DNA of 64,000 bases from Candidatus Chazhemtobacterium aquaticus (GCF_009936135.1 NZ_CP047901.1:695927-759926), one strand, 5' to 3'. Positions 1-64,000 are shown, counted from the first letter of the stretch. Translations and numbers: made by a program. The notes: generated from the sequence alone by a model not told the origin.

Positions 1-1
1 A

Positions 2-475
2 GCCTACCTATCTGGTGGACAAAATCAAGGATTTAACCAACAAGGCCAACTTGAACTTGGTCGTCAAGGCAACATCATTCCTGACATTGCCGAAATCATT
101 ATCGATATCCGGCCAGCCAATCAATCACTCACCGCCAAACAGGTTGTCAAACTTCTACGATCAGAGCTTGAAAAAAATGGGCTTAAGCTTATCCAAACCA
201 AGATTCGCCATGATTTAGGTGCATGGATAACCAAGAAACAGGATCTCTTAAAAGTTACCCGGTTGGTAAATAATCCCAAATTCATCAACCCCAACAATCG
301 AGGTTACGTAGATCTGCAAATGCTCTGGCAAACGTTTAACCAAATTGCTTGTACCACCTATGGACCTGGTGATCCTGCTTGCCCTCACCAGCCTAATGAA
401 TATGTTCCAATTAAAAATATTAACCAAGCCTCAAAATTTTATAAATTACTTATCAGTTCTCCTGATACAATCTAA
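2..475 (+). CDS. C-terminal fragment of an M42/M20-clan metallopeptidase (5' end outside window)
   Basis: Frame 2 is open from the window start to TAA at 473-475; the tail ...TTYGPGDPACPHQPNEYVPIKNI...KFYKLLI resembles the conserved C-terminal metal-ligand region of M42/M20 aminopeptidases. Confidence 0.45.
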   Translation, partial: AYLSGGQNQGFNQQGQLELGRQGNIIPDIAEIIIDIRPANQSLTAKQVVKLLRSELEKNGLKLIQTKIRHDLGAWITKKQDLLKVTRLVNNPKFINPNNRGYVDLQMLWQTFNQIACTTYGPGDPACPHQPNEYVPIKNINQASKFYKLLISSPDTI

Positions 476-477
476 AC

Positions 478-1698
478 ATGACCAACAACAATCTCAAAGC
501 CACTACTCTTAAAGGTTTCCGTGACTTTCCACCCAGCCAAGCTCTCCAAAGACAATGGCTAGAAAAGAAGATCCGCCGCATCTTTGAACTCTGGGGATAT
601 GATCCTATCGAAACTCCTACCCTTGAATCCCTAGGTCTATTCTCAGGTCAAATTGGTGAGGATGAAAAACTTTTCTTTTCCTTCGAGGATCAGGGAGGCC
701 GACAAGTCGCCCTTCGCTACGACCAAACCGTTCCCACCTGCCGCTTTGTTGGCCAAAACCGTCAACAACTAGCCTTCCCTTTCAAACGTTATCAAATCCA
801 ACCCGCCTTTAGAGCCGAAAAGCCACAGAAAGGCCGCTATCGCGAATTTCTCCAATGCGATGCCGATATCTTTGGTCTTGACTCCCCTCTTGCCGATGCA
901 GAGCTTATTGCCTTAAGTCTTGATATCTTCAGACGCCTTGGTTTCCCTAAGGCCAAAGTTCTTATCAACGACCGTCAACTCCTTAAGGATATCCCCTACC
1001 CCGCTATCGCCGCTATCGACAAATTGAACAAAATTGGACCATCCGGTGTTATCAAAGAAATGATTGGCAAAGGTATTAACGAAAACGACGCCAAGCAGTA
1101 TCTACAAACCATTCAAAATCTTAAGCCTAATCAAACCATTAACACCATTCTCGATTATCTAAAACAGCTTGGATTCCCCAGCGACTGGTATCAATTCGAC
1201 CCAACCATTGCTCGATCCTTCTCCTACTCCACAGGCCCAATCTGGGAAGTAGTTATTCCAGGATTTGATGGAGGCTCAGTTCTAGGCGGTGAGCGTTTTG
1301 ACAAATTAGTGCTAGATATTTCAGGGCAAGAAGTACCTGCCACCGGATTTGGTCTTGGTTTTGATCGCACTCTGGAAGCCGCCATTCAACTTGGCATAGC
1401 TCCTCAGTTTTCAACGCTATCCTCTGTTCTCATATCCCCTCTAGACTCTAATAGCTTGAGTTACTCACTTGCTGTCTCTCAACAACTAAGAGATGCTGGC
1501 ATCAACACAGAACTCTATCCAGACCCCAACACCAAAATACAAAAACAACTTAAATATGCCAACAAAAAAGGCATCCCCTTCGTTGCCATCATCGGCGACC
1601 AGGAGCTTAAAGACAAGACAGTCACTCTTAAAGATATGACCAAAGGTGCTCAAGAAACTCTATTAGTGTCTGAATTGGTGTCAAAGCTTTCTTCATAA
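478..1698 (+). CDS. hisS: histidyl-tRNA synthetase
   Basis: 406 aa; N-terminal TLKGFRDFPP and ALRYDQTVP motifs of class II HisRS. Confidence 0.85.
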   Translation: MTNNNLKATTLKGFRDFPPSQALQRQWLEKKIRRIFELWGYDPIETPTLESLGLFSGQIGEDEKLFFSFEDQGGRQVALRYDQTVPTCRFVGQNRQQLAFPFKRYQIQPAFRAEKPQKGRYREFLQCDADIFGLDSPLADAELIALSLDIFRRLGFPKAKVLINDRQLLKDIPYPAIAAIDKLNKIGPSGVIKEMIGKGINENDAKQYLQTIQNLKPNQTINTILDYLKQLGFPSDWYQFDPTIARSFSYSTGPIWEVVIPGFDGGSVLGGERFDKLVLDISGQEVPATGFGLGFDRTLEAAIQLGIAPQFSTLSSVLISPLDSNSLSYSLAVSQQLRDAGINTELYPDPNTKIQKQLKYANKKGIPFVAIIGDQELKDKTVTLKDMTKGAQETLLVSELVSKLSS

Positions 1699-2618
1699 TG
1701 GCAAAGTCGACTAAATCTAGATCTCTGGCTTATCTTGCTCTTCTGGGTAACGCTCTGCTTTGGGGTCTGGCTACTCCAATTGTCAAAAAGGGCTACTCTC
1801 AAGGCCTTGATCCATATCTCTTCCTCTTTGGCCGCATGTTTGTTGCCTTTCTTTTCTCTCTACCTCTAATAGCTATTCTTAAACGCTCTCCCGGGTTTGC
1901 CAAATCCTTCACCCCCAAAAACTTAATCAAAACCATTCCTCTTGAAATATTAGGCACTGTTATAACCCTAGTCCTCCTTTACGAAGGTCTCCGTCTCACC
2001 ACTGCGGTCGAAGCGTCCCTAATTACCATGGCCCTACCCATTTTTATCACCATTGGCGGTCTGATTTTTTTAAAGGAAATCATCACCACCAAAGAGTGGT
2101 TTGGACTAGCCCTTGCCTTACTGGGCACTTTCCTTCTAGTTATCAAGCCACTACTAACTCAAGAAATTAACGGGGATACCCTAGGCAATCTACTTGTACT
2201 CATCCAAAACCTGACTGCAGCCGCCTACTATCTACTTGCCAAAAAACACTACCAAAATCAAAACAAACTTGCCATTACTCATATCAGCTTCATTATCGGT
2301 TCAATTTGCTTTTTAGTGCCCTTTTTAGTTTTTAATCCAACTCCCATCAGTTCCATGCTTGCCCTTTTTTCACTCACCCAACCCTGGCCACTACTCGCCA
2401 TCCTCTATATGGCCATCCCCGGCTCTATCCTTGGCCTCACTCTCTACCTCTACGGCCAAGACAAAATCGAAGCCAGCGAAGCCTCTCTTTTTACCTACCT
2501 ACAACCAGCTTTTGCCATCCCCGCCTCTATCCTCCTTCTCTCAGAATCAATCTCGCTGCTTGAGCTTCTAGCCACAGGTATCATCATCACCGGAGTTATC
2601 ATTGCCGAAAAACATTAA
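1698..2618 (+). CDS. EamA/DMT-family membrane transporter
   Basis: 306 aa; about 10 predicted TM helices in two halves; ATGA overlap with hisS. Confidence 0.6.
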   Translation: MAKSTKSRSLAYLALLGNALLWGLATPIVKKGYSQGLDPYLFLFGRMFVAFLFSLPLIAILKRSPGFAKSFTPKNLIKTIPLEILGTVITLVLLYEGLRLTTAVEASLITMALPIFITIGGLIFLKEIITTKEWFGLALALLGTFLLVIKPLLTQEINGDTLGNLLVLIQNLTAAAYYLLAKKHYQNQNKLAITHISFIIGSICFLVPFLVFNPTPISSMLALFSLTQPWPLLAILYMAIPGSILGLTLYLYGQDKIEASEASLFTYLQPAFAIPASILLLSESISLLELLATGIIITGVIIAEKH

Positions 2619-2654
2619 GCCCAATTTATCGCCTAACATGGTATAATTCTCGTC

Positions 2655-2945
2655 ATGCAAACATCAATTCACCCAAAATACCATAACGACACCAAAGTAA
2701 CCTGCGCTTGTGGTAACAGCTTCACCACTGGCTCAACTCTTCCGGAAATTAAAGTCGAGATCTGCTCAGCTTGCCACCCCTTCTTCACTGGTGAAATGAG
2801 ATTTGTTGACGTTCAAGGTCGGGTCGAAAAATTCCAAGCCAAACAAAAAGCCGCTACCAGCTACACCAAGAAAAACAAGAAACGTTCAACTCCTACCACC
2901 TCTCAACCGACCAAGACTCTCAAGGAAATGCTTTCCGGCAACTAA
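2655..2945 (+). CDS. rpmE: 50S ribosomal protein L31
   Basis: [28 protein letters not shown] signature, with a K-rich C-terminal extension. Confidence 0.85.
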
Positions 2946-2998
2946 CCACCTGTTCATATCTTCCCTTTATCCCCCACACTTTAAGGTAAACTGCTTCT

Positions 2999-3937
2999 AT
3001 GGACCACCAACTTGACTATCTCCAGAAACAAATTGATCAACTTGATCAGCAAATTGCCGATAACCAAAAACTTCTCCAAGACCCCACCCTCAAGGATCTG
3101 GCCTCAACTGAAATAACATCTCTAACTGAACAAAAGCAGTCTTTACTCCAAGCTCTAACAGAGCTAAAAAATAGTCTTAATCAAAAACAAAACTCCCCCA
3201 CCTCAAACTATGACAACAGTCCCGCCACCATTGAAATTAAAGGCGCCGCTGGTGGAGATGAGGCCAAAATCTTTGCCCAAGATCTCCAAGAAATGTACAC
3301 TCGTTTTGCCAACTCCTTAGGCTTCAAAGTCGAATCCATTGACGACGGTATCATCAAGATCTCCGGTAAAGCCAACCCTCCTTGGAAATTAGGCCCTTAC
3401 GCCACCTTTAAACACGAGGCAGGTGTTCATCGAGTTCAACGTGTTCCCAAAACCGAGTCCCAAGGCCGTATCCACACCTCTACCGCTACCGTCGCCGTTT
3501 TACCCCAAATCAAACCATCAGAGGTTGTCATCAAGGAGTCCGATCTAGAATGGCAATTTAGCCGAGCTGGCGGCCCAGGCGGCCAGAATGTCAACAAAGT
3601 CAGTACAGCTGTTAGACTAACCTACAAACCAACCGGAGAAGTCATCTCAGTCCGTGAAGAACGTTACCAACAGCGCAACCGCGACATTGCCCTAGAACTT
3701 CTTCGTCAACGACTCTGGCAAAGAGAACAAGACGAAAAACAAAAACAGCTTGAAACCACCAGATCCCAAGCCGTTGGTTCCGGTCAAAGAGCTGAAAAGA
3801 TAAGAACCTACAACTTCCCCCAAAACCGAGTTACTGATCACCGTCTCAATCAATCCTGGCACGATCTTGATCTAGTCATCCAAGGCAAACTCGACAAAAT
3901 CATCACCACCCTGCACCAACAACCACTCGAGTCGTAA
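2999..3937 (+). CDS. prfA: peptide chain release factor 1
   Basis: GGQ motif (GPGGQNVNK) and a PxT-type tripeptide (PKT); [15 protein letters not shown] block. Confidence 0.8.
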
Positions 3938-3985
3938 CTACCTCACTCATTCCCATTCCCTTACTTATCTCCTTCTTTTTTTCTT

Positions 3986-5158
3986 CTATTGATCAACCTG
4001 TTCCTTTAGTATTACCGCAAACTCCCTCATCTCACCCTCTCTCCACAGTTTCACACTTACCTGATCTCCTACCTTCTTGGTATTAATCACATTAGCCAAT
4101 CCTCCCCTAATCTCCCCCACCCTTTGTCCATCTACCTCGGTGATGATATCGCCAGGCTTAATTCCAGCTTCATCAGCACTTGAACCAGCCATCACGTCAA
4201 TTACATAAGCACCCTCAGTCACCTCATTAAGAATCGCTGTATCCTTACTAACCATTCTGTAACTCACCCCCAGCATTGGTCGACTAAATCTACCCGTCGC
4301 CTCAAAATTCTCCAAGCTTTCTCTAACTACGTTAATAGGCAGAGCAAAACCAATATTCTCACCGCTACTTGATACTGCCACATTTACACCAATCACCTGA
4401 CCCGCTGAGTTAAGCAACGGGCCACCAGAATTACCTGGGTTAATTGCCGCATCCGTCTGAATCACATTATCCAACTGTTCAAAGTCACTAAAACCATCTC
4501 CTGCCACAATTCCTCTGCCCAATCCAGACACCACACCAGTTGTCACTGTGTGTCTAAACTCACCCAAAGCCGTACCAATCGCAATCACAAACTGACCCAC
4601 CTTAAGCGAATCAGAATCACCCAACTCCAAGGTCTTCAGCTTATCCCCACCGGCAATTTGCAAAATAGCCAAGTCATTAATCGGATCACGATAAATCTTC
4701 TCCACCACATACTCTTCATCGTTGTAATCAATCACCTTGTAACTAGCCTGCGTGTCCGATACCACATGCTTGTTTGTCACCACCATTCCCCCTTCAACCA
4801 CGAAACCAGAGCCAATATCCTGCTCAATCACCTCAGTCTTACCACTATCCAACCCAAATCCAAAAAAACCAAATGGTGACTCTATTGGCTCTATTACCCG
4901 CTGCTCTCGCTCTACGGCTACTGTCACCACACCCACCGATGCCTTATCAGCCACATCAATTACCACTCCCTCCTCATTTAAGATCTTCTGTGTTACCAAG
5001 TTACTCTTCTCTGGCAAATGAAACCCACCTATACCCTCCCCAAGTAAATAATCCAAAGGCTTGATCACAAACACCCGATCAGCCACTGCTCCGCCAATGG
5101 CGCTAAACAACACCAATACCGAAACTGATAAACCCATTAAAAAAGACTTCATCTTCAC
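3986..5158 (-). CDS. HtrA/DegP-family serine protease with PDZ domain
   Basis: GNSGGPLLN catalytic-serine motif, signal/TM N-terminus, C-terminal PDZ-like region. Confidence 0.85.
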   Translation of the reverse strand: MKMKSFLMGLSVSVLVLFSAIGGAVADRVFVIKPLDYLLGEGIGGFHLPEKSNLVTQKILNEEGVVIDVADKASVGVVTVAVEREQRVIEPIESPFGFFGFGLDSGKTEVIEQDIGSGFVVEGGMVVTNKHVVSDTQASYKVIDYNDEEYVVEKIYRDPINDLAILQIAGGDKLKTLELGDSDSLKVGQFVIAIGTALGEFRHTVTTGVVSGLGRGIVAGDGFSDFEQLDNVIQTDAAINPGNSGGPLLNSAGQVIGVNVAVSSSGENIGFALPINVVRESLENFEATGRFSRPMLGVSYRMVSKDTAILNEVTEGAYVIDVMAGSSADEAGIKPGDIITEVDGQRVGEIRGGLANVINTKKVGDQVSVKLWREGEMREFAVILKEQVDQ

Positions 5159-5189
5159 TCCTTCATTAAATCTCTATCTGCCACAAATT

Positions 5190-6488
5190 TCAACCCTTAA
5201 GCACCTCAACCGCTTTAATAAGCTGCTCATCTACCTCCTCCTCACCTTCGGGTTGGAACACACTCTCAACCACTACATCAGGCTCAATTCCATCCAAATG
5301 AATATTATATCCACTTGGCAGTAACCATTTAGCTACAGTTACGTGCAAACCAGCTCCGCCAGGTAACTCCTGAGCCTCTTGCACTGTACCCTTACCAAAA
5401 GTGTGTTCACCAACTAGTTTTACCTTCAACTGGTCTCTTAAAGCTCCCGCCAAAATCTCACTGGCTGACGCTGAACCTCTGTTAACCAACACCACCAACG
5501 GCTCACCAATCAGCTTGCCTCTTCGACTCACACTATATTTCTCTGTTCTAAACTTACCCTGTTGTTGGACCACCACCCCAGATGATATAAACTCACTGGC
5601 CAAATCAATCGCTCCTTGTAAGTATCCCCCGGGATTATCTCTCACATCAACAACTACACCGCCCAGATTTGGCTTAGCCGATATCTCTCTTACTGCCTCT
5701 TCCCATTCCTCCAACGTCTTATCTCCAAATCTAACCACTCGCAGATGGGCAAATCTACCATTCTCATCTACCCTACCCTGATCATTCACGAAAGCCAACT
5801 CAACAGAAGGCACCACAATTGTGTCTCTAATTAATGTTACTTCTCGACTATCCACATCTCCCTCTGTATACAGTGTCAAAGTTATCGGTTTACCCTTTTC
5901 TCCCCGTATCGTCTGCACCGCCTCAGGCAAACTCATCCCATCTGTATCTATATCAATTCCCTGCTCCTCATCCTTAATATGCAGTATCAAATCACCCGCC
6001 TTTACTCCAGCTTTCTGTGCTGGTTGATCAGGTAAAGGCGCCATTACAGCTAAAGTTTTTTCAACATATCCAAGTTGAATTCCCACCCCTGCAAACTCAC
6101 CAGCCAAATCTTCCTTTGTCTGAGTATTCTCTTCTGGTGGCAAAAACACAGTATAAGGATCATCCAAGGCTGCCGTCATTCCCTTAATTGATCCATAAAC
6201 CATCTCCTGAGCATCTATTTTTTCGCTCTCCAAATAGCCTTGCTCAAGCCGCTCCCACACCTCCCAGAACAAATCAAAGTCTACCTGGCTTTTATCACCA
6301 GCCTTACCTATCACCGCCTCAAGTACCGACCCTCCTTCGTATGCCCTCGACTCCCCTGCTCTTACCCCCAACTGATATCCTCCAATACCTCCAAATGCTA
6401 GCAACAACAAAGCCACCAACAAAGCTCTCACTCTCATAAGGTTAGATGATGTTTCTTTAGAAGGTTTTTCCATAAGACAATTCCTCAT
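5190..6488 (-). CDS. S41 carboxyl-terminal processing peptidase
   Basis: VVDVRDNPGGYL (DxRxNxGG) tail-specific protease motif; PDZ region; N-terminal TM. Confidence 0.8.
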   Translation of the reverse strand: MRNCLMEKPSKETSSNLMRVRALLVALLLLAFGGIGGYQLGVRAGESRAYEGGSVLEAVIGKAGDKSQVDFDLFWEVWERLEQGYLESEKIDAQEMVYGSIKGMTAALDDPYTVFLPPEENTQTKEDLAGEFAGVGIQLGYVEKTLAVMAPLPDQPAQKAGVKAGDLILHIKDEEQGIDIDTDGMSLPEAVQTIRGEKGKPITLTLYTEGDVDSREVTLIRDTIVVPSVELAFVNDQGRVDENGRFAHLRVVRFGDKTLEEWEEAVREISAKPNLGGVVVDVRDNPGGYLQGAIDLASEFISSGVVVQQQGKFRTEKYSVSRRGKLIGEPLVVLVNRGSASASEILAGALRDQLKVKLVGEHTFGKGTVQEAQELPGGAGLHVTVAKWLLPSGYNIHLDGIEPDVVVESVFQPEGEEEVDEQLIKAVEVLKG

Positions 6489-6525
6489 TGTACGTAAACT
6501 CTAAAAACCAAACAACCCCAACCAT

Positions 6526-6912
6526 CTATTCCTCCACATCCCGCCTCTGCAACACAACTCCTCCATCTCCCCACATAAACTCAACCTCAGCAAAACCACC
6601 TGGATATACAAAGTTAAACTTACCTCCAGGGCCCAAATCCATAGTAATCTCCCTATCTAGCATATACGTTAATCTCACTACCTCCTCACTACTATTAACA
6701 AACAACACGTCCTGGCCAGCACTCACCCTCACTGGTACCGCGATTTCATCAGTCACTGCCACATCTATTTCTCCCACCGCCTCAATATCCACCACTGATT
6801 GTTGCGTTGGCACACCACTCTCCTCCTTTACCTTCTCAACACTTGGTACTCCACCAATCTGGCAACCAGACAAAAACACTCCCAACACAATCAATACCAT
6901 CAAATTCCTCAT
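6526..6912 (-). CDS. putative lipoprotein
   Basis: Signal peptide followed by a lipobox (LSGC). Confidence 0.45.
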   Translation of the reverse strand: MRNLMVLIVLGVFLSGCQIGGVPSVEKVKEESGVPTQQSVVDIEAVGEIDVAVTDEIAVPVRVSAGQDVLFVNSSEEVVRLTYMLDREITMDLGPGGKFNFVYPGGFAEVEFMWGDGGVVLQRRDVEE

Positions 6913-7178
6913 ATACCCAATCTATCATCTTCAACAACTCGATACTAGAGTTTATTCCAGTTATCTCTAGACACACATTTAGACGATACGAGAAAAACTC
7001 ACCTCACCGATCCGCAATACCACCAAAAAACCTCGTCGAGCATTGAGCATAGACGAGGCGTGAATACCAACATTGTATTACACAACACAAAATCCGTCAA
7101 TATCTTATAGGACAACAAAGAGGGTCTTTCCAATCAAGAAACGATACGAAGCGTTACAATAAACATACCCAGACAACG

Positions 7179-7823
7179 ATGAGCATTCGAAACAGAATCA
7201 GAAAAACCAAACATCTACGCAACCGCCATCTTATCTGCGTCCTCGAGAACCCAAACGACATCAAAAATGTCGCTACTGTAATCAGAAACCTTTCAGCTTT
7301 CGGCGTAGAAAAACTATATATCATCAGTGACAAAAAAGGGGTACCCTACAACCTAGAATCATCAAGGAAAAATAAATATCTTACTAGACTCAGCGTTGGT
7401 GCAAACAAATGGATATTCATCAAGCGTTTCACCACCACTGACGAATGTGCTCTTCACCTAAAAAAGAATCTATACACCAACGCTATCACCTCACCTCATC
7501 AAAAAGATGCCAATAACATCAATCTCTATGAGGGCACATTTACTCAAAAAAGGCTGGCAGTTTGGTTCGGTAACGAATCACACGGGATCTCAAAAAAGGC
7601 GATCAAGCATGCAGATATGTGTATTCAAGTTCCCATGAGAGGCGTAGTCGAAAGCCTAAACCTGGCTACTAGTACAGGGATTATCTTAAGCTTTATCAGC
7701 TATCAGCGACTAAAATTTATCTTCACACATAGCCAAAACCGCTTCAAACCTCAAGGTTTCGCCAAACTAATTACTCGTTCCTGGCACAATTTTTTAAATT
7801 GGCCCCACGATAACATTGCCTAA
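7179..7823 (+). CDS. SpoU/TrmH-family RNA 2'-O-methyltransferase
   Basis: LICVLENPNDIKNV and VWFGNESHGIS...VPMRGVVESLNLATSTGI motifs of the SPOUT methylase family. Confidence 0.65.
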   Translation: MSIRNRIRKTKHLRNRHLICVLENPNDIKNVATVIRNLSAFGVEKLYIISDKKGVPYNLESSRKNKYLTRLSVGANKWIFIKRFTTTDECALHLKKNLYTNAITSPHQKDANNINLYEGTFTQKRLAVWFGNESHGISKKAIKHADMCIQVPMRGVVESLNLATSTGIILSFISYQRLKFIFTHSQNRFKPQGFAKLITRSWHNFLNWPHDNIA

Positions 7824-7914
7824 CCACTACAGGTTTATACTAACACCCCCCTATTTGCTACAATCTAACCAAGCCCATTAGACAAAGGCACCCACATTAA
7901 AAAGGAGGTTGTCA

Positions 7915-8091
7915 TGCCCGACTCCAAGAATCGCCAGGCCAATCGAAAGGCCAGAAACGCTGGTAAAGAAGCTGGCTTGACCAATGAGCAACAAAGACAG
8001 CTTCACGAAGAGTTAGGAAAAATCCCCAACAAAGACGATCTCCCCTATCGTGAAATCGTCGAAATCGCTAGGGATATCAAGGCTAAGTAGC
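7915..8091 (+). CDS. small basic hypothetical protein (58 aa; missed by the 60-aa ORF track)
   Basis: Strong SD AAAGGAGG 5 nt upstream of ATG; MPDSKNRQANRKARNAGKEAGL... Confidence 0.5.
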
Positions 8092-8565
8092 CACCACCAG
8101 AAAATGTCTAATGGGCTACTACCTATGAAAAACAGGTCAAACATCCTCCAGCTGGCCGTAGGCAAAAAATGTTTTAGAGCATCCAGAAGCATTGGCTCAT
8201 GTCTACTTCTTGAGTTCGGCAAACAAATTCCATATCTTAATCACAAGAACCAAAAAAGGACAAAAGGAGAATATGGACTACTCATAGAAATGGGAGAGTG
8301 GATACTTTCTAAGCAAGATGCACAAATCCTCTCCTCTGAAAGTGACATTCAAAAAATCGACACAAACATCCACATTCTTGAAGACAAAGCCATCACCAAC
8401 ATCTCTCTTAATAAAAAGGGTGATCTAGAAATTTCTTTTGACACAGCTTACTCCTTACAAATCCCATTTAACTCAAGCGAGACAGACCTTTGGATCTTCT
8501 TTACCCCTTCCGTATCCTACTGGCTTGATCAGCGAGGACGTTGGCAGCAGGAAGAAAGAAAATAG
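8050..8565 (+). CDS. hypothetical protein (start uncertain; likely begins at an internal Met)
   Basis: Open frame of 171 aa overlapping the small ORF; no recognisable motifs. Confidence 0.3.
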   Translation: MKSSKSLGISRLSSHHQKMSNGLLPMKNRSNILQLAVGKKCFRASRSIGSCLLLEFGKQIPYLNHKNQKRTKGEYGLLIEMGEWILSKQDAQILSSESDIQKIDTNIHILEDKAITNISLNKKGDLEISFDTAYSLQIPFNSSETDLWIFFTPSVSYWLDQRGRWQQEERK

Positions 8566-8858
8566 ATACACCAAACATAGTCAGCCTATATATCCATAAC
8601 TACACCGCGGTGGTATATACTCATATTATGCCCTTAAACAAAAACGATCTCAGGCTAGTTCGTCAAGTAGTCAATGAGGTAATCGAAAAAATATACAAAA
8701 ACCTACCCACCAAAAACGAATTCTTCAATTCCATGGATCAGCTCATCACCGAGCTGAAAGCCAATCGTCAAGAACAAACCTTCATCGTTCACAGACTGAC
8801 CAACCACGAAAACCGAATCCAAAAAGTCGAAAAACACCTCTCACTTTCTACATCCTAA
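8541..8858 (+). CDS. hypothetical protein
   Basis: ORF only; likely start at MPLNKNDL. Confidence 0.35.
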   Translation: MAAGRKKIDTPNIVSLYIHNYTAVVYTHIMPLNKNDLRLVRQVVNEVIEKIYKNLPTKNEFFNSMDQLITELKANRQEQTFIVHRLTNHENRIQKVEKHLSLSTS

Positions 8859-8921
8859 TCACAAGCGATAGCCTCTTTCCCAACACCCAATCCACTGTTA
8901 CACCAGATTGTTTCCACCACA

Positions 8922-9071
8922 CTATCCCTCCACTTCCTGCCACCTCGTTATTGGCAATCTTACTCCATCAAAAGCTTCAATTACAAAGTCAGGCCTGAAG
9001 ATAAATAACTCACTTGGAGCTGTATTATCCACGTGTATAAATCGCGATACATTTCGGAATCTTCTTAACAA
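8922..9071 (-). pseudogene. C-terminal remnant (about 49 codons) of a paralog of the Cys-rich secreted protein gene at 10731-12449
   Basis: Minus-strand translation gives ...NTAPSELFIFRPDFVIEAFDGVRLPITRWQEVEG*, identical to the C-terminus of the 572-aa protein; an in-frame stop sits immediately upstream at 9072-9074. Confidence 0.7.
8936..9026. repeat. 91-bp direct repeat copy 1 (2 mismatches versus 10745-10835)
   Basis: cctgccacctcgttattggcaatcttactccatcaaaagc[t/c]tcaattacaaagtcaggcc[t/g]gaagataaataactcacttggagctgtatt. Confidence 0.9.
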
Positions 9072-10135
9072 TTAAAGAAGATTTAAAATGCCCAGTGACT
9101 ACCCTCATCTTAGATATTCATTTGATCGAAAGACTTGTCTGACATATCGTCGGGTAATGAAAACACTAGCCAGTTCACTTACCTTTGATACTTCTGATGT
9201 AGCTCGCTTCCGGCTCCATGTTCTGGAGCACTACTACAAGTATGGTCTTGTTCCAACCCTGGATGTCTTTGGGGTCAAGAAGAGTACTCTGTACGACTGG
9301 AAGAAGCGCTTTGAAGTCTCTGGCAAGAAACTCAACAGTCTGGTACCTGTCTCCACCAAACCAAAAGAACTCAGGAGAATGAACACAGACTGGAGACTAG
9401 TGGAGTTGATCAAGACCATGAGAAAAGAATATGGAAACGTTGGTGCCAATATACTAAAACCCTTTGTAGATGCTTTGGCGACAGACCTAAATATCCCCAC
9501 CATTAGCAAGACCACCATCACTAAGATCGTTAAGATACGAAGATTAACTTTTGAGACCAAAGTCAAGCTCAAAAAGAAGAGTAAACAACCACGGTTGCGA
9601 ACCAAAAGGTCTCCTAAAGTCACTTCTGCAGGATACGTTCAACTGGATTGTATTACCCTTTACATTAATCGCGAAAAACATTTGTTTGTGTGCTGTATTG
9701 ATGTCTTTACTAAGTTTGCTTTAGTGAGACGAGTTAAGTCCTTGTCGTCTCAATCAGCCAAACAAGTCTTGGTGACTTTTGAACAACTAACCAGTCACTC
9801 TGTCCACACTGTGCAAACAGACAATGGTAGTGAGTTTCTTGGAGTGTTTGACAGATATCTCGAAGACCAAGGTATCAAACACATCTTTACTTACCCCAGG
9901 TCTCCCAGAATCAATGGAGTGGTGGAGAGACTCAACAGAACTGTCCAAAAAGAGTTCATTAAAAGAAGTGATGAGATTTACTACAATACCAAAGCCTTTG
10001 ATGAAAAGCTGACAAAATGGTTACATTGGTACAATTACCAAAGACCACACTACGCACTTAAATATTTATCACCCGTTCAATTCATTAACACTCAGATTCC
10101 GAAAAGTGGGTGATCTATACACCACGATCCCCAAA
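9031..10135 (+). mobile_element. IS481-like insertion sequence (ends approximate)
   Basis: Single DDE transposase ORF; imperfect inverted ends around ..cacgtgtata.. (left) and ..tatacaccacg.. (right). Confidence 0.5.
9088..10113 (+). CDS. DDE transposase, rve integrase-core, IS481-like
   Basis: QLDCITLY...TDNGSEF...NGVVER catalytic triad context and HWYNYQRPHYAL..SP tail. Confidence 0.75.
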   Translation: MPSDYPHLRYSFDRKTCLTYRRVMKTLASSLTFDTSDVARFRLHVLEHYYKYGLVPTLDVFGVKKSTLYDWKKRFEVSGKKLNSLVPVSTKPKELRRMNTDWRLVELIKTMRKEYGNVGANILKPFVDALATDLNIPTISKTTITKIVKIRRLTFETKVKLKKKSKQPRLRTKRSPKVTSAGYVQLDCITLYINREKHLFVCCIDVFTKFALVRRVKSLSSQSAKQVLVTFEQLTSHSVHTVQTDNGSEFLGVFDRYLEDQGIKHIFTYPRSPRINGVVERLNRTVQKEFIKRSDEIYYNTKAFDEKLTKWLHWYNYQRPHYALKYLSPVQFINTQIPKSG

Positions 10136-10160
10136 ATTCAAAAATGTGTATAATCAAAGC

Positions 10161-10466
10161 ATGCCAAGACAAAGAATCCAATTCAACCTCCCTGTATCTA
10201 TCCTCAAAGAAGGTAAAGTTTTTGTCGCTTATTCACCCGCAATTGATATTTCCACAGTCGGCGAAACATTTGAAGAGGTACAACAGCGATTTGAGGAAGC
10301 CGCAAACATTTTTTTCGAGGAAACGATCGAACACCAAACTTTCGAAGAAGCTTTACTCGAATTAGGATGGCAGAAAGAGAACAAGCGTCTCGTACCCCCC
10401 ATCGTCATATCAAACCAAACAAAACTATTCTCCTTGAGTCACGACGCACCCACACCACATGCCTAG
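10161..10466 (+). CDS. hicB: HicB-family antitoxin (UPF0150/RNase H-like fold)
   Basis: FNLPVSILKEGKVFVAYSPAIDISTVGETFEEVQQRFEEA matches the HicB N-terminal domain; the frame is also open from GTG at 10110, overlapping the transposase stop. Confidence 0.6.
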   Translation: MPRQRIQFNLPVSILKEGKVFVAYSPAIDISTVGETFEEVQQRFEEAANIFFEETIEHQTFEEALLELGWQKENKRLVPPIVISNQTKLFSLSHDAPTPHA

Positions 10467-10689
10467 TATCACCCCCATTCACTGGAAAAAGTTTGAAAAA
10501 TTTTTAATTTACGTGGGCTGCGAATTCAAAAGGCAAAAGGGAGATCACCGTGTATACTGGAGATCAGGCCTAATAAGACCAATCATTCTCCCAACATACA
10601 AAAGTTTACCTGTATTCATCATCAGAAACAATCTCAGAACACTCGGCATTGACCATAATGATTACCTAGAAATACTAAAAACCATCTAG
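10459..10689 (+). CDS. hicA: HicA-family mRNA interferase toxin
   Basis: 76 aa; KKFEKFLIYVGCEFKRQKGDHRVYW...PIILPTYKSLPVFIIRNNLRTLGI matches the HicA/YcfA fold; 8-nt overlap with hicB. Confidence 0.65.
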   Translation: MPSITPIHWKKFEKFLIYVGCEFKRQKGDHRVYWRSGLIRPIILPTYKSLPVFIIRNNLRTLGIDHNDYLEILKTI

Positions 10690-10730
10690 CCACAATCCCT
10701 TTCCACCACTTGCCAACACACTCCCTCCTC

Positions 10731-12449
10731 CTATCCTTCTACCTCCTGCCACCTCGTTATTGGCAATCTTACTCCATCAAAAGCCTCAATTACAAAGTCA
10801 GGCCGGAAGATAAATAACTCACTTGGAGCTGTATTGTTAGTTGTTCCCCTGTCTCTGTTAAGCGAGACACTGCTCCACCCCACAAAAGTACCCTCACCCA
10901 CAAACTGTTGCTCTGTATTCTCATCACCAGTCGAAGCAATGTTTAGGGCATCTGCCATATACACCCCTTCCACTTGAGTTACATTACTAGCAAAGGAAAT
11001 TGATCCTGAAGCAACAATGCCTAAATAAGATCCTGGCTCTACATTAATATTACTGGTAATGGTTACATTACCGTCATGGATGATAAATAGCTTCTCATCT
11101 ACTCCACCACCCCCCATATTCCAATCAGAATCAATAACAATATCGCCACTACTTAAATATATGGTTCCTTCCTCACTGGCTGTTGGTTTACCCGATCCAT
11201 TCCAGGACTCTCGAGGTAGTATCCCTGTTTGAGCATAATAGTAACCATAATCAAAGACTCTACCCTGATAGGAAGACAAAGCGCTTCTCCTGTTTCCACT
11301 AGCAATGGCATTAGGTGTCTCGTAAATACTTAATGACGGTGCAAATGGTAATGCCGAGTCTCCAGTGCTTGAGTTTCTAACCAAAGGTGTATATATCGTT
11401 CCTCCAATATCAACACTTCCACAAGACGCTTGATTCTCAGCTAATATACAGGTCGATGGGATCGTCACAGCAATTCCTTGTTCGCTGGACATATCTCCTC
11501 CCTGAGTTTGGAACCATCCGCCAAAGATTCGATACAATCCCACTCTTCTGGTTACCACCTGTCCCTGAGAGCTTAAAGATATTCCACTTAAAGACCCATC
11601 ACAAAGCAACTTAGGAGGGCTAGTTACCCACAGATTCTCATCCACTGTATATGTCAGGTTGTAGCTGTCGGGTACTGGCAAATTACCTCTTGTGTATGCA
11701 CCGTTAACGTTAGTGGTAGTGGTGTATGAGCTTGAGTGATTTACCTGAGCAGTCAAGGTAACCCCAGCCCCTTCAATCTTTGGTTGAGAGGCAACAGTTG
11801 AACAGTTACTCACCGTACTGGCATCAAAGAAAGTTCCCGAAATTGTTCCTCGACAGTTCTCCGTTTCTGACAGACTTACCCCCGCACAATCATTAGTTCC
11901 ACAGTTCTCACTACAAGTTCTAGTTCTAGTCCTAGTAAAAGTAGTTGGACTACAGGCACTCCAAGCACTCCAAGCAGAAATATATGGACCACATTCAGTA
12001 CAAGTAGTTCCTACAGGTTGCCAATACCAACCGCCACAGGGATCAGCATAGGTGTTGTAGCAAGTTTGAGTTCCACAACCTGAATTACAGAAATACCCAG
12101 TCTGACTATAGTTCCCTATATCACTACTCGAACAAGTACCACCACAACCATCACTCTGACCACAATATGGGGAAGAACAAGAAGGAGTACATGGGGGTGA
12201 ACATGAATAACAATTAAAAAACGTGGGACTACCACACGTCGCAGGATCACCTGGACATGCCCCGGGACAAGAATAATATTCCACACCCTGACAATATCCA
12301 GGCCCACAACTTCCATTTGTACACCACTGGGTATCGCTACGATACATACACGAAGTCCACTTCTCACAAACATCAGCAAATAAATCACTATATCCAAATA
12401 CAACAAAAACCAACACAAAAACAAATACAAACAACCCTTTTCTTATCAT
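10731..12449 (-). CDS. large Cys-rich secreted protein with TSP1-like WSxWS motif and beta-helix-like C-terminal half
   Basis: Signal peptide MIRKGLFVFVFVLVFVVFG; more than 50 Cys in the N-terminal 200 aa; WSAWSACSPTTFTRTRTRTC resembles a thrombospondin type-1 repeat; G/S/T/N-rich repeats in the C-terminal half. Confidence 0.6.
   Translation of the reverse strand: MIRKGLFVFVFVLVFVVFGYSDLFADVCEKWTSCMYRSDTQWCTNGSCGPGYCQGVEYYSCPGACPGDPATCGSPTFFNCYSCSPPCTPSCSSPYCGQSDGCGGTCSSSDIGNYSQTGYFCNSGCGTQTCYNTYADPCGGWYWQPVGTTCTECGPYISAWSAWSACSPTTFTRTRTRTCSENCGTNDCAGVSLSETENCRGTISGTFFDASTVSNCSTVASQPKIEGAGVTLTAQVNHSSSYTTTTNVNGAYTRGNLPVPDSYNLTYTVDENLWVTSPPKLLCDGSLSGISLSSQGQVVTRRVGLYRIFGGWFQTQGGDMSSEQGIAVTIPSTCILAENQASCGSVDIGGTIYTPLVRNSSTGDSALPFAPSLSIYETPNAIASGNRRSALSSYQGRVFDYGYYYAQTGILPRESWNGSGKPTASEEGTIYLSSGDIVIDSDWNMGGGGVDEKLFIIHDGNVTITSNINVEPGSYLGIVASGSISFASNVTQVEGVYMADALNIASTGDENTEQQFVGEGTFVGWSSVSLNRDRGTTNNTAPSELFIFRPDFVIEAFDGVRLPITRWQEVEG
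10745..10835. repeat. 91-bp direct repeat copy 2 (inside the 3' end of the 10731-12449 gene)
   Basis: See copy 1. Confidence 0.9.
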
Positions 12450-13012
12450 AAACCACTACCTCTATAAATCATGATAAAACTCTCAACTTCATTGGTCTCT
12501 ATATTGCTCAATATACCAACAATATCACCAAACCTAACAACATGCATCAGTTCTAAGAAACCAACCTCTTCTGGGTCAGACAAATAAGCACCAACTAACT
12601 GCTCATTAGTAGCCAATTGAGCATTTTCTTCAACCCAACCCTTGTCAACCATAACATTAATCTTCTCCATGCTCGTTTCTACTAATTCCTCCTTAAAGTA
12701 AATCAATGACTCAATATTCTTTGCAGTGTTGTAACAATCAACGCTTTTACCACTCCAAACTAATAAACAACCTACTCTTCCCAGAAACACTCCCGGAGAT
12801 GCTGTCGTCACACCACCGGTATCACTCGACTTGTACTCATGCAAAATCGTAGAAGCATCAGCCAAACTACTATTAACCAGATCCATATGAGATCGTAAAA
12901 AAACGTGACTTTTAATCAAAACCATTCCATACCAACCAACAATAGCCAAAAATATCAAACCCGATATCAACATCAACCAATTCACCCAATCTACCTTCTT
13001 ATTCTCTTCCAC
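12446..13012 (-). CDS. membrane-anchored hypothetical protein (co-transcribed with the Cys-rich protein)
   Basis: N-terminal TM helix; ATGA overlap with the downstream gene. Confidence 0.45.
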   Translation of the reverse strand: MEENKKVDWVNWLMLISGLIFLAIVGWYGMVLIKSHVFLRSHMDLVNSSLADASTILHEYKSSDTGGVTTASPGVFLGRVGCLLVWSGKSVDCYNTAKNIESLIYFKEELVETSMEKINVMVDKGWVEENAQLATNEQLVGAYLSDPEEVGFLELMHVVRFGDIVGILSNIETNEVESFIMIYRGSGL

Positions 13013-13065
13013 ACCTTCATTTAATCACAATTCGAAAAAACAACATCATCTCCAGTCATCAATAT

Positions 13066-13437
13066 CTAACAAGGACATGTCTCGTTTAAACCCACTGTTG
13101 ATGAGAAATATCCCACACTCCAGATACCAGAGTCCAGATATATCTTCCTGATGAACTTAAATTTTTTCTTTAATCGAAAGCTGGTATATGTCTTAATCCT
13201 TTGAACCACCCTGGCTACTGATATATCTGGTGAAATCTCAATTTGTAGATGAATGTGATCACTACCCGTGTTGACAGCGTAAAGATACAGTGTGGGATAT
13301 TTCTTGATCAGTTGGTGTAACTCTAACAGCAACTCTTCCTTGACATACGACTTGATGTATTTCCGTCTGTATTTTGTTCCCCAGACTAGATGGTACTGGT
13401 GTTGATAGGCACAGTGATTAAGGCTTCTCTTTCTCAT
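13066..13437 (-). CDS. tnpA: IS200/IS605-family Y1 (HUH) transposase TnpA
   Basis: YHLVWGTKYRRK and HIHLQIEISPDISVARVVQRIK motifs. Confidence 0.8.
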   Translation of the reverse strand: MRKRSLNHCAYQHQYHLVWGTKYRRKYIKSYVKEELLLELHQLIKKYPTLYLYAVNTGSDHIHLQIEISPDISVARVVQRIKTYTSFRLKKKFKFIRKIYLDSGIWSVGYFSSTVGLNETCPC

Positions 13438-13443
13438 GCAGTC

Positions 13444-13469
13444 AGCATATCAGGTCAGCCTGATATGCT
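13444..13469. repeat. perfect 11-bp-stem hairpin next to the tnpA start (putative IS200 end hairpin)
   Basis: agcatatcagg-tcag-cctgatatgct; a second hairpin ccccgcat...atgcgggg lies at about 13477-13527. Confidence 0.55.
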
Positions 13470-13541
13470 CATTCATCCCCGCATTCCATACGCTAACTAC
13501 TCTCGTGTGACGCTATTCCATGCGGGGTTTCCTGTAAGGAA

Positions 13542-13582
13542 GAAAAAACCGCCAGTCGGGTATGGGTATACCAAAACTGGCG
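13542..13582 (-). terminator. rho-independent terminator of the 13622-13996 gene
   Basis: ccgccagt...actggcgg stem followed by a T6 run on the minus strand. Confidence 0.6.
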
Positions 13583-13621
13583 GTCAGGGCCCTTCGCAGT
13601 TGCGATGGCGCACAGGTGCGC

Positions 13622-13996
13622 TTACGAAGGGCGGACGCGGCAGAACATCTCCGGGCTGTCGGGGACAAAGCCGTCTGCGCATTCCAGGTCGAAGACCACT
13701 TCCGGCTGCTCGACGGTGTTGAAGGTGATGCGCGTGACCCCGCTCAGGGAGTAGGGCACATTGCAGGAAGCGTAAACGCTGGGCGACGGGCTGTCAGCGG
13801 GAGGAACGAACATTCCCCCAGACCAGCCGTTGTCCAACACTTCCGTTGCGCACATCACGCGAGAACCGTCGGCGTAGAAGACGATCAGTCCACCGGGTTG
13901 CGACAGATCAACCTCATCCTGCGCCTGAATGGCCGAGCCACCCAGTGCCAGCATGAGAATCACTGCCATAAAAAGTACGCGGTTAACCTTGTTCAT
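13622..13996 (-). CDS. secreted hypothetical protein on a GC-rich (about 60%) foreign segment
   Basis: Signal peptide MNKVNRVLFMAVILMLALGGSAIQA; SD AGGAGGT 6 nt upstream; local GC and G content differ from the rest of the window. Confidence 0.55.
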   Translation of the reverse strand: MNKVNRVLFMAVILMLALGGSAIQAQDEVDLSQPGGLIVFYADGSRVMCATEVLDNGWSGGMFVPPADSPSPSVYASCNVPYSLSGVTRITFNTVEQPEVVFDLECADGFVPDSPEMFCRVRPS

Positions 13997-14220
13997 CTCG
14001 TACCTCCTGTACGTCTATAGGTTATCCGATATTTATTAATATACAACAAAGTCATCCTCTTGTCAAGTGTTATGGGTCTCTAGGGGGCAAAAATCAATAC
14101 AGCTAAACTGCTACTCAACTGGTATCAGAATACCAAATCCCCTCCTCCTGTCAACTCGGGTACACATCAAGCCATTCTATGTGTCAACCCCCACGCTACT
14201 AAATAACTACTCAACCAGCT

Positions 14221-14289
14221 ACAATATTCCCTATGCAGACTGTTATTAACAACACTCTTACTCACTATCTGCTTATCAAATCCTACCGC
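14221..14289. repeat. about 70-bp imperfect direct repeat copy 1 (matches 17381-17459, the start of the hydrolase gene)
   Basis: tcaaccagctacaatattcc[c/t]tatgcagactgttattaaca[a/c]c[a/g]ctcttactcactatctgct[t/c]atcaa. Confidence 0.85.
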
Positions 14290-14302
14290 TAGACAACTAC
14301 TC
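14243..14302 (+). pseudogene. 19-codon duplicate of the N-terminus of the alpha/beta hydrolase gene (MQTVINNTLTHYLLIKSYR*)
   Basis: Sequence identity to 17403.. including 22 bp of upstream sequence. Confidence 0.65.
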
Positions 14303-14531
14303 TATCAGCCCTACACACCCAAGTAGGTGAAACATTTCTACTAAACCCTATTGGAACAAAACCCACCTTGGCTGCTTGATGTATCGTTGCACCAGCCCCA
14401 GAAGAAAAATCTACCCCAGAAAGATCATAACCAATTCTCGAGGACAACCACTCAACATCGGACCATATCCCCCGAACGCAGACTCTACCGTCCCCCATAC
14501 GACCGTTAACCTCCTCCTCAGAAGTCAACAT
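14289..14531 (-). CDS. hypothetical protein or fragment (80 aa)
   Basis: ORF only. Confidence 0.25.
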   Translation of the reverse strand: MLTSEEEVNGRMGDGRVCVRGIWSDVEWLSSRIGYDLSGVDFSSGAGATIHQAAKVGFVPIGFSRNVSPTWVCRADRVVV

Positions 14532-14593
14532 AGCTTGAGTTAATAACTGATTAATGTCAGTTTGAGCATATATGCCTCGGGCTATTGCAAATA

Positions 14594-15079
14594 TCAGTGA
14601 ATCAGATATTTTTTTAATTCTCCAACCCTGGCGTTAAAAAGACGCTTTCCATAACCAAATCCTCTAAATTTTGGGTTTACAACTACATAAGCCAACTCAC
14701 CAGCCCTATCAAACAACCTCGTACCAACTACTTTATCGACCAAATCCCCAAACTTAGCAAGCCGAAATCGCACCGTTCTCCCTAACACATCGTAACCTGG
14801 TTCTAAGTATAACTGATTTTCAATCTTACTCCATTCATATATTTTATAAGTTCCAACCCCTATCAATTCATCATCACTTATGATCACTTTTGCATGCTGT
14901 TCTCCCGAAGTAATACTCTCTCCAAAAATAGAGACACCCCCCTCAATACTCTTATGCCCATAAAATTCTTGTGCTAGAAGTATAACCGAAAGATCTTGAG
15001 CCCAAACAGGAGCATCATGAAAATCCAAAAGCTTATCATCATTACGGAGCGACTCTCTACGCTCACATCCCATCATCAT
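14594..15079 (-). CDS. GNAT-family N-acetyltransferase
   Basis: VVVNPKFRGFGYGKRLFNA acetyl-CoA-binding motif. Confidence 0.6.
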   Translation of the reverse strand: MMMGCERRESLRNDDKLLDFHDAPVWAQDLSVILLAQEFYGHKSIEGGVSIFGESITSGEQHAKVIISDDELIGVGTYKIYEWSKIENQLYLEPGYDVLGRTVRFRLAKFGDLVDKVVGTRLFDRAGELAYVVVNPKFRGFGYGKRLFNARVGELKKYLIH

Positions 15080-15112
15080 AATTTATATTATATAATAACA
15101 GACACCATTTCT

Positions 15113-16392
15113 ATGGCACCAATAACTGAACTCTTGTCACATTTAGACAAATACCCAAACACCCCATATTTATCTTATACAGAAACAAATACACGAATAG
15201 GTAGAGCCATTACAACAAAAAGAACCAGAACTTCAGATATTTGAAGATGAACCAGCTATATACATCCACTACCACAAAAAGCCGTGGCAAAGGAAAATCG
15301 TTATTGACACACATCTTGACCATCCTGGATTTGCGATCAACCATCAAAAAGAGGCAGTTGCAATCGGAACTATCATTGATGCAAGTTTTACAGCTCCAAA
15401 AAACGAGTTGACCCTACCAGTCATTTTTTATGATCCAGAAGGAAATTACATAGACCACAGCGAACTATCAGATTTCCAGGAGAAAAACGGCCGATGAGTA
15501 AGTCAACCACACACGCTTCACCCTGCAAATACCCTTCTACCAAATTCACAAGCCATTGCGTCTCTAAAGGCCTACAATGACCGAGACATGATGTTTATGA
15601 GATCTGCTGATAATCTCGCAACATCCGCCATAATGCTCGAACTAATTGAATGGCTAATAAGTACATCACCAGGGGGAAACATAACATTTATATTCAATAA
15701 ACTAGAAGAAGTAAGACAGGTTTCAGCAACTGGTATTGCCAAACGAAAGCATACAATGTCAGAGCCGATCGACCAAAACACGTTCATTATCATCTTAGAA
15801 GCTGCAAGCGTCGAACCAATACCACTTAGTGAAGCAGTGCACAAAAAAAATGACATATACTGACGGCCCCGTAATCAGGGTCTCCGACGGTGACATCGTA
15901 TATCAACAATCCGACAAAACAAATCAAGCTGAACACCTTGCCCTAAACGCGGCTGCCAACGCCAGGCTTGAGATACAACATGGACCACTTACCAATAACT
16001 GCAACTCCACACCACACATTCTTTTTGGTAACACACCACATGTGATTGGTGTTACAATACCCTGCGAACACAAACACAATTTTACAAATGAAGGAACATT
16101 TGAACACGAAGCCATCCGTATCTCTGATTTACACACCACCACAAAACTACTTCAACAGATGATAACTGACATCGATGCCCCCATCAAACGAAACACTTCA
16201 GCATTGCTAGAACAAATATACCCGGTCTACCGACTTGATCCACAATCTTTAACATCAAAGAGAAAGCTCTGGTCACAATCGTACGCATGGGCACTACCCA
16301 GACTTCAGAGCGGACAACTCTTCCCAACCAATCAACTCTCAGCAACAAGATTAAGACTAAAACATATCAAAGCATCTATACAAAGTCGCTAA
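15113..16392 (+). pseudogene. M42-family metallopeptidase pseudogene (two frameshifts and one in-frame TGA)
   Basis: Peptidase-like segments lie in different frames: ..VIDTHLDHPGFAI.. (frame 0), an in-frame TGA at 15495-15497, ..RSADNLATSAIMLELIEWL..FIIILEAASVE.., then a frameshift inside an A8 run (15843-15850) into ..IGVTIPCEHKHNF..EAIRISDL.. Confidence 0.5.
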
Positions 16393-17318
16393 TGTATCCC
16401 GTCACCTGCTACTACCCAAAACTCTATGACACCCTTGTGCACCACAATGCTGATAAAACAATAACCTATCAACTTGACCAAATTGAAAAAACCAAATGGC
16501 TCTATTACAAACTAAAAACTTCCCCAAATTACGATACCCAAGTAGTAAACAGCTCAGATGACTCAGTTTTAAACCTCTGCCACTCATCCAAATACCTAAA
16601 CTCACTCAAAACCGGCAAACCTCAACCCCTAGCTGAAACATCAGGACTCATCTGGCAAAAAAATCTATATCCCGCCCATGTTAACTCCGTCTGGTCTTCG
16701 ATAAAATCCTCCATCTCCGCCCTAAACAAAAACATCTCGATGACCTTAACCAGTGGCGGCCATCACGCAGTTGCAGACAGAGGTTATGGCTTCAACCCCA
16801 TCAACACCATTGCTCTAACTACTAAGTATCTACTAACCAACAAGATCATAAACAACATAGCCATCCTTGATCTAGACGTTCACCTCGGCAACGGCACAAT
16901 CGAACTCCTTCAGCACACCTCCAATATCCACATCTTTGACATTTACCGATACACCAAACCAGAGTGGATTACTCGACTACCATCCACACTTCCTGATAAC
17001 ATCCGTGTCTATCAAACCGATTCCACGAACCAATATTTTAAACAGCTGGAGTCGTACCTTGCCCAAATTAAAAAGCTCAATCCTGGTTTAGTTATTTACC
17101 ACCACGGAGTTGATGTTTACAAAAATGATCGCTATGGCGGCATTCTCAAATTTTCTGAAGAAAAAATTCATCTCCGCGAGCGTCTACTCCTTAAATCTCT
17201 TTACCGTCATGTCCCGATTATGATTATTCTTGGAGGTGGTTATGTTAAATACGACAATCCAAGTCTCACCACCTCACGCAAAAAACACCCTCCACCGCCT
17301 CCACACCATCTTCTTTGA
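16392..17318 (+). CDS. histone deacetylase-family (HDAC/AcuC/acetylpolyamine amidohydrolase-like) protein
   Basis: SGGHHAVADRGYGFNPIN and ILDLDVHLGNGT match the HDAC signature; start overlaps the preceding stop (TAATG). Confidence 0.7.
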   Translation: MYPVTCYYPKLYDTLVHHNADKTITYQLDQIEKTKWLYYKLKTSPNYDTQVVNSSDDSVLNLCHSSKYLNSLKTGKPQPLAETSGLIWQKNLYPAHVNSVWSSIKSSISALNKNISMTLTSGGHHAVADRGYGFNPINTIALTTKYLLTNKIINNIAILDLDVHLGNGTIELLQHTSNIHIFDIYRYTKPEWITRLPSTLPDNIRVYQTDSTNQYFKQLESYLAQIKKLNPGLVIYHHGVDVYKNDRYGGILKFSEEKIHLRERLLLKSLYRHVPIMIILGGGYVKYDNPSLTTSRKKHPPPPPHHLL

Positions 17319-17380
17319 AGAACTTGAGAAACAAACAAATGAATTATCATCAACATTCTAGAAAACTAGCCCCCCTCCCC

Positions 17381-17459
17381 TCAACCAGCTACAATATTCC
17401 TTATGCAGACTGTTATTAACACCGCTCTTACTCACTATCTGCTCATCAACCCCAAAGCC
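17381..17459. repeat. about 70-bp direct repeat copy 2 (native start of the hydrolase gene)
   Basis: See 14221-14289. Confidence 0.85.
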
Positions 17460-18164
17460 AAAAAGACTGCCATCCTTCTCCATGGTTGGGGTCACAACTC
17501 TTCACTTTGGCAACAAGCTGTTCTTGAGTTTGACTCGCGATACCGATACTATCTGCTCGATCTTCCTGGTTTTGGCAGTACTCAAAACCTTCCCCCCGGT
17601 GCCGACATCCCCGAATTTACTCAGTTTGTTTTAAGCTTCATCAAAAAAATGAAAATTAAACAACCTCTTGTTATCGGTCACTCCTTTGGCGGCCAAATTG
17701 CTATAGACCTAGCTGCCTCATATTCCAATCTGCTCTCCGCCCTCATCCTTATAGCCCCGGCTGGTATCAGGACCATAGACCCCAAACTAAATCTCAAGGT
17801 TTACCTCATAAATCACCTTGCTCGCCTCTATCGTCCAATTAAAAAGGCAATTCCTTTTCTGGCTCACACCCCCTTAACCAACAATCTCGCCTCGGCAGAT
17901 TACAAAGCTGCTTCTCCCGCCAATCGTCAGGTCTTGAAAAAAATTATCCGCCATGACCTGACTCATAAGCTTAACCAAATCTCTACTCCTACCCTCATCG
18001 TCTGGCCCGAGCTTGATCAAGAACTTCCTAATTTCTCAAGAACCTTAACAGATCATATCCCCAACTCCCGTCTGCGCGTCCTCTATGGCCAAGACCACAA
18101 CCCCCATCTAAACAACCCATCAGAGCTAATCAGTACCATCAATCACTTTCTCTCTACCCTATGA
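17403..18164 (+). CDS. alpha/beta-fold hydrolase
   Basis: GHSFGG nucleophile-elbow motif; 253 aa. Confidence 0.7.
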   Translation: MQTVINTALTHYLLINPKAKKTAILLHGWGHNSSLWQQAVLEFDSRYRYYLLDLPGFGSTQNLPPGADIPEFTQFVLSFIKKMKIKQPLVIGHSFGGQIAIDLAASYSNLLSALILIAPAGIRTIDPKLNLKVYLINHLARLYRPIKKAIPFLAHTPLTNNLASADYKAASPANRQVLKKIIRHDLTHKLNQISTPTLIVWPELDQELPNFSRTLTDHIPNSRLRVLYGQDHNPHLNNPSELISTINHFLSTL

Positions 18165-19561
18165 TCACTCTCCCCCTCACTCACCATCTTCACATCCTTC
18201 AACTCGAAGGCTACTCCCCTCTTCGTTTTCTCCGTTGGTGGCTTACCCATCCACTTGATTTCCAAGCCCCCATCAAAACCACTCTTAAATACACCCCTAA
18301 AGCCAAACGCCTTCTAGTCCTTTCTATTTTTAGCGCGTCTCTCCTCATTACCCTCTCATATATATATCTCTCTCTACCCACCACCCTGCTCATATCCTTT
18401 CTTCTTTTCTTCTTCCCCTATCCCCTTCTCTTCTTTGCTCTCTTACTCATCAAACCCTATGAGATTATTAATCTTCATCACACTATCATCAACACCAGCA
18501 AAATCCTTGCCTCTCAATCCAATCTCACCACCATCGGCATCACTGGATCCTATGGCAAAACCAGTACCAAAAACTTTCTCTATCATCTCTTAGACCATCA
18601 CCACTACTCTCTTAAAACCCCTGCTTCATACAACACCATCTTTGGTATTGCCAAAGCCATCTCTCTTGAACTAACCTCCAAAGTCGACTCCTTCATCTGT
18701 GAGTATGGCGCCTACGTCAGAGGTGAGATCAAACAACTAACCCGTATGGTTCCTCCAGACTACGCCATCCTCACCGCTATCGGACCACAACACCTTGAGC
18801 GTTTTAAATCCTTACACAACACTACCCTGGCCAAATTCGAACTCATCGACTCCGTTATTCCTCAAAACGCCCTGGTTAATCTTGACAACGAGCATATCCG
18901 CCACCATCTTGAAAAACACTCTTCATATCAAGGTCTTAACACTTACTCATTTAAGTACAAAAAGGCTACCTTTTATGTCTCTCAGTACCAACTTACCTCG
19001 ACAGGCTCCAGCTTTACCATTAAATACAAGGGGGAAAGCTATCCCTACTCCACTCATCTTTTTGGTACCAGTAATCTAGAGAACTTAGTTGCCGCCATCT
19101 CCATGTGCTTACTCCTTAAAGTCCCCCGTGCGACCATTACCAAAGCCCTTACCACCCTTAAACCCGCTCCCAATCGCCTTGAGATCAAAACCATCAACCA
19201 AGCCACCGTTATCGACAACACTTACTCCAGCAATGTAGAGGGTTTCACCAGTATTATTAATGACCTCAAACCTCTTAAAGGTAAGAAGGCCTTAATTACT
19301 CCAGGCATTGTTGAGTTAGGCCAACAAACCACACCTATCCATCACCAAGTTGGCAAGCAAGCGGCCACTGTCTTTGACACTATTATCTTAGTTGGTCAAT
19401 CCCCAAGAACATTAGCTCTAGAAAAAGCTATTAAATCCACCCACCCCTCAACCACTATTACTTACCTCACCTCGCCTTCAGATTACTGGCCCACAGTCAG
19501 AACCTTATCCCAAACCCACTCCTGGATTTTGCTTGAAAACGACTTACCAGACAACTACTAA
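18161..19561 (+). CDS. murF: Mur-ligase family protein, MurF-like, with a hydrophobic N-terminal extension of about 110 aa
   Basis: GITGSYGKTSTK P-loop of Mur ligases; convergent with ddl. Confidence 0.6.
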   Translation: MITLPLTHHLHILQLEGYSPLRFLRWWLTHPLDFQAPIKTTLKYTPKAKRLLVLSIFSASLLITLSYIYLSLPTTLLISFLLFFFPYPLLFFALLLIKPYEIINLHHTIINTSKILASQSNLTTIGITGSYGKTSTKNFLYHLLDHHHYSLKTPASYNTIFGIAKAISLELTSKVDSFICEYGAYVRGEIKQLTRMVPPDYAILTAIGPQHLERFKSLHNTTLAKFELIDSVIPQNALVNLDNEHIRHHLEKHSSYQGLNTYSFKYKKATFYVSQYQLTSTGSSFTIKYKGESYPYSTHLFGTSNLENLVAAISMCLLLKVPRATITKALTTLKPAPNRLEIKTINQATVIDNTYSSNVEGFTSIINDLKPLKGKKALITPGIVELGQQTTPIHHQVGKQAATVFDTIILVGQSPRTLALEKAIKSTHPSTTITYLTSPSDYWPTVRTLSQTHSWILLENDLPDNY

Positions 19562-20736
19562 GCCCCTCCTTTTACCCCACCCTTAGCAAATCCGCTTAAG
19601 ATATTACTCTCAAAGGTAGTCACTTTCTTTTGTTTCTTTTGCCAATCCGATACAGCTAGCTCGACCAACTCATCTACTAACTTATCAAACTTCACTCCAG
19701 TTTTTTCCCACAAGTAAAAAGCTAATGATCCTGGCATGGTGTTGATCTCATTAAAATACAATCTCTTACCGTCATACATAAAATCAACCCTAGCAATCCC
19801 CTTACCCCCAATCGCTCTAAAAAATCTTATCGCCATCTCCTCCACTGCTTTAATAATCTTTTTATCAACTCTGGCTGGCATCAATCTATCCGCAGCTGCC
19901 ATTCCCTGCGTCTTACCACTCTTCTTAGCTCCTGGCTTAATATACTTATCCTCAAATGACAGCACCTCACCGCTAGTCAATGGCTGCTCCGTAATCGAAA
20001 CTTGATATGGATCATTTCCCTTAATCGAGATGTTAACCTCAACCATATTCTTAACTGCCTTTTCCACCAAAACTCGGCTATCATACGCCAAAGCCACCTC
20101 AATCGCGTTGACCAGTTCGCTTTTACTCTTTGCTCTTGTGATTCCAATACTAGAACCCAAACTATTAGGCTTTACAAATACATCACTCCCCAGTTTGTCT
20201 ATTTCACTCAACAATCCTTTCTTATTAACACCCCACTCTTCTTCACTGACTAACACATCCTCGACTACCTCTATACCCAAATCCTTAGCAACTCTTTTAG
20301 CCAAATACTTATCCATTCCCAAAGCACTTGCCCCCACTCCACATCCCACTAAAGGCAATCCCGTCAGCTCCACCAATCCCTGCATCGTTCCATCCTCACC
20401 ATTCTTTCCATGAAATACTGGGAACACCACCCCTATCTCCTCGGCTACTCCTCCAAAACCCATCATCCCTTTTCCAAGTAGCTTTAGCTCTCTATCCGGC
20501 GGCAACACCACTCGTTTCCCGTCTTTAACCGGATTGTTTAAGTTTTGGTAGAAAGATGGCTCCAAAAATTTATCTCCTCCCATATACCATTCACCTGATT
20601 TACTAACATAAATAGGCAATACCTTATGACCCGCTCCTTTTAAGGCATGCATCACCTGCAACGCCGTCACGATCGAAACTTCATGCTCAGTACTTACACC
20701 TCCATACAATACCAAAACGTTTCTCATAAACGCCAT
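19558..20736 (-). CDS. ddl: D-alanine--D-alanine ligase
   Basis: VLVLYGGVSTEHEVS...VFPVFHGKNGEDGTMQGLLE ATP-grasp Ddl motifs. Confidence 0.85.
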   Translation of the reverse strand: MAFMRNVLVLYGGVSTEHEVSIVTALQVMHALKGAGHKVLPIYVSKSGEWYMGGDKFLEPSFYQNLNNPVKDGKRVVLPPDRELKLLGKGMMGFGGVAEEIGVVFPVFHGKNGEDGTMQGLVELTGLPLVGCGVGASALGMDKYLAKRVAKDLGIEVVEDVLVSEEEWGVNKKGLLSEIDKLGSDVFVKPNSLGSSIGITRAKSKSELVNAIEVALAYDSRVLVEKAVKNMVEVNISIKGNDPYQVSITEQPLTSGEVLSFEDKYIKPGAKKSGKTQGMAAADRLMPARVDKKIIKAVEEMAIRFFRAIGGKGIARVDFMYDGKRLYFNEINTMPGSLAFYLWEKTGVKFDKLVDELVELAVSDWQKKQKKVTTFESNILSGFAKGGVKGGA

Positions 20737-20759
20737 TATATCCTCTTTACCTCCTATCC

Positions 20760-20996
20760 TTAAACCCTTTGGGCAAACGGCAATATAGCCAACACTCTAG
20801 CTCTCTGCACTTCTCGAGTCACTCTTCGCTGGTGCTTCTGACACACACCAGTTCTCATTCTCGATACCAACCGACCCTTAGACGACAAATACTTTGACAA
20901 CACCTCAATTTCCTTATAATCAGGCTCCTTCATGTTCACACAAAAGTAACAAGGCTCCTTTGATCTTCTGATTTTCTTTTTTACTGGTGTTGCCAT
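20760..20996 (-). CDS. rpsR: 30S ribosomal protein S18
   Basis: CYFC...GRLVSRMRTGVCQKHQRRVTREVQRARVLAILPF. Confidence 0.85.
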   Translation of the reverse strand: MATPVKKKIRRSKEPCYFCVNMKEPDYKEIEVLSKYLSSKGRLVSRMRTGVCQKHQRRVTREVQRARVLAILPFAQRV

Positions 20997-21017
20997 TTTT
21001 ATTTACTACTAATTACT

Positions 21018-21554
21018 TTAAAAAGGAATATCATCGGCTACTTCCTCAGCCAAATCCTTCTCTTCTTTCTTACTCTTCTTCTCTTTCTTGTCGTCTCCAC
21101 CCTGATCATCCTGTTTCTCATCCTCAGCGGTTTCTAACTCAATTCCTTCTCCACCTTCCTCAGGCATCATCGAGCTTGTGTCTACTCCACCGCCAAACTC
21201 TTCTTCCTGCCCTTGTTTACCTTGACCAAAGGCAATCATCTCCTCGATCACTATCTCAGTGGTTTTTCTCTCAGCTCCATCCTGACCCGCCCAAGTTCGG
21301 GTAGATAGTCTTCCCTCAACATATACTTTTCTACCCTTAAAGAGTAAATTGGCACAAATCTCAGCCAACTTGTTCCACGCCACCACATTATGAAACTCAA
21401 CATCTTCCTGCTTTTGACCGCTGTTATCAACCCACTCACGATTAGTCGCAATTCCAAATGAACAAACTGGAGTTCCCTGAGGTGTATATCTAAGTTCAGG
21501 ATCTCTGGTTAGGTTTCCAATTATAATAACTTTGTTTAAGCTTCTAGCTGCCAT
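21018..21554 (-). CDS. ssb: single-stranded DNA-binding protein
   Basis: OB-fold SSB N-terminus and acidic tail ending DDIPF. Confidence 0.85.
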   Translation of the reverse strand: MAARSLNKVIIIGNLTRDPELRYTPQGTPVCSFGIATNREWVDNSGQKQEDVEFHNVVAWNKLAEICANLLFKGRKVYVEGRLSTRTWAGQDGAERKTTEIVIEEMIAFGQGKQGQEEEFGGGVDTSSMMPEEGGEGIELETAEDEKQDDQGGDDKKEKKSKKEEKDLAEEVADDIPF

Positions 21555-21582
21555 ATTCTTTTATTACCGAAAAACTAAAAAG

Positions 21583-21924
21583 TTACTCCTTCTTACTTTT
21601 AAGCTTTGCCGGCTTATTATCCTTAATAATCCGCTGATTTTTAACTACCAATAAATGTCGTAGTAATCCTTCCTCTAGTTTAATCCGCTTCTGCAACTCA
21701 GTCACCTCATCAGCCGCCAACTCCAACTCAAACAAAACATACACACCCTTCATTTGTTTTTTAATTGGATATACCAAATCTTTCTTGCCCCAAAAATCAA
21801 CACTTACCACTTTACCACCACTTTTACCCAACCACTCTTTAACCAAAGCCTCAGCCTCTTTCTGTTGCTTACCATCAGGCAATACCAACATTAACTCGTA
21901 ATTCTTTTTTGTCATCTTGTTCAA
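21583..21924 (-). CDS. rpsF: 30S ribosomal protein S6
   Basis: YELMLVL...GVYVLFELE pattern; rpsF-ssb-rpsR gene order. Confidence 0.8.
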   Translation of the reverse strand: MNKMTKKNYELMLVLPDGKQQKEAEALVKEWLGKSGGKVVSVDFWGKKDLVYPIKKQMKGVYVLFELELAADEVTELQKRIKLEEGLLRHLLVVKNQRIIKDNKPAKLKSKKE

Positions 21925-22058
21925 AATAAATATATCACACTAATTTTACTTTTAGACTCATGCTTGATCAAAAAGCCAAGTCTAAAACCGATCCATTTAT
22001 CAGTTACATCGGCCTGGAAATTTTACCTCAATATAGCTTCAAAAGCAATTATATATCC

Positions 22059-23123
22059 TTACTGACCAATCATAAACTCCACTACATCCCCCTCCTTCAT
22101 CTCATACTCTCTTCCCTCCATTCTCATTTTTCCTTCCTCAGCCACACCTTTCCAACCCTGATACTCGATAAAATCGTCATAACTACACACCTTTGCCTTA
22201 ATAAACTTCTTTTCAAAATCACTGTGAATCACCCCTGCAGCCTCAGGGGCCTTACTCCCCCTCTCTATAGTCCAGGCCCTCACTTCCTTTTCTCCAGCCG
22301 TCAGGAAACTAATCAAGTTTAGTTTTCCATAAGCCAAACTCACCAACCGATCTAGACCCGACTGGCTTACTCCCAACTCAGCCAAATAAAGTCTTGCCTC
22401 TTCCCTACCTAACTCAGCCACCTCAGCCTCTACTCGAGCCGACAGCGCCACGACTGGTATCTTTAACTTTGCCTCCACCTCAACCTCAACCTCTGTCACT
22501 TTATCCATCTGATTCTCACCAATATTCACTACCGCCACCTCATCCTTCATGGTTAACAAAAACATCTCCCCCACCCACTCCCTCTGTTTATCACTCATCT
22601 TAAGCAATCTAGCTGGTTTACCCTCATTTAGATGGTTAAATAACACCTCAGCCCACTCCCTTATCTCCGCTGTCTGTTTTCTGGCTACACTAAGCTGTCT
22701 CTCTACCGTCTCTAGATCCTTCATGATCAACTCAGCCTCAACTACTGCATAATCATCCTCAGGACTAACAGCCCCAGCTCTAACCACATCGTCATCCTCA
22801 AAAGCCCGCAACACATGACAAACCAAATCGACCTCGCGAATATTAGCCAAAAACTTATTTCCCAACCCCTCACCCTTGGCCGCCCCCTTAACCAAACCGG
22901 CAATATCATTAAATGTCACTGTCGCTGGTACTATTCGCTCAGTCCCCACTACCTTAGCAAGTTTCTCCAATCTCTCATCCGGCACCGGCACTACTCCCAC
23001 ATTAGGCTCAACTGTGGCAAATGGGTAATTAGCTGCCAACGCCTGTTGCTTACCCAACAATGCATTAAATAAAGTACTCTTCCCCACATTTGGTAACCCG
23101 ACTATGCCGACTGATAAACTCAT
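22059..23123 (-). CDS. ychF: ribosome-binding ATPase YchF
   Basis: GIVGLPNVGKSTLFNALL and FATVEPNVGVV; the ORF extends 7 codons upstream to 23144. Confidence 0.85.
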   Translation of the reverse strand: MSLSVGIVGLPNVGKSTLFNALLGKQQALAANYPFATVEPNVGVVPVPDERLEKLAKVVGTERIVPATVTFNDIAGLVKGAAKGEGLGNKFLANIREVDLVCHVLRAFEDDDVVRAGAVSPEDDYAVVEAELIMKDLETVERQLSVARKQTAEIREWAEVLFNHLNEGKPARLLKMSDKQREWVGEMFLLTMKDEVAVVNIGENQMDKVTEVEVEVEAKLKIPVVALSARVEAEVAELGREEARLYLAELGVSQSGLDRLVSLAYGKLNLISFLTAGEKEVRAWTIERGSKAPEAAGVIHSDFEKKFIKAKVCSYDDFIEYQGWKGVAEEGKMRMEGREYEMKEGDVVEFMIGQ

Positions 23124-23187
23124 GTCAGCATTATACCGCCACACCCCTCTCCTTATTCTCCTGCCAATTTGCTACCATTAACTAGAC

Positions 23188-24126
23188 ATGCTTGCCCACC
23201 TGATTATCTATTTTCTATCATTTGTCGGTGTCTGGGTCGGATCAGGCCTAGCCATTAAATCAGTCGAACGGCTTTCCCGTACTCTTAAAGTCTCCTCCTT
23301 TGCCATCTCCTTTATCACCCTAGGCTTCTTCACCTCCATTGGCGAGCTCTCTGTTGGTCTAAACTCCATCATCAAGAATGATCCAGAAATCTATGTTGGC
23401 AACCTTATCGGTGCCACCATCGTCATCTTCATGCTCATCATTCCGCTCCTGGCAATTCTTGGCAACTCCATTCGTATTACTCCTGAGTTTAAAGGCTTTA
23501 ACCTAGCTGCTTCCCTTGTCGTTATCTCTCTCCCTGTCATCTTAGCCATGGATGGCCGTGTTGGTCACACCGACAGCTACAGTGTTCTCATTCTCTTTAC
23601 TCTTCTTTTAATCAGCGTTCAAAGTCGTCGTGGTTTAATCGAAAAGCTAAAAAGCATAACTCCCAAGCCAAATATCAAGTTAGGTAAAGAACTGGTCAAG
23701 ATTGTTTTTGGTCTTGCCACCATCTTCATCTCCAGTCGTTTCATCGTTGAACAAACTCTCTACTTTTCCAATTTTTTTCACATCTCTCCCTTCCTCATCA
23801 GCCTTATGGTCATCTCGTTAGGTACTAATATTCCAGAGCTTTCACTCGTGCTTCGCTCAGCCTTCATCCGTAACCACCAGATTGCCTTTGGCAACTATGT
23901 TGGCTCAGCCGCTTTTAATACCTTTTTACTAGGCCTGCTTACCCTTATATACGGCGACACTGTTTACCTCACCAATAGCTATCTAGTAAGCCTACTCTTC
24001 CTCATCTTTGGACTGATTGCCTTCTACTACTTCGCCCGCACCAAAAACACCATCTCTCGTCTTGAAGGAGTGTTTCTCCTTTTCATCTATCTTGCTTTTA
24101 TCTCCACTGAAATAATCCTCCACTAA
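23188..24126 (+). CDS. Ca2+/cation antiporter (CaCA/YrbG-like) membrane protein
   Basis: Two GTS/GTNIPEL-type alpha-repeat motifs; multi-TM. Confidence 0.55.
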   Translation: MLAHLIIYFLSFVGVWVGSGLAIKSVERLSRTLKVSSFAISFITLGFFTSIGELSVGLNSIIKNDPEIYVGNLIGATIVIFMLIIPLLAILGNSIRITPEFKGFNLAASLVVISLPVILAMDGRVGHTDSYSVLILFTLLLISVQSRRGLIEKLKSITPKPNIKLGKELVKIVFGLATIFISSRFIVEQTLYFSNFFHISPFLISLMVISLGTNIPELSLVLRSAFIRNHQIAFGNYVGSAAFNTFLLGLLTLIYGDTVYLTNSYLVSLLFLIFGLIAFYYFARTKNTISRLEGVFLLFIYLAFISTEIILH

Positions 24127-24148
24127 TCAAGCTAAGTGATTCCATTTT

Positions 24149-24502
24149 TTGTTGATGCGCTACAATTCTAGTATGAAATTTTTGCCCAAACTTCTTCTCA
24201 TTATCTCAGTTGTTTCTGTCCTCCTAGTATCTACTCTCCTCTACTTGTATCTCAAAAACCAAACACCACTCGTCAACTCTTTTGATGATTGTGCCAAATA
24301 CTATCCCGTTATGGAAAGCTATCCCCGCCGCTGCAACACCCCCGATGGCCGCAGTTTCACCGAAACCCTCTCCCCCACTCCCACCCCCACACCAACTCCA
24401 GTCGATGACACCATCGCCTGCACCATGGAAGCCCTACTTTGTCCTGATGGTTCCTACGTTGGTCGAGTCCCTCCCAGTTGCGAGTTCGCCCTCTGTCCCT
24501 AA
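24149..24502 (+). CDS. membrane-anchored Cys-containing hypothetical protein
   Basis: N-terminal TM; TPTPTPTP linker. Confidence 0.4.
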   Translation: MLMRYNSSMKFLPKLLLIISVVSVLLVSTLLYLYLKNQTPLVNSFDDCAKYYPVMESYPRRCNTPDGRSFTETLSPTPTPTPTPVDDTIACTMEALLCPDGSYVGRVPPSCEFALCP

Positions 24503-24577
24503 AAACCGCTTTTTCCACCGCAAGTCCTATAAAATGATAAAATATACTTCTCGTACCTAATATTGTGGAGATTAATC

Positions 24578-24697
24578 ATGGTTGAAGTACTTGTGATCAT
24601 TGCTCTCTTGATCTCAGTAGGATCAGGAGTTCTCTATCTGATCAGCCGCATGCCACTTACTGAGGAAGACTTCGACGAATTCGACCTCTACCACTAA
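24578..24697 (+). CDS. 39-aa single-TM peptide
   Basis: GGAG SD; MVEVLVIIALLISVGSGVLYLISRMPLTEEDFDEFDLYH. Confidence 0.4.
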   Translation: MVEVLVIIALLISVGSGVLYLISRMPLTEEDFDEFDLYH

Positions 24698-24707
24698 GGA
24701 GATTGTC

Positions 24708-24821
24708 ATGTCGCCAGGAGCACTGTTTGTTATAGCCTTGGCTATTGTTCTAGGCTTCAACCTGTATCTGGCCTCGAAGCCAAAAAACAAACCCCCCGAC
24801 GACCGGGAGTTCTACAAGTAG
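24708..24821 (+). CDS. 37-aa single-TM peptide
   Basis: AAGGAG SD 6 nt upstream; MSPGALFVIALAIVLGFNLYLASKPKNKPPDDREFYK. Confidence 0.45.
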   Translation: MSPGALFVIALAIVLGFNLYLASKPKNKPPDDREFYK

Positions 24822-24880
24822 ACTTCCACCCACTGGCTGGTGCCATCTTCACCTTGGCACCAGCCTTCTTTCGTTAACGA

Positions 24881-26464
24881 CTATTCCTTCCCAACTAACC
24901 ACACCCCTGAATATGCCGGCAAAACAATCTTGTCTTCTTTCCTTTCTGCTCTGTTAATAGAGAGAGCTAGCTTCTTATTTTCATCCAAACTTACTACCCG
25001 TTTTTTTCTACTTAAATTAACAAACACCTCAATCTTTCTCCCTTCTCCTCCATACCGCAAGCTCAACCAGTTTCTTTTTCCTCGATTACTTCTTATAGGT
25101 TTCACCACCGCCAACTCTGGATACTTCAACCTTGTTCTAAAAATCTTACTCAACTCATCTCGAACCAACTTAGCTTTTTTGCTTCCCAACTCAGTCTCGG
25201 TCAACCATCCCCTATTTCCATCACGGGCATCGATCCTGATATATCGCCTGTTTGTCACTTTTCCTACTTCATCACCATAGACCACCGCACAAGCCCCATT
25301 CACCGAGGCTAACAAAAAATGTGCTAAGACAATCTTGCGCGGATCTTTTTTCAAGAAAGAGGCTGTTCTTCCAGCCAACCCATACTCCCCCCTAAACTCA
25401 ACTCCATTTTTAACCAAAGAATCATAAACCAATCTCCTCACTTTAGGCTGCGCATACTCCAAACTCAGCTCATCATGATTCCTCAAAAAACTCACCCACC
25501 CAGCATGACTAGGAATATCTCTCGTTCTCCTTAAGGCCTTCCAGATATAGCTACCCTTTCTTGACACTATCGTTGCCCACAACCCTCGCATTAACTCAAA
25601 GTTATATGCCATCTCTGCCTCAGGCTGTTCATCGCTACCAAAATACTTTTTCATCTTATACATCGGCTGACACGCCTCAATCAACAACACTCCATCCTTA
25701 TTTACCTCCTTAACCATTCGGCGCAACTCTCTTACTACCTTATGACTACCCATCTGACCTTCTCTAATATTACTTAAATTCTTTCCCGCAAACGGTGCCG
25801 CATCAATCCGAAAGCTTAAACCCTTACCTCCCCAGAAACTTATTACCTCCCCAAATGCCTTTACTACTTCAGGATTAGTCCAGTTCAAATCTATCTGGTG
25901 TTTATAGAATGTGTGGTAATACCAAAAACCATCCTCACCCCTAAACCAGTGAGGCAACTCTCCATTTTGATTTAAGAATATGATTCGCGATCTTAACTCC
26001 CTCCTATTCAACCTGTACCTCGCCCACTTACCCCACCGATCATCCTCAACCTCAATCAGTTTAGGTTGCACTGGGGTATGTATAAAAAAGTTGCGGTAGT
26101 ACTCATCTCCTGATACCGCCTTTTTGAACCACTCATGCTCCACTGACACATGGTTTACCACCAAGTCCATAAACACCTTCATCTTTAGTCTCCCAACCTC
26201 TCTTAAAAACACCTCAAAACCTTCATTGCCACCCAACCTCTTTCTTACTTTAAAAAAATCACTTACATCAAATCCGGCATCCTGCATTGGTGACTCCAAA
26301 AACGGTAACACATGAATTACATCAAACCCTGTCTCTTTTATATACTCCAAGTTTTTAGCCAGACTAAAAAAATCTCCTCTCTTACCATTACGAAACGCGT
26401 CAGCGTAAACCACATACAAATTCATTCTCTTGTACCACTCCACCTGCTTTCCAATATCCACCAT
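24881..26464 (-). CDS. GH13 alpha-amylase-family enzyme (trehalose synthase/amylosucrase-like)
   Basis: DLVVNH (region I), GLSFRIDAAPF (region II), N-terminal EWYK..GDFFSL..FDVSDFFKV. Confidence 0.7.
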   Translation of the reverse strand: MVDIGKQVEWYKRMNLYVVYADAFRNGKRGDFFSLAKNLEYIKETGFDVIHVLPFLESPMQDAGFDVSDFFKVRKRLGGNEGFEVFLREVGRLKMKVFMDLVVNHVSVEHEWFKKAVSGDEYYRNFFIHTPVQPKLIEVEDDRWGKWARYRLNRRELRSRIIFLNQNGELPHWFRGEDGFWYYHTFYKHQIDLNWTNPEVVKAFGEVISFWGGKGLSFRIDAAPFAGKNLSNIREGQMGSHKVVRELRRMVKEVNKDGVLLIEACQPMYKMKKYFGSDEQPEAEMAYNFELMRGLWATIVSRKGSYIWKALRRTRDIPSHAGWVSFLRNHDELSLEYAQPKVRRLVYDSLVKNGVEFRGEYGLAGRTASFLKKDPRKIVLAHFLLASVNGACAVVYGDEVGKVTNRRYIRIDARDGNRGWLTETELGSKKAKLVRDELSKIFRTRLKYPELAVVKPIRSNRGKRNWLSLRYGGEGRKIEVFVNLSRKKRVVSLDENKKLALSINRAERKEDKIVLPAYSGVWLVGKE

Positions 26465-27894
26465 TACCTTCTCCTTACCAGCCTACTTTCCTCACCATCA
26501 TCCTCTACTTTCCAACCTTGTTTCTCAATTTTCTCTCTCACCGCATCTGCCTCCTCCCACTTTTTCTCCTCTCTTAATCTGTTTCGTTTCTCAAGCATTT
26601 TAGTTAACTCCTCAGGGGCTTGCTCCTCACTCAACCCTTCTACTGATTTTCGCAAATCAAGGCCCAATACCTCATCAAACTCTAAAATCAGATCATATTT
26701 ATCATAATCAGCCACATTACTCTTAACTACCTCCCAAACTACTGCCAATGCCTCTGGCATATTAAGATCATCTCCAATTGCGTGTAAAAACTTCTCTCGA
26801 TAGTCGTTAATCTTTTTAAGCTTATCCTCTCGCAAATTAGTTCTCTCGCTTCCCTTCTTGTATCCTGACAGCATTCTCACCAACCTATCTCTTGCTTCAC
26901 TGGCTGCTTTCAACGCCTCCCAGGTGAAGTTGAGTTGTTTGCGATAATGACCACTCAAGTAAAAATACTTTAAGTCCATTGCTCCAAAATCTTTTCCTCT
27001 TAAGTCATTAAGACCATACGCGTTACCCAAACTCTTACCCATTCTTCCCCCATCAACTAAAAGAAAGGCACCGTGTACCCAGTACTTAACAAAAGGTCCC
27101 TTACCTGTTGACGCCTCGCTCTGAGCTATCTCATTAGGGTGATGTGTCGACCGCAAGTCCTCCCCCCCTACATGGATATCAAATTGTTCACCCAAATACT
27201 TCATCCCCATAGCAGAACACTCAATATGCCATCCAGGAAACCCTACCCCCCAAGGACTCTCCCACTCCATATCTCTTTTCTCATTCTTAGGTGAAAACTT
27301 CCACAAAGCAAAGTCTCGCTTATCTCTCTTCTCAGGATTAACCTCCACTCTCGCTCCCTCCTTAATCTCAGTTAAATTGGACAACTCCCCATACTTACTC
27401 CCCGCCGCCTCAAACGCCTTAACATCAAAATACACACCATCGCTTATACGATAAGCAAATCCTTTTTCCTCAATTCTTTTAATCAACTCAATCTGTTCCC
27501 TAATATGATCAGTCGCCTTACAAAACACCATCGGCTTGCTTAAGTTAAGCTCAGCAAAACCCTCCAAAAACTCATCTGTGTATGCCTGAGCAACCTGCCA
27601 AGCTGTTTTTCGCTCTCTCTTAGCCGCCTTTTCCAGTCTATCCTCACCCGTATCAGCATCTCCCAGGTTATCTCCAGTCAAATGCCCCACATCTGTAATG
27701 TTCATTACATACGAAACCTCAAGACCTAAGTACTGCAAAGCTCTAACCAACCAATCAGCTAGTACATATGTTCGCCAGTTCCCAATTGTTACTGTAGAGT
27801 AAACCGTCGGTCCACAAGTATACATACCCACCTGACCTTCCTTGATAGGAACAATCTCTTCAATCTGTCTACTCAACGAGTTATATATCTTCAT
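26464..27894 (-). CDS. cysS: cysteinyl-tRNA synthetase
   Basis: CGPTVYS...HIGN-type region and RMGKSLGN (KMSKS) motif. Confidence 0.85.
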   Translation of the reverse strand: MKIYNSLSRQIEEIVPIKEGQVGMYTCGPTVYSTVTIGNWRTYVLADWLVRALQYLGLEVSYVMNITDVGHLTGDNLGDADTGEDRLEKAAKRERKTAWQVAQAYTDEFLEGFAELNLSKPMVFCKATDHIREQIELIKRIEEKGFAYRISDGVYFDVKAFEAAGSKYGELSNLTEIKEGARVEVNPEKRDKRDFALWKFSPKNEKRDMEWESPWGVGFPGWHIECSAMGMKYLGEQFDIHVGGEDLRSTHHPNEIAQSEASTGKGPFVKYWVHGAFLLVDGGRMGKSLGNAYGLNDLRGKDFGAMDLKYFYLSGHYRKQLNFTWEALKAASEARDRLVRMLSGYKKGSERTNLREDKLKKINDYREKFLHAIGDDLNMPEALAVVWEVVKSNVADYDKYDLILEFDEVLGLDLRKSVEGLSEEQAPEELTKMLEKRNRLREEKKWEEADAVREKIEKQGWKVEDDGEESRLVRRR

Positions 27895-27915
27895 ACTTCT
27901 TTAAGTATATCAACC

Positions 27916-28341
27916 CTACCCCACCTGCTTCACCACCTCACCCGTTCCCCCACCTCTCTTCGCTTTAAGCAACAAATCACGCAATCTCTTTTTTCGACTA
28001 CTTTCCTGCTGGTCACTTACGGCCTCCTCTCTCGCCTCTCGCTGAATCGCTTCCTCTCTAACCCTCTCCTTATTCCTAACTACTGCCGCCAGCTCCTGAC
28101 GCAGCTGTTCTATCCTAGCTCTAGCCTGCCTCTCCTTCATCATTCGCCTTTCTGCCTCCTCATGATTCACAGACTGTGACTGGCCACCACTATCAACATT
28201 TTCTTTCAACTCACCACCGCCTGTAACCACCTCACCAGCCATTTTCTTACCAGCATCAACCAAACCCTCAACCACATCACTCGAAGCCGCTTTTCCTGCA
28301 TCTGCCAATCCTTGTTGTAACTGTTTTCCTAGTGTAGCCAT
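27916..28341 (-). CDS. hypothetical coiled-coil protein
   Basis: ORF only; charged and coiled-coil-like. Confidence 0.35.
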   Translation of the reverse strand: MATLGKQLQQGLADAGKAASSDVVEGLVDAGKKMAGEVVTGGGELKENVDSGGQSQSVNHEEAERRMMKERQARARIEQLRQELAAVVRNKERVREEAIQREAREEAVSDQQESSRKKRLRDLLLKAKRGGGTGEVVKQVG

Positions 28342-28348
28342 ACTCCTA

Positions 28349-28966
28349 TTATTCCATTTCCTTTCTACCCTCCATAGCCCTACTTAAGGTCGTGTCATCC
28401 GCATACTCGAGGTCTGCTCCGGTCGGCAAACCTCTCCCGATTCGCGTTACCCTTACTTTTTCTCCCATCTCCTTAACTTTGTCGGCAATGTACATCGCTG
28501 TCGCCTCCCCCTCCATCGAAGGGTTGGTGGCAATAATCAATTCATCTACCTGCTCCTCCTTAATCCGTTTTAACAATTGAGGTAAATAAATGTCATTCGG
28601 TCCAATATTATTTAAGGGATTAATCACTCCGTGTAAAACGTGATACACCCCAGTGTATCCATCAGATCGCTCCAAAGCCAACAAATCAAGCGGTGTCTCC
28701 ACCACACAAATCTGACTACTGTTTCTACCCCTATCACTACAAATCCGACACGGACTCTCCTCATCCACATTGAAACATCTCTCACACATCTTGGTATCCT
28801 TCTTTAATCTTTCCACCGCCTCAGCAAATCTCTCTAATCGATCCTGCGGAAACCTAAGCATATAGTAAGCCAATCTCTGGGCAGTTTTAGGCCCAATTCC
28901 CGGCAACCCCTCCAATTGATCCACCAATCTTTGTATCGGTCGTATACTTCTCATAGCAACTACCAA
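28349..28966 (-). CDS. recR: recombination protein RecR
   Basis: HhH (GIGPKTAQRLA), C4 zinc finger (CERC..CRIC) and Toprim domain. Confidence 0.85.
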   Translation of the reverse strand: MVVAMRSIRPIQRLVDQLEGLPGIGPKTAQRLAYYMLRFPQDRLERFAEAVERLKKDTKMCERCFNVDEESPCRICSDRGRNSSQICVVETPLDLLALERSDGYTGVYHVLHGVINPLNNIGPNDIYLPQLLKRIKEEQVDELIIATNPSMEGEATAMYIADKVKEMGEKVRVTRIGRGLPTGADLEYADDTTLSRAMEGRKEME

Positions 28967-29019
28967 GTATATCTCTTAATCAAACAAAAACGAAGGATAA
29001 TTCCAAACCCACTACAAAA

Positions 29020-29295
29020 CTACTTAAACATCTTACCTAGATCACCCATCATTCCCTGCATCTCACTAGCTGCCCATTTCTGTGCTCGCTCAATCGCTTG
29101 ATTCACCACCTTTGACAGCTCTTTCATCTCCTCACCTGCCACCTCAATCCGCTTCACCTTACCATCACCACTCACTATTACCTTAACATCACCTTCTTCA
29201 TGAACAATCTTCTTTTTACTTATCCTTCTCTGCAACATCACCAACTTAGCTGCTGCTGCTCCTTTTGATCCGATTCCTCCCAGTTTATCTAGCAT
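29020..29295 (-). CDS. ybaB: nucleoid-associated protein YbaB/EbfC
   Basis: MLDKLGG...VKVIVSGDGKVKRIEV; the ORF extends upstream to 29337. Confidence 0.8.
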   Translation of the reverse strand: MLDKLGGIGSKGAAAAKLVMLQRRISKKKIVHEEGDVKVIVSGDGKVKRIEVAGEEMKELSKVVNQAIERAQKWAASEMQGMMGDLGKMFK

Positions 29296-29309
29296 TACCC
29301 CATTATACC

Positions 29310-29347
29310 AAAAAAAACGGCGAGTCGTTTTTAACAAAACTCGCCGT
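29310..29347 (-). terminator. rho-independent terminator
   Basis: acggcgagt/actcgccgt 9-bp stem with a T8 run on the minus strand. Confidence 0.6.
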
Positions 29348-29365
29348 CAACACGAAACGGTCTGC

Positions 29366-29647
29366 TCAGATGTAGGCAGGCTCCCAGGTTAACAGTTCCA
29401 ACCACTGTTCATCACTGTCAGGCTGGACACTGACTGTCACCTCAGAACACATGCGAGTCACTATCTCTAGCAACTCATCCCGAGTGACAGCTTTACCGAA
29501 AGGAACTCCGGCCTTAACCGCTCTGGCGACCACTTCACGGGCCATTGCTGCAATCTGGTCTGGAGGCAGATAGTTAAATTCCACTGACTCCACCATCAGC
29601 TTAATGACCCTGACCTTAAAGTACTCCTCGCTTATTACGTACAGCAC
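29366..29647 (-). CDS. hypothetical 93-aa protein on a compositionally atypical cassette
   Basis: GTG start with AAAGGAG SD; own terminator; inserted between dnaX and ybaB. Confidence 0.5.
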   Translation of the reverse strand: MLYVISEEYFKVRVIKLMVESVEFNYLPPDQIAAMAREVVARAVKAGVPFGKAVTRDELLEIVTRMCSEVTVSVQPDSDEQWLELLTWEPAYI

Positions 29648-29703
29648 GGCAGAACTCCTTTCTACCTTAAGTTACCAGTATTTTACCACTATATAGGATA
29701 CTT

Positions 29704-31236
29704 TTACACCTCTACTCCAAACACATCCTCTACTGCTTCAACCAGCTTGTCATCCTTCTCTGGAGCAGTGACATTATCATGCTCCTCCATTACTTTTGCC
29801 GCTCTCACCGCCTTCTCTCCCAACACAAACTTAACTGCTGGCAAACCCACTTCCCTTTTTAGTGTTTCCTCAAGCATTCGCCTTCTCGTCTCCTGTTCCA
29901 ACTGCTCCTTATGAAACTTGTAATATGCCTCTATCACCAAAAAATGATTTTCAACCCTTTTTGGTCTACAGGACCTAAGTAACCCAGCCACACTATGATT
30001 TAAAGGTGACAATGACTTAATCACCTCATCCCATTTACTCATCACCTCATCCAAAGACACCTTCTCTCGAACCTGTACCATATCTGCCTTAATCTCGTCT
30101 CGACCTGTCTCGTTCTTTTCACCCATCTCATCCCTTTTCTCATCTAGTTTGCCAACCTCAGCTTTTTGCTCCTTAGCTACCCTCACGCTTCCACCACTTA
30201 TTTCCACTTCCCTATCTAGCTCAACTGCCACCATTTCTAAAGGTAAAGCCGGTACCACTGCTGTCTTGATCTCTCCGCATGCTCGTGCCACCAACATTGT
30301 CACCACTCGCAATCTCTCAATCTCCGCCTCTATCTCCACCTTACCTATCCCGTATTTTGCTTTTAGCTGACCTCTTACATAATCAAGTAGCTTCTCGGCA
30401 AAGTTACTCCAATCCACACCACCTTTCTCCATACTCTCAAGCTTCTCTAAAACCAACTTAGTTTTACCACTAATCAATAACTGGGCAACTTGCTTAACCT
30501 CTCCACCTCTCACACTTCCCAGTATCTCCTCAACTTTCTTCAAACTAACCTCTTTTCCAAAACTAGCCAGTTGCTCCAACAACTTGTGTCCCTCCCGAAA
30601 ACTCCCATCCACCGACTCAGCCAATAACTCAAGCACCCCTTCCTCAAGTTTTAGCCCTTCACCTTTAACCACTTTACTCAAACTTTTAATCACCTCATCC
30701 TTACCTGCCTTTACAAAACCAACTCGAGTACACCTACTCACTATCGTCTCAGGTACCTTATGCTCCTCAGTTGTACACAACACAAACATTGCATGCTCTG
30801 GTGGCTCCTCCAAAGTCTTAAGCAAAGCGTTAAAAGCCTCTACCGTCAACATGTGTACCTCATCGATGATATACACCTTCTTTCTACCAGCTACCGGTGA
30901 CAAACCAATCTTATCTCTTAACTCCCTGATTGCATCAATCCCTCGATGCGACGCTGCATCAATCTCCATTACATCTACAAAACTTCCCTGTTCTATAGCC
31001 CTACAGTTATCACACTCTAAACACGGCTCACCACTAGCGGTTGGCTTCTCACAATTAACCACCTTAGCCAGTATTCTAGCCGCCGAGGTTTTACCCGAAC
31101 CCCTTGGGCCCACAAACAAATATGCATGGGCCAACTCACCCTTCTTTAACCCCGCCGCCAAAGTATTCCTTACCTCCTCAAGGTCAAGTTCCTCAATTCT
31201 TCTTGGTCGATATTTACGATAGAAACTACTCATCAA
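29704..31236 (-). CDS. dnaX: DNA polymerase III subunit gamma/tau
   Basis: AYLFVGPRGSGKTS P-loop, C4 zinc module, DEVHML box. Confidence 0.85.
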   Translation of the reverse strand: MMSSFYRKYRPRRIEELDLEEVRNTLAAGLKKGELAHAYLFVGPRGSGKTSAARILAKVVNCEKPTASGEPCLECDNCRAIEQGSFVDVMEIDAASHRGIDAIRELRDKIGLSPVAGRKKVYIIDEVHMLTVEAFNALLKTLEEPPEHAMFVLCTTEEHKVPETIVSRCTRVGFVKAGKDEVIKSLSKVVKGEGLKLEEGVLELLAESVDGSFREGHKLLEQLASFGKEVSLKKVEEILGSVRGGEVKQVAQLLISGKTKLVLEKLESMEKGGVDWSNFAEKLLDYVRGQLKAKYGIGKVEIEAEIERLRVVTMLVARACGEIKTAVVPALPLEMVAVELDREVEISGGSVRVAKEQKAEVGKLDEKRDEMGEKNETGRDEIKADMVQVREKVSLDEVMSKWDEVIKSLSPLNHSVAGLLRSCRPKRVENHFLVIEAYYKFHKEQLEQETRRRMLEETLKREVGLPAVKFVLGEKAVRAAKVMEEHDNVTAPEKDDKLVEAVEDVFGVEV

Positions 31237-31364
31237 TCACCACTCTAGAATAGCCCCATCAGTGATATCAACTACCAATTAATAGATCAAAATACTACTC
31301 CTCATCCACATACTATGAAGTATCAGGCAAAACTCAATTCACTAAATTCCTTTCATTAACCCCG

Positions 31365-31393
31365 TTGCAAAATTATTTTTATCATGTTATACT
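31365..31393 (+). promoter_or_regulatory. sigma70-like promoter (TTGCAA-17-TATACT)
   Basis: Near-consensus -35/-10 with 17-nt spacing, 48 nt upstream of the 31442 ATG. Confidence 0.45.
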
Positions 31394-31441
31394 ATAGGTC
31401 CGCAACCAGCGGATTGCACATATATTGCTAAGGAGCACAGA

Positions 31442-31630
31442 ATGGCTAAGAATGCTCACGGTGAAAAGCTCTGCAGGTGTGGGGTGCCGTTAAGATGGCA
31501 TCCAGCAGGCTGCCCCTCCGCGAAGGACCTGCCCAAGGTTCTCGCCAAAATCGAGAAAGAACGGCAAGCAAGAGAGGCCCAAGAAGCCGCTCGAACCACC
31601 GTTCCTGAAGCAGCCGCTGCAACAGACTGA
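31442..31630 (+). CDS. hypothetical 62-aa Cys-containing protein (GC-rich cassette)
   Basis: AAGGAG SD; CRCG...HPAGC; about 58% GC and G-rich, unlike native plus-strand genes. Confidence 0.5.
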   Translation: MAKNAHGEKLCRCGVPLRWHPAGCPSAKDLPKVLAKIEKERQAREAQEAARTTVPEAAAATD

Positions 31631-31662
31631 TCACCACTCCCCTAGCTCTTCTTTCTTTTTTC

Positions 31663-31704
31663 AGCCACCCTGCGAAATACTTTCAAAGGGTGGCTCCTTT
31701 TTTT
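31663..31704 (+). terminator. rho-independent terminator
   Basis: agccaccc/gggtggct stem followed by T7. Confidence 0.65.
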
Positions 31705-31711
31705 CTAGAAT

Positions 31712-32119
31712 CTAATCGTGATGAATCCCCATCAAGTGAAGCAGCCCGTGTTTAACCAAGAAGTCGACTTCCTCATCTACTGTAATCTGTCTCTCTAATG
31801 CTTGCTTCATTGCCTGTGGCCAACTTACAATCACTTCTCCCAAATACAATCCGTTATCAGTGGGTTCAATAAACTCACTTACCTTCTCACTAGTCTCCGT
31901 TTGCGAAAAACTTAATACATCAGTCGTTCCCTCCACCTTTAAATATTTCATATTTAACTCCTTCATCTTCCGATCTCCCACCATCACCACACCTACCTGC
32001 ATCTCGCCCTCCACCCCCATCTCACGCAAAAAATCTCTCACTAATTTTCTAATTCGCTTTCGATCAATCGGATATCGACTATCCGCCCTTATATGAACCT
32101 TAATCTCTTTGTCTCCCAT
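31712..32119 (-). CDS. ybeY: rRNA maturation endoribonuclease YbeY
   Basis: TDVLSF...HGLLHLMGIHHD zinc-binding motif. Confidence 0.8.
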   Translation of the reverse strand: MGDKEIKVHIRADSRYPIDRKRIRKLVRDFLREMGVEGEMQVGVVMVGDRKMKELNMKYLKVEGTTDVLSFSQTETSEKVSEFIEPTDNGLYLGEVIVSWPQAMKQALERQITVDEEVDFLVKHGLLHLMGIHHD

Positions 32120-32123
32120 ACCC

Positions 32124-32558
32124 TTACTTCACCAACTCATTAACAATCCTTGCCACCAAGTTACCATCTACCTTTTCTTTACCAATCTTGCCAATTACCT
32201 TACCAATCACCATTCCTTTATTTACTCCCTCACCAGCTTCCCCTACTACTTCTTTAACCACCTTTCTTACCTCATCCTCACCCACCTGCTCTGGCATATA
32301 CTCCATTAACACCTTCATCTCATCCTCCTCATCCTTAACTCTCTCCTGCTCACCTACCTGACCAAAGGCTTCAATTGCTTCCTTACGTTTCTTTATCTCC
32401 AACTTAACCGCTGCCATCTCATCCTCAGTAGTTACCTGACTACCTCTTTTTTCCAAATACTCCAAAGAAGAAATTAGCATCCGCAAAGCCCTCACCCTGG
32501 GCAAATCTCTCGCCTTGGTAGCTTGATACAAATCTGTTCGAACTTTCTCTATCAACAT
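32124..32558 (-). CDS. GatB/YqeY-domain protein
   Basis: Overall YqeY-like pattern. Confidence 0.55.
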   Translation of the reverse strand: MLIEKVRTDLYQATKARDLPRVRALRMLISSLEYLEKRGSQVTTEDEMAAVKLEIKKRKEAIEAFGQVGEQERVKDEEDEMKVLMEYMPEQVGEDEVRKVVKEVVGEAGEGVNKGMVIGKVIGKIGKEKVDGNLVARIVNELVK

Positions 32559-32785
32559 TAGCGCTTTAATGTCCCTCGACGACGCGCTGCTCTGCGCCTC
32601 TCTCGAGCTTGTTCTTTCTTTTTGATGATTCTCTCTCGTTTTCGCAGTTCAGATGGTGGTACAAAACCCTCCATCAGTCTCTGTTTCATCTTTTCCAACA
32701 CCTCATCAAACATAGTTTCTCTACGAAACTCGCTTAAGACTTGTTGGTTAGAATCACCTGGTTTTTTCCTAATAACTACTGGCAC
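32558..32785 (-). CDS. rpsU: 30S ribosomal protein S21
   Basis: MPVVIRKK...RRRAARRRGTLKR basic tail. Confidence 0.65.
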   Translation of the reverse strand: MPVVIRKKPGDSNQQVLSEFRRETMFDEVLEKMKQRLMEGFVPPSELRKRERIIKKKEQARERRRAARRRGTLKR

Positions 32786-32815
32786 TTACAGTGCACCTCC
32801 TTTCTTATATTACGT

Positions 32816-33172
32816 TTATGTTTCTCCACCGGGCTCGGTTTCTGATCCACCCATCACATGTATATGTTCATGGTCAAAGTGGTTATACCCTCCCCCGTTG
32901 TTCACTAATTTATATCCCCGCTTATCCAAACCTTTCTCGCGCACCACCTCGTAAACCGCCTCCATTAATCCCTGGTAAAGATCTAAACCTTTACCTTGAA
33001 CTAACGCCAATTTACTTCGGTGTTCTTTCGGCATTACCAAAATATGCACCGGGGCTTTCGGATACTTGTTCAATATCGCGAGAAAAGACTGATTCTCCCA
33101 GACTTTAACAGACGGTTCTTCACCATCAATTATCTTACAAAAAAGACAATCCGGGTCCTTTGTCATCGCCAT
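32816..33172 (-). CDS. HIT-family hydrolase
   Basis: HEHIHVMGG histidine triad. Confidence 0.8.
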   Translation of the reverse strand: MAMTKDPDCLFCKIIDGEEPSVKVWENQSFLAILNKYPKAPVHILVMPKEHRSKLALVQGKGLDLYQGLMEAVYEVVREKGLDKRGYKLVNNGGGYNHFDHEHIHVMGGSETEPGGET

Positions 33173-33208
33173 AAGTATATCAGGTCATCCACCTCCAACT
33201 CAACCCCA

Positions 33209-34321
33209 TCAAAACCAACTCTGCAGTTTTTCCTGAATCCCCATCCACCCTCCAGTTATTCTCGCCACATCATTAAAGGTAATCACCACCATTAGTCCCA
33301 ACAAAAGCATCATTCCTGCCATGTTAATCCATCCCTCGACATCCTCTCTAAGCTTCCTTCCCCTAACCAACTCTATCCCTAAAAACAACAATCTTCCTCC
33401 ATCTAAACCAGGGAAAGGCAGTAAGTTAAGAATCATTAAATTAACTGACAAAATTCCCACAAACTGAAGCACCGCCATCCAACCAGCCTCTCTCGCCTGA
33501 TTACTAATCTGATAAATACCCACCGGCCCAGCAATGTCCTTAGGCAATCCCTGACCTGTTACCAACTGATACACCATTCCTCCCAGCCCCACCACTATCT
33601 CTCTTCCCCAAGCAAAAGCCTCCTGAAATCCCACCCAAACACCTCTAAACGGCATTTGATACCAAGGATACTTAGTTAGTTCCGTATCCGTCACCACCGC
33701 CCCCAGTGCCCCTTCATTGGGCCCTGGATCACTTCTTAGTGTTACTTTCTTTTCAACTACTCCCTCCCCCTCCTTTATCTTCAGCACTACCTCCTCACCC
33801 AAGTTTTCTCGTAACTTCTCAACAAACCCTTCACTCCCCTCGATTACCAGCTCCCCCTCATTGGTCACTAAAGAAGTCACAATCACCCCCTCCTCAAGAC
33901 CAGCGGTCTGAGCCGGACTTCCCTCACTTACTTCCAAAACCCTTACTCCATCAATCATCGCCGGCACCCCAAGAATCGAGTAAACAGTTCCAAACAATAC
34001 CACTGCCAATACCAAGTTCATTGTTACTCCCGCCACCAATACCACCGCTCTCTGCCAAACCGGCTTGCTCCAAAAAGCCCTCTCATCCTTAACCTCCTGA
34101 CCCTCACCGTTCTCTCCATAGATCTTCACAAAACCACCAATCGGCAACCAGTTAATCGTATACTCCGTCTCTCCTCTCTTAAACAGTCTCAACATTCTCG
34201 GCGGGAAACCGATTCCAAACTCCTCTACCTTGATCTTGAAAAACCTAGCTGCTGCAAAATGACCCCACTCGTGTACCAACACCACCACCGTCAAAATCAG
34301 TAAAAACAACAAAACCTGCAT
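33209..34321 (-). CDS. rseP: RIP site-2 metalloprotease RseP (M50)
   Basis: HEWGH zinc motif in TM1, PDZ domain, C-terminal TM region. Confidence 0.8.
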   Translation of the reverse strand: MQVLLFLLILTVVVLVHEWGHFAAARFFKIKVEEFGIGFPPRMLRLFKRGETEYTINWLPIGGFVKIYGENGEGQEVKDERAFWSKPVWQRAVVLVAGVTMNLVLAVVLFGTVYSILGVPAMIDGVRVLEVSEGSPAQTAGLEEGVIVTSLVTNEGELVIEGSEGFVEKLRENLGEEVVLKIKEGEGVVEKKVTLRSDPGPNEGALGAVVTDTELTKYPWYQMPFRGVWVGFQEAFAWGREIVVGLGGMVYQLVTGQGLPKDIAGPVGIYQISNQAREAGWMAVLQFVGILSVNLMILNLLPFPGLDGGRLLFLGIELVRGRKLREDVEGWINMAGMMLLLGLMVVITFNDVARITGGWMGIQEKLQSWF

Positions 34322-34345
34322 GCACTCTATCCTAGCACAATTTAC

Positions 34346-36007
34346 CTACATCCTCTCCGGTACTCCAATACCCAACAACCCTAGTCCTTGCTCCAAAACC
34401 TCAACCACTCCCTTGGCCAAAAACCACCGCAAAGGCTCTACCTCACCCTCATCAATCACCCGATGCTTGCTGTAGAAATCATTGAATGACTTAGCCAAAT
34501 CAAAAACATAATCGGCCAGCAAGTTGGGTGAATAATCTAGTGTCGCCTCCTTGACTACCTCTGGAAACTTATCAAGCAACTTGATAACCCTTACTTCCTC
34601 TATATCAAGATTCTTTCTTAAACTTATGTCTTGATTCACCTCACTTGAGGTATCAATTATCCGCCTGGCCCTCACTGTCGCATACTGCACATATGGTCCA
34701 GAATACCCATCCAGTCTTAAAGCCTCCTCCTGATCAAATCGGTACGCTGTTACAGGGCTATGCTTAAGATCAAAAAACTTCACCGCTCCAATACCCACCA
34801 TCTCAGCTGAGTGTTTGTTAATCTCACCCGCTCTCTTCACAATTTCATCAAGCCACTCTGCCATTCTCACTCCCGTTCCTTTCCTGGTACTCATCTTTTT
34901 TCCATCCTCTCCCAAAACCATCCCATGTGCCACATGAACCAGATTATCCCGCTTCACCCAGCCCAGTTTATCCACCGCCGCAAACACTTGTTTAAAATGT
35001 AAACTCTGCTCCCCACCAACTTCGTAAACATACAAATCCGATTTCAATCCCTGCGTCCTGCTTCTATATCTAACTGTCGCCAAATCTCTGGTAAAGTAGG
35101 TTGTCCCCCCGTCTGACTTAACCAGCATTCCAACTGGTAGTCCATCACCTAGATCCATCACCAGTGCTCCCTCACTCTCTCTTGCCAGTCCCTTCTCCTT
35201 TACCTCTCTGATTACCTCCTTCATCTCCTCTTCATAAAAACTCTCTCCATATGCATGCTCTATCTCTACCCCCAGTTGTTTGTATATCTTCTCAAAATCG
35301 GCCTTTGACTTATCTATCGCCACCTGCCAAATACTTCTTGCTCCCTCATCTCCTTGCTCGAGTCTTACAAACGCTTCTTTTGCCTTTTCTCGCAAACTTT
35401 CATCTTCCTTAGCTCTCTGGTTGTACTCCACATACAGTCTCTCCATCTCCTCTACCGTCATTTCACTCAAATCAAGACCTCCTTCCTCAACTGCAGCGAT
35501 AATCATGCCAAACTGAGTTCCCCAATCACCCAAATGATTATCTCCCACTGTCTTCCATCCAGAAAACTCAAACAAATTCCTGATACTTTGCCCAATAATG
35601 GTGCTTCTAAGATGCCCTACCGAGAAATTCTTGGCAATATTCGGACTACTGTACTCAATCAATACCTGCCTACCCTTTCCCCAATCACCACTACCCCAAT
35701 CCTTTCCTTGTTTAACTATTTCCTGTAATCTTTCTACCCACCATTCGGTTTTTATCGTAAAGTTAATAAAACCAGGACCAGCTATCTCTATTCCATCCAA
35801 ACTCTTCATCAAATCTGAATTCTTTAGTTCACTCACAATCTTTTCAGCTTTTTCTATCGGATTACCAGCACCAACAAGCGCTACATTACTGGCCCAATCT
35901 CCATGACCTTCCTCTCTTGGTCTCTCAACAACATAACTCTCTACTGCCAGCTTGAGCTTATGTAAAACCTCATCTATCGCCTTCCTTATCTCTCTCTCCA
36001 TGCCCAT
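34346..36007 (-). CDS. argS: arginyl-tRNA synthetase
   Basis: 553 aa; ...FSVGHLRSTIIG class I motif. Confidence 0.8.
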   Translation of the reverse strand: MGMEREIRKAIDEVLHKLKLAVESYVVERPREEGHGDWASNVALVGAGNPIEKAEKIVSELKNSDLMKSLDGIEIAGPGFINFTIKTEWWVERLQEIVKQGKDWGSGDWGKGRQVLIEYSSPNIAKNFSVGHLRSTIIGQSIRNLFEFSGWKTVGDNHLGDWGTQFGMIIAAVEEGGLDLSEMTVEEMERLYVEYNQRAKEDESLREKAKEAFVRLEQGDEGARSIWQVAIDKSKADFEKIYKQLGVEIEHAYGESFYEEEMKEVIREVKEKGLARESEGALVMDLGDGLPVGMLVKSDGGTTYFTRDLATVRYRSRTQGLKSDLYVYEVGGEQSLHFKQVFAAVDKLGWVKRDNLVHVAHGMVLGEDGKKMSTRKGTGVRMAEWLDEIVKRAGEINKHSAEMVGIGAVKFFDLKHSPVTAYRFDQEEALRLDGYSGPYVQYATVRARRIIDTSSEVNQDISLRKNLDIEEVRVIKLLDKFPEVVKEATLDYSPNLLADYVFDLAKSFNDFYSKHRVIDEGEVEPLRWFLAKGVVEVLEQGLGLLGIGVPERM

Positions 36008-36032
36008 ATTGTAACTTAAATCTACTCAAGCC

Positions 36033-36074
36033 AAAAAAAGAACCGCCAAGAGGTATGTTGCTGCCACTTGGCGG
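36033..36074 (-). terminator. rho-independent terminator
   Basis: ccgccaag/cttggcgg stem with T-run on the minus strand. Confidence 0.6.
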
Positions 36075-36264
36075 TCGGTACAACTTTCAGATACTTCCAC
36101 GCGCCAAAGGCATTATGTTTGCAATAGTTTGCTACGCGCCGACGCGTGAACATCGGGCGAGCCCGTATCCTAGACCTAGAAGGTCATCCTGCCCCCGCGT
36201 GTTTTCTCCGAAAGTCAAAAGAACCCCTACATTGTCTCTCCACATCAAATTACTGTCAAGCTAA

Positions 36265-36304
36265 CAAAAAAAGCCGCCGGATTTAAGTAAAAAATCTCGG
36301 CGGC
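36265..36304 (-). terminator. rho-independent terminator downstream of the minus-strand tRNA cluster
   Basis: gccgccgg/tcggcggc stem with T8 on the minus strand. Confidence 0.55.
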
Positions 36305-36489
36305 CTGCCAAGCGGTTCAAACTTGGCGCAGAATAGGATCACCCCCTTTCAGCTCGACGACAATGTGATTGTCAACGTCTCTTTCATTGGGCAATCCTCC
36401 TTTCTCTTCCCCCACCATACCACAAAAAAACCGGTAGCAAAATCACTTAAAGGGGGTGTCCCAAAAAGCCGCTACCGGTAACCAATACA

Positions 36490-36564
36490 TGCGCACAAGA
36501 GGATTCGAACCTCTAATTTCGACTCTCGTCATCTGTCGACGTTTTGCCGTTAAACTATGTGCGC
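36490..36564 (-). tRNA. atypical tRNA-like gene (perfect acceptor, D- and T-arms; anticodon stem TCGAC/GTCGA closes an 11-nt loop)
   Basis: GCGCACA-TA-GTTT-AACGGCA-AAAC-G-TCGAC-AGATGACGAGA-GTCGA-AATT-AGAGG-TTCGAAT-CCTCT-TGTGCGC-A. Confidence 0.5.
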
Positions 36565-36582
36565 CCAAACCACGTGGGGGGA

Positions 36583-36652
36583 GGGACTCGAACCCTCAAC
36601 CTTGGATTGACAGTCCATGCTCGTCCATTGAGCTTCCCCCAACATATAAAAG
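36583..36652 (-). tRNA. tRNA-Asp(GUC), with non-canonical acceptor and 8-9 positions
   Basis: D-arm GCTC/GAGC; anticodon loop CUGUCAA; T-arm GAGGG-TTCGAGT-CCCTC; discriminator G; 5 G versus 6 C at the acceptor homopolymers. Confidence 0.6.
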
Positions 36653-36660
36653 AACAAACA

Positions 36661-36767
36661 AGCGGGTAGGAGGACTCGAACCCCCAACCGTCGGTTTCCA
36701 TCAGAAAGCCTGCAGACCTCCCATGAAAACTGGAAAGCGCCGCTCTATCCAATTGAGCTATACCCGC
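36661..36767 (-). tRNA. 107-nt tRNA-like gene with an internal insertion or duplication in the anticodon arm (possibly Arg-UCU or Lys-UUU)
   Basis: Acceptor GCGGGTA/TACCCGC, D-arm GCTC-AATTGGATA-GAGC, T-arm GGGGG-TTCGAGT-CCTCC; 55 nt between D- and T-arms containing near-duplicate TTTTCATGGGA / TTTCTGATGGAAA. Confidence 0.5.
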
Positions 36768-36820
36768 ATGTCAACTTACGCGCCGATTATTATATTATAA
36801 GACTCTCTCTTGTCAAGCTC

Positions 36821-37378
36821 TTAAACCCTCATTACCTCCGCTTCCTTCTCCTGCGCCATCTGCTCTAACCGATCGTTATACTCTCCTGTCAATTTATCAA
36901 GTTCCTCATACAACCTCTTCACATCATCCTCACTCACTCCAGCCTCCTCCTCCAGTTTCTCAATCTCTTCCCTGCCCTCTTGCCTAACTCCTCGAAGCAT
37001 TACTCTACCACTCTCCAATTTCTGCCCCACTAGTTTTACAAAATCCCTTCTCCTCTCCTCAGTTAAAGGTGGTACTACAATCCTTATTACCTCTCCCGAC
37101 ACGTTAGGCATAAACCCTAAATTAGCCTCAATTATTCCCTTTTCAATATCCTTAATCACACTCTTATCCCACGGGCTGATCACGATCTGATTCGGATCAG
37201 GTGCTGATATAGAAGCTACCTCCATCAGTCTCATCCTCTGACCGCCATAAGCACTAATCTCTACACTCTCTACCATTTTTGGATTTGCTCCACCCACTCT
37301 GATCGTCGCCATGTCTTCTGCCACAACCGCCAACACCTTATCCATCTTTGAACCTATACCTTCAATCAGTTTATCCAT
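36821..37378 (-). CDS. frr: ribosome recycling factor
   Basis: 185 aa; typical RRF pattern. Confidence 0.8.
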   Translation of the reverse strand: MDKLIEGIGSKMDKVLAVVAEDMATIRVGGANPKMVESVEISAYGGQRMRLMEVASISAPDPNQIVISPWDKSVIKDIEKGIIEANLGFMPNVSGEVIRIVVPPLTEERRRDFVKLVGQKLESGRVMLRGVRQEGREEIEKLEEEAGVSEDDVKRLYEELDKLTGEYNDRLEQMAQEKEAEVMRV

Positions 37379-37398
37379 AACCTAAATATATTTAACCA

Positions 37399-37848
37399 TT
37401 ACTCGCCACCCAACTCAAATCGCACGAACCTTCTCACTTGGATATTCTCACCGATTTTTCCAATTAAGTTGGTAACCAGATCCTTGATCTTCTTACCTCC
37501 ATCACGAATATAATCTTGCTCAAGAAGCTCCTCCACGTCTTTTGGCTCCATGCTCGCCACCTGCAAAGCAACCTCCTTACACAAAGCCTCAAACTCAGGA
37601 TTTTTGGCCACAAAATCAGTCTCACAACTCACCTCAACCAATACCCCCACTCGACCCTGATGAGTGTATCCATAAACCAAACCAGATTTCACCTCTCTAT
37701 CAGCCTTTTTTTCAGCCTTAACGATTCCCTTAGCTGCAATAATCTCCTCTGCCTTTTTCATGTCTCCTCCACTTTCTTCCAAAGCTTTCTTTGCATCCAT
37801 TACTCCAGCTCCAGTCTTTTCTCGAAGTTGCTTAATTTTTTCCATCAT
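37399..37848 (-). CDS. tsf: elongation factor Ts (short form)
   Basis: N-terminal UBA-like LREKTGAGVMDAKKAL; 149 aa. Confidence 0.75.
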   Translation of the reverse strand: MMEKIKQLREKTGAGVMDAKKALEESGGDMKKAEEIIAAKGIVKAEKKADREVKSGLVYGYTHQGRVGVLVEVSCETDFVAKNPEFEALCKEVALQVASMEPKDVEELLEQDYIRDGGKKIKDLVTNLIGKIGENIQVRRFVRFELGGE

Positions 37849-38560
37849 TTACTTTTTTAGAATTTTTAACTCCTAATTCCAACGCCTCACCCACTGTCTC
37901 CACAATTATCTTAATACTTCTTACCGCATCATCATTAGCTGGAATCACATAATCAACCAAGGCTGGATCAGCATTGCTATCAATCACTCCCACTACCTTA
38001 ATACCCCTACTCTTAGCTTCTCTTACCGCAATTCTTTCCTTCTGAGTATCTACCACAAACAACACATCAGGTAAACTATTCAATCCAACCAAACCACCAA
38101 AGAAGCGTTCCAATCGATCAATTTCTCGATCAATCAATACCTGCTCTCTTTTGGTATATTTCTTAAACTCACCCGCCTCTCGACCAGCTTTCAAATCCTC
38201 AAGTTTCTTAACTCTACCCTTAATCTGACCCCAGTTAGTGATCGTTCCCCCAAGCCATCTCTCTGTTACATAAAACACGCCAGCTTTTTTTGCCGCTTCC
38301 TTAACGATCTCAGATGCTTGCCTCTTGGTTCCCACCATCACAATTTTTTTACCCTCACTCGCTGCCTTACTTAAAAACTCGCATGCCTCCTCAAGTTTCT
38401 CAGCTGTAACCGCCAAATCAAAAATGTGCACTCCATCTCTGGCTGCCCAAATGTACTCATGCATTCTCGGGTTCCATCGCTTTACCTGATGTCCAAAGTG
38501 AGCACCTGCCTCTAGTAACGCCTCTAAATCAACACTGAACTTCTTTTGTTTTGTAGCCAT
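37832..38560 (-). CDS. rpsB: 30S ribosomal protein S2
   Basis: LLEAGAHFGHQVKRWNPRM motif. Confidence 0.85.
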   Translation of the reverse strand: MATKQKKFSVDLEALLEAGAHFGHQVKRWNPRMHEYIWAARDGVHIFDLAVTAEKLEEACEFLSKAASEGKKIVMVGTKRQASEIVKEAAKKAGVFYVTERWLGGTITNWGQIKGRVKKLEDLKAGREAGEFKKYTKREQVLIDREIDRLERFFGGLVGLNSLPDVLFVVDTQKERIAVREAKSRGIKVVGVIDSNADPALVDYVIPANDDAVRSIKIIVETVGEALELGVKNSKKVNDGKN

Positions 38561-38672
38561 TTTATATCTCCTTTACTGGTTTTGAGTTAATTCAAAAACC
38601 GATATCCTCCCTTGGCTAATATATCAGGAGAAATCTGCCAAGGTGTGTAATTAATGAACAAATTATATCACT

Positions 38673-39074
38673 CTACTCCTCATTTTCCAACTCACTAGCC
38701 TCAACATATTCAAACTCAACTGGCGCCATTATCCCTTCCCCATCTTTTGTTGAAATCAACATCCCCACCTTACCCACCTCCTCAGCTGGCGGTAATATTG
38801 CCACCACCACCGTTTCGTCATAACGCAATACTTCTTCAGCCTTTCTATCTCCAAACCATACCTCAACATCCTCCGGAAAATTTTCTCCCAAAAACACTAT
38901 CGACTCACCTCCCTCGATCGGGCCGCGTACTGGTTCAACCTGATTGATAACCATATCCGTCTCAACTACCTCAGACTCAGTACTCACCTCTCTAGGCTGC
39001 ATCCACCAAAACAAACCGACAAATATGGCTATCACCCCCAAGACCGTTATACTCCAATACTTTCTCTCACTCAT
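38673..39074 (-). CDS. membrane-anchored protein with IPT/TIG-like domain
   Basis: N-terminal TM; IVFLGENFPEDVEVWFGDRKAEEV...VVVAILPP. Confidence 0.4.
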   Translation of the reverse strand: MSERKYWSITVLGVIAIFVGLFWWMQPREVSTESEVVETDMVINQVEPVRGPIEGGESIVFLGENFPEDVEVWFGDRKAEEVLRYDETVVVAILPPAEEVGKVGMLISTKDGEGIMAPVEFEYVEASELENEE

Positions 39075-39867
39075 TCTCTACTGATCTTACTAAATTCTCA
39101 AACAAACACACTACCGTCATTGGCCCTACTCCTCCAGGCACAGGTGTCACAAAACTAGCCACTTGATCTATACCCTCCTCAAAATCACCCTTCGGAAAAC
39201 CAACATCAATCGCCACCACTCCCTTCTTCACCATCGATTTCTTAATTAATCCAGTCTGTCCAGTTGCGGAAATCACCACGTCATACTCACCTAACTCCAA
39301 TCCATCACCTAAATCAAACTCACCTACCTCAAAACCAAATCGTTTTAATTGAGATACTAAAGGCTTGCCTACCATCCCTTTACTTCCCACCACTGCCACC
39401 TTCATTCGCTCAATGTCTAAACCAACTTCCCTAATTGCCTCATCCATTATCTTACCCACTGCCATCACCGTTGCCGGTAAAAATTCTTGTTCTCCTGTCG
39501 CAATCAGCCTTAGATTCTCACTACTCAATCCATCCACATCCTTAGCTACCGGTATTATCTCAAGTAGCTCCCTTACTTTATCCGGATCAATTCCCGGCAC
39601 TGGTAACTGTACCATTACCCCATCAATATTCTTATCATCTACAAGCTTCTTAAGCCTATCCTCCAATTCAACAGCCTCTACTCTCTCAACTCTTACCTCA
39701 GCTCCAATCCGCTCTCCTAGCCCTTTCTTATTCTCAATATACTTAGCACTTGCCTGATTATCACCTACCCATAGAATTGCCAAAACTGGCTTTCTTCCCA
39801 AATCAGCTACTCTTTGCTTTAAACCTACCTCAATCTCACCCGCCTTCTTCCTTCCTTCAAATACCAT
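39067..39867 (-). CDS. folD: methylenetetrahydrofolate dehydrogenase/cyclohydrolase
   Basis: 266 aa; typical FolD N-terminus (AILWVGDNQAS..Y) and Rossmann region. Confidence 0.8.
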   Translation of the reverse strand: MVFEGRKKAGEIEVGLKQRVADLGRKPVLAILWVGDNQASAKYIENKKGLGERIGAEVRVERVEAVELEDRLKKLVDDKNIDGVMVQLPVPGIDPDKVRELLEIIPVAKDVDGLSSENLRLIATGEQEFLPATVMAVGKIMDEAIREVGLDIERMKVAVVGSKGMVGKPLVSQLKRFGFEVGEFDLGDGLELGEYDVVISATGQTGLIKKSMVKKGVVAIDVGFPKGDFEEGIDQVASFVTPVPGGVGPMTVVCLFENLVRSVENE

Positions 39868-39868
39868 A

Positions 39869-40135
39869 TCAGTGAAAGCCTCCTCCTCGGTTAAACGCCT
39901 TTCTCCCCTCAGAAGTACTAATCACCGGCGCAGTCCATGCACTAGTTTGTTCCTCTTCCTCTCGCAACATCTCCTCCAAAATCAAAGCCACCTCCTCCTC
40001 ATCCTCAATTCCCTGATCCTGTAAAGCTCGTAAAATATCCTCCTCAGTCTCGGGTTTTTTTACCCCCACCACTCTCCTCCAGAAAAAATCATCTCTCCAC
40101 CTACTCAAATCCCTATTAAGTGTTTCCCTGCTCAT
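39869..40135 (-). CDS. acidic hypothetical protein
   Basis: ORF only. Confidence 0.3.
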   Translation of the reverse strand: MSRETLNRDLSRWRDDFFWRRVVGVKKPETEEDILRALQDQGIEDEEEVALILEEMLREEEEQTSAWTAPVISTSEGRKAFNRGGGFH

Positions 40136-40178
40136 AACAACTTAATATATCCCAAAATACCAGAGCCGCCAACCCACC

Positions 40179-40841
40179 TCATATCCTCACCAACCCATAC
40201 TCACAAAGCACCTCAAGACAGTCCTGCACCACCTTATCTCTACTTTGTGATGCATCAATTACTCTCCAATGGTCTACTTGCTCTCCAAGTTCAAGATACG
40301 CCTGCCTTACCCGAGCAAAAAAATCAATCGCTTGAAGGTCATACCGATCCAGATCATCTTTTGCCCCCCTTCTTTCTAGCACTACCTCAGGTACCAAGTC
40401 AAAAAACAAAGTCAAAGGTACCAACCCCCTAGTAACCTTAAGACTTACTGTCCTAATAAATCCACGATCTAAACCTTCTCCCCCTCCTTGGTATGCATAA
40501 CTGCTATACCACCACCGATCAGAGATAACACTCTTACCATCAACTAGCTCAGGTAAAATCACCTCACTCACCAGCTGTGCCCTAGAGGCACTGTATCCCA
40601 AAAACGCTGCCAACGGGTCAACCGGATGCCCAAACTCAGTCTGTTGTACAACCGTTCTGATCAAGTCGCCAAACTCAGTCCCTCCAGGCTCTCTTACCTT
40701 CACCCAATCAACCAAGTATTTATCCATGCCTCTAACCGCTGTACTTTTACCCGAAGAAGACATTCCCTCCACTACCACAAATGGTCTGACCAACTCACTT
40801 TTCATTGTTGCCATAATAACTAGCCAATTACCCAAACACAA
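40179..40841 (-). CDS. tmk: thymidylate kinase (likely starts at the internal Met, about 40805)
   Basis: VVEGMSSSGKST P-loop and DRWWYSSYAYQGG motif. Confidence 0.75.
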   Translation of the reverse strand: MCLGNWLVIMATMKSELVRPFVVVEGMSSSGKSTAVRGMDKYLVDWVKVREPGGTEFGDLIRTVVQQTEFGHPVDPLAAFLGYSASRAQLVSEVILPELVDGKSVISDRWWYSSYAYQGGGEGLDRGFIRTVSLKVTRGLVPLTLFFDLVPEVVLERRGAKDDLDRYDLQAIDFFARVRQAYLELGEQVDHWRVIDASQSRDKVVQDCLEVLCEYGLVRI

Positions 40842-40886
40842 TATAAGATAAATCGACTCGCACTATACACAACAGGAGGCATATCC

Positions 40887-41606
40887 ATGGAAATCCTTAA
40901 ATCCTCAGGCACCTATCGCATCCTCACTCCAACCGAAGTACTCCTAAACCAGCTTCTCATCATCGAGGAAGCTGGACGGACCAGTTACCAATCGCAAAAA
41001 GGGTCAATCACTCTGGCTACCGCTACCAAGTTTGTCCGCATGCTCATCCGCAATGGACACGAAAGTGTCATTGAGCACGGATCACTTTCCGTCAAATTCA
41101 CTGGCGTCTCCCGGGGCTTCACTCACGAAGACGTCCGCCACCGCCTCTCCTCATTCACCCAGGAGTCAACCAGATATGTTGACTACACCAGAGGTGGAGA
41201 TGAACCAGACCTAGAACGCTTTCAGGCCCGATTCATTCTTCCTCCCCACCGCGATGAACAAGAACTCATGACCCGACCAGACGGTAGGCAGATCACCCCA
41301 GCACAGATGTTTGAGGAAGCAGAACAAAACTACCGTACCCTCAGACTTCACGGCTGGAAGCCTCAAGATGCCCGTCAAGTTCTCCCCATAGGCATCGAAT
41401 CCGATCTTGTTCACACCGCCAACTTTAGGGAGTGGCGCCACATCTTTAAGCTAAGAACCGCCAAGGACGCCCACTGGGAAATTCGTCTCGTCATGTGCGC
41501 CCTCCTCCAAGAACTGCAAACTGTTCTACCCGCAGTTTTTGACGACCTCCAATACGCTGGCCAGGACCAAGATGGTCATCCCTACTTTAAAACCGTCAAG
41601 ATCTAG
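40887..41606 (+). CDS. thyX: flavin-dependent thymidylate synthase
   Basis: RHRLSSFTQESTRY (RHRxxSxxxxSxRY) ThyX signature. Confidence 0.85.
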   Translation: MEILKSSGTYRILTPTEVLLNQLLIIEEAGRTSYQSQKGSITLATATKFVRMLIRNGHESVIEHGSLSVKFTGVSRGFTHEDVRHRLSSFTQESTRYVDYTRGGDEPDLERFQARFILPPHRDEQELMTRPDGRQITPAQMFEEAEQNYRTLRLHGWKPQDARQVLPIGIESDLVHTANFREWRHIFKLRTAKDAHWEIRLVMCALLQELQTVLPAVFDDLQYAGQDQDGHPYFKTVKI

Positions 41607-41625
41607 GAGGTGCCACAAACACAAA

Positions 41626-41661
41626 CCCCGTCAGGACATGTTGCCTCACGGGGTTTATTTT
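41626..41661. terminator. bidirectional stem-loop between convergent thyX and dcd
   Basis: ccccgtcagg...cctcacgggg followed by a T-run. Confidence 0.45.
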
Positions 41662-42212
41662 TACTCACTATCCCAGAACCGGCTCTCAGTTGGACCCATC
41701 TGTCCTTGATAGCGGTTGCCAGCAGTTCCATATGGTCGATTGACCGGACTGCTCATCACAAAAAAGCAGATCTGAGCTACCTTGATTCCCGGACGCAGGA
41801 CGATTGGTACCACGTTGACATTACTCATCTCGAAGGTGATCTGCCCCTCAAAGCCGGGATCAATATATCCAGCAGTCGCGTGGACCACCAGTCCCAACCT
41901 CCCCAGGCTACTCTTTCCCTCAAGTTTAGCCGCCAAATCAATCGGTATCCTGAAACGCTCTACCGTCGAGGCCAGCGCAAACTCGCCAGGATGAAGTACA
42001 AAGCCCAACTCATCAACCTCAACCAACTGAGTCTCCACACGCCTTTTTTGAGCCAAGTCGATATGAGTCATATCATGGCTGGAAAAAAGACGAAACTGAC
42101 TACCCAGACGAACATCATAAGTTGACGGCTGGACACACTCCGGGTCAAACGGGTCAATCAGTAACGAATGAGTCGCCACTCGCTCCAGCATATCCCTGTC
42201 AGACAGTATCAT
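41661..42212 (-). CDS. dcd: dCTP deaminase
   Basis: 183 aa; dUTPase-superfamily pattern (..YDVRLG..GYIDPGFEGQITFE..). Confidence 0.8.
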   Translation of the reverse strand: MILSDRDMLERVATHSLLIDPFDPECVQPSTYDVRLGSQFRLFSSHDMTHIDLAQKRRVETQLVEVDELGFVLHPGEFALASTVERFRIPIDLAAKLEGKSSLGRLGLVVHATAGYIDPGFEGQITFEMSNVNVVPIVLRPGIKVAQICFFVMSSPVNRPYGTAGNRYQGQMGPTESRFWDSE

Positions 42213-42251
42213 TGCCCTGCTCCTATTTTGGCTAGATTTCCAAGGTTCTCT

Positions 42252-44270
42252 TTAAGATTCTACCCCAGCGCTCTCCTTATCCTCCTTTTTACCCTTCACT
42301 TTCGGTCTCTTCCAGGTAGCCCACTTACATTTAGGATAATTCTCACAACCATAAAACTCTCTCCCAAAACGAGTCCGCTTAATCACCACACCCGCACCAC
42401 ATTCCTCACATTTTGCTCCCTCAACATACTCTTTGTAATTCTCCGTATACTTACACTCCGGAAATCGACTACAACTTAAAAACTTGCCAAATCTTCCCTC
42501 TCTGATCACTACCTCTCCTTCCTTACACTCAGGACATTTTTCTCCCGTCCTCTCCACTGGCACCTCCACTCGTTTCGCCTTCTCTGTCACTTCCTCAACC
42601 TTTTTCTCAAACGGACCGTAAAAGTCAGACAAATACTTCTGCCAATCCTTCTCGCCCATAGCTATCTCATCCAAACCATCCTCCATTCGTGCCGTGAAAT
42701 CGTAATCCATCTCTTCTTTAAAGTTACCAACCAAAAAGTCACTCACTGCCATTCCCACCTTTGTCGCAAAAAACCGCCTACTTTCTCTGTTTACATACGC
42801 CCGGGCCAAAATCGTACTGATAATCGAGGCATAGGTAGACGGCCTACCAATCCCTCTCTTTTCCAGCTCCTTAACCAAAGAAGCATCGTTATATCTTGGT
42901 GGTGGTTGGGTAAATTTTTGCTCAGCTACCACCCCTTCATTCTTTAAACTCTCTCCTTTTCCTACTTGAGGTAAGACTACCTCACCATCAATCTTCTTAT
43001 ACAACCTTCTCCATCCATCAAACTTAATTATCTCCCCCGTCACCCGCAACTCATAATTTCTCTCTCCCCTTGCCTCCACTACCACCGTTGTTGCATCAAA
43101 TACAGCTGGTCTCATCTGACAAGCTATCGTTCTTCTCCAAATCAACCCATACAACTTCTCCTGATCACGAGCCATCTTACCCTCACCCTTGTAGCTGTTA
43201 GTCCCCATCTCTAAGTTAGTCGGTCTGATTGCCTCATGAGCTTCCTGAGCCACCACCTTACCCTTCGTTTTATAAAACACTCCCCTGTCAGGTAAATACT
43301 CATTTCCAAACTCACTTACTATAAATTTTCTTACCCCCTCAACCGCGCTTTCCACTAAATTAAGAGAGTCGGTTCGATGATAAGTAATATCACCTTGTTC
43401 ATAAAGTTTCTGCGCTACCTGCATCGTCTTTTTCGAAGACCACCCCAACACATTTGCCGCCGCCTGCTGCAAGGTGGATGTTTTAAATGGCGGATGAGGC
43501 CAGCTCCTTCTCTCTTTTTTTTCAACATCACTTATCACCAAATCAGCACCTGACAAATCAGCCTCGATCTCTCTCATCTCTTTCTCGTTCTTCACCTCAA
43601 CCTTTTTCCCATTCATTTTCTTAAGCAACAACAACATCTCCTCACCACCACTCGTTTCTGCCTTAACATTAATCAACCAGTACTCATCAGGTTTGAACGC
43701 CTCAATCTCTCTTTCTCTCTCCACAATCATTCGTAGTGCCACACTCTGCACCCGACCTGCTGACAAACCCCTTCTTACTTTCTTCCACAACACTGGTGAC
43801 AATTTGTATCCCACCAAACGGTCCAACACTCTTCTGGCTTGCTGGGCATCAACCAAGTCCTGACTCACTTGTTTAGGTGATTTCAATGCCTCCAATACCG
43901 ACTCCTTGGTAATTGAATGAAAACTAATTCTCTTAAACTTATCCTTCTTCTCTCCCTTTAGTATCTCCTGCACATGCCAGGCAATCGCCTCTCCCTCTCG
44001 ATCTGGGTCAGTTGCCAGAAAAACCTCATCTGCCTTTTTAGCTGCCGCTTTTAGCTTACTTACCTCTTTACCCTTACCACGAACCAAAACATACTCCGGC
44101 TTAAAGCTATATTTACCACCCTTCTCCTCTATCTCCACCCCCATCTTGCTCTTGGGCAAATCGCTTACATGACCCATACTTGCCAACACCTCAAAACCCT
44201 TACCCAAATACTTAGATAAGGACTTTGTTTTCGTTGGAGACTCAACAATCACTAATTTCATCCTCCCCAT
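42252..44270 (-). CDS. topA: DNA topoisomerase I
   Basis: Toprim N-terminus LVIVESPTKTKSL; C-terminal C4 zinc ribbons. Confidence 0.85.
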   Translation of the reverse strand: MGRMKLVIVESPTKTKSLSKYLGKGFEVLASMGHVSDLPKSKMGVEIEEKGGKYSFKPEYVLVRGKGKEVSKLKAAAKKADEVFLATDPDREGEAIAWHVQEILKGEKKDKFKRISFHSITKESVLEALKSPKQVSQDLVDAQQARRVLDRLVGYKLSPVLWKKVRRGLSAGRVQSVALRMIVEREREIEAFKPDEYWLINVKAETSGGEEMLLLLKKMNGKKVEVKNEKEMREIEADLSGADLVISDVEKKERRSWPHPPFKTSTLQQAAANVLGWSSKKTMQVAQKLYEQGDITYHRTDSLNLVESAVEGVRKFIVSEFGNEYLPDRGVFYKTKGKVVAQEAHEAIRPTNLEMGTNSYKGEGKMARDQEKLYGLIWRRTIACQMRPAVFDATTVVVEARGERNYELRVTGEIIKFDGWRRLYKKIDGEVVLPQVGKGESLKNEGVVAEQKFTQPPPRYNDASLVKELEKRGIGRPSTYASIISTILARAYVNRESRRFFATKVGMAVSDFLVGNFKEEMDYDFTARMEDGLDEIAMGEKDWQKYLSDFYGPFEKKVEEVTEKAKRVEVPVERTGEKCPECKEGEVVIREGRFGKFLSCSRFPECKYTENYKEYVEGAKCEECGAGVVIKRTRFGREFYGCENYPKCKWATWKRPKVKGKKEDKESAGVES

Positions 44271-44330
44271 TTAACTGTAATTACTTCTAAAACGCAAAGG
44301 TCAACTCTATCCCAACAAATTTAAATTCGC

Positions 44331-44927
44331 CTAAAACGACCACTCATCCACCCCTTCATTAATCAACAAATCAGTTCCCGGCGATCCTCTTACTACCCAT
44401 ACTTTTCTATTTAACTCTGCAGCCCAGTTTGCTGTTGTCATTGTCCCCGACTTAATTTCTGCTTCGATCACCACCACTCCCAAACACATTCCCACAATCA
44501 ACCTATTTCTTAACGGAAAAAAGTATCTCTCCGGTCTTACTCCTTCTTCTAACTGGCTCACCAAAGCCCCACCTGCTTCAACTATTTTTTCAGCCAATCC
44601 AGCATTCTCTCTTGGATACACCCAATCCAATCCATGTGCTAATACTGCTACCGTCCTACCCCCCAAACGCAAACACTCTCTATGTGCCACGCTATCAACT
44701 CCTCTAGCCAACCCAGAAACCACTACCATCTCCATATCCACCAACTGCTTAACCACTCTTCTAGTCACTTCCTCACCCTTAACACTCATCTTTCTTGATC
44801 CCACTACCGCTACCATTTTTTCAAGCAAAACCTTACTCTCACCCCTTACATACAACCTGTCTGGATGATTAACCACCTCCAACAACAACGGTGGATACAC
44901 CTGACTATCTACATCAATTTCCCTCAC
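44331..44927 (-). CDS. dprA: DNA processing protein DprA/Smf (short form)
   Basis: VVGSRKMS..GEEV...SGLARGVDSVAH Rossmann-like DprA core. Confidence 0.7.
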   Translation of the reverse strand: MREIDVDSQVYPPLLLEVVNHPDRLYVRGESKVLLEKMVAVVGSRKMSVKGEEVTRRVVKQLVDMEMVVVSGLARGVDSVAHRECLRLGGRTVAVLAHGLDWVYPRENAGLAEKIVEAGGALVSQLEEGVRPERYFFPLRNRLIVGMCLGVVVIEAEIKSGTMTTANWAAELNRKVWVVRGSPGTDLLINEGVDEWSF

Positions 44928-45291
44928 TCCTTTAATTTATCAAATATCCATATCCCAAGGTCAAAAAAAGACCTGGTTATATTGGGAAAAGCTGTGTGTG
45001 AGTCGCCCCACTTCTCCACGGCGGTTGCCGCTGCGTTTCTATCCCTAACCAGGTCAATCTTCAAATAAGAGGCTGCAATGCTCTTCGTCCAGATCCCTCT
45101 GGGCAATTTGCATTTTTGCAGGTTCAGTCAAGAGTTCAAGCAAACCGCAGATTATCTGCCAGAGTCATCCTTTTGAGGAAATCGTCTGTTTGCAGGTTCA
45201 CCAAACTACTTGAAAAAACCACAGCCTCACATCTTTCAATGTATGGATGTAATATACCAAAAATAGTCTTAAATGTCAATAATATAGGCTG

Positions 45292-46914
45292 CTATATCCC
45301 CTTCTCCACTATATATCTAGCAATCTGTGTCGCCACTGGACCAGCCTCAGCACTACCCTCTCCACTTGCTTCAAGCAACACCGTTATCACCACACCATTA
45401 GCATAATCATCATCTCTGTTTCCCTCACTGTTCTCTGCCGGAACCACCGCCGTAATCCACGCATGTGGATCATCCTCCTCACCACCCTGTTGTGCTGTCC
45501 CTGTCTTACATGCAACTCTAACAGGGAAATCAAAAAAACTGGCAGCAGTCCCCCCCTCACTACAAGCTCCTACCATTCCCTCCACAATCATCTCTCTCCC
45601 CACCTCGCTTAAGGATAGATCCTCACACCTTCCTTCCTCACCCACAACCAATCCAGGCTTACACAACTTACCCGACACCACCGCTGCCGTCATCAAGTTT
45701 CCCTGTAATGGCGTAACTGTTAAGTCGCCCTGCCCAATCGCCATGTGATACGTGTTTCCCAAAAACCAACGCTCACCTGTCAATTTTTCCTTCCACAATG
45801 GATCAGGTACTCTACCAGTTCCTTCAGCCTCCAACCCAATCCCCGTTCTTCTACCCAAACCCAGTTTTCTTGACCACTCACCTAACTTCTCTACTCCAAC
45901 CCACTCACCCACTTTGTAAAAAAAGATATCGTTACTTCTTGCCAAAGCTCTCTGTAAACCAATCTCCCCCTCTGTCTTACCATACTGATCAAAATACCAG
46001 TTGCCGTAACGATAACTATCGATTTTAATTTCACCCTCATCTATTACACTAGTTTCACTATTCACCTTTCCTTCCTCAACTCCAGCCACTGCCGTTACCA
46101 GTTTATATATCGACCCAGGGGGATAATTTCCACCCACCGCTCTATCAAACATCGGCTGCCTTTCACCATCACCCAACACCTCTTCTACCTTTTTGTATTT
46201 TCCCTCACCCGGAAGTCCAGAAAACAAGTTATTATCAAAACTTGGCCAACTTACCAAAGCCAACAACTCTCCTGTTCCTGCCCGACTCACCACCACCGCC
46301 CCTTTATATTCCCCCTTCTCTTCCTCTCGTACTGCCAAAATTCTCCCTATCTCCTTTGACAACTCAGCATCAATATTAAGCTTAACCAACTGACCCGCCA
46401 CTGCCTCCCTCTTTCCGATCAGATCTACTCTTTTACCAGTTGCATCTACCTCAACCAACTCCTCACCAAACTCTCCTCGCAATCTCTCATCCTCACTCCG
46501 TTCCACCCCCATTTTTCCCGATCTTGAACCCAATACCAAACCCTGACTAACCTCCTCCTCACCAACCTCACCAACATACCCAATCACATGCGCCACCACC
46601 TCACCATACGGATACTCCCTTACCACCTCTCCATCCATATCAACATTACGAGCCAATATCCTATCCTCTCGGTCTTTAATCACCCCCCTATCTGCCATCA
46701 CTATCACTCGCTCTAACCGATTACCCTCAGCCACCATCACCTGCTGTTCTCCCAACACTACCTGCAAAAACACCATTCTAGCCAATATCATCCCTACCAC
46801 TGCAAACACCATTACCCTCATCCACCATCCAATCTTCACATCATCTCTAGTCTTAGGCTGACCATCTCTCCACACATTTTCCATCACTAATTTCCAGTCA
46901 CTCTGCCTCATCAT
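45292..46914 (-). CDS. mrdA: class B penicillin-binding protein (PBP2/FtsI-type transpeptidase)
   Basis: SIYK (SxxK), SRSN-like ARSND, KTGTAQ motifs. Confidence 0.8.
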   Translation of the reverse strand: MMRQSDWKLVMENVWRDGQPKTRDDVKIGWWMRVMVFAVVGMILARMVFLQVVLGEQQVMVAEGNRLERVIVMADRGVIKDREDRILARNVDMDGEVVREYPYGEVVAHVIGYVGEVGEEEVSQGLVLGSRSGKMGVERSEDERLRGEFGEELVEVDATGKRVDLIGKREAVAGQLVKLNIDAELSKEIGRILAVREEEKGEYKGAVVVSRAGTGELLALVSWPSFDNNLFSGLPGEGKYKKVEEVLGDGERQPMFDRAVGGNYPPGSIYKLVTAVAGVEEGKVNSETSVIDEGEIKIDSYRYGNWYFDQYGKTEGEIGLQRALARSNDIFFYKVGEWVGVEKLGEWSRKLGLGRRTGIGLEAEGTGRVPDPLWKEKLTGERWFLGNTYHMAIGQGDLTVTPLQGNLMTAAVVSGKLCKPGLVVGEEGRCEDLSLSEVGREMIVEGMVGACSEGGTAASFFDFPVRVACKTGTAQQGGEEDDPHAWITAVVPAENSEGNRDDDYANGVVITVLLEASGEGSAEAGPVATQIARYIVEKGI

Positions 46915-47339
46915 TTTCGTAGTCTAATTTCCCTCCCCCAACTTCTCCAACTAGACATCAACACCACTACTACACTTATACCCAAAAGTAACCCCATTCC
47001 CATTACTCCTCTCACTCCCCCAAAAAACCAACCCCACACCAAGCTATTTACTACCACCCAGACTCTCTCTACCCCACTCTCCCCAGCAAACCACCTTTGC
47101 AGCAACATGGCTACTACAATCACCAACCACAACCAAATCGCCGCTATGCCCACCAGCCTGCCCAACATCACATCAAGCAAAACCCCGGTTATTACAGCCA
47201 GCCATAGCAATACTCGATCATCAACCCTACCCAACCACCACCACATCACCCACAAACTCCACGGCCACAACCAAACACTACTCTCTACCAGCACCGACAC
47301 CATCAAACTTAAAAACAACCAAAAAACCTTACCTTTCAT
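46911..47339 (-). CDS. mreD: rod shape-determining protein MreD
   Basis: Polytopic Trp-rich membrane protein with a GVLLDVMLG motif; ATGA overlap with the pbp2 gene. Confidence 0.55.
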   Translation of the reverse strand: MKGKVFWLFLSLMVSVLVESSVWLWPWSLWVMWWWLGRVDDRVLLWLAVITGVLLDVMLGRLVGIAAIWLWLVIVVAMLLQRWFAGESGVERVWVVVNSLVWGWFFGGVRGVMGMGLLLGISVVVVLMSSWRSWGREIRLRK

Positions 47340-47395
47340 CTCCTTCCCATCTTACCACTTTAGCCACCACAACTTGATACAATACTCTCTAAACC

Positions 47396-48172
47396 ATGGC
47401 CACCAATCAACCATCACTCTCCACCCACCTCATCCTCACCTTACTTGTCAGCACCATCATCACCAGTCTGTCATATCAACAGCGGCTTAACTTCATTGTC
47501 TCACCCATCTCTCAACTTACTACTCCAATTCGCCAACCTTTTTTTAGTCTTCGCCGTAATCTAGATAATCAACTCCGGTTCATATCCAATCTACCTCACC
47601 AACAACGCATCATCGATGATCTCAAGCGTCAAAACGCCCAACTAAGTCTCCTGGCCCAAAAAACCAAACAACTCGAAGCTGAAAACCAAGCTCTCAAGGA
47701 TGTCTTGTCAGCCAACATCACTCCCAATCATCAGGTACTTCCCGTCCAAGTTATCAGCCTTTCCCGCTATGCCATCATTAACCAGGGCACATCAAATGGT
47801 CTTACCCAAGGCATGCCCATTGTCACAGACGACATTCTTCTAGGAATCATTACCCGAACCTCTGCCAATACCTCCCAAGTTCGTCTCTTAACTGATCCTG
47901 ACACCAATATACCTGCCACCACCCTTAATCAAGATTCAGGTAATCTAATTTTCACCCATAACACTCTTCAGCTAACCCAAGTTACCCAAAAACAAGTCCT
48001 CAACCCAGAAGAACCTGTCTTCACTACTGGTTCAGAAACTATTCCCCCAGGCCTACTCATCGGCACCATTAAACAAATCACCTCCAATGATAGTGATGTC
48101 TATCAAACCGCCACCATCACTCCAGCCGCGACCATCACCCAACACCAACATCTTTTTGTCATCATCAACTAA
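47396..48172 (+). CDS. mreC: rod shape-determining protein MreC (opposite strand to mreB/mreD/pbp2)
   Basis: N-terminal TM, coiled-coil, ..ETIPPGLLIGTIKQI.. MreC beta-domain motif. Confidence 0.6.
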   Translation: MATNQPSLSTHLILTLLVSTIITSLSYQQRLNFIVSPISQLTTPIRQPFFSLRRNLDNQLRFISNLPHQQRIIDDLKRQNAQLSLLAQKTKQLEAENQALKDVLSANITPNHQVLPVQVISLSRYAIINQGTSNGLTQGMPIVTDDILLGIITRTSANTSQVRLLTDPDTNIPATTLNQDSGNLIFTHNTLQLTQVTQKQVLNPEEPVFTTGSETIPPGLLIGTIKQITSNDSDVYQTATITPAATITQHQHLFVIIN

Positions 48173-48197
48173 ATCAACTAACAGATTTTTCAATACC

Positions 48198-48779
48198 CTA
48201 ACCAAACCACTGTAGCCCCAAACTCACCCACACCAAAGCCAAAGTCGCCCCCACTAACACCTGAGCCCAAGTATGTTTTTTAATCTCAACCCTACTCCAC
48301 AACACTACTATTAGTACTAAAACCAACCACCAAAACCTATCCCACCCATAATAGTGATTAAAGAAAGCTACCACTGCTGCGTTGGTACCAGCATGCACCG
48401 AGATCTTCCAAAACAAGGTCACCACTGCAAAAACTACCGCCATCGTCCAAAACACCAACAAAATCTCAAACAGATCAGTTTTACCAACTGCATAAGCTGC
48501 CACCACCCCAAACAAATGAGCGAAAATGGTGAAAAAATACAACCCCATCCTCTCCTCCCTCCTTGTTATATCCCAGTCTCTAATTTTCCCCTTCATCAAG
48601 CCATACACCATATACAAAGCAGGCAGTAATGCATCGACTACCAACAACATCACCAAAAAACGCCACCGCAGACCATTAGACAGAGCATAATACACTGACC
48701 CAGCCAGTAGTATCGGAATCTCAATTACCGGATCAAACACTCGAGAAATAGCCCAAGCCAACTTACGCTTCATACTCAC
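48198..48779 (-). CDS. PAP2-family membrane phosphatase
   Basis: KISVHAG (SxH) and SRVEIKKHTWAQV (SRx5Hx3) motifs. Confidence 0.5.
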   Translation of the reverse strand: MSMKRKLAWAISRVFDPVIEIPILLAGSVYYALSNGLRWRFLVMLLVVDALLPALYMVYGLMKGKIRDWDITRREERMGLYFFTIFAHLFGVVAAYAVGKTDLFEILLVFWTMAVVFAVVTLFWKISVHAGTNAAVVAFFNHYYGWDRFWWLVLVLIVVLWSRVEIKKHTWAQVLVGATLALVWVSLGLQWFG

Positions 48780-48801
48780 ATACTAACCCATACTTAGGTA
48801 A

Positions 48802-49866
48802 CTAGTCCAAACCTCTTACTACTCTCACCTGTCGCAACAGCTTCTCGTTTTCTAACACCATTCCACAACCCCTCACCACCGCCTCCATTGGCTTCTCTGT
48901 CACCCACACCGGCATCCCTGTCTCCTCGGCTATCAGCTTATCAATCCCTCTAAGTAAAGACCCACCTCCAGCCAGAATCATTCCTCGCTCCAATATATCA
49001 CTCACCAACTCAGGCGGTGTCTCCTCAATCACTAACGCAATCTCATTTAATATCTGTCTTACTACCGAAGCCAAAGCCTCCCGCAGCTCCACACTATTAA
49101 TCTGCTGGCTTTTTGGCAATCCATTTTCCAAACTTCTTCCCCTTACCACCATCGACAACGGCTTACCTTCGCTCTCTGACTTAACAGGATAAGCCGAACC
49201 TACCGCAATCTTGACCTGTTCAGCAGTAGCATCACCCAAAAGTAAGTTGTACTTTAATCTAGCAAAATTAATCACTGCCTCAGTCAATTCGTCACCAGCA
49301 ATTCGCAAACTTCTATTTAACACCAAACCACCCAGACTGATCACCCCTATCTCACTCGTTCCGCCCCCAATATCTACCACCATCTGTCCTGTCGGCTCCA
49401 TCACCGGCAATCCCGCCCCTATCGCTGCCGCCATTGGCTCCTCAATCAGAAAAGCCTGCCTAGCCCCAGCATTAACTGTCGCTTCATGAACCGCCCGCCT
49501 CTCCACCTCAGTCACCCCAGAAGGTATTCCCACTACTACCTTTGGTCTTCCTAAACTTGCCTTTAGTCCACCCATCATTTGCTGCACTTCCTTGATGTAG
49601 TACTTCAACATCGCCTCTGCAGCATCAAAATCAGCAATCACCCCATCACGTAGTGGTCTTACCACCTCGATATTCTCCGGCGTCTTACCTGTCATTTTTT
49701 TCGCCTCTGTTCCTATTGCCAAGATCTCCTTAGTTTTCAAGTGTCTCGCCACCACTGATGGTTCTCTAATCACCACACCCATCCCCTTAACATGAACCAC
49801 TGTGTTGGCTGTCCCCAAATCCACCCCAATATCATGACTTAAAATACTCCACAATCGATCTAACAT
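48802..49866 (-). CDS. mreB: rod shape-determining protein MreB
   Basis: IGVDLGTANTVV actin-fold phosphate-1 motif; 354 aa. Confidence 0.9.
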   Translation of the reverse strand: MLDRLWSILSHDIGVDLGTANTVVHVKGMGVVIREPSVVARHLKTKEILAIGTEAKKMTGKTPENIEVVRPLRDGVIADFDAAEAMLKYYIKEVQQMMGGLKASLGRPKVVVGIPSGVTEVERRAVHEATVNAGARQAFLIEEPMAAAIGAGLPVMEPTGQMVVDIGGGTSEIGVISLGGLVLNRSLRIAGDELTEAVINFARLKYNLLLGDATAEQVKIAVGSAYPVKSESEGKPLSMVVRGRSLENGLPKSQQINSVELREALASVVRQILNEIALVIEETPPELVSDILERGMILAGGGSLLRGIDKLIAEETGMPVWVTEKPMEAVVRGCGMVLENEKLLRQVRVVRGLD

Positions 49867-49962
49867 CGCCCGAAGTATATCAAGCCAATACGCACCCGTC
49901 TATCACCACCACAATTTTACAAATCCACTAGCATCAATCTCCATCCTTGTTACAATATCTCC

Positions 49963-52197
49963 ATGTTCAAACACCCTTGGAACAAACCACTTGATATCAT
50001 CATTACTTTTTCTTTCGCTGCACTCCTTTTCTTTGTACCTCTTTTCTTCTACCCCACCTCCAGCGAACTCTTTGAATTTAACAAGATGATTCTCACTTAT
50101 ATCCTTACCGGTTTTATAACTACTTTCTGGTTAATTAAAATTATTATCAACAAACAACTTGTCTTAAGAAAATCCTTTCTTAACCTAACGGTCCTTCTCT
50201 TTCTATTAGGTCAACTCATAACCACTTTATTTTCTATCAACCCCCACACCTCTATCTGGGGCTACTACTCCAGGTTCCACGGAGGTCTAGCCTCAACCAT
50301 TTCCTACAGCCTACTCTTCTATATCGCCTTAAATCATTTCTCGCAAGACTCACAAAAACCCAAACTTAAACTCCTCCTCTACTCGGCTTTATCTACCTCT
50401 ACTCTTATCTCACTTTATGGCATTCTCGAACACTTCGGCATTGACAAGCACCTCTGGGTTCAGGATGTTCAAAACCGTGTTTTTTCCACTCTAGGACAAC
50501 CCAACTGGCTCTCAGCTTATCTTGTCGCCATTCTCCCCTTCCCTCTACTTATAGCCCTAAACTCAAAAGAAAAGAAAATCTCACTTCTTCTCGGGTTAGT
50601 TGCTTTCGCCAACTTCATTACTATCCTCTATACCAAATCCCGCTCCGGTATTGGCACTACCTTTATCATTCTTTTTCTCATCATTCTTTACCAACTGACT
50701 AAGCTAAAAAAAGCCACCCACACCCGTTCTCGTTTTCTAGGGTTACTACTTCTTCTTGTCACCTCGCTAGCCATCATTGGCTCCCCCTGGTCACCTAATC
50801 CTCAAAATATCCAAGACAGCTTAAAAGTAGGCGGTCCTCTCTGGCCACAGCTCGAACCCTACCTAAACCAAGTTAATCTAACCACTCAGTTAAAACCCCT
50901 AGATATTTCAGCCCTACCAGAAGAAAATCAAAAACAACTCATCGCCCAAGCAGATGGTCGTCCGTACGGCGGCTCAAACTCCTGGGATATCCGCCAGGTC
51001 GTCTGGCAAGGTGCTGTTAATTTATTTAAAAGTCACCCTCTTACTGGTACTGGACCGGAAACCTTTGCCTACGCCTATTACTGGACCAGGCCAGCCGCTC
51101 ACAACCTTCTCTCTGAATGGGATTTCCTCTACAACAAAGCCCACAATGAGTACCTTAACTTCCTTGCTACTACCGGACTTATCGGTATCTCTACTTACCT
51201 AATTCTCATCCTCTCTACTCTCATCTTACTTATCAGACTCTATCGGCAATACCCAGCTCACCAAACCATCACCATCAGTTTTATCCTAAGCTACCTCTCC
51301 ATCCTCATCACCAACTACTTCGGTTTCTCCGTCGTCACTGTCGCCACTTTCTTTTTTCTAACCCCTGCTCTTGCCCTTGCCTACACCTCATCCCAATTCA
51401 ACACCTTCAGTTTCGGACCTGGATGGAGTTTTAGTAAAAAAGACCTCAAGAAACTTAAGAATAATGTTACTACCCCTTCTTTATCTATGCTCCAATATAT
51501 AGCCATCACTCTTCTCACTCTTATCTTTGTTTTTTGGTTCTCTCTAATCCTTAAACACTGGTTGGCCGATCGTCACTATGCTAAAGGCAAAGCTTTAAGC
51601 CAAAACGGTTACTTAAGCCAAGCCATTCCCTCTCTTGAGTCAGCCGTTAATCTCTACCCCGGTGAACCTACTTTTCGCTCCATTCTGGCCGAAACCTACG
51701 CCAACGCTGCTCTGGCCACCAAACAACAATATGACTCCCTTGACCAAGAACAGGCCAAATTACTCCAGAAAGCTGCTCTTGCCCAGCAGCAAAACTACAC
51801 CAAACTTGCTCTGGATAACATCAATCAGACCCTAGACCAAAACCCACACCACCTGAATTTCATTAAGTCCAAAGCCAAGGTGTATCTTTCTCTCGCCCAA
51901 ATCGATCCTCAGTACTACCAACTCACCCTTGACACACTCCTACGCGCTACTCAACTCGCCCCCACCGACCCCAAGCTTCTCTATAACATTGGCCTTCTCT
52001 ACATCCAACTCGACAATCTCCCTCAAGCCAAAATCGCTCTTCGACAGGCCATCGATCTAAAACCCAACTATGACCATGCTATTGCCGAACTTATCAAGCT
52101 CTATCAACAAGAAGACAATCAAGATCACATCCAAAAACTAAAAGACCAACTTCTATTTTACTACCCCGACCATCCCTTTGCCGCAACCCTAGAGTAA
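49963..52197 (+). CDS. O-antigen ligase/polymerase-like (Wzy_C) membrane protein with C-terminal TPR repeats
   Basis: About 12 TM helices and a TPR-like C-terminal third. Confidence 0.55.
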   Translation: MFKHPWNKPLDIIITFSFAALLFFVPLFFYPTSSELFEFNKMILTYILTGFITTFWLIKIIINKQLVLRKSFLNLTVLLFLLGQLITTLFSINPHTSIWGYYSRFHGGLASTISYSLLFYIALNHFSQDSQKPKLKLLLYSALSTSTLISLYGILEHFGIDKHLWVQDVQNRVFSTLGQPNWLSAYLVAILPFPLLIALNSKEKKISLLLGLVAFANFITILYTKSRSGIGTTFIILFLIILYQLTKLKKATHTRSRFLGLLLLLVTSLAIIGSPWSPNPQNIQDSLKVGGPLWPQLEPYLNQVNLTTQLKPLDISALPEENQKQLIAQADGRPYGGSNSWDIRQVVWQGAVNLFKSHPLTGTGPETFAYAYYWTRPAAHNLLSEWDFLYNKAHNEYLNFLATTGLIGISTYLILILSTLILLIRLYRQYPAHQTITISFILSYLSILITNYFGFSVVTVATFFFLTPALALAYTSSQFNTFSFGPGWSFSKKDLKKLKNNVTTPSLSMLQYIAITLLTLIFVFWFSLILKHWLADRHYAKGKALSQNGYLSQAIPSLESAVNLYPGEPTFRSILAETYANAALATKQQYDSLDQEQAKLLQKAALAQQQNYTKLALDNINQTLDQNPHHLNFIKSKAKVYLSLAQIDPQYYQLTLDTLLRATQLAPTDPKLLYNIGLLYIQLDNLPQAKIALRQAIDLKPNYDHAIAELIKLYQQEDNQDHIQKLKDQLLFYYPDHPFAATLE

Positions 52198-52243
52198 ACC
52201 AGCAAAACACGGCAGAATCAGTCAAAAGTGCTAAAATATACCC

Positions 52244-52807
52244 ATGAAAGTTCTCACTACCCCCCATCCATTTCTGCGACACACCGCCAAATCCATTAAC
52301 CAACTTACTACTAAGACTATAAGGGAAGCTCTACAGATGATCGATACTCTCAAACAGGCTCGTGATCCAGAAGGTGTCGGACTAGCTGCCACTCAAGTCG
52401 GCTTAGACAAACGCATTTTTATACTTCTAAAACCCGACAAACAAGCCACTATATACATCAACCCTCAGATCATCTCCACCTCCAAGTTAACCACCTCACA
52501 AAAATATCCCCAAGACCAAGATCGCCCTCTAGAAGGTTGTCTTTCTATACCCCGCATCTGGGGTTTTGTTGACCGACCATATCGCATCAAAGCCAGGTAT
52601 CAAACCTTCAACCCCGATCAATCCAATCCGACACTTACCACTGTTACCAAAACTCTTGAGGGTTTTCGTGCCATTGCCTTCCAACACGAAACCGATCACC
52701 TTAACGGCATTCTCTTTACTGACCACATTCTCAAACAAAACGGCACCATCCTTAAAGAAACACCGTCCGGACTTCAACCTATTAAACCAGAATTTTTATT
52801 AAGTTAA
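52244..52807 (+). CDS. def: peptide deformylase
   Basis: GVGLAATQVG, EGCLSIP, QHETDHLNG motifs. Confidence 0.85.
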   Translation: MKVLTTPHPFLRHTAKSINQLTTKTIREALQMIDTLKQARDPEGVGLAATQVGLDKRIFILLKPDKQATIYINPQIISTSKLTTSQKYPQDQDRPLEGCLSIPRIWGFVDRPYRIKARYQTFNPDQSNPTLTTVTKTLEGFRAIAFQHETDHLNGILFTDHILKQNGTILKETPSGLQPIKPEFLLS

Positions 52808-52810
52808 TCC

Positions 52811-53743
52811 ATGGTATTTAATCTCGTCTATTTCGGGTCCCCCTCCTTTTCTGCTGACATCCTTAAGTCTCTAATTACCAAACCTATTGGAAATATTAAA
52901 GTAGTTGCCGTTGTTACCAATCCCGATCGACCTACCGGCAGACACCAACTCCTTACCCCATCCCCCATTGCTCAGTTGGCTCAACAACATCACCTGCCTG
53001 TATTCAAACCAGACAAACTTGACTCATCCAATCTTGCCCACTTAAAACTTCTTAATCCTCATCTTTTCTTAATAGCCGCCTACGGCAAAATTATCCCCCC
53101 CGAGTGGTTAGATTTACCTCAAATTGCTCCTCTTAACCTACACTTCTCACTTCTACCTCAATATCGAGGCGCTCTATGTATCCATCAGGCTATTAAGAAC
53201 CAAGATCGCCACACCGGCGTTACTCTTATGGAAGTTGATCCAGAACTAGACCACGGTCCCATTATCGCTCAAGTCAAACAGTCCATTTCCATATCCGATG
53301 ACACAGCTAGTTTAACCAAAAAACTTACCAGAAAAGCAATTCAATTAACTAAAGTGGTCTTACCTGCATATCTTAACTGGCATCAACATAAAAAAACTAC
53401 TCCAAACACTCCGGGTATAAAAATCTATCTCCCTCCCAAAACCCAAGACCACACTCAAGCCTCCTATACTCCTTCCACTTCATTTCTTAATCACGCCAAC
53501 GCTCACATTCCCTGGTCAAACCTTCAACAAGCTATCAATGGATACCAATCAGCCGCCACTCATGCCTTAATTCGCTCACTCAATCCACAACCAGGAGCCT
53601 GGACCGACATTGACCAACAACCACTAAAAATTCTTTCAACCACTCTTAATCAAGACCATTTAAGAATAGACAAAGTTCAACTCCCCGGCAAAAATCCCAT
53701 TACCTGGACTCAGTTCCTCTCCGGCCACCCCCTAAAAATTTAA
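52811..53743 (+). CDS. fmt: methionyl-tRNA formyltransferase
   Basis: LVYFGSPSFS N-terminus; def-fmt gene order. Confidence 0.8.
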   Translation: MVFNLVYFGSPSFSADILKSLITKPIGNIKVVAVVTNPDRPTGRHQLLTPSPIAQLAQQHHLPVFKPDKLDSSNLAHLKLLNPHLFLIAAYGKIIPPEWLDLPQIAPLNLHFSLLPQYRGALCIHQAIKNQDRHTGVTLMEVDPELDHGPIIAQVKQSISISDDTASLTKKLTRKAIQLTKVVLPAYLNWHQHKKTTPNTPGIKIYLPPKTQDHTQASYTPSTSFLNHANAHIPWSNLQQAINGYQSAATHALIRSLNPQPGAWTDIDQQPLKILSTTLNQDHLRIDKVQLPGKNPITWTQFLSGHPLKI

Positions 53744-53745
53744 GT

Positions 53746-54003
53746 TTACTTCTCGCTCTTTCCTCGACCTGGTCTATTAGCTTTGCGCAAACAACTAGTA
53801 CACAATCTCACCTTAACCTTCTTGCCACTCTTTAAGACGGTGACAGCATGAAGATTTGGTTTTCTTACTCTTTTAACCCGATTCTTTGCATGAGACACCA
53901 AATTCCCTCTCTGAATTCCCTTACCGCAACTATCACACACATAAGCTCCTGTATTCATGCCTGTCATTATATCAAACAAACCGTCAAGCGTCGACCTTCC
54001 CAT
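53746..54003 (-). CDS. rpmB: 50S ribosomal protein L28 (probably starts at an internal Met)
   Basis: CDSCGKG...VSHAKNRVKRV..PNLH..RLCTSCLR. Confidence 0.7.
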   Translation of the reverse strand: MGRSTLDGLFDIMTGMNTGAYVCDSCGKGIQRGNLVSHAKNRVKRVRKPNLHAVTVLKSGKKVKVRLCTSCLRKANRPGRGKSEK

Positions 54004-54041
54004 TTAAAAACCACTTACCATCACCTGATACAATAATAGCC

Positions 54042-54671
54042 ATGCTAGAAACCTTGTTCACTAACCCACTCCTCTTTTTTGTCTGGATTCTCTCGCTCCT
54101 AATCGCCATCAGTGTCCACGAAGCCGCACATGCCTACAGCGCCGAATACCTCGGTGACCCCACCCCCAGACTCCAAGGACGTACTACTCTCAATCCCCTA
54201 GCCCATCTTGATCCCTTAGGAACCCTTATGCTTCTACTCTTCCGCTTTGGCTGGGGTCGACCGGTTCAGTTTGATCCCTACAATCTCGCCAATCCTCGCC
54301 GTGATGCCGCTCTCATCTCTCTGGCCGGACCTGTAAGCAATCTTGTTCTAACTACCATAGCTAGTTTACTCATTCACTTTATTCTTCCTTCCTACTACGC
54401 TCCACTTCTTTACCCCTTTGTCTTTCTCAATGTTGGTCTTGCTATCTTCAATCTTATCCCTGTTCATCCCCTCGACGGTGGCAAGATCCTTATCGGCATT
54501 CTTCCCCAAGACCTCGCCTATGAATGGCAATCCATTATGAACCGTTACGGCACCATCATCCTAATCCTCCTTATCTTTCCTATCAACGGTGTTTCCCCTG
54601 CTATCAGCCTAATTACCCCCGTCATCGACTTTCTCATCAACCTCCTTCTCCCCACCGGTGGGTTAATATGA
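54042..54671 (+). CDS. M50 site-2-protease-family zinc metalloprotease
   Basis: SVHEAAHAY HExxH motif within a TM helix. Confidence 0.7.
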   Translation: MLETLFTNPLLFFVWILSLLIAISVHEAAHAYSAEYLGDPTPRLQGRTTLNPLAHLDPLGTLMLLLFRFGWGRPVQFDPYNLANPRRDAALISLAGPVSNLVLTTIASLLIHFILPSYYAPLLYPFVFLNVGLAIFNLIPVHPLDGGKILIGILPQDLAYEWQSIMNRYGTIILILLIFPINGVSPAISLITPVIDFLINLLLPTGGLI

Positions 54672-55297
54672 CCAAACCAAACCTCGATTTTGAATCCCAA
54701 CTCTGGAAACAATATCGCTATATCGCTGGTATAGATGAAGTCGGTCGTGGTGCCTTAGCTGGACCAGTAGTCACTGCAGCTGTTGTGTTACCCACACACT
54801 TCTCTTCCCAGCTTCTTCCTAATATTAACGACTCCAAACTCCTTACCTCCAACAAACGACTACAACTGGCCCAACTTATTTCTCAACACGCTATCTATAC
54901 CTCAATTAACACTACCTCTGTTTCAATCATAAATCGTCTTGGTATTAACAAGGCCATCTTTATCTCCATGAGAAAAAGTCTTAAACAACTGCCCCATTGC
55001 GATCATGTCTTAGTCGATGGCTACCGCATTCCTCATCTTCCCCGTCTTTCTAACCACCAAACACCAATTATTAAAGGAGACTCCATCAGCATCTCGATTG
55101 CAGCCGCCTCCATCCTAGCCAAAGTCTATCGCGATCATCTTATGGATCAGCTCCATCTTCAAATCCCCCACTATTTCTGGAATCAAAACAAGGGTTACGG
55201 GACAACTAAACACGCCCAAGCTTTACAACAATACGGCCCCACTCAATACCACCGCCACCTATTTATTCGAAAAATCTTTAAACCTCAAAACCCTTAA
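54668..55297 (+). CDS. rnhB: ribonuclease HII
   Basis: IAGIDEVGRGALAGPVV motif; ATGA overlap with the preceding gene. Confidence 0.85.
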   Translation: MTKPNLDFESQLWKQYRYIAGIDEVGRGALAGPVVTAAVVLPTHFSSQLLPNINDSKLLTSNKRLQLAQLISQHAIYTSINTTSVSIINRLGINKAIFISMRKSLKQLPHCDHVLVDGYRIPHLPRLSNHQTPIIKGDSISISIAAASILAKVYRDHLMDQLHLQIPHYFWNQNKGYGTTKHAQALQQYGPTQYHRHLFIRKIFKPQNP

Positions 55298-55926
55298 ATC
55301 TGCTCTTTCCTACGAGTCACAATCGTCATCACCACCACACCCACTAGTAACAACAAGAAACCAATTCCCACAATTCTTCCCACCGTGGCCAAGAACTTAG
55401 CCACTCCGCTTTTCTCACCCTCATCCTCAATTACTACCTCAGTTGTAGCTTTCTTCTCAGTCGGGCTTGGAGTCAAGCTCACCAAAGGACCTGAATCAAT
55501 TTTATTTTCCTCCCCCTCCAAGGGTACCGCCTGCCAATCTCCCTTAACCACCACGAACTCACTCGGTTTTCTAGCAGTCGATTTCTCCTCAGCTGTCACC
55601 ATCAAGCTCACAAATTTCTTCGACACTGACGCCTCAATCTTGCCATACTTCACCTCACCAATTCTCACACTTTCTCCCTCATCATTAATTGCCCACAATA
55701 CATAACGATTTAACTCGGCTGAGTAAGGTGTCATCAACTCTCTACAAGTTCCATTCACCTTATATCTCCCCGATCCAAAAACACTCAAGGCATAACAACT
55801 TGCACCCGAGTCATTAACAGAATCAAGTTTAAACACGCCCTCACTTGCCACCACTTCACTAACCGACAAACCTAGCCACAATATACCTGCCAATATTGAC
55901 ACCAATATTCCTTTTTTCATGGCCAT
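55294..55926 (-). CDS. secreted or membrane-anchored hypothetical protein
   Basis: Signal peptide and C-terminal TM anchor. Confidence 0.4.
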   Translation of the reverse strand: MAMKKGILVSILAGILWLGLSVSEVVASEGVFKLDSVNDSGASCYALSVFGSGRYKVNGTCRELMTPYSAELNRYVLWAINDEGESVRIGEVKYGKIEASVSKKFVSLMVTAEEKSTARKPSEFVVVKGDWQAVPLEGEENKIDSGPLVSLTPSPTEKKATTEVVIEDEGEKSGVAKFLATVGRIVGIGFLLLLVGVVVMTIVTRRKEQI

Positions 55927-55981
55927 AAGTATACCATATTAGTCCGATAGTATAAAGCTGGCTGTCTTAATAATCCTTCAT

Positions 55982-57193
55982 TTGCCTTTATACGTAAATT
56001 TAGGCTATATTAAAATCATGCCCGACCAACCCGATCCCCACAGCCTTAATCTACCACCTGGTTTTGGTGACACAGACTCCGACACGCCATCCAGTTCTTC
56101 GGATGATACCCCACCAACTCCTTCATCCAATCAAGACGCAGACAAATCATCAAAATCAGATCAAGACAAAAATACCTCCAACCCCCCTACTTTCTCTACA
56201 TCCTCATATCCACCACCTCCACCTCCACCCCCACCGGCATCCTCAACCCCATCCTCGTCTCCTACCTCAACCCCACCCGCTAATCCAACCCCAACACCAC
56301 CTACTCCACCATCTTTATCTCGAGATGAGAGCTCAACCCCCAATCGACCCAGCCTCATTGGATCCTACTCACCTCCTACTGATCTTAAAGCCAATCCTGA
56401 CCCAGTCTCTGATCACCTTAAGCCAGCCTCAACAAACAATCTTCATCCCAAACCTGTATCTAGCCTTTTTATCCTAGCTCTTGCCGGCATTGCCATCCTC
56501 ACCATCGCCCTCTCCGCCTTTCTCTACCTTCAAAACAACGCCCTTAAAAAGCAAGTTAACATTCTTCAGTCAACAGAAGCGGGTAGACAACTTTCTCCCA
56601 CCGATCAAGACTCACCCCCTGAAAACGATCAAACACCAGAAACTCAACCCACAGAATCATCTACTACCGAACCAGTCACCCTCTCATCTGCCTTCACTAA
56701 CTTAGCCAAAGTTATCGACATCGCCCGCCAAAAATACTCTACCGCCCAGCTTCTAATGATTACCACCGACAATCTATTAACCCTTGAAAACAACGTCTAT
56801 CGTTACTGGTTCCGCCAGGCCCCTGATGCCAAAAGCTACTTCTATATCCAATACTCACAAAACGAAGATCCCCAGCTAGTTATCAACGCCATCATTAATC
56901 CTGATAATAATATTCCTGACCTTATTCCACTCTTTGAACAAAACCAACTCGGAGTTTCCGATATAGATGCCCACGCCATTGCTTGGTCCAAGGCTATCTC
57001 ACCCACTATCACAAATCTTACCCCATCATCTGTCAAAGCCAAATTCATCCGCGCTATTCCCAGCAACACCACCACAACTGAGACCACCAACATCTGGCAA
57101 CTCACCTACTCATTTCCGCAGCAGGCCAATCAAAAAGACATCGTTGTTCAGATCGACTCCACCACTCAAGAAGTCCTTTACTCCACCCTTTAA
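55982..57193 (+). CDS. Pro/Ser/Thr-rich membrane protein
   Basis: Low-complexity PPPPPPPPPAS N-terminal half, one TM, extracellular C-domain. Confidence 0.4.
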   Translation: MPLYVNLGYIKIMPDQPDPHSLNLPPGFGDTDSDTPSSSSDDTPPTPSSNQDADKSSKSDQDKNTSNPPTFSTSSYPPPPPPPPPASSTPSSSPTSTPPANPTPTPPTPPSLSRDESSTPNRPSLIGSYSPPTDLKANPDPVSDHLKPASTNNLHPKPVSSLFILALAGIAILTIALSAFLYLQNNALKKQVNILQSTEAGRQLSPTDQDSPPENDQTPETQPTESSTTEPVTLSSAFTNLAKVIDIARQKYSTAQLLMITTDNLLTLENNVYRYWFRQAPDAKSYFYIQYSQNEDPQLVINAIINPDNNIPDLIPLFEQNQLGVSDIDAHAIAWSKAISPTITNLTPSSVKAKFIRAIPSNTTTTETTNIWQLTYSFPQQANQKDIVVQIDSTTQEVLYSTL

Positions 57194-57220
57194 CTCTTAT
57201 TCTCCAAACATTCAAATTTG

Positions 57221-57293
57221 AGCCGAGACAGGGAATCGAACCCTGGACCCCGATCTTACCATGATCGTGCTCTACCGACTGAGCTATCTCGGC
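57221..57293 (-). tRNA. tRNA-Thr(GGU)
   Basis: Canonical cloverleaf; anticodon loop AUGGUAA. Confidence 0.85.
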
Positions 57294-57330
57294 CAATTAC
57301 TATGTTAAAAGTAGAATCATATCTCTACTG

Positions 57331-57413
57331 TGCTGGGGGAGGGATTCGAACCCCCGTAGGCTTAAGCCAGCGGATTTACAGTCCGCCCCCGTTGACCGCT
57401 TGGGTACCCCAGC
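57331..57413 (-). tRNA. tRNA-Tyr(GUA)
   Basis: Class II with long variable arm GGCTTAAGCC; anticodon loop CUGUAAA. Confidence 0.85.
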
Positions 57414-57469
57414 ATGCCCTTCAATTTTAACATGTTACAAGCACAAAATGTTAAAATTAATAGGCCTAA

Positions 57470-57545
57470 GCCGGCATAGCTCAGCAGGTAGAGCAACGCT
57501 TTTGTAAAGCGAAGGTCAGAGGTTCGATTCCTCTTGCCGGCTCCA
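57470..57545 (+). tRNA. tRNA-Thr(UGU)
   Basis: Canonical cloverleaf with encoded CCA; anticodon loop UUUGUAA. Confidence 0.85.
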
Positions 57546-57601
57546 AAAAGTAATAGACACCACAAATCAACTCTTACAACAAAGTTATAATAAATCTAGT
57601 A

Positions 57602-57907
57602 ATGAACACACTTATATCCGGCACAATCGCGGGCCTCATTTTCGGAGTTGTTGACGTTTTGTTAATGGTTCCACTTCCCATAAGGGATAAGCCGGTTGCG
57701 ATGCTTGGCTCCTTTATAAATCGCTTTGCAATCGGTTTCCTTATCGCCACCACCAACATCCCTCTACCACCCTGGCTTAAGGGTGCATCAATTGGATTGC
57801 TTCTCAGTCTACCTGATGCGATTATCACCAAAACATACCTTCCCATCATCGGAGTGGGGACTACAGGTGGACTAATTATTGGTAGCCTGCTTGGCGCGCT
57901 TAACTAA
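57602..57907 (+). CDS. small polytopic membrane protein
   Basis: Three hydrophobic segments. Confidence 0.4.
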   Translation: MNTLISGTIAGLIFGVVDVLLMVPLPIRDKPVAMLGSFINRFAIGFLIATTNIPLPPWLKGASIGLLLSLPDAIITKTYLPIIGVGTTGGLIIGSLLGALN

Positions 57908-58037
57908 ATATCAAAATTCACAAAACTTCACACCCAAAACATTTTCCCGATGGATCGGACTATAAAGTCAATTAAGCCACACAACTCAACACGTTATAAC
58001 TATGAACAACTCACAATATTTACAGTGTCAACCACAA

Positions 58038-58826
58038 CTATCTACTCCAACCCATCGCCATCACATTAACCGCCTCCCATAGGTTTGCAACCACTCTTAC
58101 TCCATCGGGCAACTCAACCTCACCAACAGGGACACTCTTGGCATTTATCCAAAATATATTCTCACCAGGAACCCCTGCCTCAACAGCGGTTAAGACATCA
58201 GATCTTAAGCTATCACCCACAACCACCACCTCGTTTGGGCCAACACCCAAACTACTAAGCACACTCCCACACTCCTTTGGCTTATCAACATCTACCGCAT
58301 ACACCCCACCACTAAAAACCCGCTCCAACCCTAGATGCATCATCATCTTCCTTCCAGTCCAATCTGTGTCAGCGTGAGTCCAGGCTGCCACCCGAATACC
58401 CCTCAAGCCCTTCAAAACAGGCCAACTCATCTCCGCCTCAGCATAAAGTGGCAAGAAGTCATCAAATATCTCCAGTATTGAACCATATGCCATTGCCAAC
58501 GCCATCTTATCCTCCAGCCCATACCTTCTATACAAATCAGCCACCGCAGCTGGCATAATCAAAGGATTAACCTCCATCACCGACCGTCTCGCCAATATCG
58601 CTGACAGCAAATCATCAAACACCTGCTCAGTCTCCTTACCAGCCATCGGCGCAAATACTTGGGCTACCTCACTCATCCTTCTCTCATATACCTCACTAGT
58701 CCTAAACCAAACATCATCCAAGTCAGTGATCACCACCCCTGCACTACCCAACTGCTTCTCCAGGCTTTGCTCCAAGCCTAAACTCAAACCTTCCACCTTT
58801 ATCAAACCCTCGGTTTTCATTCCCAT
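58038..58826 (-). CDS. HAD-superfamily hydrolase
   Basis: VVVVGDSLRSDV motif IV; N-terminal DxD-type motif. Confidence 0.55.
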   Translation of the reverse strand: MGMKTEGLIKVEGLSLGLEQSLEKQLGSAGVVITDLDDVWFRTSEVYERRMSEVAQVFAPMAGKETEQVFDDLLSAILARRSVMEVNPLIMPAAVADLYRRYGLEDKMALAMAYGSILEIFDDFLPLYAEAEMSWPVLKGLRGIRVAAWTHADTDWTGRKMMMHLGLERVFSGGVYAVDVDKPKECGSVLSSLGVGPNEVVVVGDSLRSDVLTAVEAGVPGENIFWINAKSVPVGEVELPDGVRVVANLWEAVNVMAMGWSR

Positions 58827-58900
58827 AATTTACCAGAAAAAGGCATCCTTGTCTCCATGATCCACCCCAAACTAAAAAACTTACTCAAGCCTATATATCC

Positions 58901-59572
58901 CTACTCACCCAAAACTATCCTCGCAATTATCTCACCATCATCTTCCAACTCACCAGATATTGTGGCAATCTCCAGTTCATCCAACACATCGTCCATTAGT
59001 ACCTCAATCTTGTCCTCATAACCAGACCTAACATACAACTCATTACCCGGTACCGTCTCAGCATTACCCACACTAATCTCTTCATAACCCAACCCCTCAA
59101 AAGCAACCATAGTCTCCGCCGCCAATCCAGCCACCCCAGATCCATTCAATATCTCCAAGCTTATCTCATTTCTCTCAAGCTGCTCAGTCTCAGTAACCTC
59201 AATCTCATCCTCTACTACGGGCTCTTGAACTGTCTGCTCCTCACTTTCCATCTGATTTGCCGCCAACTCCTGTCTTCTCATCCATTCGCTTCGAACATAC
59301 ATCATCCAACCAGTTACTGACAAGATTAGTAAAGCAATCACAGCAATCATCAACATCCCCGAACCATTCTTCCCACTATCACTCACTCCACTCATAGCAG
59401 ACCCATTACTACCAGACATACCTACCACCTCACCGATAGGGGAGGTGTCCTCTTCTACTCCTTCATCCTTAGTCTTCTCATCATCTGCATTATCCTCATC
59501 CTTAACTACTTCCACCACCAACCTTCTTCCAGTCTCAAGTTCTTTTGTATCAGATTCCTTATCTTTCTTCAT
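58901..59572 (-). CDS. LytR_C-domain cell-envelope protein
   Basis: TM anchor and C-terminal ISLEILNGSGVAGLAAETMVAFEGLGYE LytR_C-like domain. Confidence 0.55.
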   Translation of the reverse strand: MKKDKESDTKELETGRRLVVEVVKDEDNADDEKTKDEGVEEDTSPIGEVVGMSGSNGSAMSGVSDSGKNGSGMLMIAVIALLILSVTGWMMYVRSEWMRRQELAANQMESEEQTVQEPVVEDEIEVTETEQLERNEISLEILNGSGVAGLAAETMVAFEGLGYEEISVGNAETVPGNELYVRSGYEDKIEVLMDDVLDELEIATISGELEDDGEIIARIVLGE

Positions 59573-60791
59573 ATATGACTAGATTAGCACACACCGCCTG
59601 CCATAACCACTTTATCGTCTCCATCCCTATCGTATTTATTTTTCCAACGACAAATATAAATATCCCATACAAATATATACACACCAATCACACATAATAC
59701 TCGTAATTAATACCAAAGTATCTATATTCAAGCAAATACAACTTGCCTATTTTCTATTATCAACCCAAATAACTACAATGATAAAAACCTAGAATAATAT
59801 ATTCACGATCCCTAAAAACTACCCAATCAAGCAATAAAATATTAATTATCTGCACGTCCCAAGCAGGGGAGAAAGCGTACATACCATCATCTAACATCCC
59901 TCATCCCCAAATAATCAATTATTAAATCATCATCAACATCAAACCGGCAGCAAGATCTCCCGATAAAATAGCCACAAAAACCTATAATATGAAAGTCTGC
60001 CACCTATTAAAATCACAAATACAGCTAAAAAAATAGCAAACAACCTATATAATTCCAACCGAAACTTGACAAACTATCAACCAAAGCCAGATCTAATCTG
60101 ATTAATCACACAAACAACATAACCATCACTCAATCATATATACAAACATTAACCAACAACTCAACTCAATCATAATCACAAAACTTTTTTAATTTACTGC
60201 CTTTCTACACGAGTAAACATAAGTTGTTCAAAATCCCGCCCAATATTCAAAAATCGAATTCTCATTCACTACAGCTATTCATCAACCAACTCACATCCGC
60301 GATTCAATAATCAAAAACCCAGGTCAACTCCCCTTATCTATCATCAAATCCCCAACTCCAGGCACAAAAACAGCAGATATTTGAGGCTGAAAACGCTTCT
60401 AGTGGCCCTAGAAACCTCTCTCATAAGAAACTCGAATATCAGGAAGGTCATTATTCCATACAAGATTGCAGTTTTCCCTCGTTTGTTATCTTCGTAACTC
60501 GAACCACCTTTATATTATGTCGCACAATGTTGTAAACCACTTATTGTCAGAAACAAATGTCCACTATCAACTAATACATCACCGACTCTTCATCAACTAT
60601 TGCCGTCTTAACCCAATCTAGGTTTACAATTAACACCTCCTTCCACCTACCCCAGCTCTACCAAGGCCCGTTATCTTAAGAAAATATTAATATACTCATT
60701 TATTTAATAATCACCTCTTAATCAAGACAAACATCACGGAGCCTACATCCACTAACTAGAGAAAAACCTCACTCTCTGCTAAAATACCAAC
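59573..60791. other. 1.2-kb ORF-free, A+C-rich, low-complexity noncoding region
   Basis: No ORF of 60 aa or more in any frame; strong C>G and A>T skew; CA-rich short repeats. Confidence 0.8.
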
Positions 60792-60965
60792 ATGGCCAAA
60801 AAAGGACCCCGACAACTAGCAGGTTTGCGATGTTCTGAATGCAAGAATTTCAACTACATCTCTGAACGCAACCGCACCAACACTCCAGACAAAATCGAAC
60901 TCAAGAAGTACTGTCCTCGTTGTCGTAAACACACCACCCACAAAGAAGTCTCCAAACTAAAGTAA
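60792..60965 (+). CDS. rpmG: 50S ribosomal protein L33 (57 aa; missed by the ORF track)
   Basis: [52 protein letters not shown]; followed by tRNA-Trp as in many bacteria. Confidence 0.85.
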
Positions 60966-61008
60966 ATTCATCCTCAAGACATTTTCACCCTTGTTAAGAT
61001 ACAATATA

Positions 61009-61079
61009 GACCTTAGTTAGGCCCGTAGTGAAACGGCATCACAACTCTCTCCAAAAGAGTTATTCCAGGTTCGAATCCT
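61009..61079 (+). tRNA. tRNA-Trp(CCA)
   Basis: Canonical cloverleaf; anticodon loop CUCCAAA. Confidence 0.85.
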
Positions 61080-61136
61080 GGCGGGCCTGCCCCAATACCT
61101 CTTCCCGAACTAATCTATCCCAAAACACCTCAAAAC

Positions 61137-61149
61137 CCTATAATCTTGA
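61137..61149. repeat. 13-bp direct repeat CCTATAATCTTGA (copy 1)
   Basis: Identical copy at 61563-61575; together they bracket the 61217-61483 cassette. Confidence 0.8.
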
Positions 61150-61216
61150 ATTATCTCCCTCTTTTGAGTAAAATATTACTCGCACACTTTTGTGCCAGTT
61201 CTAAAAGGAGAACATT

Positions 61217-61483
61217 ATGTACCTTTTGCGGCGCAATGAATTTGCCGACCTCCAACCTGGCGAGGAACTCCTCATCCAGGCTGGATGCCCCACCGCCAAC
61301 GGACCCCTGGCTGAAAACAAAACAGTGGTCGTAGCCGCTGTTGACGGCTTCTCCTTCCTCACCACCGAAGGAGATGGGTTCGGGGCCTGTCATTCTGAGG
61401 GTTTTGTCCTCAAGACCGGCAACACTCAGGAAGTCGCCTTGAGCGACAAAGCTCGTCAAATCCTGGACGAACTCGGCCTCTAA
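61217..61483 (+). CDS. hypothetical 88-aa protein (GC-rich cassette)
   Basis: AAAGGAG SD 6 nt upstream of the ATG; about 55% GC and G-rich; strong terminator downstream. Confidence 0.5.
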   Translation: MYLLRRNEFADLQPGEELLIQAGCPTANGPLAENKTVVVAAVDGFSFLTTEGDGFGACHSEGFVLKTGNTQEVALSDKARQILDELGL

Positions 61484-61503
61484 CCTTTCCCCTTCCCTAT
61501 TCA

Positions 61504-61540
61504 CTGGCTACCAGCCACAAAACTGGTGGCCAGTTTTTTA
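61504..61540 (+). terminator. rho-independent terminator
   Basis: 11-bp stem ctggctaccag/ctggtggccag followed by T6. Confidence 0.7.
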
Positions 61541-61562
61541 TATACACCCACCCCTTTTCTAA

Positions 61563-61575
61563 CCTATAATCTTGA
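61563..61575. repeat. 13-bp direct repeat CCTATAATCTTGA (copy 2)
   Basis: See copy 1. Confidence 0.8.
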
Positions 61576-61853
61576 CTTTCGTGCCTAAATTTGATACAAT
61601 TCCCCTATCGCATTTTTAACAGAAAGACGAAGACACGTGTCGCCTTCCACCCAATATCCCGTATACGAAGTAACTAAGTTTTATATCGACAAAGATGATA
61701 ACGAACATCTTGTCGGTGAAATCATCGTCGCAGTAACTTCTGACCAAGAGCAAAAACTAACGGGGCTTGAGGTCAAGGATTTTGTTCGATTCATTGGTTG
61801 GTCAAGACCAGGTCTGTAGCAAAAAGAGCAAGAACAGAAAGGAGTACAAAACA

Positions 61854-61970
61854 ATGGAGATATACGAGGTGGAAGAAACAAACAAAGTGGGGGGCGTGCT
61901 GATCGTCATCATGATCATCAGTGGTCTCTTCACCTGTTCGTGTGGCCTCCTGGCCGCACTCCTTCTCTAA
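61854..61970 (+). CDS. 38-aa single-TM peptide
   Basis: AAAGGAG SD 8 nt upstream; MEIYEVEETNKVGGVLIVIMIISGLFTCSCGLLAALLL; own terminator. Confidence 0.45.
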   Translation: MEIYEVEETNKVGGVLIVIMIISGLFTCSCGLLAALLL

Positions 61971-61989
61971 AGCTCTCTGTCCCTGCTTA

Positions 61990-62026
61990 GGCAGCGTTTC
62001 CTTAAACCAAGGGCGCTGCCTTTTTT
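61990..62026 (+). terminator. rho-independent terminator
   Basis: ggcagcg/cgctgcc stem followed by T6. Confidence 0.6.
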
Positions 62027-62046
62027 GGTCTGGTATAACATAAGGT

Positions 62047-63087
62047 ATGGTAAGTCACCCCCACACACCCAAGATACCCAAGTTTCCAGCGCTTAAAACC
62101 AAAGCTCTCGCCTGGCCAAAAAACTCAGCTGGACACCACCTCACTACCAAGGTTCCTCTAGCCACCAGTCAACAGACTCTATCCTCAATCCGATCATATC
62201 TCACCGACCACATTGATCAGTTTGACACCATCAACTACGTCTACATCATCACTGGTAGCCATCGACTTGTTGGCATTCTTTCTATTCGAGAACTTCTAAA
62301 ACACCCTCCCGAAACCAAGGTCTCTTCGATCATGACTAAATCAAATCTTCTCACTGCCAGGCCCGATACTCTCCCCAACCAACTTGCTCATCAAGCCATC
62401 AAAAACAGCATTAAAGCTGTCCCCGTCATTGATCAACATCGCACCCTCATCGGTGTCGTTCCCTCAGACCGTATCCAAACCATTCTTCAGCACGAAACTC
62501 AACAAAAATTGCTTAACCTGGCTGGTGTCTTACCTCAAGACATCTCCCATCTCTCTACGCTCGAAACCCCTCTTCTTAAATCCTTTATCTCCAGACTACC
62601 CTGGATCCTAGTTGGCCTGCTTGGTGGTCTCTTTGTCGCTCAAGTCATCAACTTCTTCTCCCCCACTTTAGAGCAAAACTTGATTCTTGCCGCTTTTATA
62701 CCCCTAGTCGCTTACCTTGCCAACGCAGTTGGCACCCAGACCCAAACACTCTTCATTCGTGACCTCATCTTGAACCACCAACTCAACTTTACTACCTACC
62801 TCCTCCGCCAAACCCTCATCTCCACCCTTATTGGCCTAACCTGCTTTGCCAGCATTACCCTCATCACTACCCTATTCTGGTCAGCCCCATTTCTAGGAAC
62901 CATCATCGGCATCTCGGTATTCACCTCAATTCTCATCGCCTCGTACTCTGCGCTGATCATCCCTCATCTAATCTCCCGACTTAACCATGACCCTGCCCTA
63001 GGCTCAGGGCCCTTTGCTACCATTATTCAAGACTTACTCAGTGTTATCGTCTACTTCCTCATCGCCAACCTTTTTCTTGCCAAGTAG
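62047..63087 (+). CDS. mgtE: magnesium transporter MgtE (CBS pair and MgtE TM domain)
   Basis: CBS region followed by five TM helices with a ..AVGTQTQTLFIRDL.. motif. Confidence 0.7.
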   Translation: MVSHPHTPKIPKFPALKTKALAWPKNSAGHHLTTKVPLATSQQTLSSIRSYLTDHIDQFDTINYVYIITGSHRLVGILSIRELLKHPPETKVSSIMTKSNLLTARPDTLPNQLAHQAIKNSIKAVPVIDQHRTLIGVVPSDRIQTILQHETQQKLLNLAGVLPQDISHLSTLETPLLKSFISRLPWILVGLLGGLFVAQVINFFSPTLEQNLILAAFIPLVAYLANAVGTQTQTLFIRDLILNHQLNFTTYLLRQTLISTLIGLTCFASITLITTLFWSAPFLGTIIGISVFTSILIASYSALIIPHLISRLNHDPALGSGPFATIIQDLLSVIVYFLIANLFLAK

Positions 63088-63109
63088 GTATAATCGAGGG
63101 TACTAAAAA

Positions 63110-64000
63110 ATGAAGCAACCAAACATCGTTACTTTTGGCGGCGGCACTGGCTCCCCTGTTATCATCAAAAGTCTGATTGAAGCTGGCTTTACCAACATCA
63201 AAGCCATCTCCTCCGCCACTGACTCCGGTGGCAAGACTGGTTCTATCCGCTCCGATGAGCGAGACCGTGTTATTGCCGTCTGCGACCTATTACGCAACCT
63301 ACTTGCCCTTATTCCCAATCATCGCCACACCAAACAACTTACTACCTTCACTGATCTCTTCTCCTACACCGATGGACGCAACCGCAATCTAGGTTACACC
63401 ATCTACTATGCTCTACTAGAAAAGTACAACAATGACTTTTTAAGTGTTCAAAAACATTTAGAACAACTTCTCTCCATCCGTTTTGCAGGTACCGCCATTC
63501 CCGTTACCTTATCCCCCGCCAATCTCCACTTCACTACTAACTCAGGTAAGCTTTTCTATGGCGAACACGAACTGGATCGTCAAAGTATGTCCAAAGACTC
63601 AGTCAAAAGCATCTGGCTTAAACCATCTGTTCCAGCTACCCCTCTAGCCCTTGAAGCAATCAGCTCAGCCGACTATCTTATCTACTCTCCCGGCAGCCTC
63701 TATGGTTCCATCATTGCCAATTTCCTCCCCACTGGCATTATCAAAGCTCTTCAGCAATCCTCTGCCCACAAAATCCTTATCACCAATCTTGTCTCCACCC
63801 GCAACGAAACCCACCGCTTCACTCCTCTAGATTACCTCCACCTCTTCCGTCTCTATACTCGCCTAGACCAACCTTTTGACACCATCATCACCCCATATCT
63901 CTCCACCAAAGAATTCAACCACCGTTATCCAAACATTGCTCACAGCTACGCCCAAGAACACTCTCACTTCCTAGGCTGGACCAAAGCTCAATCTAACAAA
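63110..64000 (+). CDS. YvcK/CofD-family (UPF0052) protein, 3' end outside window
   Basis: IVTFGGGTGSPVIIKSLIEAG N-terminal glycine-rich motif; frame open to the window end. Confidence 0.6.
   Translation, partial: MKQPNIVTFGGGTGSPVIIKSLIEAGFTNIKAISSATDSGGKTGSIRSDERDRVIAVCDLLRNLLALIPNHRHTKQLTTFTDLFSYTDGRNRNLGYTIYYALLEKYNNDFLSVQKHLEQLLSIRFAGTAIPVTLSPANLHFTTNSGKLFYGEHELDRQSMSKDSVKSIWLKPSVPATPLALEAISSADYLIYSPGSLYGSIIANFLPTGIIKALQQSSAHKILITNLVSTRNETHRFTPLDYLHLFRLYTRLDQPFDTIITPYLSTKEFNHRYPNIAHSYAQEHSHFLGWTKAQSNK

What the first reader, a model, noticed from the sequence alone, without database searches (positions are those of the whole stretch)
36661..36767. A 107-nt tRNA gene with a roughly 23-nt internal insertion or duplication in the anticodon arm
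The acceptor stem, D-arm and T-arm are perfect, but 55 nt separate the D-arm from the T-arm. A 6-bp TTTCCA/TGGAAA stem encloses 30 nt containing the near-duplicate strings TTTTCATGGGA and TTTCTGATGGAAA. Depending on the fold, the anticodon is UUU (with an unusual C37) or UCU (with a canonical U33 and R37 after removing a 23-nt element). Short non-group-I insertions in bacterial tRNA genes are not something I recognise as described.
Basis: seen in the sequence. Interest (0 to 1): 0.55.

Follow-up and report, generated by a model that had tools for sequence, protein, structure and literature searches.

The report
Hairpin-interrupted tRNA gene in a CPR bacterium
A promoter-driven tRNA gene in a tiny-genome (Patescibacteria) bacterium carries a ~35-base hairpin at or next to the spot where archaeal and eukaryotic tRNA introns sit, and selection keeps its shape, so it is a candidate for a short, non-self-splicing tRNA intron in Bacteria, although nobody has yet tested whether it is cut out.

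Summary
The feature is real. It is a 107-nt tRNA-shaped gene (X107) on the minus strand (36767..36661), 21 nt downstream of a perfect sigma-70 promoter, in a strain of 'Candidatus Chazhemtobacterium aquaticus' (Microgenomates). Acceptor, D and T arms are canonical, and 56 nt lie between the D and T stems. The excess is about 33-35 nt, not 23. It is a stable hairpin (z about -4) whose 3' end (UGGAAA) pairs with the anticodon-loop 5' half (UUUCCA). It is not a group I intron, has no archaeal bulge-helix-bulge motif, and is not a significant duplication. All 15 independent assemblies of this species cluster carry it, as six alleles. It evolves at about the synonymous rate, yet the substitutions preserve base pairs far more often than chance (0/5000 simulations), for both the tRNA body and the insert. 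One strain has a second, paralogous insert-bearing tRNA with a different 'anticodon' and a matching complement. Decay and artefact are therefore rejected. The best reading is an intron-like intervening sequence at or beside position 37/38 of an accessory tRNA (Gly-like identity set, UCC), removed by an unknown pathway (confidence 0.45). The main rival is that it works unspliced as a tRNA-shaped RNA with a masked anticodon (0.3). Splicing is untested.

The parts
36789..36816 (-). Sigma-70 promoter TTGACA-16 nt-TATAAT (12/12 consensus) driving the X107-Asp-Val* tRNA cluster
   Evidence: The hexamers are conserved in all strains, and also in L182, which lacks X107.
36661..36767 (-). X107: the 107-nt tRNA-shaped gene with an interrupted anticodon arm
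   Evidence: Rfam RF00005 at 41.7 bits; ARAGORN -i; present in 15/15 assemblies as six alleles.
36731..36767 (-). 5' exon-like part: acceptor 5' strand, D arm, anticodon-stem 5' strand GGCGC and loop half UUUCCA
   Evidence: Universal tRNA nucleotides, G1/C2/G3 and UUUCCA are invariant in six alleles.
36696..36730 (-). About 35-nt intervening sequence GUUUUCAUGGGAGGUCUGCAGGCUUUCUGAUGGAA. The boundaries are ambiguous by 1-2 nt because of flanking A residues.
   Evidence: It is not repeated elsewhere in the window.
36661..36695 (-). 3' exon-like part: A38, anticodon-stem 3' strand CCGAC, 4-nt variable loop, T arm, acceptor 3' strand, discriminator U
36731..36736 (-). UUUCCA: anticodon-loop 5' half (U32 U33 U34 C35 C36 A37 in the Gly register) and 5' strand of the central helix
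   Evidence: Invariant in all alleles. Paired with UGGAAA in the minimum-free-energy fold of 4/6 alleles.
36695..36700 (-). UGGAAA: 3' end of the insert plus A38, the 3' strand of the central helix that masks the anticodon
   Evidence: Invariant. The helix is lengthened to 7-8 bp by independent changes in the L205 and L206/L213 alleles.
36727..36730 (-). GUUU: 4-nt bulge on the 5' strand at the putative 5' exon-insert junction
   Evidence: Fold (i). The equivalent bulge in the paralogue tRNA2 is the 4-nt UAAA.
36704..36721 (-). Apical hairpin GGAGGUC-UGCA-GGCUUUC with the invariant palindromic apex CUGCAG
   Evidence: Pair 48/63 changes on both sides (G.U to U.G). The core UCUGCAGGC is shared with tRNA2 in L213.
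36573..36642 (-). tRNA-Asp(GUC), second gene of the cluster, with a U1.C72 mismatch
   Evidence: Absent in L157/L191 and replaced by tRNA2 in L213.
36490..36564 (-). Val*: tRNA-like gene with an 11-nt anticodon loop, third gene of the cluster
   Evidence: Nearly invariant across strains.
36425..36482 (-). Hairpin ACCGGUAGC...GCUACCGG followed by a U run; likely terminator of the tRNA cluster
   Evidence: sequence and structure only.

Best explanation
X107 is a functional accessory tRNA gene of 'Ca. Chazhemtobacterium aquaticus'. It carries the glycine identity set and a UUUCCA anticodon-loop half (anticodon UCC). Its anticodon loop is interrupted at or immediately next to the canonical 37/38 site by an intron-like intervening sequence of about 33-35 nt.

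In the primary transcript the 3' end of the insert pairs with the anticodon-loop 5' half. This gives an extended arm made of five parts: an outer stem, a small irregularity on the 3' strand, a 6-7 bp 'anticodon-insert' helix, a 4-nt bulge on the 5' strand, and an apical hairpin capped by CUGCAG. This has the topology of a bulge-helix-bulge motif but not the archaeal 3-4-3 dimensions.

Shown here: the gene is real, lies directly behind a perfect consensus promoter (transcription itself was not measured), is present in all sampled strains, and both the tRNA body and the insert are under selection for structure.

Inferred: to decode, the insert must be excised near the two irregularities and the halves ligated, by an enzyme pair not yet identified. 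The pathway is neither self-splicing group I nor a canonical EndA-type endonuclease.
For: (1) Reality. Rfam tRNA hit above the gathering score, a 12/12 consensus promoter 21 nt upstream, and presence in 15 independent assemblies.

(2) Selection. There are six alleles with 24 variable columns out of 108, yet 95-97% of cells stay paired. Acceptor pair 6-67 runs U-A, then U.G, then C-G. Hairpin pair 48/63 changes on both sides. Placing the same substitutions at random would leave 23.2 broken pairs against 9 observed (0/5000). For single alleles, L205 gives p=0.003 and L206 p=0.002. Taken separately, tRNA-body pairs give 0/5000 and insert-involving pairs 48/5000.

(3) tRNA-like constraint pattern. 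The universal nucleotides (U8, A14, G18G19, T loop), G1-C72/C2-G71/G3-C70/U73 and the whole UUUCCA segment are invariant. Positions that normally vary in tRNAs are the ones that vary.

(4) Anticodon-insert pairing, a hallmark of protein-spliced pre-tRNAs. It is the minimum-free-energy fold in 4/6 alleles and was strengthened independently twice: C75 to G in L205, and C31 to U plus an extra A in L206/L213.

(5) A paralogue. tRNA2 (L213:2253-2355) has a different acceptor stem and loop (UUCAGGA), a matching complement (UCCUGGA, 7 bp; 172/20000 shuffles reach this), the same apex UCUGCAGGC, the same 4-nt 5' bulge and a perfect 5-bp anticodon stem.

(6) Similar architecture elsewhere. Other tRNA-Gly genes with clean exons show it: L171 (contig of unknown origin) and L156 (phage-like contig). 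'Enigmatic' short tRNA introns are reported in Lak megaphages (PMC6784885).
Against: - No splicing machinery or mechanism is known for such an element in Bacteria.
- No archaeal-type BHB motif is present, and there is no ribozyme or Rfam match.
- After any simple excision the anticodon stem is imperfect. It has 3/5 pairs in the window allele (G.A and C.C mismatches) and 4/5 in the commonest allele.
- The Gly(UCC) reading requires that nucleotide 26 be absent. Standard numbering gives CCA, which conflicts with U73 and with the canonical tRNA-Trp at 61018-61092.
- The gene evolves about as fast as synonymous sites (0-11% against 10.6-14.5%), while the neighbouring Asp and Val* genes are nearly invariant. 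That is unusual for a decoding tRNA.
- It is absent at the syntenic site in relatives with 90%, 79%, 74% and 71% RRF identity.
- The published genome of the species reports 51 tRNA genes that already cover all codons (PMC7143001), so X107 is probably redundant.
- The neighbouring Val* has an 11-nt anticodon loop that no excision can make canonical.
Confidence: 0.45

Rival explanations
1. X107 acts unspliced, as a tRNA-shaped RNA with a long rod-like anticodon arm and a masked or switchable anticodon. Possible roles are an aminoacylatable but non-decoding tRNA (a donor for a non-ribosomal reaction), or a decoy or regulator. The insert would then be part of the mature RNA.
For: - Selection acts on the structure of the insert itself (48/5000), and the apex CUGCAG is invariant.
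- The anti-S segment UGGAAA can pair either with the anticodon half UUUCCA or with the near-copy UUUUCA just downstream. These are two mutually exclusive folds of similar energy. tRNA2 shows the same arrangement (CAGGA / AAGGA against UCCUG).
- Evolution is fast, as seen in conflict-related or regulatory RNAs.
- The anticodon stem is never perfect after excision.
- The neighbour Val* keeps its tRNA shape, with a compensatory G-C to A-U change in L182, while its anticodon loop is 11 nt in this clade and 8 nt in L182.
- L189, a relative with 71% RRF identity, has a 104-nt tRNA-like gene with a long arm and non-canonical D and T loops.
- The genome is reported to decode all codons with its 51 annotated tRNAs.
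Against: - I know of no precedent for an anticodon-masked tRNA-like RNA with the acceptor stem at the termini.
- The canonical anticodon-loop signature (Y32, U33, NNN, R37) and the Gly identity set are invariant at the sequence level, rather than covarying as the other stems do. That is what decoding or aminoacylation predicts, not a purely structural rod.
- The paralogue has a different loop and a co-adapted complement, as expected for introns in tRNAs of different specificity.
Confidence: 0.3
2. X107 is a recently disrupted, decaying tRNA pseudogene, inactivated by a hairpin insertion or palindrome expansion, sitting in a dispensable tRNA cluster.
For: - Near-neutral overall rate: 10 variable sites in 107 nt against 8 in 62 nt in the upstream spacer, and 0 in the 75-nt Val*. 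Divergence is 0-11% against 10.6-14.5% at 4-fold sites.
- Mismatches in the anticodon stem, and an A.C mismatch in the T stem of L191.
- The cluster is fluid: Asp is lost in L157/L191, and X107 is absent in L182.
- The genome is reported to have a complete tRNA set.
Against: - The substitutions preserve structure far beyond chance (0/5000 overall; p=0.002-0.003 for two largely independent alleles).
- There are compensatory double changes.
- Mismatches have been repaired independently in two lineages.
- The gene is retained in 15/15 strains behind a perfect promoter.
- A second, intact-looking paralogue exists.
Confidence: 0.07
3. The insert belongs to a known intron class: either a self-splicing group I/II intron, or an archaeal-type BHB intron cut by an EndA homologue (for example acquired from archaea).
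For: The position is at or beside 37/38, the site used by both of these classes (PMC4033280).
Against: - At 35 nt it is far below the roughly 100-nt catalytic core of group I introns, and no Rfam family other than tRNA matches.
- A programmatic search finds no 3-nt/4-bp/3-nt BHB at the junctions. The same search does recover the motif in an archaeal control (L007).
- The 34 window ORFs scanned against Pfam include no splicing endonuclease or RNA ligase.
Confidence: 0.03
4. The feature is an assembly or sequencing artefact, or the reader mis-transcribed the sequence.
For: None beyond the prior expectation.
Against: The same gene is recovered from 15 assemblies drawn from Logan, ENA and JGI samples, with allelic variation.
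Confidence: 0.01

Closest known systems
Protein-spliced tRNA introns of Archaea and Eukarya (bulge-helix-bulge substrates of EndA/TSEN, ligated by RtcB or Trl1)
   Same: A short insert (tens of nt) at or next to 37/38. The 3' part of the insert pairs with the anticodon. An irregularity on the 3' strand lies below the central helix and a bulge on the 5' strand lies above it, which is the same polarity as BHB. Homologous inserts occur in two different tRNA genes.
   Different: The host is a bacterium. The central helix is 6-7 bp, not 4. The bulges are 4 nt on the 5' strand and 1-5 nt on the 3' strand, not 3 and 3. No strict or relaxed BHB was found. No endonuclease is known, and splicing has not been shown.
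Self-splicing group I (and group II) introns in bacterial tRNA genes (cyanobacterial tRNA-Leu(UAA) and tRNA-fMet, proteobacterial tRNA-Ile and tRNA-Arg)
   Same: These are the only described interruptions of bacterial tRNA genes, and they sit at the same place in the anticodon loop (PMC4033280, PMC8450103).
   Different: They are 200 nt or more, with a catalytic core and Rfam models. X107's insert is 35 nt with one hairpin and no Rfam match.
'Enigmatic' short introns predicted in Lak megaphage tRNAs (Devoto et al. 2019, PMC6784885)
   Same: Short, uncharacterised insertions in tRNA genes of the bacterial/phage world that bacterial-mode tRNA finders miss. Their sequences are conserved across samples.
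   Different: They are phage-borne and have a different sequence. No structural model or evidence of selection was reported. X107 is chromosomal, lying between frr and argS in a CPR bacterium. No viral contig carries the X107 insert.
Transposed tRNA introns of Thermoproteales (Fujishima et al. 2010, cited in PMC10714607)
   Same: Related intron sequences are found in tRNA genes of different specificity. X107 and tRNA2 share the core UCUGCAGGC and their 3' flank.
   Different: Those are archaeal, BHB-dependent and present in many copies. Only two paralogues are seen here.
Intervening sequences (IVS) of bacterial 23S/16S rRNA excised by RNase III without religation
   Same: A stem-loop extension is inserted into a conserved stable-RNA gene of a bacterium. 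CPR bacteria are rich in rRNA insertions (PMC7143001).
   Different: IVS removal leaves fragmented rRNA that still functions. A tRNA left cut in its anticodon loop would not decode. The RNase III cut geometry (2-nt stagger) does not fit junctions 6-7 bp apart.

Membership tests
tRNA (Rfam RF00005) | Cloverleaf with acceptor, D and T arms that scores above the family gathering threshold | tested here: met
   41.7 bits against a gathering score of 29, spanning model positions 1-71. U8, A14, G18G19, the T loop UUCGAGU and the 7-bp acceptor stem are all present and invariant.
tRNA (Rfam RF00005) | 5-bp anticodon stem closing a 7-nt loop (U33, R37) in the gene as encoded | tested here: not met
   56 nt lie between the D and T stems. 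The covariance model places a 44-nt insertion there, and default ARAGORN does not call the gene.
tRNA-Gly (bacterial identity set) | G1-C72, C2-G71, G3-C70, U73, C35, C36 | tested here: inconclusive
   The acceptor-stem and discriminator elements are present and invariant. C35 and C36 are present only in the register that lacks nucleotide 26. Standard numbering gives C34 C35 A36 (CCA). Aminoacylation cannot be tested here.
Group I intron in a bacterial tRNA gene | Catalytic core of about 100 nt or more with P1-P9 helices, and an Rfam Intron_gpI match | tested here: not met
   The insert is about 35 nt. cmscan at E<=1 over 36400-36900 returns no ribozyme or intron family: three tRNA matches plus two weak sub-threshold cis-regulatory matches that lie over the neighbouring tRNA genes, not over X107. 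The size requirement is taken from PMC4033280.
Archaeal/eukaryal protein-spliced tRNA intron | Insert located in the anticodon loop at 37/38 | tested here: inconclusive
   The insert starts right after UUUCCA (A37 in the Gly register) or after G37 in standard numbering. The boundaries are ambiguous by 1-2 nt and the register is uncertain.
Archaeal/eukaryal protein-spliced tRNA intron | Bulge-helix-bulge motif (3-nt bulge, 4-bp helix, 3-nt bulge) or a relaxed variant at the splice sites | tested here: not met
   The programmatic search finds none at the junctions in the two alleles tested (window and L191). An archaeal control (L007) is recovered. The observed motif is a 4-nt bulge, a 6-7 bp helix and a 1-5-nt irregularity.
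Archaeal/eukaryal protein-spliced tRNA intron | Pairing between the anticodon and the intron | tested here: met
   UUUCCA/UGGAAA forms 6 Watson-Crick pairs, or 7 in L206/L213. In the paralogue, UUCAGGA/UCCUGGA forms 7 pairs. Chance levels are 14% (window allele), 4.8% (L206) and 0.9% (tRNA2).
Archaeal/eukaryal protein-spliced tRNA intron | Excision and ligation to give a mature tRNA; endonuclease and ligase encoded in the genome | not testable with these tools
   No transcript data are available. Only a 64-kb window is held, and no EndA or RtcB domain occurs in the 34 window ORFs scanned.
tRNA pseudogene | Substitutions accumulate without regard to base pairing or conserved nucleotides | tested here: not met
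   9 broken pairs are observed against 23.2 expected (0/5000). There are compensatory changes at pairs 6-67 and 48/63, and the universal nucleotides are invariant.

The most novel reading that the evidence does not exclude
A lineage of Patescibacteria (Microgenomates) has true, enzyme-spliced tRNA introns that are short, structured and not self-splicing. They are defined by a new 'long' bulge-helix-bulge-like motif (a 4-nt 5' bulge, a 7-bp anticodon-intron helix and a 3' bulge). They have spread between paralogous tRNA genes, which implies an undiscovered bacterial tRNA splicing endonuclease and ligase pathway. Related elements may exist in phage tRNA genes.
Probability: 0.33. Interest if true: 0.9.

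Novelty: new variant of a known kind. Interest (0 to 1): 0.62.

Why it matters
Textbooks and reviews hold that bacterial tRNA genes are uniform and are interrupted only by self-splicing group I/II introns. Protein-dependent tRNA splicing is treated as a trait of archaea and eukaryotes.

A short, selected, anticodon-pairing insert in chromosomal tRNA genes of a CPR bacterium would have one of two meanings. It could extend enzyme-dependent tRNA splicing to Bacteria, with a new recognition motif and unknown enzymes. Or it could reveal a new class of tRNA-shaped RNAs with a masked anticodon.

There is also a practical point. Standard bacterial annotation misses such genes entirely. tRNA complements of CPR bacteria and phages, and inferences drawn from 'missing' tRNAs, may therefore be biased.

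Tried and rejected
- **Direct duplication as the origin of the insert.** The local alignment score is reached by 232/1000 shuffles.
- **UCU (Arg) and UUU readings.** No fold supports either, and the UCU arm would sit on an extra helix.
- **Archaeal BHB.** None is present.
- **Rfam families other than tRNA.** None matches X107 itself, even at E<=1; the only other matches in 36400-36900 are two weak, sub-threshold cis-regulatory hits lying over the neighbouring tRNA genes.
- **A mobile mini-element with other copies.** No other copy exists in the window, in viral contigs or in the loci fetched, apart from tRNA2.
- **An intact paralogue in the window.** There is none.
- **Rate test for purifying selection.** This was inconclusive, because divergence is mosaic through recombination. 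For example, a 600-nt stretch is identical to L001, flanked by regions with 3-9% divergence. It was replaced by a test of whether substitutions preserve pairing.
- **Synteny search for deep orthologues.** X107 is absent next to frr/argS in L182, L187, L188, L189, L203 and L204, so the family could not be traced beyond the species cluster, except for a dissimilar long-arm tRNA-like gene in L189.
- **A conserved mini-ORF (AUG...UGA) inside the insert.** It is destroyed by the 1-nt deletion in other alleles.
- **Literature searches for CPR or bacterial short tRNA introns.** They found only the Lak phage report.
- **Enzyme search.** I could not test for a second tRNA-Gly(UCC), nor for RtcB or EndA in the whole genome.

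Full report
**What is there.** On the minus strand, 36767..36661 reads GCGGGUA-UA-GCUC-AAUUGGAUA-GAGC-[56 nt]-GGGGG-UUCGAGU-CCUCC-UACCCGC-U. Rfam's tRNA model matches exactly these coordinates at 41.7 bits (gathering score 29) and places a 44-nt insertion in the anticodon arm. Default bacterial ARAGORN does not call the gene. With introns allowed it calls a 72-nt tRNA plus a 35-nt intron, under an implausible Ser(GGA) label.

The gene, which I call X107, lies 21 nt downstream of a 12/12 consensus sigma-70 promoter at 36816..36789. It is the first gene of a cluster, X107, then tRNA-Asp(GUC), then a 'Val*' tRNA with an 11-nt anticodon loop, between frr and argS.

**The host.** The host is bacterial: the window encodes RRF, a short EF-Ts, S2, DnaX, TopA and ThyX. 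The window's RRF is identical to QHO63745.1 of 'Candidatus Chazhemtobacterium aquaticus', a member of the Microgenomates (Patescibacteria) with an 801,504-bp genome (PMC7143001).

**Checking the observation.** The arms, the length, and the 6-bp TTTCCA/TGGAAA stem enclosing 30 nt are all correct. The D-to-T distance is 56 nt, so the excess over a normal tRNA is 33-35 nt, not about 23. The direct 'near-duplicate' strings are no better than chance (232/1000 shuffles). The significant signal is a G.U-rich hairpin, GUUUUCAUGGGAGGUC-UGCA-GGCUUUCU(G)AUGGAAAC, with z -3.7 to -4.5 and 0/200 shuffles as stable.

There are two alternative folds of similar energy.
- **Fold (i):** the anticodon stem is extended by UUUCCA:UGGAAA, followed by a 4-nt GUUU bulge and an apical hairpin.
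- **Fold (ii):** a 16-bp hairpin starts directly 3' of UUUCCA, which leaves the anticodon segment single-stranded.

**Which tRNA it resembles.** G1-C72, C2-G71, G3-C70 and U73 form the bacterial glycine identity set (my own knowledge). Reading GGCGC-UUUCCA|insert|A-CCGAC gives the loop UUUCCAA, a typical Gly(UCC) loop. That register has no nucleotide 26, and it leaves G.A and C.C mismatches in the stem. Standard numbering gives CCA, but a canonical tRNA-Trp with G73 sits at 61018-61092.

**What it is not.**
- It is not a group I intron. At 35 nt it is far too small, and no ribozyme or intron family in Rfam matches the region: besides the tRNA hits, the E<=1 scan lists only two weak, sub-threshold cis-regulatory matches over the neighbouring tRNA genes (size criterion from PMC4033280).
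- It has no archaeal bulge-helix-bulge motif. My search recovers the motif in an archaeal control but not at these junctions.
- It is not a repeated mobile element.
- It is not an artefact. I recovered it from 15 assemblies in Logan, ENA and JGI data.

**Comparative evidence.** X107 is absent from the frr-argS region in relatives with 90% RRF identity or less (L182, L187, L188, L189, L203, L204). It is present in all 15 assemblies of the species-level cluster, as six alleles.

These strains differ from the window by 10.6-14.5% at 4-fold sites, and X107 differs by 0-11%. Among the first five strains it has 10 variable sites in 107 nt. The upstream spacer has 8 in 62 nt, and Asp and Val* have none. 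Taken alone, this looked like a decaying gene.

The pattern of the changes says otherwise.
- Of 108 alignment columns, 24 vary, yet 95-97% of pair cells stay paired.
- Acceptor pair 6-67 runs U-A, then U.G, then C-G. Hairpin pair 48/63 flips from G.U to U.G.
- The G28.A mismatch becomes U-A in three alleles.
- The C31.C75 mismatch is resolved in two independent ways, both of which lengthen helix (i) to 7-8 bp: C75 to G in L205, and C31 to U plus an extra A in L206/L213.

I then simulated the same number of transitions and transversions, placed at random on the window allele.
- The total is 23.2 broken pairs expected against 9 observed (0/5000).
- Two largely independent alleles give p=0.003 and p=0.002.
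- The effect holds separately for tRNA-body pairs (0/5000) and for insert-involving pairs (48/5000).

The universal tRNA nucleotides, the Gly acceptor/discriminator set, UUUCCAGUUUU, UGG-AAA and the apex GGUCUGCAG are all invariant. The pseudogene explanation is therefore rejected.

**A paralogue.** In strain L213 the Asp gene is replaced by a second insert-bearing tRNA, tRNA2, at L213:2253-2355. Its sequence is GUGAGCG...AUCGGU-UUCAGGA-UAAAGGAUCUGCAGGCCUCCUGGAGAAAA-GCCGA-CGGUU...CGCUCAC-A.

It shares the apex UCUGCAGGC and the 3' flank CCGACGGUUG with X107. It differs in its acceptor stem and in its loop sequence, and the 3' part of its insert is complementary to that different loop (UUCAGGA:UCCUGGA, 7 bp; 172/20000 shuffles reach this).

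Its minimum-free-energy fold has a 5-bp outer stem, a 5-nt 3' bulge, a 7-bp central helix, a 4-nt 5' bulge and an apical hairpin. This is the same topology as X107 fold (i). Fold (i) is the minimum-free-energy fold in 4 of the 6 X107 alleles.

The shared design is therefore BHB-like in polarity: a 3'-strand irregularity below the helix and a 5'-strand bulge above a helix that contains the anticodon. Its dimensions, however, do not fit the archaeal endonuclease.

**How it most likely works.** The following is shown: a real tRNA-shaped gene sits directly behind a consensus promoter, and both its tRNA body and its insert are under selection for structure. The anticodon-loop half is conserved at the sequence level and is paired with the 3' end of the insert.

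The rest is inferred. I favour the view that the insert is an intron-like intervening sequence that must be removed near the two irregularities for the tRNA to decode, by an unknown nuclease and ligase (confidence 0.45). The anticodon-insert helix, the placement at or beside 37/38, the canonical U33/R37 context, the invariant identity elements, and a paralogue with a co-adapted complement are all what intron-containing tRNAs of different specificity would show.

Several things count against it.
- No bacterial machinery for this is known.
- The anticodon stem is imperfect after excision.
- There is a register problem (no nucleotide 26 in the Gly reading).
- The gene evolves unusually fast.
- It is probably redundant. 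The published genome reports 51 tRNA genes covering all codons, and Asp in the same cluster is dispensable.

**The main rival (0.3).** The RNA may function unspliced, as a tRNA-shaped molecule with a masked or switchable anticodon. The anti-S segment can pair either with the anticodon half (UUUCCA) or with a near-copy just downstream (UUUUCA). In tRNA2 the equivalents are CAGGA and AAGGA.

Two further observations support a local family of non-canonical tRNA-like RNAs. The neighbour Val* keeps its tRNA shape while its loop length changes (11 nt here, 8 nt in L182). L189 also carries a long-arm tRNA-like gene.

**Context and novelty.** Reviews state that bacterial tRNA genes are uniform and are interrupted only by group I/II introns (PMC4033280; PMC8450103). 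The only related report I found is of 'enigmatic' introns in Lak megaphage tRNAs (PMC6784885). Searches for CPR or bacterial short tRNA introns found nothing else.

My pattern scans show that X107 is not entirely alone. tRNA-Gly genes with clean exons and 26-28-nt anticodon-pairing hairpins occur in a phage-like contig (L156) and in a short metagenome contig (L171). A tRNA-Arg(UCG) with a 40-nt hairpin occurs in an acidobacterial tRNA array (L077). Whole families of 114-123-nt tRNA-like genes occur in gut phages and in Bacteroidota.

I therefore rate X107 as a new variant of a known kind (interrupted tRNA genes) with substantial upside. If it is spliced, it implies a bacterial tRNA splicing pathway with a new recognition motif.

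**Limits.** I hold only six alleles and one paralogue from a single species cluster. I have no transcript data and no access to the rest of the genome. Isotype assignment and splice boundaries remain uncertain. The covariation controls built into the pair counter are only marginal (21-57 of 500). The stronger statement rests on my own substitution-placement simulation.

Noticed in passing
window 36490-36564 (-): 'Val*' is a tRNA with a normal acceptor stem, D arm and T arm but an 11-nt anticodon loop (AGAUGACGAGA). It is identical in almost all strains. The orthologue in L182 (1597-1670) has an 8-nt loop (CACGAAGG) and a compensatory G-C to A-U change in the anticodon stem. No excision gives a canonical loop.
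   Followed up: partly
window 36573-36642 (-); L182:1518-1588; L157; L191; L213: The tRNA-Asp(GUC) has a U1.C72 mismatch here. The L182 orthologue has G1-C72 but an AUC anticodon. The gene is deleted in L157/L191 and replaced by the insert-bearing tRNA2 in L213. The cluster is rearranging quickly.
   Followed up: partly
window ~36010-36430 (-): Two conserved non-coding elements lie between the tRNA cluster and argS. The first runs GGGGAAGAGAAAGGAGGAUUGCCC...GAAAGGGGGUGAUCC...terminator. The second follows a TTGACA promoter (36259-36231) and ends in a terminator just before the argS start. They are 98.5% identical among strains, and the first is recognisable in L182, L187 and L188. There is no Rfam match, not even T-box, at E<=5. 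They may be novel leaders or small RNAs.
   Followed up: partly
L213:2253-2355: This is a second insert-bearing tRNA-like gene (tRNA2). It shares the apex UCUGCAGGC with X107 but has the acceptor GUGAGCG/A73 and the loop UUCAGGA (anticodon CAG in a class I body).
   Followed up: yes
L189:1429-1532 and 1550-1622: A relative with 71% RRF identity has a 104-nt tRNA-like gene with a 6-bp 'anticodon' stem enclosing 33 nt, no GG in the D loop, and the T loop UGCAAGU. It is followed by a tRNA with a 6-nt anticodon loop.
   Followed up: no
L124, L146, L153, L192-L202 (human-gut metagenome and IMG/VR contigs of 77-141 kb): These contigs hold arrays of 114-123-nt tRNA-like genes of several acceptor types. 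In each, the anticodon loop is replaced by a module of about 45 nt with a conserved 'hairpin + ACAGCAA' motif. Rfam sees them only as tRNA. They appear to be phage-borne.
   Followed up: partly
L012, L018, L030, L032, L046, L052, L058, L060, L073, L089, L112, L120 (Bacteroidota genomes): This is another recurrent family of tRNA-like genes of about 117-122 nt, with the conserved insert motif ...GGTCAA...TTTACTTC..., often in tandem pairs.
   Followed up: no
L171:655-753; L156:7108-7208; L077:3355-3467: These tRNA genes have perfect exons and 26-40-nt hairpin inserts at 37/38: Gly(CCC), Gly(GCC) and Arg(UCG). In the two Gly genes U32 and U33 pair with AA, and C35 and C36 pair with GG of the insert, leaving N34 bulged. 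L156 is a phage-like contig with a tRNA array, and L077 is an acidobacterial tRNA array.
   Followed up: partly
L008:6349-6441, L013, L069, L145: These bacterial tRNAs have the anticodon UAU and a long hairpin variable arm (ARAGORN: tRNA-Ile(tat), 93 nt). That is an unusual class II-like Ile tRNA.
   Followed up: no
window 34100-37390 compared with L001, L157, L190, L191, L205-L214: Strain divergence is strongly mosaic. Stretches of 200-600 nt are identical, next to stretches with 5-10% divergence, and X107 alleles are unlinked to frr alleles. This indicates frequent homologous recombination in this CPR population.
   Followed up: partly
window 9088-10113 (+): An ORF with an rve-family integrase core domain (transposase-like) occurs here, although the published genome of the species was described as lacking mobile elements (PMC7143001).
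   Followed up: no
window ~59600-61000: A stretch of about 1.4 kb upstream of tRNA-Trp has no ORF of 110 aa or more and no Rfam gathering-level match.
   Followed up: no
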